Shown here: positions 1 to 43,886 of the stretch, in pieces | Layout of the letters: the number at the start of each line of letters is the position of its first letter | How positions within the stretch are numbered: position 1 is the stretch's first letter | DNA from: an uncultured Clostridia bacterium | GTDB lineage: Bacteria > Bacillota > Clostridia > TANB77 > CAG-508 | Length of the DNA stretch: 43,886 nucleotides | Assembly (NCBI GenBank): GCA_944393275.1 | Contig: CALXZQ010000002.1 | Location: 1-43,886 of the forward strand | Reading direction: 5' to 3' | The notes under the pieces: model-generated | What the model saw: the letters and a program-made list of their open reading frames with translations, nothing else | Databases searched by the model: none | Told to the model about the DNA's origin: nothing | Position numbers and translations under genes: made by a program

Positions 1-38
1 GAACCTACTATTTTTCTTTACTATATAATTAACTAGAT

Positions 39-365
39 TTATATAATTAAAATATTAATAATATCACTAATATTTATATTTTCACTTTTATTAATTTGTA
101 TTTTCTTTTTATTATAGTTTATATTGGTTACTATTCCACTTATCTCATTGTATGTTCTGTTTTTATAGAATTTAATTATAACATTACTTCCTCTTTCTAT
201 TCTATTAAAAATATTATCTAGTTCATTTAAAGTTTCTTCAGATAACTCTTTCTTTTCTTCATATTCAATTTCTTTTTCCCTAAGGGCTTCCTGTAATCCC
301 TTTAAAGCATCGAAAGGTAAAAATTGTTTTGCCCTTGCAATTCTATTAATTAGCATTATGACCAC
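39..365 (-). CDS. YolD-like protein
   Basis: 108-aa ORF overlapping the stop of the upstream polymerase gene. The N-terminal ...AKQFLPFDALKGL... resembles the YolD family that accompanies UvrX/UmuC-type polymerases. Confidence 0.55.
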   Translation of the reverse strand: MVIMLINRIARAKQFLPFDALKGLQEALREKEIEYEEKKELSEETLNELDNIFNRIERGSNVIIKFYKNRTYNEISGIVTNINYNKKKIQINKSENINISDIINILII

Positions 366-1602
366 CTACTAACTTATTCCTTAATATTGTTGTTGCGCCT
401 TCTTCCAAGTCCATACCTCTAATTATTGTATTTTTTCCCATTCTATTTTTTATATTAGACATTGTAAGTTCTATTTTTCTTTCTTTATCAATTTTCTCTT
501 GATTTATAAATAAATTTAATTGTACATTTTCTGTTTTTATTACATTTGTAAAGTTTATCCCAATTCTTCTTACTGCAACATTTCTATCTGTTGTTTTGTC
601 ATATATTTCTAAGAAACTCTTTAATAACTCGGAATATACATTTGTACAATTGTTTATTCTTTTAGTTCCTCCTGTAGCTTTAATTGCATCTTTTGAATAA
701 CCTATATATAGTTCAACTGTATCTGTTACTAAATTATTTTCTATAAGTCTTAAACTACCCAATTCAACCATTTCTTTCAATACTAATCTTGCTTTTTCAA
801 AAGAATAATCTTTAAACAAAACCTGGCTATTGGAAATTGAATTTGTCTTTGGTTTATATGCTTTAATATCGGCAATAGTACAGCTTTCTTTTCCCCACGA
901 ATGATCTATCAAATATTCTGCATTTACTCCAAATTCTTTATATAATTTTCGTTGGTCTGCATGAGCTACATCATACATACTAAATATTCTCAATCTATTT
1001 AGTCTTTTCTCTATTCCTTTTCCTATCTGCCAGAAATCTGTTAGTGGTTTATGATGCCATAATTCCTTTTTGTATTTTTCTTCATCTAAATACCCTATAT
1101 TTGTTGCACTATGTTTTGCTGTAATATCTAATGCAATTTTGGCTAAATACATATTAGTTCCTATTCCGGAAGTAGCAGTAATTCCATAAGTTTTGTAAAT
1201 ATCTTTAATTATCATTTTAGCTAATTCAATCGGATTCAGCTTATACAATTTTAGATAATTAGTAACATCCATAAATGCTTCATCTATTGAATATACATGT
1301 ATATCTTCTTTTGCAAAGTATTTAAGGTAAATAGCATAGATATTAGCCGAATATTCTATATATTTTTTCATTCTTGGCATTGCTGCAATAAATTTTATAT
1401 TTGGTGGTATTTCATAGATTCTACATCTATTTTTAACACCTAACATTTTCATTCTTGGAGATATAGCTAAACATATTGTACCTTTTCCTCTGCTTGTATC
1501 TGCCACCACTAAATTTGTATTAAATGGATCTAATCCCCTTTCAATACATTCAACAGAAGCATAAAAAGTTTTTAAATCTATACATAAGTAATATTTCTGC
1601 AT
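346..1602 (-). CDS. Y-family (UmuC/ImpB/UvrX-like) translesion DNA polymerase
   Basis: The track ORF 346..1611 starts at GTG. A better ATG at 1602 follows GGAGTGAGG. YLCIDLKTFYASVE ... VYSIDEAFMDVT is the Y-family catalytic core. Confidence 0.85.
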   Translation of the reverse strand: MQKYYLCIDLKTFYASVECIERGLDPFNTNLVVADTSRGKGTICLAISPRMKMLGVKNRCRIYEIPPNIKFIAAMPRMKKYIEYSANIYAIYLKYFAKEDIHVYSIDEAFMDVTNYLKLYKLNPIELAKMIIKDIYKTYGITATSGIGTNMYLAKIALDITAKHSATNIGYLDEEKYKKELWHHKPLTDFWQIGKGIEKRLNRLRIFSMYDVAHADQRKLYKEFGVNAEYLIDHSWGKESCTIADIKAYKPKTNSISNSQVLFKDYSFEKARLVLKEMVELGSLRLIENNLVTDTVELYIGYSKDAIKATGGTKRINNCTNVYSELLKSFLEIYDKTTDRNVAVRRIGINFTNVIKTENVQLNLFINQEKIDKERKIELTMSNIKNRMGKNTIIRGMDLEEGATTILRNKLVGGHNAN

Positions 1603-1660
1603 TGACCTCACTCCAAATTTTTAATACTAAAATTATTATAGCATTATTTTTGGGTTTTGT

Positions 1661-1672
1661 AAACATTTGTTT
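1661..1672. promoter_or_regulatory. Degenerate LexA (Cheo-box-like) operator candidate
   Basis: AAAC-ATTT-GTTT lies about 60 nt upstream of the polymerase start, versus Firmicutes GAAC-N4-GTTC. The two half-sites are each one base off. Confidence 0.3.
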
Positions 1673-1703
1673 GTAATGTACATTAATTAATATTTTCTAT
1701 CAG

Positions 1704-1742
1704 AAAATCATAACCGCACATAAAATGTGCGGTTATGATTTT
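1704..1742. terminator. Bidirectional hairpin terminator
   Basis: Perfect inverted repeat AAAATCATAACCGCACA / TGTGCGGTTATGATTTT with a 5-nt loop, flanked by A/T runs, between ORF 1772..2002 and the polymerase promoter region. Confidence 0.65.
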
Positions 1743-1771
1743 AAATAATATTTCATTTTAATCAATAATTT

Positions 1772-2176
1772 TTATTCTACTAAATTAGAAGTCTCTTCTA
1801 TCATGCTGTAGAAATCTTTCATATCAGCAGAGTTTTCATTAAATATGTATAATAATTTGCTACAAATAATAATTTTTTTATCTCCAGATATTACTTTATT
1901 AAATTTCTTTTCCAATTGTCCATTTTTTAGATTATTTATTAAATAATTATCTTGGTCAGGATTATAATTTAAATTAATTTCTTTAAGATACTCTTTAATC
2001 ATTATTTTTCTTTCTTTTACGAAATCATATGGATTGTTTGGATCTTCTTAATATATAGACATTTCAGATATAAATATACCATTTATTGGCATATGATTAT
2101 TAATATATTCTTCTAAATTTGCTGAATCTGTAATATCTTCATAGCCAAGTAAAAATGCGATGTTAGCCTTGCTCAT
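1772..2176 (-). pseudogene. Hypothetical ORF interrupted by an in-frame TAA
   Basis: The ATG at 2176 opens a 42-codon frame (MSKANIAFLLGYEDITDS...). It hits TAA at 2048-2050 and continues in the same frame into track ORF 1772..2002. Confidence 0.35.
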
Positions 2177-2349
2177 AATATCTTGGTTCAAACTTTTTGG
2201 AACTCCCTTAACATTCAATCCTATATCACTGGCAAACTACTTTTTATGTTTTTCAGTTCTTCTGTGTTTTCTATTTCATTTATTTTATTTTCATTATTAA
2301 CTTTATCTTCTTGTATTATATCTGTTGAATCTTCACTTTTATTATTTTT

Positions 2350-3816
2350 TTATAATGATATTCTAATGAATGGAATTCCCTCTACTTTACTATTTTCTTC
2401 TGACCAATAATATAGTAGGCCCCCTAGACCATCATTTTTTTTGTTTAATTTTGCATACTCAAAGTAAGTCGCTTCCTCTTTGTTTTTTAAATTATATTTA
2501 TGTATGTAATATTTTTTATCTATATATAACACATCTTCTATGTAAGTTTCTCCATCACTATCCTTATTATATACTCTTATAAAATCTTTGTTGCCATTAG
2601 CAAATTCATCAAGTAATTCTTTATTGTTAGATTTTATTTCATTAGTTTCTAATACAATACAGCCATCTTCAATTGCTTGATCAATACCATAATCTCCTGA
2701 TGGCATAATTATCTTTTCAAATTTTTCTAGTTTATCAGATTCCCATGTTTTGGTAGATTTAATAAAAATATCTATATTTCCTCTTAATAATGATTTATCT
2801 ACTATTGCATACCATATATTATTTTCTTTTTCATAATTAGGATTTTCTTTTTGTTGCATTTTTATATATGTAGTATTTTCGTCTGCCACAATATCAGAAA
2901 TAGTTAAATCTTTCTCGTCTATTGGTCTCATATTTTCGTTAGCAATAATTATAAAAAAATTATTATCAAAGTCTACTTCTTCTATGCTTGGTAACTCTGT
3001 AATTCTCGTTTTATATGTTTGATATTCTTTATTGTTCTCTATAATTTTATAATACAATCTTGTTTTTTCATTATAAATCATATTATTCTCCATTAAACTT
3101 GTCTCATATGTTGTTATTCCATCTCCTATATCAAATAACCCTCTTGAGTTTATTTCTTCTTGCTTTTTTATGTATTTATTATATATTACATTTCCAGCAT
3201 AAGTTAGCCCTGTTAATATTATTGCAATGCTAATAATTAATATCAAAATTTTTAAAGTTCTATTCATCTCTTCAAATCCTTTCTTTATCATATTTCTTCT
3301 TAATTGTTTTTTACCTCTATGTATTAATGTTTTCGTATTTTGTATCGTTATTCCAAGTATGTTAGCTGTTTCTTCATAAGATAAACCTTCAATGCTAGTT
3401 AAATATATAGCATTTTTATATTTTTCCTCTAATTCTCCTATTGCACTTAACAGTTCTTTTTTTTCTTCTTTTTGTATTATAAGTTCAGCAACATCTTTAT
3501 CAACTTCATCTGAATCTATAGAAATATATTTAGTATTTATTTCATTTCTTCTTTTTTCTGTTTTTGTATAGTCTAATGCTTTACTTCTTGCTACTAAATA
3601 TATGTAATATTTAAATGAACTGTTTTCTTGCTTTCTGTTTTGTAAAATATATATAAATGTTTCTTGTGTTAGGTCTTCTGCTTTGTGATAATCTTTAACT
3701 ATATTAAAAATAAAATATTTAATTTTATCTTTATATTTATTGTAAAGATATTCAAATGCTTGTTTATCTCCATTTATATAATAATTATAAAATTTATTAT
3801 CTATATCTTCTTTCAT
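2350..3816 (-). CDS. ECF-type sigma-70 factor fused through one TM helix to an anti-sigma-type ectodomain
   Basis: Residues 1-180 carry sigma regions 2 and 4 (DLTQETFIYI, YEETANILGITIQNTKTLIHRGKKQL). A TM helix (ILILIISIAIILTGLTYAG) follows, then an ectodomain paralogous to the three anti-sigmas at 15.6-21.1 kb. SD GAAGGAGG precedes the ATG. Confidence 0.8.
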   Translation of the reverse strand: MKEDIDNKFYNYYINGDKQAFEYLYNKYKDKIKYFIFNIVKDYHKAEDLTQETFIYILQNRKQENSSFKYYIYLVARSKALDYTKTEKRRNEINTKYISIDSDEVDKDVAELIIQKEEKKELLSAIGELEEKYKNAIYLTSIEGLSYEETANILGITIQNTKTLIHRGKKQLRRNMIKKGFEEMNRTLKILILIISIAIILTGLTYAGNVIYNKYIKKQEEINSRGLFDIGDGITTYETSLMENNMIYNEKTRLYYKIIENNKEYQTYKTRITELPSIEEVDFDNNFFIIIANENMRPIDEKDLTISDIVADENTTYIKMQQKENPNYEKENNIWYAIVDKSLLRGNIDIFIKSTKTWESDKLEKFEKIIMPSGDYGIDQAIEDGCIVLETNEIKSNNKELLDEFANGNKDFIRVYNKDSDGETYIEDVLYIDKKYYIHKYNLKNKEEATYFEYAKLNKKNDGLGGLLYYWSEENSKVEGIPFIRISL

Positions 3817-3835
3817 TTATCCTCCTTCATATATA

Positions 3836-3863
3836 TAGAAGATTAATCACTAAAAAAGTTTCA
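3836..3863 (-). promoter_or_regulatory. ECF-type promoter copy 5 (TGAAAC-N16-CTTCTA)
   Basis: Minus strand reads TGAAAC TTTTTTAGTGATTAAT CTTCTA, about 20 nt upstream of the start of the fused sigma gene. Confidence 0.55.
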
Positions 3864-4140
3864 CTTTTATATGTATTAGTTTTGTTGCGGTATAATTTTC
3901 TCTAATATCCTGCTTAAATTCTACATTAAACATTCAATTATTGCTCTATACTTATTCATTCTCTTTGTAATTTCATCTCATTCTCAATAATTTCATTTAT
4001 TAATTTAACATGTATATTTATACAAATTATAACACATTATTTTTTATACTAATTAAATAAATTACTAATAAAGAGGATCTTTTAAAATAGAAATATAAGA
4101 TAAAAAAGAAGTTATATTTAGCATAAGTTCTTATAACGCA

Positions 4141-4189
4141 AAATAACATTCTAAATTAAAGCAACTAGCTTACATTTAGAATGTTATTT
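4141..4189 (-). terminator. Hairpin downstream of ArdC-like gene
   Basis: A 16-bp perfect inverted repeat (AAATAACATTCTAAAT / ATTTAGAATGTTATTT) with a 17-nt loop in an AT-rich spacer. Confidence 0.45.
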
Positions 4190-4237
4190 CTTTATTTATT
4201 ATATTTTTCAATCAATTTATGATGCAAATTTAAATTC

Positions 4238-5068
4238 TTACACTTCAAAATTTTCAAGTTCTTGTATAAATTGATAGGCACATTTTTGTATTTTTGTTCC
4301 TAAATCAATTACAATTTTCGGATCTCCTTTAGCCCATTTTGTAATATAGTTAAAACTGCAAAGTGATGTATCTAAATTAAAATTATCTGCTACTATATAT
4401 GCAATGGATTCGACAAATACTTCTGATAGATTTCTGTCTGTTTTATAATCAAAATTATCATATAATCCATGTGCAAGTTCATGAAGTAACACAGAAGCTT
4501 TATCATCAATAGAAAGTGATTTCTTAATCACAATTTCATTTTCTTTTGGACTATAATAACCTTGTACAGTACCATTGAGCTCCTTCTCATATACTGGGAA
4601 TTTACTAAATCTTTTTAATTTCTCATAAAACTCATTCATATTATTAGTATCTAGTCTAGTAGTTTGCATTGGTATTGGTTCACCTAAAGTTTGTGATATA
4701 TCATAAACATATACATATCTGTATGCATTATATTCAATAGTCTTAGTTGTTTCTACTTCTTCCCCATCAACTATATCTATAACTTTTTTATTATATTTTC
4801 TATGCAATGGTGCAATAATAAAAATTTTTTTTGCATCATTTATAATTTCTCTTTTTAATTTTAACCATTTAGCTTTTCCTGCCACTCTTGTGGCATCTGG
4901 AAATTGACTAAAAATTAAAACGAGGTTATTAAAACTATAACCTCTAAAATTTTTCTGAAACTTTAAGAACTTCTTATATTCCCCACTATCTACAATGGCT
5001 TGTACATTTAGTACAACTCTTTCAAAAATTTCTTTTGTCTTATTTTCCTTATTCTGTTTATTATACAT
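4238..5068 (-). CDS. ArdC-like antirestriction protein (ssDNA-binding N-domain plus zincin protease motif)
   Basis: YSFNNLVLIFSQFPDATRVAGKAKWLKLKREI resembles the ArdC N-terminal domain. HELAHGLYD is an HExxH metalloprotease motif. Confidence 0.7.
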   Translation of the reverse strand: MYNKQNKENKTKEIFERVVLNVQAIVDSGEYKKFLKFQKNFRGYSFNNLVLIFSQFPDATRVAGKAKWLKLKREIINDAKKIFIIAPLHRKYNKKVIDIVDGEEVETTKTIEYNAYRYVYVYDISQTLGEPIPMQTTRLDTNNMNEFYEKLKRFSKFPVYEKELNGTVQGYYSPKENEIVIKKSLSIDDKASVLLHELAHGLYDNFDYKTDRNLSEVFVESIAYIVADNFNLDTSLCSFNYITKWAKGDPKIVIDLGTKIQKCAYQFIQELENFEV

Positions 5069-5071
5069 AGC

Positions 5072-6526
5072 CTAAGCAGCTCCTTTCAATACATTTTGTT
5101 CCCATTTATATAAAAATTGTAATTGCTTTTCATTAGGAGCATCATTATTTTTTATTCTACTTTGTACAACTTTGCTATTCTTTACTTCAACAGTAACAAG
5201 AGATTTGTTTTGATTTTTAATATCTCTCATTAAGTAAATATCACAAATACCACTCGCATATTTTTCTGCATATGTTTGTACACAATTGTTTTGTTGTATA
5301 CTTTCATTTTTCAGCTCTTTTAATGATTTAGCAGGAAAAATAATAAATTTATCATTTTGATATTTGTTTATTAATAATTTTTTACTTCTTTTTATAATTG
5401 CTTTTTGGATAGCTTTTTCATTTTGAATTTTGTATAGTTGTTTCAATTTATCATGTTCTTCCTCTAGCTTTTTAGGAAAAGCATATCTGTTATTTTTTAA
5501 ATCAAATCCAAGAAGTTTTGCAAATCTTAAATAATCTTTATATATGTAAGTTCGTATTTTTCCACGATGCATTTTAGAATATTTAATAAAACGATTTAGG
5601 CTAATATAATTTGAAATTTCTTCTAAGTCATCAATATTATCTCCATAGTGTATAAATTTTTCTAAATACCTTATTTTTTGAATATTTTTTTCTTTTAGTA
5701 ATCTTAAGATTTTTAATTGCCTATATGTTATATTGTTTCTACGCATAAATGGATAAAAATCTTTTGAAACACCAAAACTTTCTTGAAATGAACCATTATC
5801 ATAGAATCTATTTGCACTTAATGCTAAATTATATAATTTCATTTTTGTTAAAAGTTCAACTTTATGTATATCATATTTATGTTCTAATAAACTTGATAAA
5901 TCAATATAAGTAGAATGTTTTGCTAAATTCCATATACAAGAATATTTATATTCTGTATTTTTTAATATACTTTTTAAGTTATTTGAAAAAACTATCGAAT
6001 AGTCAATTAGTGAATAATTCCTTATATATTTTCTCCATTTTGTTGGATCAAAATAATAACTATGATGGATATAATTATAGCATTGACATCTTGAAACTCT
6101 ATCATTTACAAAGATTTCTCTATAATAACTTTTATTTATTATTTCTCTTGCAAACTCAACTACAGAAGAATGATGTTCATGAAGATTATCTATAATTGTT
6201 TTCAATTCAAAATATCTAATTACAAATGTATCATCAACTATATCTAAAATAGATAAGTAATCCTTAAATTCATAAGATTTTAGATTACTTCTTTTAATTA
6301 AATATTTATTATGACAGTTTGGACATTTTATCTCTTCATTTATCTTTTTTGCGCTAATGAATTGATGATGACAATTTGTACAAAAACATTTATTTTTTCT
6401 TGATTTTATAATTAAGTTATGATTTATTTCTTGTTTTTTTACAAAATTATTCCATCCTTTAGGAGGATATGGAGAATCGTCTAAAATTCTAAAAATTTTT
6501 TTATATGCAACTTTTACATAACCCAT
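5072..6526 (-). CDS. PcfJ-like protein
   Basis: 484 aa. N-terminal Cys4 ribbon (CFCTNCHH...CPNCHNKY). The C-terminal NNCVQTYAEKYASGICDIYLMR...LVTVEV block resembles the PcfJ family of Gram-positive conjugative plasmids. Confidence 0.6.
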   Translation of the reverse strand: MGYVKVAYKKIFRILDDSPYPPKGWNNFVKKQEINHNLIIKSRKNKCFCTNCHHQFISAKKINEEIKCPNCHNKYLIKRSNLKSYEFKDYLSILDIVDDTFVIRYFELKTIIDNLHEHHSSVVEFAREIINKSYYREIFVNDRVSRCQCYNYIHHSYYFDPTKWRKYIRNYSLIDYSIVFSNNLKSILKNTEYKYSCIWNLAKHSTYIDLSSLLEHKYDIHKVELLTKMKLYNLALSANRFYDNGSFQESFGVSKDFYPFMRRNNITYRQLKILRLLKEKNIQKIRYLEKFIHYGDNIDDLEEISNYISLNRFIKYSKMHRGKIRTYIYKDYLRFAKLLGFDLKNNRYAFPKKLEEEHDKLKQLYKIQNEKAIQKAIIKRSKKLLINKYQNDKFIIFPAKSLKELKNESIQQNNCVQTYAEKYASGICDIYLMRDIKNQNKSLVTVEVKNSKVVQSRIKNNDAPNEKQLQFLYKWEQNVLKGAA

Positions 6527-6942
6527 TATTTTTGCACCTCCTGAAATAGTGTAATTTGATTATCTTCTAATTGTTTTTCTTCAGATATTTTTTCTTTATT
6601 TGTTTCTTCTTCTTTTGTCTTTTTCTTATTTGCTTTCTCTACTACTTCTGCAGGTGTAGTGAGTATGCCTTTTTTAGACTTTATTCCTAATTCATCATTA
6701 CTTTTTAAAAAATAATTAATAGCCCATGTATAAACAAGTTTGTCTGCCACCATTGCTACATTGTTCTTTGATTTTTGCTTTGCTTTACTACATATGTAAT
6801 CGTACATTTCTTGAATAGATTTTTCTTCATTATTGAATTTTTCATATAAGTCAATTCTTGTTTTTAAATACTCAAAAATTGAAGAAACATTGTAATCGTT
6901 CATTTCTAGCACTTGCATTTGCAATTTTTCTATTCCTTCCAT
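6526..6942 (-). CDS. PcfK-like protein
   Basis: 138 aa, directly upstream of and overlapping the PcfJ-like gene. Its size, N-terminal helical region and Lys/Glu-rich tail resemble PcfK-like proteins. Confidence 0.5.
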   Translation of the reverse strand: MEGIEKLQMQVLEMNDYNVSSIFEYLKTRIDLYEKFNNEEKSIQEMYDYICSKAKQKSKNNVAMVADKLVYTWAINYFLKSNDELGIKSKKGILTTPAEVVEKANKKKTKEEETNKEKISEEKQLEDNQITLFQEVQK

Positions 6943-6962
6943 AACAGTTCTCCTTTCAGTTT

Positions 6963-7355
6963 TTATGATACTTTTTTAAACCTTTTAAAAATCTCATTTT
7001 CGTTTTTTTCAATTTTCATATATAAGTTGTATTTATTTAATCCATATTTATTGATTTTATTTTGTTTTTCATTTTGCACAGCAGCTAATACACTTTCTAG
7101 TTCAGTAAAATCATAAAAATAACAAATAAGGCCATCTTTTACAATGACCTTATCTCCAACATAATCTTTTATAATATTAAATCTATAATTATATTTTTTC
7201 TTTCCTAGATGATCAGCTATTCTGATACCACAAGAAAGTCCATAATCAAGTTTTAGATATATTGAACTGGTAGAATGTGCATTATATTGATGTACTATAA
7301 AGCCTATAGAAATTAATCTTCGAGTTAAATTATCTGCAATTTCACTACCATTCAT
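6963..7355 (-). CDS. Hypothetical protein
   Basis: 130-aa ORF in operon context, start overlapping the upstream stop. No motif recognised with confidence. Confidence 0.5.
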   Translation of the reverse strand: MNGSEIADNLTRRLISIGFIVHQYNAHSTSSIYLKLDYGLSCGIRIADHLGKKKYNYRFNIIKDYVGDKVIVKDGLICYFYDFTELESVLAAVQNEKQNKINKYGLNKYNLYMKIEKNENEIFKRFKKVS

Positions 7356-7630
7356 TATGCTACCTCTTTCTCTACTTGACTACTTTGTAAATACTTTTGC
7401 TTGTCAATCTTTTCTGTGATTAATTTTAAACTTGCTTTTATAAATTCTACTTTGTCCTCTGGTATATCTATTTCTGACACTCTTGCAATTTTTTCTCCAT
7501 GTGCAGTAGGAGCAGCTACTAAATCTCCTATTTTTACTGGTATAGCTGTATAATAACTATATGCTTTACCACCAAATGTTTTAGGCACAAAATTGTCTTC
7601 GTATTTTACACTTATAATATTGGTTACCAT
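7355..7630 (-). CDS. Hypothetical protein
   Basis: Track ORF 7355..7654. An internal ATG at 7630 follows GGAGGATAAATAGT and sits just after the upstream stop. Confidence 0.5.
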   Translation of the reverse strand: MVTNIISVKYEDNFVPKTFGGKAYSYYTAIPVKIGDLVAAPTAHGEKIARVSEIDIPEDKVEFIKASLKLITEKIDKQKYLQSSQVEKEVA

Positions 7631-7631
7631 A

Positions 7632-7973
7632 CTATTTATCCTCCATTTCTTCATAATAATCTTTTAATTCTTCATATAATGAATCTTTTCTCTGTAATAC
7701 ATAAAATCCTAACATTGGATGAATGCTAATTTTAATTACATCATCTTTATTAGGATATGTTTTATTAATTTCTTCAATTAACATTGTTGCTTCATTAACT
7801 ATAAATTCTATCTCTTCTTCATCAATTTCATTTTTTGGATTATGTACATATTCAATTTGTTCTTTTAAATTTTCAATTACATCCTTAACTTTTCCAATAA
7901 TCGACTCATCATCATTTTTTAAGAACTTGTCAGAACATATTTTATTAAAATACTTATTTATTAATTCTTGCAT
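7632..7973 (-). CDS. Hypothetical acidic protein
   Basis: Track ORF 7632..7979 (TTG). The ATG at 7973 follows GGAGGTTGGTT. Confidence 0.5.
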   Translation of the reverse strand: MQELINKYFNKICSDKFLKNDDESIIGKVKDVIENLKEQIEYVHNPKNEIDEEEIEFIVNEATMLIEEINKTYPNKDDVIKISIHPMLGFYVLQRKDSLYEELKDYYEEMEDK

Positions 7974-7995
7974 AACCAACCTCCACTAAAATTAT

Positions 7996-8418
7996 TTAAA
8001 ATGGTAAATCATCACCATTAGAAATAAATTCTTCAGATGTGTTTTTCTCTTTTAGTTCTTCGCTAACAACTTCTTGTGTATTATCTTTTTCTACTTTCTT
8101 AAAACTATCTGCTAAATATATTTCCTCAGCGACAACTTCAGTAACATATCTTTTTATACCATTTTTATCTTCAAAATTTCTATTTTGTAATCTTCCTGAT
8201 ATGCACACTTGAAGCCCTTGTTTTAAATATTTTTCTACAAATTCTGCAAGTTTAGAATAAGAGACAACATTAAAGAAATCTGCTTGTCTTTCTTCTCCTA
8301 CTTTGGTAAATCTTCTGTTTACAGCAAGAGAAAAAGTGGCTATTTTCATATCATTCGTTTGTGAATACTTTATTTCAGGTGCTTTTGTTAACCTACCCAA
8401 TAATATTGATTTATTCAT
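7996..8418 (-). CDS. ssb: Single-stranded DNA-binding protein
   Basis: OB-fold N-terminus (ILLGRLTKAPEIKY...FFNVVSYSKLAEF...GRLQNRNFEDK) and the canonical acidic tail ending DDLPF. Confidence 0.9.
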   Translation of the reverse strand: MNKSILLGRLTKAPEIKYSQTNDMKIATFSLAVNRRFTKVGEERQADFFNVVSYSKLAEFVEKYLKQGLQVCISGRLQNRNFEDKNGIKRYVTEVVAEEIYLADSFKKVEKDNTQEVVSEELKEKNTSEEFISNGDDLPF

Positions 8419-8437
8419 ATCTTAATCTATCCTTTCT

Positions 8438-8719
8438 CTAATCTTTTCTAATAACTATAAATTTAATTATACTTTCTGTTATTCTATAGATCCTTTCAAG
8501 TTCTCTTATTGAATTTTCTAATCCTTCAAATTCTATTAAATAATAATAGCCATAGCTGTTCCCTTTAATTTCATAAGCCAATTTTTTCTTACCTAATTCT
8601 TCAGCTTTTAAAATATTTCCATTAATCGAAATATAATCTTTTATTGTTTTAACTACTTTATTTTTTTCTTCCTCTGTAATTTCTTCCTTCATTATAAAAA
8701 TAGTTTCATATTCTCTCAT
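8438..8719 (-). CDS. Ribosomal protein bS6 paralogue
   Basis: 93 aa. MREYETIFIMKEEITEEEKNKVV...LGKKKLAYEIKG...GYYYLIEFEG...ITESIIKFIVIRKD follows the bS6 pattern (compare B. subtilis MRKYEVMYIIRP...WGKRRLAYEI...IIRHIVV). It lies immediately upstream of ssb, as in the chromosomal rpsF-ssb arrangement. Confidence 0.75.
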   Translation of the reverse strand: MREYETIFIMKEEITEEEKNKVVKTIKDYISINGNILKAEELGKKKLAYEIKGNSYGYYYLIEFEGLENSIRELERIYRITESIIKFIVIRKD

Positions 8720-8735
8720 ATCAATACTTCCTTTC

Positions 8736-9152
8736 TTATGCTACTAATTTAAAGATTTCTTCTTTATTTCTTTTAGCATTTTTTTGTTTTATTTTTCTTT
8801 GATTTGAATAAAGTTCTTCCAAAAAGTCCTCTTTGTAACTATTTATTTTCTTTTGGTGTTTTGATAGCTTAAATATATTACTAAACTTTCTTATATCTTT
8901 CTTTTTCATAGATACTATGTGATTATTTTTAATTGAAACTACTATAAAAGTGCCTAAAATAATATTTCCTCTAAAAATCCTATTAAATTCATCATTTGAA
9001 GCATTTTCATTTGCTATAATTACAGTATTATTATTTATCTTAAATTTCTGTAATTCTTCTCCTATTAATGCTTTTATAAATTTTATACTATCTGGTATTT
9101 TAACCTTTTGTACTTCTTTTCCTGGCATTACTAATAAACATTTAATTCTCAT
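8736..9152 (-). CDS. DUF3846-like protein
   Basis: 138 aa. The pattern MRIKCLLVMPGKEVQKVKIPDS...LIGEE...ANENAS...GNIILGTFIVVS resembles DUF3846 proteins of conjugative elements. Confidence 0.45.
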   Translation of the reverse strand: MRIKCLLVMPGKEVQKVKIPDSIKFIKALIGEELQKFKINNNTVIIANENASNDEFNRIFRGNIILGTFIVVSIKNNHIVSMKKKDIRKFSNIFKLSKHQKKINSYKEDFLEELYSNQRKIKQKNAKRNKEEIFKLVA

Positions 9153-9211
9153 ATGTATTTCCCTCCGTTTCTATTTATAAGAAAAAGACAGATTTCTCTG
9201 CCTTTGCTTAA

Positions 9212-10978
9212 TTATGCAGCTTGTTTAATATCTACTGCATTGTTATAATAATCTGTAATACTTAATAAACTTCCTTTTTCAACCTTAGATATTAAAAGTT
9301 GGGTATTATTAGCATATTCTTCAATAAAGTCATAATCTGCACAAGACTCATAATCATCAATAAAGATTGGAAATTTGGTTCTAGCAATTTGATTAAACAT
9401 ATTTGCAAATTCTAAAGCTGTAGCAATAGTTTCGGACCTTGAAAGATCGCATAATGAATGATTTTTATATGTTATTATAAAATCTTCTTTTATTTCTCCT
9501 GTTGTTTTAAGAACAGAATAAAATTTAATATCTACATTTTTTAAATATTGTTTTGCTAGTTTCATTTTTTCTTCAATATATGAAATATATAGTTTTTGTG
9601 CTATTTTTCTTGCCTCTTTTAATTCTGTAATATATTTATTTTGTATAATAATTTGTTTATTGAAATTAAAAATATCTCTTTTAGCACTTTCAATATTTTT
9701 TTGTTTTATAGCAACTTCTGTATTAAATCTTTCTATCTCTTTTTGTTCTAATTCTAATTCCTTGATGTTTTCTTGAATATTAGCAATTTTTTTACTATTA
9801 TCTATACTTGTATCTCCACCTAGTGCATTATATTGACATCTTTCAATTGCTAGTTTTAATTTTAAGTCTTTTTTCTTAGTCTCTAAAGTATTTTTTCTAT
9901 TGAAATCGTTTGTTAAGTCTTTTCTCATATTAATAATAGTTTTTTCTTTTGACGTATCTTGTATATGTTGTTCACAAGTAGGGCAGATACAATCTTTGCC
10001 ATTTTTTATTGCCAAATACTTTTGTTTACCTATTTTCATATTCTTTTCAAGTTCTTCAATTTCTGTTGATATATTTAGAATTTCTTTTTCTAAATCTTCT
10101 ACTTTCTGTTTTTGATTTTCTTTATTTTTAATTTGTTTATCATTAGATAATGAATCCAATTCTTGATATGCAAGCGAAAGTTCAATATCTTTCTCAAATT
10201 TTTTAGCTTCAGGTATTGCTTCATTTACAATATTCTGTGCATATTCTATTTTTCCATAAAGAGAATTTATGTAACTTTCTGCACTTTTCATATTTTGATT
10301 TAATTCAGTAATGTAACTTGGCATATCTCTTGGAATGCCCTCTAAGATTCTTTGTTCCTCTTTACCTAAGTTATCATACGCCATATCCATAAAGATATTT
10401 AATATGTGTGTATTTACAAATTCTTCTTGCTCTTTCTCTGGTAAATTGTAAAATGATTTTTTATCTTTATTGTATCTATCTAAAAGTTTATTTTGTTCTT
10501 GATTATCTAAGTGTGTAAATATTTCATAAGGTTTTATATCTGACAAATATTTATCTACCATCTCCTTCTGTTCTGCAGTTTTTTTACTTAAAAAGTAGAT
10601 TGGATTTATAATAGATAAAAACAACTTTTTATCTTTATAAAAGCTACTAAGCTCATTTTGTGTTACTGGCTTTCCATCAAGTGTAAGAAAATTATTTTTA
10701 GTTCCAATTCTGCTTTTACCTCGAACTAATATATGCTTAATTCCTTTATTATCAGTAAAGTGTAACTCACCATAGGAAGCATCACAATTTTTATTGATTA
10801 AACATGCTTTTTCATCACCTGATAAATTAGTTCCAAGCATTATATTAATAATTGCATAAAGTATATTACTTTTTCCAGACCTGTTCTTTCCAGTAATAGT
10901 TGTTACATCATAGAGTTCAGTTTCAAATATTTTTTCAAATTTTCTAAACCCTATAGTCTTCACATAATTAATTTTCAT
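9212..10978 (-). CDS. Rad50/SbcC-like SMC-family ATPase with CxxC hook
   Basis: Walker A GKNRSGKS, a long coiled coil and a central DCICPTCE (9971-9994). The C-terminus carries the signature LSRSE and Walker B PIFIDDYE. Confidence 0.75.
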   Translation of the reverse strand: MKINYVKTIGFRKFEKIFETELYDVTTITGKNRSGKSNILYAIINIMLGTNLSGDEKACLINKNCDASYGELHFTDNKGIKHILVRGKSRIGTKNNFLTLDGKPVTQNELSSFYKDKKLFLSIINPIYFLSKKTAEQKEMVDKYLSDIKPYEIFTHLDNQEQNKLLDRYNKDKKSFYNLPEKEQEEFVNTHILNIFMDMAYDNLGKEEQRILEGIPRDMPSYITELNQNMKSAESYINSLYGKIEYAQNIVNEAIPEAKKFEKDIELSLAYQELDSLSNDKQIKNKENQKQKVEDLEKEILNISTEIEELEKNMKIGKQKYLAIKNGKDCICPTCEQHIQDTSKEKTIINMRKDLTNDFNRKNTLETKKKDLKLKLAIERCQYNALGGDTSIDNSKKIANIQENIKELELEQKEIERFNTEVAIKQKNIESAKRDIFNFNKQIIIQNKYITELKEARKIAQKLYISYIEEKMKLAKQYLKNVDIKFYSVLKTTGEIKEDFIITYKNHSLCDLSRSETIATALEFANMFNQIARTKFPIFIDDYESCADYDFIEEYANNTQLLISKVEKGSLLSITDYYNNAVDIKQAA

Positions 10979-11187
10979 ATTTTCATTTTCCTTTCTCGGT
11001 TATAAGACTTTCGTAAATATTGTGGTAAAATCCAATCTTCTGTACCATCCTTAAATTTTACATGAAAATCTTTAAAGTATGAATCACGTTCAAGTATTAT
11101 TGCTGATATATTTTTATAGACTTTACCATCATTTTGTCCAGGACCATATACAAGAACCTTACTACCTTTTTTGAATTTATTAAACAT
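10975..11187 (-). CDS. Small hypothetical protein
   Basis: 70-aa ORF whose stop overlaps the ATPase start (translationally coupled). Confidence 0.5.
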   Translation of the reverse strand: MFNKFKKGSKVLVYGPGQNDGKVYKNISAIILERDSYFKDFHVKFKDGTEDWILPQYLRKSYNRERKMKI

Positions 11188-11313
11188 TGTATATAATCTC
11201 CCTTTTAAAATTTTTGTTCAATATTGACTTTCTATTTTTTATTTGTTTTAATATAAAAAAGTTAATATGATTGAAAAAATAAATAGTAGTGTAAGAGTGT
11301 TATTAGTACATAC

Positions 11314-12463
11314 TTATACTGCTACTTTTTTTAGCATTTTTTCAACAAATTCTAGTTTCATTGCAAATTTTCTCTCTCCTATTTTACTGATTCCCAATCT
11401 AACAACTGTTCCTAAATCACATTGTGCAAGTTCTTCAGCATCTTCTGGTCTTATTACAATATTACTTATTTTATCTTCTACATCTGCGAACTCTCCTATT
11501 AAATATTCTTTTGATTCTCCCTTTTTATTTACTAAAGTTTCTACTGTTGTGCTTAGCAATACATAACAATTTTTTAGTTGTTCATTTGAATTTATATTAT
11601 CATCTTTTTGTGCATTTCTATTATCTTCTTCTGATTCTTTAGTTTGCTTTGTTTCTTGATTATTTTCCGTTTTCTTAGTAGTTTTTCTTTTCGTTGTAGT
11701 AGACTTTAGGCAATTTCCTGGCGCAGTATCTCTGTTTAATGCTGTATTTTGTTTGATATTGTTAATAACTTCTTGCTTCATTGCCTTACTATTCACATTT
11801 TCATCATTATTTGTATACACTTTTATTGTATTTTCTATTGTTCTTGGAATTTGTTTTATAGATTTAAAATCTTCTGTTTTTAAAATATCTAAGACATAAT
11901 TATTAAAAGTTTGACCTAAACTATTATACTGTTCAATTTGTTTTAAAAATATAGTATAATGCCCTTTAATTGATTTTCCTTGTGCTTTTTGTAATTTAAT
12001 ATAATCATCTAATATATTTATTGATGTTTGTCCTGTTATCTTCATTAGAAATATGCGGTCAGTACTGATGCTTGGTATTAAAAATTTAAGCCAGCCTATT
12101 CGATTACAGGCACATTTTCCTTGTTCATTTTTTTGTCTGTATTGGCAACTATATGTATCACAATCTATTTGCTGCCATCCGTTTTTTACTCTTTGCATTG
12201 CTTTATTTGAATCTTCTGAGCAATGACATACTTCCCCACTTTGATTATATCTAACATACTTTTTAGATAATGGCTCTTCACAAAAAAACTCAATATCAAT
12301 ACTTTGCTTTCCTTTAAATAATTCATCAAACTTTTTTAAATATGCTTGCATATGGTTTTCATGTGTTTTTGCTATAAAATATCCATATTCGATTACTTTA
12401 TTTTTGATTTTTTCTCCATGTTGAACTCTACCGTATAATCGGTAAATTTACTAATTGCTTCAT
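11314..12463 (-). CDS. Cys-rich hypothetical protein; frame changes +1 at CGG 12431-12433
   Basis: The ATG at 12463 follows GGAGG and gives MKQLVNLPII, then CGG TAG. The +1 frame from GGT continues GRVQHGEKIKNKVIEYGYFIAKTHENH into track ORF 11314..12351. Confidence 0.55.
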
Positions 12464-12480
12464 TTTTATTTCCTCCATTT

Positions 12481-12840
12481 CTATGCAGCTACTAATTCTT
12501 GCATACAATATTGTTTTTCTACTAATTTACTTAAGTCTATTTTATAAATAGGATAAATACTTGCTTCAATAACACATATTCCTGTTTGTTCCTTAATAAT
12601 TCCTAGATTTTTTAATTGTGGTATTAAAGTAGGTTTATATTGACAATTCACTATAATTTCATCTTCCTTTAATACTTTATTTGTGTCTAGAGTAATTTCT
12701 GCTAAGTGTGCCGTTTCGTTTGTTTCTGGATCAATTCCAAATAAACTTAATTGTAAATTTCCGTTTTTATACATTGAGCTATGGATAAAACAATTTTTGA
12801 ATATTATTTCGTATAGTTCAAAATTAAAACCACTTTTCAT
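12481..12840 (-). CDS. DUF4313-like protein
   Basis: 119 aa with SD GGAAGGAG. The pattern YKNGNLQLSLFGIDPETNETAHLAEITLD...YPIYKI resembles DUF4313 of conjugative elements. Confidence 0.45.
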   Translation of the reverse strand: MKSGFNFELYEIIFKNCFIHSSMYKNGNLQLSLFGIDPETNETAHLAEITLDTNKVLKEDEIIVNCQYKPTLIPQLKNLGIIKEQTGICVIEASIYPIYKIDLSKLVEKQYCMQELVAA

Positions 12841-13026
12841 TTTTTAAATCTCCTTCCATTTTTTTGTGTAAAAGATTTTTTGATATATCCTCCTTTCTTT
12901 TATTTTGGGCAAAAAAAGAGAAAGTAAATATCTAAAAATAGGGGGCTGTTTTAGAATTATTACTTTCTTTTATATACGCATAACAAATAATCTATATATT
13001 TGTAACTGCTAAATACCCATTTTATG

Positions 13027-13125
13027 CTACATTTTTCAAATGTAGATGTGCTACTACTAACTTAAATTTTAGTAGTTATGCTATAAAGATTAATTCTTTA
13101 TAGGTAGTTATAGTATAACTATAAC
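13027..13125. repeat. Cluster of three short perfect palindromes in a 560-bp non-coding spacer
   Basis: CTACATTT-TTC-AAATGTAG (13027-13045), CTATAAAG-ATTAATT-CTTTATAG (13081-13103) and GTTATAGT-ATA-ACTATAAC (13107-13125). GTAGTTAT is repeated directly. Confidence 0.7.
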
Positions 13126-13400
13126 ATAATCTTATACACACTAATATTTTACTTAGCTTTATATTTTATTTCAATAAGCACTATTAATATTTTTTTATCA
13201 TTGATATTTAGGCATTTTCTTATATTTTTAGTATGGAGTTTTAAATATTATTAAAATCCAAATATATTATAGATATAATACCTATAGAGGTTCATTTTGT
13301 TCTTCAAGAATTTTTAGAATCTCACTAGCCTTCATAGGTGGAATATTTTAAATTTATTACTTTCTTATATATGTGTTACTATTAATTTAAATTTTGATAT

Positions 13401-15233
13401 CTATTCTATTATAATTGCCTGTGAATATAGTTGTTTCCAATTGCTAATAAATTTCGATTTTGACTGCTTTGCATTTTGTCCAGCACTTGGATCATTTAAG
13501 TAAACATAGTTACTATCATATCCTATTAGTACAAAACAGTGCTCTCCTACTATTTCTTCAAAACTTCCACTACCGTCTGGATATTTCCAGGTTACTCCTT
13601 TTTCTGGTGTCCCTGCATTTTTTATTCCCCAAACTACTACTGGTTTTCCTTTATTTATGTAATCAAATAATGTGTTTTCACTACAGCCTGATATGTCTTT
13701 AACTCTGTTCCCTGCAAATGTTTTCATTGAAGTAACTATTGGCTCTGCAAAGCACCCATAAGAACCTGTATTTTTTTTCTTTGATGGATGTCCAACAAAG
13801 ACTTTAAAAGGATTTCCACCATAATAGATTTCAGTTGCATCATCATAATATTTTCCTCTATCATCTGTAGGTGTAGCATTTACGACTTGACTTGCTGATA
13901 CATTATAGCCTGCAAATTTCAATACCATTGCTGCTGATACTGCTTCACAGCCTGTTGGGTAGCCTAAAGAAAATTGGTTTAAATATGGAACATTTTTTAC
14001 TATTTTGACATCATTTTTGGTTGGTATAGTATATGTTTTTGGTGCAGGTTTATTTGTACTATATAGAGAATATAAAGAATAGCCAACTATCCCACTTCCA
14101 TTCCTTACTTTTGCCCATCCATTATTTAGTTTTTTTAGAAGTTCTACTTCTTCATCAGCTCCTGTTACAGCCAATGATTTTGAGCTTTTATCTGCCTTAA
14201 CTCTAATACTATTTTTACCTTTAGCATACAATACTTTGTTCTCTTTTGGACTTTTTACGACATTAAATGCACATTCTACCTGTTTATCTCCATTGTCAGT
14301 AATTGCTAAAACTGTTGTCTTTCCTATACCTTTTGCTGTTACAATTCCGTTTTGATCTATTTTTAATATACTTTCATTACTTGAGCTCCATGTTACATTT
14401 TTATATGTTGCATTGTCGGGACTTACTGTCGCTGATAAAATATATCTTTGATTTTTTCCTATCTCTACATTGTTATCATCAATTTCAATTTTTTCTACTG
14501 GATTTTTTGATACTATTATTTTTATTTGATTCTCAGCTTCTCCATTTATATTAGAAACTTTTATTATTGCTTCTCCTTCTTTTATCCCTTGTGCTTTTCC
14601 ATCTTGACTAACTTTTACAATTTCTTCATTTTCTGATAAATATTTTAGTTCCGTATTACTTGCCTCTGCTGGAATTACTGTTGCAACTATCTGATATATT
14701 TCATTAATTTTTATATTTTTTTCATTTTCTGATAAAGAAATTTCTTTTGCTTTAATAACTACATTAATATCTTTCTCTGCTTCTTTTCCATCGCAAATCA
14801 CCTTTATTTTTGCATTTCCTTTATTTTTTCCCTCAATACTACTACTCTCACTATCGATGCTTATTATATCATTATTCGAACTTTCTATTGTATATGGATA
14901 AAAGTTTGCATTGTCTGGATAATATTTTATTTGTACTCCGACTTTTTCTCCAACTTCTAAAGTAGCCTGTTCATTAATAATCTCTATTTTCTCTAGCTTT
15001 ATAAACTTTGATAATACAAATATCTTAATATCTTTAAAGTTAAATATTCCTATAATTATGCATATAATTATAAACAAAATAAGACTTATTATACTAAGTT
15101 TCTTTTTGTTTATCTTTTTGTCTTTGTTTATATCTTTCTTTTTATCTATATTCTTGTATATATTTTGTTCAATTTTTTTATCTATATTTTGGTCTAGATT
15201 TATTCTTTTTATTTTTCTACATTTATTTTCCAT
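13401..15233 (-). CDS. Membrane-anchored surface protein: Big_2 repeats, SH3b-like domain, C39-like cysteine peptidase domain
   Basis: Lys-rich N-terminus and a TM helix, then about four Ig-like Big_2 repeats (ATVIPAEASN..., ATVSPDNATYKNVTWSS), NGWAKVRNGSGIVGY, and a C-terminal YPTGCEAVSAAMVLKFAGYNVS ... EHCFVLIGYD. Confidence 0.75.
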   Translation of the reverse strand: MENKCRKIKRINLDQNIDKKIEQNIYKNIDKKKDINKDKKINKKKLSIISLILFIIICIIIGIFNFKDIKIFVLSKFIKLEKIEIINEQATLEVGEKVGVQIKYYPDNANFYPYTIESSNNDIISIDSESSSIEGKNKGNAKIKVICDGKEAEKDINVVIKAKEISLSENEKNIKINEIYQIVATVIPAEASNTELKYLSENEEIVKVSQDGKAQGIKEGEAIIKVSNINGEAENQIKIIVSKNPVEKIEIDDNNVEIGKNQRYILSATVSPDNATYKNVTWSSSNESILKIDQNGIVTAKGIGKTTVLAITDNGDKQVECAFNVVKSPKENKVLYAKGKNSIRVKADKSSKSLAVTGADEEVELLKKLNNGWAKVRNGSGIVGYSLYSLYSTNKPAPKTYTIPTKNDVKIVKNVPYLNQFSLGYPTGCEAVSAAMVLKFAGYNVSASQVVNATPTDDRGKYYDDATEIYYGGNPFKVFVGHPSKKKNTGSYGCFAEPIVTSMKTFAGNRVKDISGCSENTLFDYINKGKPVVVWGIKNAGTPEKGVTWKYPDGSGSFEEIVGEHCFVLIGYDSNYVYLNDPSAGQNAKQSKSKFISNWKQLYSQAIIIE

Positions 15234-15283
15234 ATTTCTTACTTTCCTTTGTACATATTTTACTTTTCATCCTTCTCTATATA

Positions 15284-15312
15284 TAGATCATTAAAAATAT
15301 AAAAAAGTTTCA
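15284..15312 (-). promoter_or_regulatory. ECF-type promoter copy 1 (TGAAAC-N17-GATCTA)
   Basis: The minus strand reads TGAAAC TTTTTTATATTTTTAAT GATCTA upstream of the peptidase gene. 38 bp (15289-15326) are identical to 18989-19026. Confidence 0.6.
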
Positions 15313-15410
15313 TTTTTTATTAATTTTATCATTTATATTTTATCTGTATAGAATTATTTTAATTATATCATATTTAGATTTATTTTCTCAATAATATTAT
15401 TTTTATATTA

Positions 15411-15587
15411 TTAGTAGTTATAGTTTACTTTAAAAAAATGTTGCCCACCGACCTTAGTTCTGTCTTTTTCATTCCTTTCTGCATATAAAATACTGCCATT
15501 TCTTGCTGAGTTGTTTTTAACTATATATTTTCATGTATGAATATGAATATCAGTAACACCTGCATATCCATAAGTTATAATAAACAT
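15411..15587 (-). pseudogene. Short gene remnant with in-frame TGA
   Basis: MFIITYGYAGVTDIHIHT, then TGA, then 39 more in-frame codons (KYIVKNNSARNGSILYAERNEKDRTKVGGQHFFKVNYNY). No SD was seen. Confidence 0.25.
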
Positions 15588-15632
15588 ACTATTTTTATAT
15601 TGTATCTAATATATTAAAGATTATATGCATTT

Positions 15633-16694
15633 TTACATAGTTACTAATATTAAACTATGCGTATTTACCTCTCCTTCTACATCATTTAGATAGTACCAGT
15701 AAAGATTATCTTTCCAATGTTCTTTTATTATATATTTGTATATATACGTTCCTACTCTGTTTGGATCTGACCTTTTTCCTCCAATTGTCCTTCTATTTAT
15801 AATAAATCTATCTATATTACTTCTATATTGTATATCTATTATTTGTAATACTCCATATGCGGCATAGTCACAAATCCTTAGACTTGAATCTATACCTTTT
15901 TTACCTTTTTCAATTAATTCATCTAAAGCATACTTATTTTCTGATATTATAGTGCTTTCATTTAAGTAAATATCTCCTTGCTTTATTGCTTCAAGTACCA
16001 TACACCCATCATTTATTGCTTGTTCTTTTGTATACTCTTCTGTTATATCCTCAATTGGAGTAATTCCCTCGATTCGCAAAGATGATGAATCTTTCTCTAT
16101 TTTTATTGTTTCTCTTAATAGTGTTTTATCTACCACAACACATATTTCTGTCCTTAGTTTATTAAAGTCTGGATTTTCTTTTGGTGCTAACTTTACAATG
16201 GTATTGTTTTCATCTGCAGTAATTTCTACTACTGTTAAATCATTCTCCCAAGAATTTATTAACGAAACTTCTCCATGAGTAATTAATAGTAAAAAGTTTT
16301 TATTAAAATCTATTTCTGAACTTTCAGGTAATTCATTTACTTTTTCTTTACATTCTTTGTATTTTTCTTCATCTGCTATTATTTTATAATACATATTACT
16401 TTCTTTATCATAACTCATGCCTGCTGTAATTTCATCTGAATACCAACCATTTTCATTTCTAAATAGCCCTCTTAAATTTATATCATCATCTTTCTTTATA
16501 TATGTATTATATATTTGTGTACCAGCTAAAACTATTCCCATTGTACCAACTATCGTTATAACCAGAGTTGCGACTATTTTTAATAATTTGTTTTCATTCA
16601 TATTTTTTTCATCGCCAATTTTATTTAAAATCATCTTATAATCATTATCCATTTGTTCTTTCAAGTATTCACTCATTTCCTTTTTAGTTTTCAT
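15633..16694 (-). CDS. Anti-sigma factor paralogue 3 (single TM, DUF4362-like ectodomain)
   Basis: Track ORF 15633..16724. The ATG at 16694 follows GGAGGTGA and overlaps the sigma stop. It has a TM helix (LLKIVATLVITIVGTMGIVLAG) and an ectodomain with YYKII...ELP...DFNKNF...NPDF...VVDKTLLRE...AINDGCMVLE. Confidence 0.7.
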   Translation of the reverse strand: MKTKKEMSEYLKEQMDNDYKMILNKIGDEKNMNENKLLKIVATLVITIVGTMGIVLAGTQIYNTYIKKDDDINLRGLFRNENGWYSDEITAGMSYDKESNMYYKIIADEEKYKECKEKVNELPESSEIDFNKNFLLLITHGEVSLINSWENDLTVVEITADENNTIVKLAPKENPDFNKLRTEICVVVDKTLLRETIKIEKDSSSLRIEGITPIEDITEEYTKEQAINDGCMVLEAIKQGDIYLNESTIISENKYALDELIEKGKKGIDSSLRICDYAAYGVLQIIDIQYRSNIDRFIINRRTIGGKRSDPNRVGTYIYKYIIKEHWKDNLYWYYLNDVEGEVNTHSLILVTM

Positions 16695-17223
16695 GTCTTT
16701 CACCTCCCAAATAGGATATTTCAATATTTTTTAACATTCTGTATAAATTACTTTTTACTGTGGATTCTTTTATACTTAATTCTTTAGATATTTCCTTAAA
16801 TGACATATCTAATATAAAATGCAAGTAAAATATTTTAGCAGTATCGTGATTTTTAGAATTTATATAGTTTAAAATCTTATTAACATTGTCTTTTGTAATA
16901 AAATCTTCCTCTAAATTTATTCCTGAATCTATATCCATCATTTCTTCATTATCATATTCCTGAGGCATAGGAATAGATTTTAATTTTTGGTTAGAATTGT
17001 TCTTTCGAATTATTTTATTTTTTGCAATAAAAAAAATATATGAATGATAGTTAATAATTTTCTTCTTATCACTTAAAACTTTATATAATTCTAAATATGT
17101 TTCTTGCAAAATATCCTCTGCATCTTCTATATTTCTGCAATTACATATTATATATCTAAGGCTATTTGTGTATGTCTCTTTATATATTTTCTCAAACTTT
17201 TTTAATATACTTTTGTTTCTCAT
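16684..17223 (-). CDS. ECF-type sigma-70 factor paralogue 3
   Basis: Track ORF 16684..17253. The real start is probably the ATG at 17223 behind AGAAAGGAG, because the promoter -10 lies inside the track extension. It carries ILQETYLELY (region 2) and FKEISKELSIKESTVKSNLYRMLK (region 4). Confidence 0.8.
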   Translation of the reverse strand: MRNKSILKKFEKIYKETYTNSLRYIICNCRNIEDAEDILQETYLELYKVLSDKKKIINYHSYIFFIAKNKIIRKNNSNQKLKSIPMPQEYDNEEMMDIDSGINLEEDFITKDNVNKILNYINSKNHDTAKIFYLHFILDMSFKEISKELSIKESTVKSNLYRMLKNIEISYLGGERHEN

Positions 17224-17245
17224 ATTTTTCTCCTTTCTATCTATA

Positions 17246-17274
17246 AAGAGCATAATTATTTAAAAAAAGTTTCA
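17246..17274 (-). promoter_or_regulatory. ECF-type promoter copy 3 (TGAAAC-N17-GCTCTT)
   Basis: Minus strand reads TGAAAC TTTTTTTAAATAATTAT GCTCTT upstream of sigma paralogue 3. Confidence 0.6.
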
Positions 17275-17326
17275 TTTTTTATAATTTTTTTAAATTGATA
17301 GAGTTTATATTTTTCTATATAAATTA

Positions 17327-17357
17327 AGCAGGTGCAGTTTTTAGTACCGGACCTGCT
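17327..17357 (-). terminator. Hairpin between sigma modules
   Basis: AGCAGGT / ACCTGCT stem with a 17-nt loop, 40 nt downstream of the anti-sigma stop at 17395. The U-tail is weak. Confidence 0.4.
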
Positions 17358-17394
17358 AAATTTTTCTTATAATTTTTCTATATTATTTTTTAAT

Positions 17395-18429
17395 CTATAT
17401 TTTTATATTAAATAAAGGTGTCATATATTCTTTTTGATTATCATTATTATATCCATAGGAATAAATATTTTGATCTTTAAAAATATGTTGTTTTATTAAA
17501 TATTTAAATGAATATGTTGATATTTCTGAATTACTAGATTCTAACTTTTTTAAAATAAAAATTTCGTTATAATATTGTAAATCATATATTCTTACTTTTT
17601 CATTCTCTTTATGATAGATTCTTAAATAACAATCTATTTTATTTTGTGATTTTTCAATAATTTCATCTAATGCATATTTATTCTCTGATAAAACATTTTC
17701 ATTCTCTATTACAAAACATCCATCCTTTATAGCATCCTCTTTGCTATAGTCTTTTTTTAATTTATCTAATGGCACAACATTATCATTTTTTATTTCTGCA
17801 GGTATAAATTTTATTTCTACTTCTTCCCTTAATAATGATTTATCTACTATTGCATATATTAGTTCTTCAGCTTCATCATAATTAGGATTTTCTTTCTGTT
17901 TTAATGTAATGTAACTTTTACTTTCATCAACATCAATATTAGATATTGTTAGATCATTTTTATGTGGTACATCTATACCTGTTTTTGCAATTATTATTAT
18001 AAAATTATTATTAAAATCAGTTTCCGTCATTTCTGGTAATTCATTAATTTTATTTCTAAATTCATCATATTCATTTGTATTTGTTACTATTTTATAATAT
18101 ACTCCTACTTCTTCTGAATAAATCATATTTTGATGAACATAGGCACTTGAATGCATTCCTTCAAAAGGTCCTTCTTTTATAATAAATAATGATTCAGGTT
18201 CTATTTGCTCTTGTTTTTTTATATATTCATTATAAATTTTTGTACTAGCAAAAACTATTCCTGTTGCACCTAGTATGGTAATAAGCAAAGTTGCAACTAC
18301 TTTTAATACTCTATTATTCTTTGGCATAGCTTCATCTTCTTTTATTTTTTCTATTATAGAATTATACATATCCTTTTCATTATAATATTTACTTTCAAAG
18401 TATTCTTTCAATTCATTTTTACTTTCCAT
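17395..18429 (-). CDS. Anti-sigma factor paralogue 2
   Basis: Track ORF 17395..18444. The ATG at 18429 follows GGAGGTGA. It has a TM helix (VLKVVATLLITILGATGIVFAS) and the same ectodomain family (YYKIV...ELPEMTETDFNNNF...NPNYDE...AIVDKSLLRE...AIKDGCFVIE). Confidence 0.7.
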   Translation of the reverse strand: MESKNELKEYFESKYYNEKDMYNSIIEKIKEDEAMPKNNRVLKVVATLLITILGATGIVFASTKIYNEYIKKQEQIEPESLFIIKEGPFEGMHSSAYVHQNMIYSEEVGVYYKIVTNTNEYDEFRNKINELPEMTETDFNNNFIIIIAKTGIDVPHKNDLTISNIDVDESKSYITLKQKENPNYDEAEELIYAIVDKSLLREEVEIKFIPAEIKNDNVVPLDKLKKDYSKEDAIKDGCFVIENENVLSENKYALDEIIEKSQNKIDCYLRIYHKENEKVRIYDLQYYNEIFILKKLESSNSEISTYSFKYLIKQHIFKDQNIYSYGYNNDNQKEYMTPLFNIKI

Positions 18430-43188: not shown

Positions 43189-43886
43189 CTAATTAATTTC
43201 ATCTCTTGATTCCAATTCCTCATCTGGTATAATTTCTATTTGCTTATATTCTTCGACATTAGGTACTACTAAATCTTCATCTGTCACGGTATTAAATTCA
43301 ATAGAATGTTCAGACATTCCATTATAAGTATTTGAAGTATTAGTTGAAATACTTCTTAAAGGAATACCTGTATCTTTATCAATATATTGAATGTTATTAC
43401 CAAAGCTAAATTTTTCTGAATTAACTATACTACTAGGTATTATTCTATAACATTCTTTTCCATTTATAATTTCTGTATTTATTCTTGAAAAGATACTTCT
43501 TAACAAGATCTCTGAAAAGTTCTGTTTTTCTGGCACTAGCAGATCTTCAAATTTATTGTAATCCGTAGTAAAATAAACCTTAGTATTTGACACATCATCT
43601 TCACTATACCAATATGTCTTTTGTCCATCATAATACAAAATCATATCTATAGGATAAATAACTTTATGGTTATTTTTATCATAGACAGAACATATATACA
43701 TATACTTATCATCTTTTCTATAAATTTCTTGTGAATAAATAGCATCTTCTGAATAGCCATCAATTCTATAATGATAATTATTAGCTTCTCTTACATTATA
43801 TAATTTTTCATAACAATTTGATAAAATTAAGTATTTTCTTGTTGTAGAAACAGTAAATGTGATTATAACAAGGAGTAGAATAAATA
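43189..43886 (-). CDS. Membrane-anchored protein with LolA-like/DUF4367-like ectodomain, 5' end outside window
   Basis: The frame stays open to the window edge upstream of the track Met (…LLLVIITFTVSTTRKYL… is a TM helix). A beta-rich ectodomain follows. Confidence 0.45.
   Translation of the reverse strand, partial: FILLLVIITFTVSTTRKYLILSNCYEKLYNVREANNYHYRIDGYSEDAIYSQEIYRKDDKYMYICSVYDKNNHKVIYPIDMILYYDGQKTYWYSEDDVSNTKVYFTTDYNKFEDLLVPEKQNFSEILLRSIFSRINTEIINGKECYRIIPSSIVNSEKFSFGNNIQYIDKDTGIPLRSISTNTSNTYNGMSEHSIEFNTVTDEDLVVPNVEEYKQIEIIPDEELESRDEIN

What the first reader, a model, noticed from the sequence alone, without database searches (positions are those of the whole stretch)
2350..3816. Sigma factor covalently fused to the sensor ectodomain of its own anti-sigma family
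The 488-aa ORF starts as a complete ECF sigma (regions 2 and 4). About 10 residues after region 4 it enters a TM helix, and it then carries an ectodomain clearly paralogous to the three separate anti-sigmas (shared YNKYIKKQEEI..., YYKII..ELP...DFDNNF, NPNYEK...AIVDKSLLR, AIEDGCIVLE). The roughly 45-aa cytoplasmic sigma-binding segment present in the unfused anti-sigmas is absent. The result is a membrane-tethered sigma that would need proteolytic release or local action at the membrane.
Basis: seen in the sequence. Interest (0 to 1): 0.65.

Follow-up and report, generated by a model that had tools for sequence, protein, structure and literature searches.

The report
Membrane-tethered sigma factor with swappable sensor
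This gene encodes a transcription-initiation (sigma) factor joined in one protein to a membrane anchor and an outside-facing sensor domain; it belongs to a conserved family in uncultured gut Clostridia in which one sigma-plus-anchor part carries different sensors, so a single protein may carry a signal across the membrane.

Summary
ORF 2350..3816(-) is one uninterrupted 488-aa frame: ECF sigma core (σ2 24-90, σ4 120-176), a 10-residue tether, one TM helix (187-208), then a 280-aa ectodomain 39% identical (E 1e-53) to the three stand-alone anti-sigma-like proteins nearby.

It is not an assembly artefact. Over 100 protein clusters keep the full architecture at 44-60% identity. Contigs from two other studies cover the junction with no differences.

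The fusion is not a local accident. The sigma+tether+TM part (55-68% identical) carries at least five ectodomain types in 73 loci from gut Clostridia MAGs. No partner gene is conserved beside it.

Three further features are conserved:
- an ECF-type promoter (TGAAAC-N16-tGT…TATAT) 49-52 nt before the ATG in 64 of 65 distinct upstream regions;
- a signal-peptidase-like V/T-Y-A motif at the outer TM end;
- an internal Shine-Dalgarno (AAGAAAGGA, held by a rare AAG codon in 64/65) plus ATG just before the TM, so an exported ectodomain may also be made alone.

Most likely mechanism (inferred): an autoregulated, membrane-held pro-sigma released by signal peptidase and then a site-2 protease. It is a new variant of ECF sigmas with membrane extensions, differing in having no anti-sigma domain.

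The parts
3835..3863 (-). ECF-type promoter: -35 TGAAAC (3858-3863), 17-nt spacer, TTCTAT (3835-3840)
   Evidence: Read directly from the sequence. The same motif lies 49-52 nt before the ATG in 64 of 65 distinct upstream regions of family members.
3821..3828 (-). Ribosome-binding site GAAGGAGG of the full-length ORF
2350..3816 (-). 488-aa ORF (stop included): sigma, tether, TM helix and ectodomain
3547..3747 (-). Sigma region 2 (residues 24-90)
   Evidence: Pfam PF04542, E 8e-12. Mean top-residue frequency across the family is 0.82.
3289..3459 (-). Sigma region 4 (residues 120-176)
   Evidence: Pfam PF08281, E 5.5e-13. Foldseek matches sigma region 4 structures.
3259..3288 (-). Cytoplasmic tether (residues 177-186, IKKGFEEMNR; family consensus LKKGFDEMNK); the most conserved stretch of the family
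   Evidence: Mean top-residue frequency 0.86.
3277..3285 (-). Internal Shine-Dalgarno-like AAGAAAGGA (codons K178 K179 G180)
   Evidence: K178 is AAG in 64/65 genes against 15% background; it is the top synonymous outlier. G180 is GGA in 65/69.
3265..3267 (-). Conserved in-frame internal ATG (M184), 9 nt after the internal SD. Starting here gives a 305-aa signal-peptide-plus-ectodomain product.
   Evidence: The codon is ATG in 42/44 distinct sequences. A natural split allele is called as a separate gene from this ATG.
3193..3258 (-). Single transmembrane helix / signal-anchor (residues 187-208)
   Evidence: Hydropathy 2.4. AF2 predicts a continuous helix 158-213.
3196..3204 (-). T-Y-A (residues 205-207): signal-peptidase-I-like -3/-1 motif at the outer end of the TM
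   Evidence: Across the family, -3 is V/T/A in 78/80 and -1 is A in 77/80.
2752..3192 (-). Ectodomain subdomain 1 (residues 209-355), alpha/beta fold, with no family or fold match
   Evidence: AF2 model. Pfam and Foldseek found nothing.
2353..2691 (-). Ectodomain subdomain 2 (residues 376-488), weakly DUF4362-like beta-rich domain
   Evidence: DUF4362 scores E 0.011 in one type-A member, and 25.2 bits against a cut-off of 25 in the related type-E protein L041.
15633..21631 (-). Three sigma/anti-sigma-like gene pairs whose membrane proteins carry the paralogous ectodomain (15633-16724, 17395-18444, 20074-21111)
15284..22479 (-). Five further promoters of the same architecture, with -35 elements at 15312, 17274, 19012, 21696 and 22479

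Best explanation
The gene encodes a self-contained, single-pass (N-in, C-out) membrane-tethered ECF sigma factor.

Shown:
- A complete σ2-σ4 core is joined by a 10-residue, very conserved tether to a signal-anchor helix and an extracellular two-domain module.
- The sigma+tether+TM part is a conserved family in uncultured AT-rich gut Clostridia and carries at least five ectodomain types. Two of these show no detectable similarity to this one; two are distantly related to it.
- No partner gene is conserved next to it.
- Its promoter is a conserved ECF-type TGAAAC-N16-tGT…TATAT element.

Inferred:
- The sigma is made as an inactive pro-protein held at the membrane. AF2 draws the last σ4 helix, the tether and the TM as one continuous helix, which would press σ4 against the membrane.
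- A signal sensed by the ectodomain exposes the conserved V/T-Y-A site at the outer TM end to signal peptidase, as in RsiV and RsiP.
- A site-2 protease (RasP/RseP class, which also clears signal peptides) then cuts the stub.
- The freed sigma binds core RNA polymerase and transcribes its own promoter and similar ones.
- An internal Shine-Dalgarno plus ATG just before the TM probably also yields the exported ectodomain alone, which could act as a competitor or threshold-setter.
For: Architecture and homology.

Conservation of the fusion: more than 100 clusters of about 490 aa at 44-60% identity, and 79 loci in species-representative genomes.

Modularity: the N-terminal 208 residues are 50-68% identical across types A-E. 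Ectodomains B and C give no hit to A.

No conserved neighbour: the largest neighbour cluster holds 7 of 126 ORFs, and at least five of those seven are themselves sigma genes or further copies of this family.

Promoter: 64 of 65 distinct upstream regions carry TG[ACT]AAC[CT]TT at 49-52 nt from the ATG, against about 1 per 11 kb elsewhere in the loci.

Signal-peptidase-like motif.

Precedents: signal peptidase performs site-1 cleavage of RsiV and RsiP (PMC6066255, PMC8844934). S2P cleaves signal peptides, and SpoIVFB cleaves pro-σK directly (PMC10202637).

Internal SD and ATG. A natural split allele exists.

Independent sequence support across the junction.
Against: No proteolytic product, topology or promoter activity has been measured.

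The regex used pre-restricted the -2 and -1 residues, so only the -3 statistic is unbiased.

Whether these genomes encode an S2P could not be checked, because the genome search was shut.

After S2P cleavage the sigma would keep a hydrophobic C-terminal tail of the kind ClpXP recognises on anti-sigma stubs. This could destroy the sigma rather than activate it.

A positive-feedback promoter combined with constitutive signal-peptidase cleavage would run away, so a regulated step must exist; none has been identified.

The window copy has CTT where the family promoter consensus has tGT.
Confidence: 0.55

Rival explanations
1. The sigma works while still membrane-anchored, like ToxR, TcpP or CadC. 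It recruits RNA polymerase to promoters near the membrane, and ligand binding or oligomerisation of the ectodomain switches activity without cleavage.
For: There is no anti-sigma domain and no conserved partner gene. The tether is the most conserved segment, as expected if its geometry matters. Several family members occur per genome and in tandem, which would suit hetero-oligomerisation.
Against: The tether is only 10 residues and is predicted to be helical and continuous with σ4 and the TM. That leaves little room for the β-flap and -35 DNA at the membrane surface. The conserved V/T-Y-A cleavage-type motif has no role in this model. No membrane-anchored sigma factor active in place came up in the literature searched.
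Confidence: 0.2
2. The gene is mainly a two-product operon-in-one-frame. The important products are a free or short-lived sigma and an exported ectodomain translated from the internal SD/ATG. The fusion itself is a tolerated by-product of a lost stop codon.
For: The internal AAGAAAGGA-N9-ATG is kept by selection on synonymous sites. The product from M184 starts with a textbook signal peptide. A natural allele splits the gene into a 171-aa sigma and a 308-aa exported protein in 10 contigs. A soluble 189-aa relative ends at ...KKEGFEC.
Against: Of the roughly 73 complete ORFs read and more than 100 protein clusters, none has an in-frame stop in the tether; the only split form found is the frameshift allele about 14 codons upstream. 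The continuous frame is therefore itself under selection, and every sigma molecule must start life fused. The split allele arises from a 1-nt loss in an A7 run and truncates σ4, so it may be a defective variant.
Confidence: 0.15
3. The fusion is an assembly or sequencing artefact, or a recent pseudogene-like deletion within a local sigma/anti-sigma pair.
For: Other genes in the window look split (25368-27113, 37817-39462).
Against: The architecture is kept at 44-60% identity in more than 100 clusters. Contigs from other studies are identical. The ORF contains no CGG. The sigma part is only about 20% identical to the three paired sigmas.
Confidence: 0.02

Closest known systems
IutY of Pseudomonas putida (ECF243 sigma/anti-sigma hybrid)
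   Same: One polypeptide with an N-terminal ECF sigma, one TM segment and an extracytoplasmic C-terminal part. IutY is activated by regulated proteolysis through Prc and then RseP (PMC8999054, PMC10202637).
   Different: IutY keeps a FecR-type anti-sigma domain between the sigma and the TM and signals through a TonB-dependent receptor in a Gram-negative envelope. Here only 10-14 residues separate σ4 from the TM, no anti-sigma domain is present, and the host is a Gram-positive-type Clostridium.
ECF48/ECF52/ECF53 sigmas of Actinobacteria (for example SCO4117)
   Same: ECF sigma with a long C-terminal extension that contains TM helices and an extracellular sensing domain. Activation by proteolysis is predicted for these groups (PMC8999054, PMC5826349).
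   Different: Those extensions include a zinc-finger (ZAS-like) anti-sigma module and one or two TM helices. The sensor domains are unrelated. No modular swapping of ectodomains on one sigma+tether+TM part is described in the papers read.
σV-RsiV and σP-RsiP (Bacillus, Clostridioides)
   Same: A single-pass N-in membrane protein whose site-1 cut is made by signal peptidase just outside the TM after ligand binding, followed by RasP (PMC6066255, PMC8844934, PMC9044953). The family here keeps a -3/-1 signal-peptidase-type motif at the same place.
   Different: In those systems the sigma is a separate protein bound by the anti-sigma's cytoplasmic domain. Here the sigma itself is the cytoplasmic domain. 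No DUF4179 was detected.
pro-σK / SpoIVFB of Bacillus subtilis
   Same: The sigma factor itself, not an anti-sigma, is held inactive at a membrane and is the direct substrate of an S2P-family intramembrane protease (PMC10202637).
   Different: pro-σK has a short N-terminal pro-sequence, no true TM-plus-ectodomain, and is a group-3 sporulation sigma.
The three sigma/anti-sigma-like pairs in this window (15633-21631)
   Same: Same ectodomain family (33-38% identity), the same juxtamembrane motif, and the same promoter architecture.
   Different: They are two separate, translationally coupled genes. The membrane protein has a roughly 45-aa cytoplasmic head. Their sigmas are only distantly related to the fused one.

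Membership tests
ECF (group 4) sigma-70 family | σ2 and σ4 domains only, with no σ3 or σ1.1 | tested here: met
   Pfam r2 and r4_2 only. TIGR02937 scores 78.6 bits against a cut-off of 42.9. Foldseek matches AlgU, σE, SigW and SigH at E 5e-8 to 1e-4.
ECF (group 4) sigma-70 family | Autoregulated promoter with an AAC-containing -35 and a CGT-like -10 | tested here: met
   TGAAAC-N16-tGT…TATAT lies 49-52 nt before the ATG in 64 of 65 distinct upstream regions. This is sequence evidence only. The window copy has CTT in place of tGT.
ECF (group 4) sigma-70 family | Co-transcribed cognate anti-sigma gene (typical, not obligatory) | tested here: not met
   No neighbour family is conserved across the loci.
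ECF sigmas with fused anti-sigma-like membrane extension (IutY-type; ECF48/52/53) | C-terminal extension containing TM helix(es) and an extracytoplasmic domain | tested here: met
   One TM at 187-208 followed by a 280-aa C-terminal domain.
ECF sigmas with fused anti-sigma-like membrane extension (IutY-type; ECF48/52/53) | Anti-sigma domain (FecR-type or ZAS) between σ4 and the TM | tested here: not met
   Only 10-14 residues separate σ4 from the TM. No Pfam anti-sigma domain is present, and there is no Cys/His motif.
ECF sigmas with fused anti-sigma-like membrane extension (IutY-type; ECF48/52/53) | Activation by site-1 and site-2 proteolysis | not testable with these tools
   This needs western blots or protease mutants.
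Signal-peptidase-dependent RIP substrates (RsiV/RsiP type) | N-in single-pass topology with a signal-peptidase -3/-1 motif just outside the TM | tested here: met
   -3 is V/T/A in 78/80, -1 is A in 77/80, and +1 is G/T/A/S/V. The N-terminal flank has a net charge of about +7, against about +1 on the C-terminal flank (read from the sequence).
Signal-peptidase-dependent RIP substrates (RsiV/RsiP type) | DUF4179-type protective amphipathic helices after the cleavage site | tested here: inconclusive
   There is no DUF4179 hit. A conserved IYNxYIKKQ segment follows the site, but AF2 models it as partly helix and partly strand with modest confidence.
Pfam DUF4362 (C-terminal ectodomain subdomain) | Score at or above the Pfam gathering threshold (25 bits) | tested here: not met
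   The window protein gives no hit. One type-A relative scores E 0.011. The related type-E protein L041 scores 25.2 bits and L024 scores 22.4 bits. Homology is therefore likely but distant.

The most novel reading that the evidence does not exclude
This may be a modular one-protein transmembrane signalling system with no anti-sigma domain. Inactivity would come purely from being the N-terminal passenger of an internal signal peptide. Each export-and-processing event of the C-terminal domain (signal peptidase, then S2P) would release one sigma. An internally initiated, sigma-less copy of the same exported domain would tune the response. Several sensors with near-identical sigma cores and near-identical promoters would converge on one regulon in each genome.
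Probability: 0.3. Interest if true: 0.78.

Novelty: new variant of a known kind. Interest (0 to 1): 0.62.

Why it matters
ECF sigma signalling is normally described as a two-protein switch, sigma plus anti-sigma. The known fused forms still carry an anti-sigma domain.

A widespread family in which the sigma is wired directly to a signal-anchor, with interchangeable sensors and a conserved cleavage-type site, would show that membrane tethering alone can replace the anti-sigma. It would also provide a compact, orthogonal one-gene sensor-to-promoter module for synthetic biology.

It further points to how little-studied, small-genome gut Clostridia, and their conjugative elements, sense the outside world.

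Tried and rejected
- megablast of window 1-8000 against PLSDB plasmids gave no match.
- The genome search and the fetch from genomes were shut, so I could not look for S2P or signal peptidase genes, other family copies, or the 16S 3' end in the window's own genome.
- The ectodomain fold was not identified. Foldseek against the PDB gave nothing significant (best E 0.11, TM 0.16). A PDB sequence profile gave only one chance-level hit (E 0.039). Pfam gave nothing for the window copy.
- My recollection that subdomain 1 resembles PrcB_C found no tool support and is dropped.
- Ectodomains of types B and C gave no Pfam or PDB sequence match.
- The frameshift or assembly artefact reading was rejected.
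- I considered programmed -1/+1 frameshifting at the tether, because both alternative frames stop there and an SD-like element lies upstream. No canonical slippery heptamer is present in the window copy, so it was not pursued.
- A scan of locus flanks for extra promoter copies, to define a regulon, returned mainly further family genes in tandem.
- Contigs of runs X1 and X5 laid only as short fragments, even though those runs hold all sampled words. Only X7 and X8 were informative.

Full report
**What is there**

The window is very AT-rich (about 25% GC). Nearly all long ORFs lie on the minus strand and look like a conjugative element: coupling protein, VirB4-like ATPase, sortase, adhesins, ssb and an ArdC-like gene.

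ORF 2350..3816(-) is a single 488-aa frame preceded by GAAGGAGG. Its parts are:
- Residues 24-90 and 120-172 match Sigma70_r2 and Sigma70_r4_2.
- The whole N-terminal 19-175 passes the NCBIfam ECF superfamily model (78.6 bits, cut-off 42.9).
- The only strongly hydrophobic stretch is 187-208.
- Residues 185-454 align with the membrane protein 17395..18444 at 39% identity, E 1e-53.

**Is the fusion real?**

Yes, on four grounds:
- Alternative frames around the junction are closed.
- The ORF has no CGG. Earlier agents' notes on this genome link CGG to +1 shifts in other genes, so I checked.
- Logan contigs from two unrelated studies (runs X7 and X8) cover the sigma/TM junction with no differences or gaps.
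- Most decisively, a search of 5.8 billion proteins returned more than 100 clusters of about 490 aa that cover the whole query at 44-60% identity and carry the sigma Pfam domains. Their alignment is colinear through the tether and TM.

**Where it comes from**

A scan of one genome per species found 79 loci, almost all in MAGs labelled uncultured Clostridia or Clostridium sp. from human, chicken, rabbit and goat guts. Examples are Clostridium sp. CAG:389, 26_22 and UMGS1516.

Only 15 of the 73 complete ORFs carry this ectodomain (type A). The same N-terminal 208 residues (50-68% identical, E ≤ 1e-70) are joined to other C-terminal regions:
- 26 of type B, about 600 aa.
- 26 of type C, about 540 aa.
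- 3 of type D and 2 of type E.

Types B and C show no similarity to type A. Types D and E are distantly related to it.

Several MAGs hold two or more members, and L024 has three in tandem.

Conversely, a profile of the type-A ectodomain against 1.84 billion representatives finds 627 clusters. Most are 320-360-aa proteins in which the domain starts near residue 50-110, the unfused form. Only 4 of the top 150 are the roughly 470-494-aa fused form.

The sigma moiety is only about 20% identical to the three paired sigmas in the window (E 1e-3). It is closer to the sigma at 42684..43223 (27%, E 1e-11).

So this is not a local deletion inside a pair. An ectodomain typical of stand-alone membrane partners has been placed on a dedicated membrane-tethered sigma scaffold.

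**Features conserved across the sigma+tether+TM family**

(a) Promoter.
- In 64 of 65 distinct upstream regions, TG[ACT]AAC[CT]TT lies 49-52 nt before the ATG.
- The consensus is TGAAACTTTTTT.AaTtTtA.ttGT.TgTATATATGAAAGCAGG.
- Elsewhere in the 1.64 Mb of loci the short motif occurs about once per 11 kb.
- This is the -35 AAC / -10 (C/T)GT layout of Firmicute ECF promoters (general knowledge) and implies positive autoregulation.
- In the window the motif is at 3835-3863.
- Five more promoters of the same build precede the three sigma/anti-sigma-like pairs, a 610-aa surface protein gene and a Spo0A-like gene.
- In those five, TCTAC/TCTAT begins 19 nt after the -35; in the fused gene it begins after 18 nt.

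(b) Tether.
- Residues 177-186 (consensus LKKGFDEMNK) are the most conserved part of the protein: 0.86, against 0.82 for σ2 and 0.79 for σ4.

(c) TM end.
- Position -3 is V/T/A in 78/80, -2 is Y/F, -1 is A in 77/80, and +1 is small.
- The regex restricted -2 and -1, so only the -3 count is unbiased.
- This follows the -3/-1 rule of type I signal peptidase.

(d) No conserved neighbouring gene.

(e) Internal translation signal.
- K178 is AAG in 64/65 genes, although AAG is only 15% of Lys codons in these genes. It is the strongest synonymous outlier among 215 columns.
- G180 is GGA in 65/69, and rare codons are also kept at 175-176.
- Together these spell AAGAAAGGA, an 8-nt match to the extended Firmicute Shine-Dalgarno AGAAAGGAGG (general knowledge).
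- It lies 9 nt before the conserved in-frame ATG of M184 (ATG in 42/44).
- Translation from M184 would give MNRTLK, a hydrophobic core and TYA|G, which is a textbook signal peptide, followed by the ectodomain.
- One lineage (P0116; L085-L088; 10 contigs) has lost one A from an A7 run in σ4. There the gene is called as a 171-aa sigma plus a separate 308-aa protein starting at exactly this ATG.

**Structure**

- The ectodomain model (pLDDT 78.6) has two α/β-rich subdomains.
- It has no significant match in the PDB by fold or by sequence profile.
- The C-terminal subdomain is weakly DUF4362-like.
- In the full-length model (pLDDT 77.7) the last σ4 helix, the tether and the TM form one helix, 158-213.
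- The N-terminal part matches ECF sigma structures.

**Mechanism**

Shown: the architecture, its conservation, its modularity, the promoter motif, the cleavage-type motif and the internal SD/ATG.

Inferred: the sigma is made as a membrane-held pro-protein. Tethering through a short, probably rigid connector replaces an anti-sigma domain. The ectodomain controls access of signal peptidase to the V/T-Y-A site, as shown for RsiV and RsiP (PMC6066255, PMC8844934). An S2P then removes the stub; S2Ps also clear freed signal peptides and, in the case of SpoIVFB, cut pro-σK directly (PMC10202637). The released sigma drives its own promoter and related ones.

I give this about 0.55.

The main rival is action while still anchored, ToxR-style (0.2). 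A third reading treats the internally initiated exported domain and a free sigma as the real products (0.15). It is weakened because none of the complete ORFs or protein clusters examined has an in-frame stop in the tether; the only split form found is the frameshift allele. An artefact is essentially excluded (0.02).

**Comparison with known systems**

Reviews of ECF diversity list sigmas with membrane-spanning C-terminal extensions: IutY in ECF243, ECF48/52/53, and ECF263 with 5-7 TM helices. The extensions of IutY and ECF48/52/53 are described as fused anti-sigma factors containing a FecR-type or zinc-finger domain (PMC8999054, PMC7826278).

The present family meets the ECF core tests but fails the anti-sigma-domain test. 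It comes from uncultured Clostridia that are poorly represented in those classifications.

I therefore rate it a new variant of a known kind. Whether it already has an ECF group number could not be checked with the tools at hand.

Noticed in passing
window 16684-17253 and 18419-18991 (-): The first in-frame ATG of these two paired sigma genes lies only about 12 nt after the promoter -35. The real starts are probably the downstream ATGs (MRNKS..., MSTQK...), each preceded by AAAGGAG. That makes these sigmas about 179 aa, like the third one.
   Followed up: partly
window 15284-15312, 17246-17274, 18984-19012, 21668-21696, 22451-22479 (-): Five promoters share the build TG(A/C)A(A/T)C-T6-N11-12-TCTA(C/T). 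They lie in front of a 610-aa Big_2/peptidase-like surface protein, the three sigma/anti-sigma-like pairs and a Spo0A-like regulator. They suggest one element-borne regulon that may cross-talk with the fused sigma.
   Followed up: partly
L085:2940-3010 (also L086-L088): This is a natural allele of a close homologue. One A is lost from the A7 run in GGA AAA AAA CAA, which truncates σ4 at residue 171. The TM-plus-ectodomain part then becomes a separately called 308-aa gene. The allele is seen in 10 contigs from several samples.
   Followed up: partly
L024:~3900-8600; L029, L073: Tethered-sigma genes occur in tandem arrays, three in a row in L024 with ectodomain types C, E and D. Each has its own copy of the conserved promoter and GAAAGCAGG leader.
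   Followed up: partly
L026:6640-7824, L065:6640-7614, L075:6001-8082: Ectodomain types B and C (conserved NNLWVGTLDLAWK and NKVWxGTFNLVWNDFM motifs) have no Pfam or PDB sequence match. One long type-C variant ends in a DUF3221 domain.
   Followed up: partly
codons 26, 175 and 176 of the family (window about 3739-3741 and 3289-3294, -): Globally rare codons are kept across the family: N26 AAC in 49/59, I175 ATC in 30/66, L176 CTG in 26/69. This hints at further nucleotide-level signals, such as RNA structure or pausing, beyond the internal SD.
   Followed up: no
L052, ORF just downstream of the family gene: A soluble 189-aa sigma, 36% identical to the family's sigma part, ends at ...KKILKKEGFEC. 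That is exactly where the tether begins in the fused proteins, which suggests how the fusion arose.
   Followed up: no
window 25368-27113 and 37817-39462 (-): The coupling-protein and VirB4-like genes appear as two and three consecutive ORFs respectively. Earlier agents attribute this to +1 decoding at CGG. I verified only that the fused sigma ORF contains no CGG.
   Followed up: partly
L023 (JBJFGN010000105.1): A 2-kb contig carrying a type-D tethered sigma is binned in a MAG labelled Methanobrevibacter. This is almost certainly a binning error, since L022 from a 'Bacilli' MAG carries the same type-D gene with the same junction sequence and length.
   Followed up: no

What the first reader, a model, noticed from the sequence alone, without database searches (positions are those of the whole stretch)
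7996..8719. Element-borne paralogue of ribosomal protein bS6 coupled to ssb
A 93-aa ORF follows the bS6 sequence pattern along its whole length and sits directly upstream of ssb. This mirrors the conserved chromosomal rpsF-ssb-rpsR arrangement, but rpsR is absent and the pair lies inside a conjugative element. It may be a by-product of ssb capture. It could also be a functional ribosome-modifying or bS6-mimicking protein, which is notable given the CGG frame-break pattern and the S1-repeat protein at 24097-24891.
Basis: partly seen in the sequence, partly recalled or inferred. Interest (0 to 1): 0.6.

Follow-up and report, generated by a model that had tools for sequence, protein, structure and literature searches.

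The report
Conjugative-element copy of ribosomal protein S6
A conjugative element of an AT-rich chicken-gut Clostridium carries its own intact, selectively maintained copy of ribosomal protein bS6 next to its ssb gene; the pair is an old capture from a chromosomal operon, and the copy still looks able to bind ribosomal protein bS18.

Summary
ORF 8438-8719(-) is a full-length bS6 homologue (Pfam 84.8 bits; predicted fold TM 0.95 to B. subtilis bS6). It lies 19 nt upstream of ssb, there is no rpsR, and it sits inside a Gram-positive-type conjugative element.

- **Not a recent host copy.** It is 43-47% identical to the genus's chromosomal rpsF.
- **One old capture.** Element S6 genes form one clade, and so do element ssb genes. 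This fits a single ancient co-capture of rpsF+ssb from an rpsF-ssb-rpsR operon.
- **Recurrence.** The DUF3846-S6-ssb block recurs in at least 13 related elements. Some of them sit in genomes that also keep the chromosomal operon.
- **Selection.** dN/dS is about 0.34, similar to its neighbours and to chromosomal rpsF.
- **bS18 face kept.** The predicted bS18-binding face is the best conserved part. A complex model with the genus's bS18 passes its controls.
- **Accessory.** One relative keeps ssb without S6, and one has lost both.

My best reading is an alternative bS6 that pairs with host bS18; ribosome entry is inferred, not shown. I found no support for a link to the CGG frameshifting or to the "S1" gene. 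This MAG's own rpsF operon lies in an assembly gap.

The scan found this feature before on other DNA (e1-2478402 and others). My independent tests agree with those notes.

The parts
8438..8719 (-). Element-borne bS6 paralogue, 93 aa
   Evidence: Pfam PF01250 84.8 bits over the full length. TIGR00166 74.9 bits. AF2 model pLDDT 92.4 with a b-a-b-b-a-b fold. TM 0.95, rmsd 1.0 A to B. subtilis bS6 9fy1_f.
8727..8734 (-). Shine-Dalgarno-like AAAGGAAG upstream of the S6 start; the DUF3846 stop codon TAA is at 8736-8738
   Evidence: Read directly from the sequence.
7996..8418 (-). Element ssb, 140 aa, with a C-terminal DDLPF tail
   Evidence: PF00436 107.9 bits. TIGR00621 108.6 bits. 51-57% identical to chromosomal ssb of the genus. 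Element SSBs form one clade, 99/82.
8736..9152 (-). DUF3846 gene, directly upstream of S6 and the conserved partner of the block
   Evidence: PF12957 37.8 bits. 63-72% identical in related elements, always directly upstream of the S6/ssb position.
9184..9205 (-). Terminator-like hairpin between the SMC-like ATPase gene and DUF3846; a possible sub-operon boundary
   Evidence: Consensus scan only; function not shown.
9212..10978 (-). SMC/RecF-like ATPase with a coiled coil, syntenic upstream neighbour
   Evidence: Weak AAA_15/AAA_29, ASRP and RecF hits. 47-76% identical in related elements.
4238..7979 (-). Downstream co-directional genes: DUF6933-like (7632-7979), 99-aa (7355-7654), 130-aa (6963-7355), PcfK (6526-6942), PcfJ (5072-6526), ArdC-like (4238-5068)
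   Evidence: Pfam hits. The same order is found in G017, G355, G346, G310 and in metagenome loci.

Best explanation
The ORF is a genuine, intact paralogue of ribosomal protein bS6. It belongs to a DUF3846-S6-ssb block in the DNA-handling/establishment operon of a family of conjugative elements that live in very AT-rich gut Clostridia (here, chicken gut). rpsF and ssb were taken together, once and long ago, from a Firmicute-type rpsF-ssb-rpsR operon. rpsR was left behind, and the pair has since been inherited with the element. Purifying selection has kept the protein. It folds as bS6 and retains the beta-sheet face that binds bS18. The most likely mode of action is therefore as an alternative bS6: when the operon is expressed, it pairs with host bS18 and is built into, or competes for, the platform of newly assembled 30S subunits. 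It is an accessory part of the element, not an essential one. Shown here: family membership, fold, context, single origin, selective constraint and a conserved interface. Inferred: bS18 binding in cells, ribosome entry, and any benefit to the element.
For: Family and fold. Context: the same order (SMC-like ATPase, DUF3846, sometimes an S6-domain fusion, S6, ssb, then PcfK, PcfJ and ArdC) is found in G017, G355, G346 and G310. It is also found in metagenome loci L066-L070 and L075 and in G425 and G455, which were found with DUF3846 and not with S6. G017, G355 and G346 also carry a separate chromosomal rpsF; G310 also shows two S6 matches, but I did not locate or inspect the second one. G310's element copy lies inside a one-contig 1.57 Mb genome. 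Every chromosomal locus complete enough to judge reads rpsF-ssb-rpsR or rpsF-rpsR; a few short or end-cut loci lack part of it, and none has DUF3846. Origin: 11 element S6, including one from the distant element L095, form one clade (UFboot 87, SH-aLRT 84) inside the Firmicute-type set. 9 element SSBs form one clade, 99/82. The window copy is 43-47% identical to the genus rpsF. Selection: NG86 median dN/dS is 0.34 for element S6 (22 pairs), against 0.28 for element ssb, 0.26 for DUF3846 and 0.27 for chromosomal rpsF. Site-wise entropy of element and chromosomal sets correlates (Spearman 0.56). bS18 face: a complex model of window S6 with the genus's bS18 scored ipSAE 0.86, against 0.00 for the best of 3 controls. 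That mark was reached by 58 of 80 solved complexes and 2 of 110 mismatched pairs. The runs agree in 100% of their contacts and the partner's pLDDT is at least 91. The pass may come from memory of solved ribosomes. The modelled interface residues (7, 9, 42, 45, 47-49, 51, 59, 61, 86-88, 90) are the most conserved part of the element clade: entropy 0.54 against 1.23, permutation p 0.0017, and the consensus is identical to the chromosomal one at 10 of 14 positions. By contrast, the tandem S6-domain fusion protein of some relatives has lost these invariants (A48D, Y59H, K86F, F87N). [quoted passage not shown]
Against: There is no direct evidence of expression or of ribosome incorporation. bS6 is not among the loosely bound, exchangeable proteins that Mizuno et al. 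name (bS21, bL12, bL9, bL31, bL33), so it could enter only newly assembled subunits. The gene is dispensable: G436 has DUF3846-ssb without S6, and G034 lacks both. Helix alpha-1 has a different consensus at 12 of 18 positions. The N11-P12, K20, E56 and P68 residues that are conserved in chromosomal copies are changed or relaxed, and net charge moves from a median of -3 to a range of -2 to +4. Some of the conserved 'interface' residues are also fold-core residues. The NG86 estimates are made at partly saturated dS in a 26% GC genome, so only the comparison between genes is meaningful.
Confidence: 0.6

Rival explanations
1. Recruited fold: the protein no longer works in the ribosome. The S6 (ferredoxin-like) fold now serves the element itself, for instance by binding SSB, transferred single-stranded DNA, RNA or another element protein.
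For: Elements diversify the fold. A 213-215-aa protein with an S6-like N-domain (42-48 bits) and a conserved novel C-domain sits beside S6 in G017, G455, L068, L069 and L070. L095 carries two S6-like genes flanking ssb. Helix alpha-1 and several loops differ from chromosomal bS6, and the charge is less acidic. S6 was never seen without ssb on these elements. Note e1-2478402 of this scan reached this reading on other DNA.
Against: The 93-aa copy keeps every family invariant and the whole modelled bS18 face, whereas the fusion copy lost them. It scores above NCBIfam's equivalog cut-off for S6. The complex model with bS18 passes its controls. No partner other than bS18 was tested.
Confidence: 0.22
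2. Passive hitchhiker: rpsF came along with ssb and persists only as operon filler, for example to keep ssb translated. Its protein has no function of its own.
For: The gene order copies the chromosomal operon, and the two trees are congruent. S6 is lost without visible harm in G436 and G034. Its dN/dS is the highest of the three neighbours.
Against: It is intact in all 14 or so element copies at 45-60% amino-acid identity. The one exception is a low-coverage contig with an indel. Its dN/dS of 0.34 is close to the 0.27 of chromosomal rpsF. Constraint falls on the same sites as in bS6. ssb in G436 follows DUF3846 directly, so ssb does not need S6 in cis. In G355, S6 is intact while ssb is interrupted.
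Confidence: 0.12
3. It is this organism's only bS6: the chromosomal rpsF was lost and the element copy took over.
For: The window copy is the only PF01250 match in the assembly.
Against: S18 and the canonical ssb are missing too. The assembly is 91.7% complete in 142 contigs. G000 contigs C57 and C118 are syntenic with G008:C16, and C118 ends about 1.1 kb before the place where G008 has rpsF-ssb-rpsR. The next 4 kb of G008 are also unmatched. G011 and G036 likewise lack both a chromosomal-type rpsF and rpsR. Relatives that carry the element keep a chromosomal rpsF.
Confidence: 0.03

Closest known systems
Chromosomal rpsF-ssb-rpsR operon of Firmicutes (bS6, SSB, bS18)
   Same: Same two gene families in the same order and with tight spacing. 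Same fold and the same family invariants (YE, G-K-K-LAY, GYY, ELER-YRI, KFI). The element clades nest inside the Firmicute-type chromosomal set.
   Different: No rpsR. The pair is embedded between DUF3846 and PcfK/PcfJ/ArdC genes of a conjugative element. It is only 43-47% (S6) and about 51-57% (SSB) identical to the host genus's copies. It forms a separate clade and is present in only a few per cent of genomes.
Virus-encoded ribosomal proteins (Mizuno et al. 2019, PMC6375957)
   Same: A ribosomal-protein gene carried by a mobile genetic element and kept under purifying selection. The paper names bS6 among the proteins enriched in phages of animal-associated bacteria. A phage-context S6 also occurs in this genus (G011).
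   Different: The carrier here is a conjugative element, not a virus. The gene is coupled to ssb and comes from an operon capture. No close homologue was found in INPHARED phages, PLSDB plasmids or PHROGs. Ribosome incorporation was shown only for viral bS21 and bL12, not for bS6.
ssb-containing leading-region / establishment modules of conjugative plasmids (Samuel et al. 2024, PMC11541004)
   Same: A co-directional block with ssb, an ArdC-like anti-restriction candidate, a Y-family (UmuC-like) polymerase and many small unknown genes.
   Different: That paper does not mention ribosomal proteins (0 occurrences). I could not establish the transfer polarity, and so the leading-region status, of this block.

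Membership tests
Ribosomal protein bS6 (Pfam PF01250 / NCBIfam TIGR00166) | Full-length profile match above the curated cut-offs | tested here: met
   PF01250 84.8 bits against a cut-off of 27, profile 1-90/90. TIGR00166 equivalog 74.9 bits against 42.9.
Ribosomal protein bS6 (Pfam PF01250 / NCBIfam TIGR00166) | b-a-b-b-a-b (ferredoxin-like) S6 fold | tested here: met
   AF2 pLDDT 92.4. Foldseek TM 0.95, rmsd 1.0 A to B. subtilis bS6 in the 70S ribosome; the top 50 hits are all bS6.
Ribosomal protein bS6 (Pfam PF01250 / NCBIfam TIGR00166) | Forms a heterodimer with bS18 | tested here: inconclusive
   In silico only. ipSAE 0.86 against 0.00 for the best control; the mark was reached by 58 of 80 solved complexes and 2 of 110 mismatched pairs; contact agreement 100%; partner pLDDT at least 91. 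The pass may reflect memory of solved ribosomes. Interface residues are conserved.
Ribosomal protein bS6 (Pfam PF01250 / NCBIfam TIGR00166) | Physically part of the 30S platform | not testable with these tools
   Needs ribosome purification and mass spectrometry.
Ribosomal protein bS6 (Pfam PF01250 / NCBIfam TIGR00166) | Orthologue of the host's rpsF (chromosomal rpsF-ssb-rpsR context, host-like sequence) | tested here: not met
   No rpsR. Conjugative-element context. 43-47% identity to the genus rpsF. Separate clade. It is therefore a paralogue, not the housekeeping gene.
Mobile-element-encoded ribosomal proteins (sensu Mizuno et al. 2019) | A ribosomal-protein gene inside a bona fide mobile element and conserved among related elements | tested here: met
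   Synteny in at least 13 related elements.
Mobile-element-encoded ribosomal proteins (sensu Mizuno et al. 2019) | Purifying selection after transfer | tested here: met
   Median NG86 dN/dS 0.34, comparable to its neighbours and to chromosomal rpsF. This is a crude method and dS is partly saturated.
Leading-region (early-entering) genes of conjugative elements | Located on the first-transferred side of oriT and expressed early in the recipient | not testable with these tools
   oriT and transfer polarity are unknown. Only the gene content (ssb, ArdC-like, Y-family polymerase) resembles such regions.

The most novel reading that the evidence does not exclude
The element S6 is an adapted platform protein. 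Paired with host bS18, it changes the solvent-exposed helix face of the 30S platform. In Bacteroidia, bS6, bS18 and bS21 form the pocket that holds the anti-Shine-Dalgarno tail of 16S rRNA (abstract of PMC9976891). The element S6 could thereby bias initiation, or the lineage's CGG +1 shifting, in favour of element genes during establishment. Alternatively, the S6 fold, together with its tandem fusion derivative, has become a new ssDNA/SSB-associated factor of conjugation.
Probability: 0.12. Interest if true: 0.8.

Novelty: new variant of a known kind. Interest (0 to 1): 0.5.

Why it matters
Ribosomal-protein genes on mobile elements have so far been described for viruses. Here a core assembly protein of the 30S platform, not one of the loosely bound exchangeable proteins, has been kept for a long time by conjugative elements, always together with ssb. 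If it enters host ribosomes, conjugative elements as well as phages can re-equip the host's translation machinery. If it does not, the S6 fold has been recruited to DNA transfer, which would also bear on why rpsF and ssb are linked on so many chromosomes. There is also a practical point. In MAGs, such element copies can stand in for a missing marker gene, as in this assembly, where the element copy is the only S6 match.

Tried and rejected
The contexts of the 120 database homologues could therefore not be read directly. I used genome and metagenome loci instead.
- **Genome-contig scan** with the single protein gave one chromosomal locus only.
- **First metagenome scan** gave nothing. The viral-contig scan gave two distant phage-type S6 genes.
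- **PLSDB and INPHARED** tblastn gave only distant hits of 42% identity or less. The PLSDB ones are mostly annotated as rpsF on large replicons or misfiled chromosome pieces.
- **PHROGs** has no family matching the S6.
- **Rfam** gave no match in the window or upstream of chromosomal or element rpsF, so an S6:S18-binding leader could not be invoked.
- **Patatin-like neighbour** as a synteny anchor for the missing chromosomal operon was a false lead, because the neighbourhood differs. The G008 synteny worked instead.
- **Expression:** no RNA holder was listed among the sequencing runs.
- **Laying contigs of four runs** showed no variant letters inside S6, so it says nothing about short-term selection.
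- **Fusion protein's C-domain:** the ESM Atlas gave no usable hit. Its AF2 model is only of moderate confidence (pLDDT 55-80) and I did not search with it.
- **Hopping ~120-aa ORF and other small neighbours:** Pfam found nothing.
- **Literature:** searches for a conjugative-element bS6 returned nothing relevant.

Full report
**What is there.** The window is a whole 43.9-kb contig (C2) of a 1.18-Mb MAG of 142 contigs, 91.7% complete. Window GC is 25.7% against 27.6% for the genome. Nearly all genes lie on the minus strand.

ORF 8438-8719(-) encodes 93 aa. It matches Pfam Ribosomal_S6 over the whole profile (84.8 bits, E 4.9e-24) and the NCBIfam S6 equivalog (74.9 bits against a cut-off of 42.9). 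Nineteen nucleotides after its stop starts ssb (7996-8418, PF00436 107.9 bits, DDLPF tail). Sixteen nucleotides before its start ends a DUF3846 gene (8736-9152). Each gene has its own Shine-Dalgarno-like sequence. An AlphaFold model (pLDDT 92.4) has the b-a-b-b-a-b S6 fold. It superposes on B. subtilis bS6 in the 70S ribosome with TM 0.95 and rmsd 1.0 A. The best sequence matches among solved structures are Listeria, Bacillus and Staphylococcus bS6.

The surroundings are those of a Gram-positive-type conjugative element: coupling protein, T4SS pilin, M23 peptidase, SpaA/thioester adhesins, PcfJ, PcfK, an ArdC-like protein, a Y-family polymerase and sigma factors.

**Is it the host's own rpsF?** The window copy is the only S6 match in the assembly. 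S18 is absent from the assembly. Apart from the window's ssb, the only SSB-family gene is a tandem-OB protein on C13.

In the genus, 22 of 26 species representatives have a chromosomal rpsF scoring 103-110 bits; the window copy scores 83.8. Every chromosomal locus complete enough to judge reads rpsF-ssb-rpsR, or rpsF-rpsR outside the Firmicutes; a few short or end-cut loci lack part of it.

G000 contigs C57 and C118 are collinear with G008:C16. C118 stops about 1.1 kb before the point where G008 has rpsF-ssb-rpsR, and the following 4 kb of G008 have no counterpart in G000 either. Two other genus MAGs (G011, G036) also lack both a chromosomal-type rpsF and rpsR. The housekeeping operon is therefore most probably in an assembly gap. 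I give the idea that the element copy is the cell's only bS6 about 3%.

**A conserved module of an element family.**
- G017 (same genus) has both the chromosomal operon (L027) and a second locus (L025). The second locus reads SMC-like ATPase, DUF3846, a 214-aa protein with an S6-like N-domain, S6 (94 aa), ssb, then the same small genes, PcfK, PcfJ and ArdC as in the window.
- An order-wide search of 401 genomes found 14 with two or more S6 matches. The three best non-self hits are all second copies with the same synteny: G355, G346 and G310. G310's copy is inside a single-contig 1.57 Mb genome.
- A metagenome scan added L066-L070 and L075. It also added L095, a distant relative of the element with two S6-like genes flanking ssb.
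- In these loci the split is clean. An S6 that matches the window copy best has DUF3846 upstream (except the short contig L075 and the distant L095), the element-type ssb downstream (except L095, whose ssb scores closer to the chromosomal type), and never S18. An S6 that matches the chromosomal copy best is followed by S18 wherever the locus is long enough.
- A search blind to S6, using DUF3846 on 151 genomes of the family, found four more elements. G425 and G455 have S6 and ssb, G436 has ssb but no S6, and G034 has neither.

S6 is thus a frequent but dispensable member of the block, and I never saw it there without ssb.

**Origin.** The window S6 is 43-47% identical to the genus's chromosomal rpsF and 52-59% identical to other element copies. 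In a maximum-likelihood tree of 108 S6 sequences, eleven element copies, including one from L095, form one clade (87/84). That clade nests in the Firmicute-type chromosomal set. In the SSB tree, the nine element copies form one clade (99/82). Congruent single clades for two adjacent genes are best explained by one old co-capture of rpsF+ssb, followed by inheritance with the element. In a broader tree of database homologues, 69 of the 120 best clusters fall on the element side, so the family is large.

**Selection and functional surfaces.**
- All element copies are intact, apart from one low-coverage contig with an indel.
- Median pairwise dN/dS (NG86, pairs with dS 0.15-1.2) is 0.34 for element S6. 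It is 0.28 for element ssb, 0.26 for DUF3846, 0.27 for chromosomal rpsF and 0.16 for chromosomal ssb. The absolute values are rough in so AT-rich a genome, but the comparison shows ordinary purifying selection.
- Site-wise variability in element and chromosomal sets correlates (Spearman 0.56). All family invariants are shared: Y4, E5, G34, G43, L47-A48-Y49, Y59, F64, E73-R76, Y78-I80 and K86-I88.
- A complex model of the window protein with the genus's bS18 supports binding. ipSAE is 0.86, against 0.00 for the best of three controls. The mark was reached by 58 of 80 solved complexes and 2 of 110 mismatched pairs. The runs agree in 100% of contacts and the partner's pLDDT is at least 91. Because S6:S18 is solved many times, this pass may be memory. 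It shows likeness, not binding.
- The modelled interface lies on the beta-sheet face (residues 7, 9, 42, 45, 47-49, 51, 59, 61, 86-88, 90). It is the most conserved part of the element clade: entropy 0.54 against 1.23 elsewhere, permutation p 0.0017, and the same consensus as chromosomal bS6 at 10 of 14 positions. Some of these residues also belong to the fold core.
- The tandem S6-domain fusion protein of some relatives has lost exactly these invariants (A48D, Y59H, K86F, F87N). This shows what relaxation of that surface looks like.
- Differences from chromosomal bS6 concentrate in the b1-a1 loop (N11-P12 lost), in helix a1 (consensus differs at 12 of 18 positions) and at E56 and P68. The protein is also less acidic.

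**Mechanism.** My best reading (about 0.6) is that this is a working bS6 isoform. It is made from the element's operon, pairs with host bS18 and is assembled into new 30S platforms, or at least competes there. The benefit to the element is unknown. The precedent is Mizuno et al. 2019: viruses encode 14 ribosomal proteins under purifying selection, bS6 is named among those enriched in phages of animal-associated bacteria, and bS21 and bL12 were shown to enter ribosomes.

Points against this reading:
- bS6 is not one of the exchangeable proteins named in that paper.
- The gene can be lost.
- The helix face has changed.

The main rival (about 0.22) is that the fold has been recruited for the element's own DNA or RNA handling, as the fusion derivative and the double copy in L095 suggest. 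A pure hitchhiker (about 0.12) fits the losses but not the site-specific constraint. It also does not fit G436, where ssb does without S6 in cis, or G355, where S6 is intact while ssb is interrupted.

S6, ssb and DUF3846 contain no CGG codon. Earlier notes of this scan describe CGG +1 shifting as a trait of the whole host lineage, whereas extra S6 copies occur in about 3.5% of genomes. The paralogue therefore cannot be required for the shifting. I did not test the CGG claim myself. The "S1-repeat" protein has a single marginal S1/OB hit below the Pfam cut-off. It lies beside the relaxase and coupling-protein genes, where OB-fold relaxosome auxiliaries are known (PMC12614216). No Rfam leader or other RNA family was found.

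**Habitat and novelty.** The stretch is held by metagenome runs of about ten studies, mostly from chicken gut; five of the runs may be the source of this DNA. No close homologue occurs in PLSDB, INPHARED or PHROGs. My literature searches found no description of a conjugative-element bS6. The scan itself has noted the same feature on several other genomes, and one follow-up (e1-2478402) reached a similar verdict. My trees, selection estimates, S6-blind census and bS18-interface analysis are independent of those notes and agree with them. I class it as a new variant of a known kind, namely ribosomal-protein genes on mobile elements, and as moderately interesting.

Noticed in passing
L025:2734-3378 (G017); also L151:826-1470, L068:3954-4601, L069:4342-4986, L070:4341-4982: A 213-215-aa protein sits between DUF3846 and S6 in five related elements; it is absent from the window. 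It has an S6-like N-domain (Pfam 42-48 bits), a disordered linker and a conserved C-domain of about 90 aa with no Pfam, PHROG or Atlas hit. It has lost the bS18-face invariants. In the tree its N-domain groups with the phage-type S6 of G011, but the branches are long.
   Followed up: partly
L095:4188-5285 (human-gut metagenome contig): A distant relative of the element carries two S6-like genes flanking ssb: S6' of 107 aa (56 bits), then ssb, then S6 of 94 aa (89.6 bits).
   Followed up: partly
L026:8143-8430 (G011:C13): A divergent 95-aa S6 homologue (64.7 bits) lies in a phage-like context (large terminase with an intein, dUTPase) in a genome of the same genus. Two IMG/VR contigs (L064, L065) also encode 135-aa S6 homologues.
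   Followed up: partly
L148:2316-2549 (-) (G012:C19): A stand-alone, divergent S18-like ORF (77 aa; PF01084 62 bits) has no S6 or ssb beside it. The genome, 97% complete, gave no S6 match at all.
   Followed up: no
L061:10788-11350 (G355:C4): The element ssb appears interrupted: an N-terminal piece at 10788-10901 and the rest from 10991. The adjacent S6 is intact. This could be an assembly artefact.
   Followed up: no
L150:1115-1480, L061:10404-10766, L062:10850-11212: A ~120-aa ORF starting MKYKTF, with no Pfam family, changes position within the block. It lies before S6 in G425 and between S6 and ssb in G355 and G346.
   Followed up: partly
window 5072-12840 (-): Five proteins of the operon end in -AA or -VA: 5072-6526 ends GAA, 7355-7654 ends EVA, 8736-9152 ends LVA, 9212-10978 ends QAA and 12481-12840 ends VAA. 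S6 (RKD) and SSB (DDLPF) do not.
   Followed up: partly
G000:C13:5586-6182 (L003/L004): Apart from the element ssb, the only SSB-family gene in the assembly is a tandem-OB protein of about 233 aa.
   Followed up: no
window 9184-9205 (-): A terminator-like hairpin lies between the SMC-like ATPase gene and DUF3846, followed by a strong GGAGGG ribosome-binding site. DUF3846-S6-ssb may be a separately tuned sub-operon.
   Followed up: no
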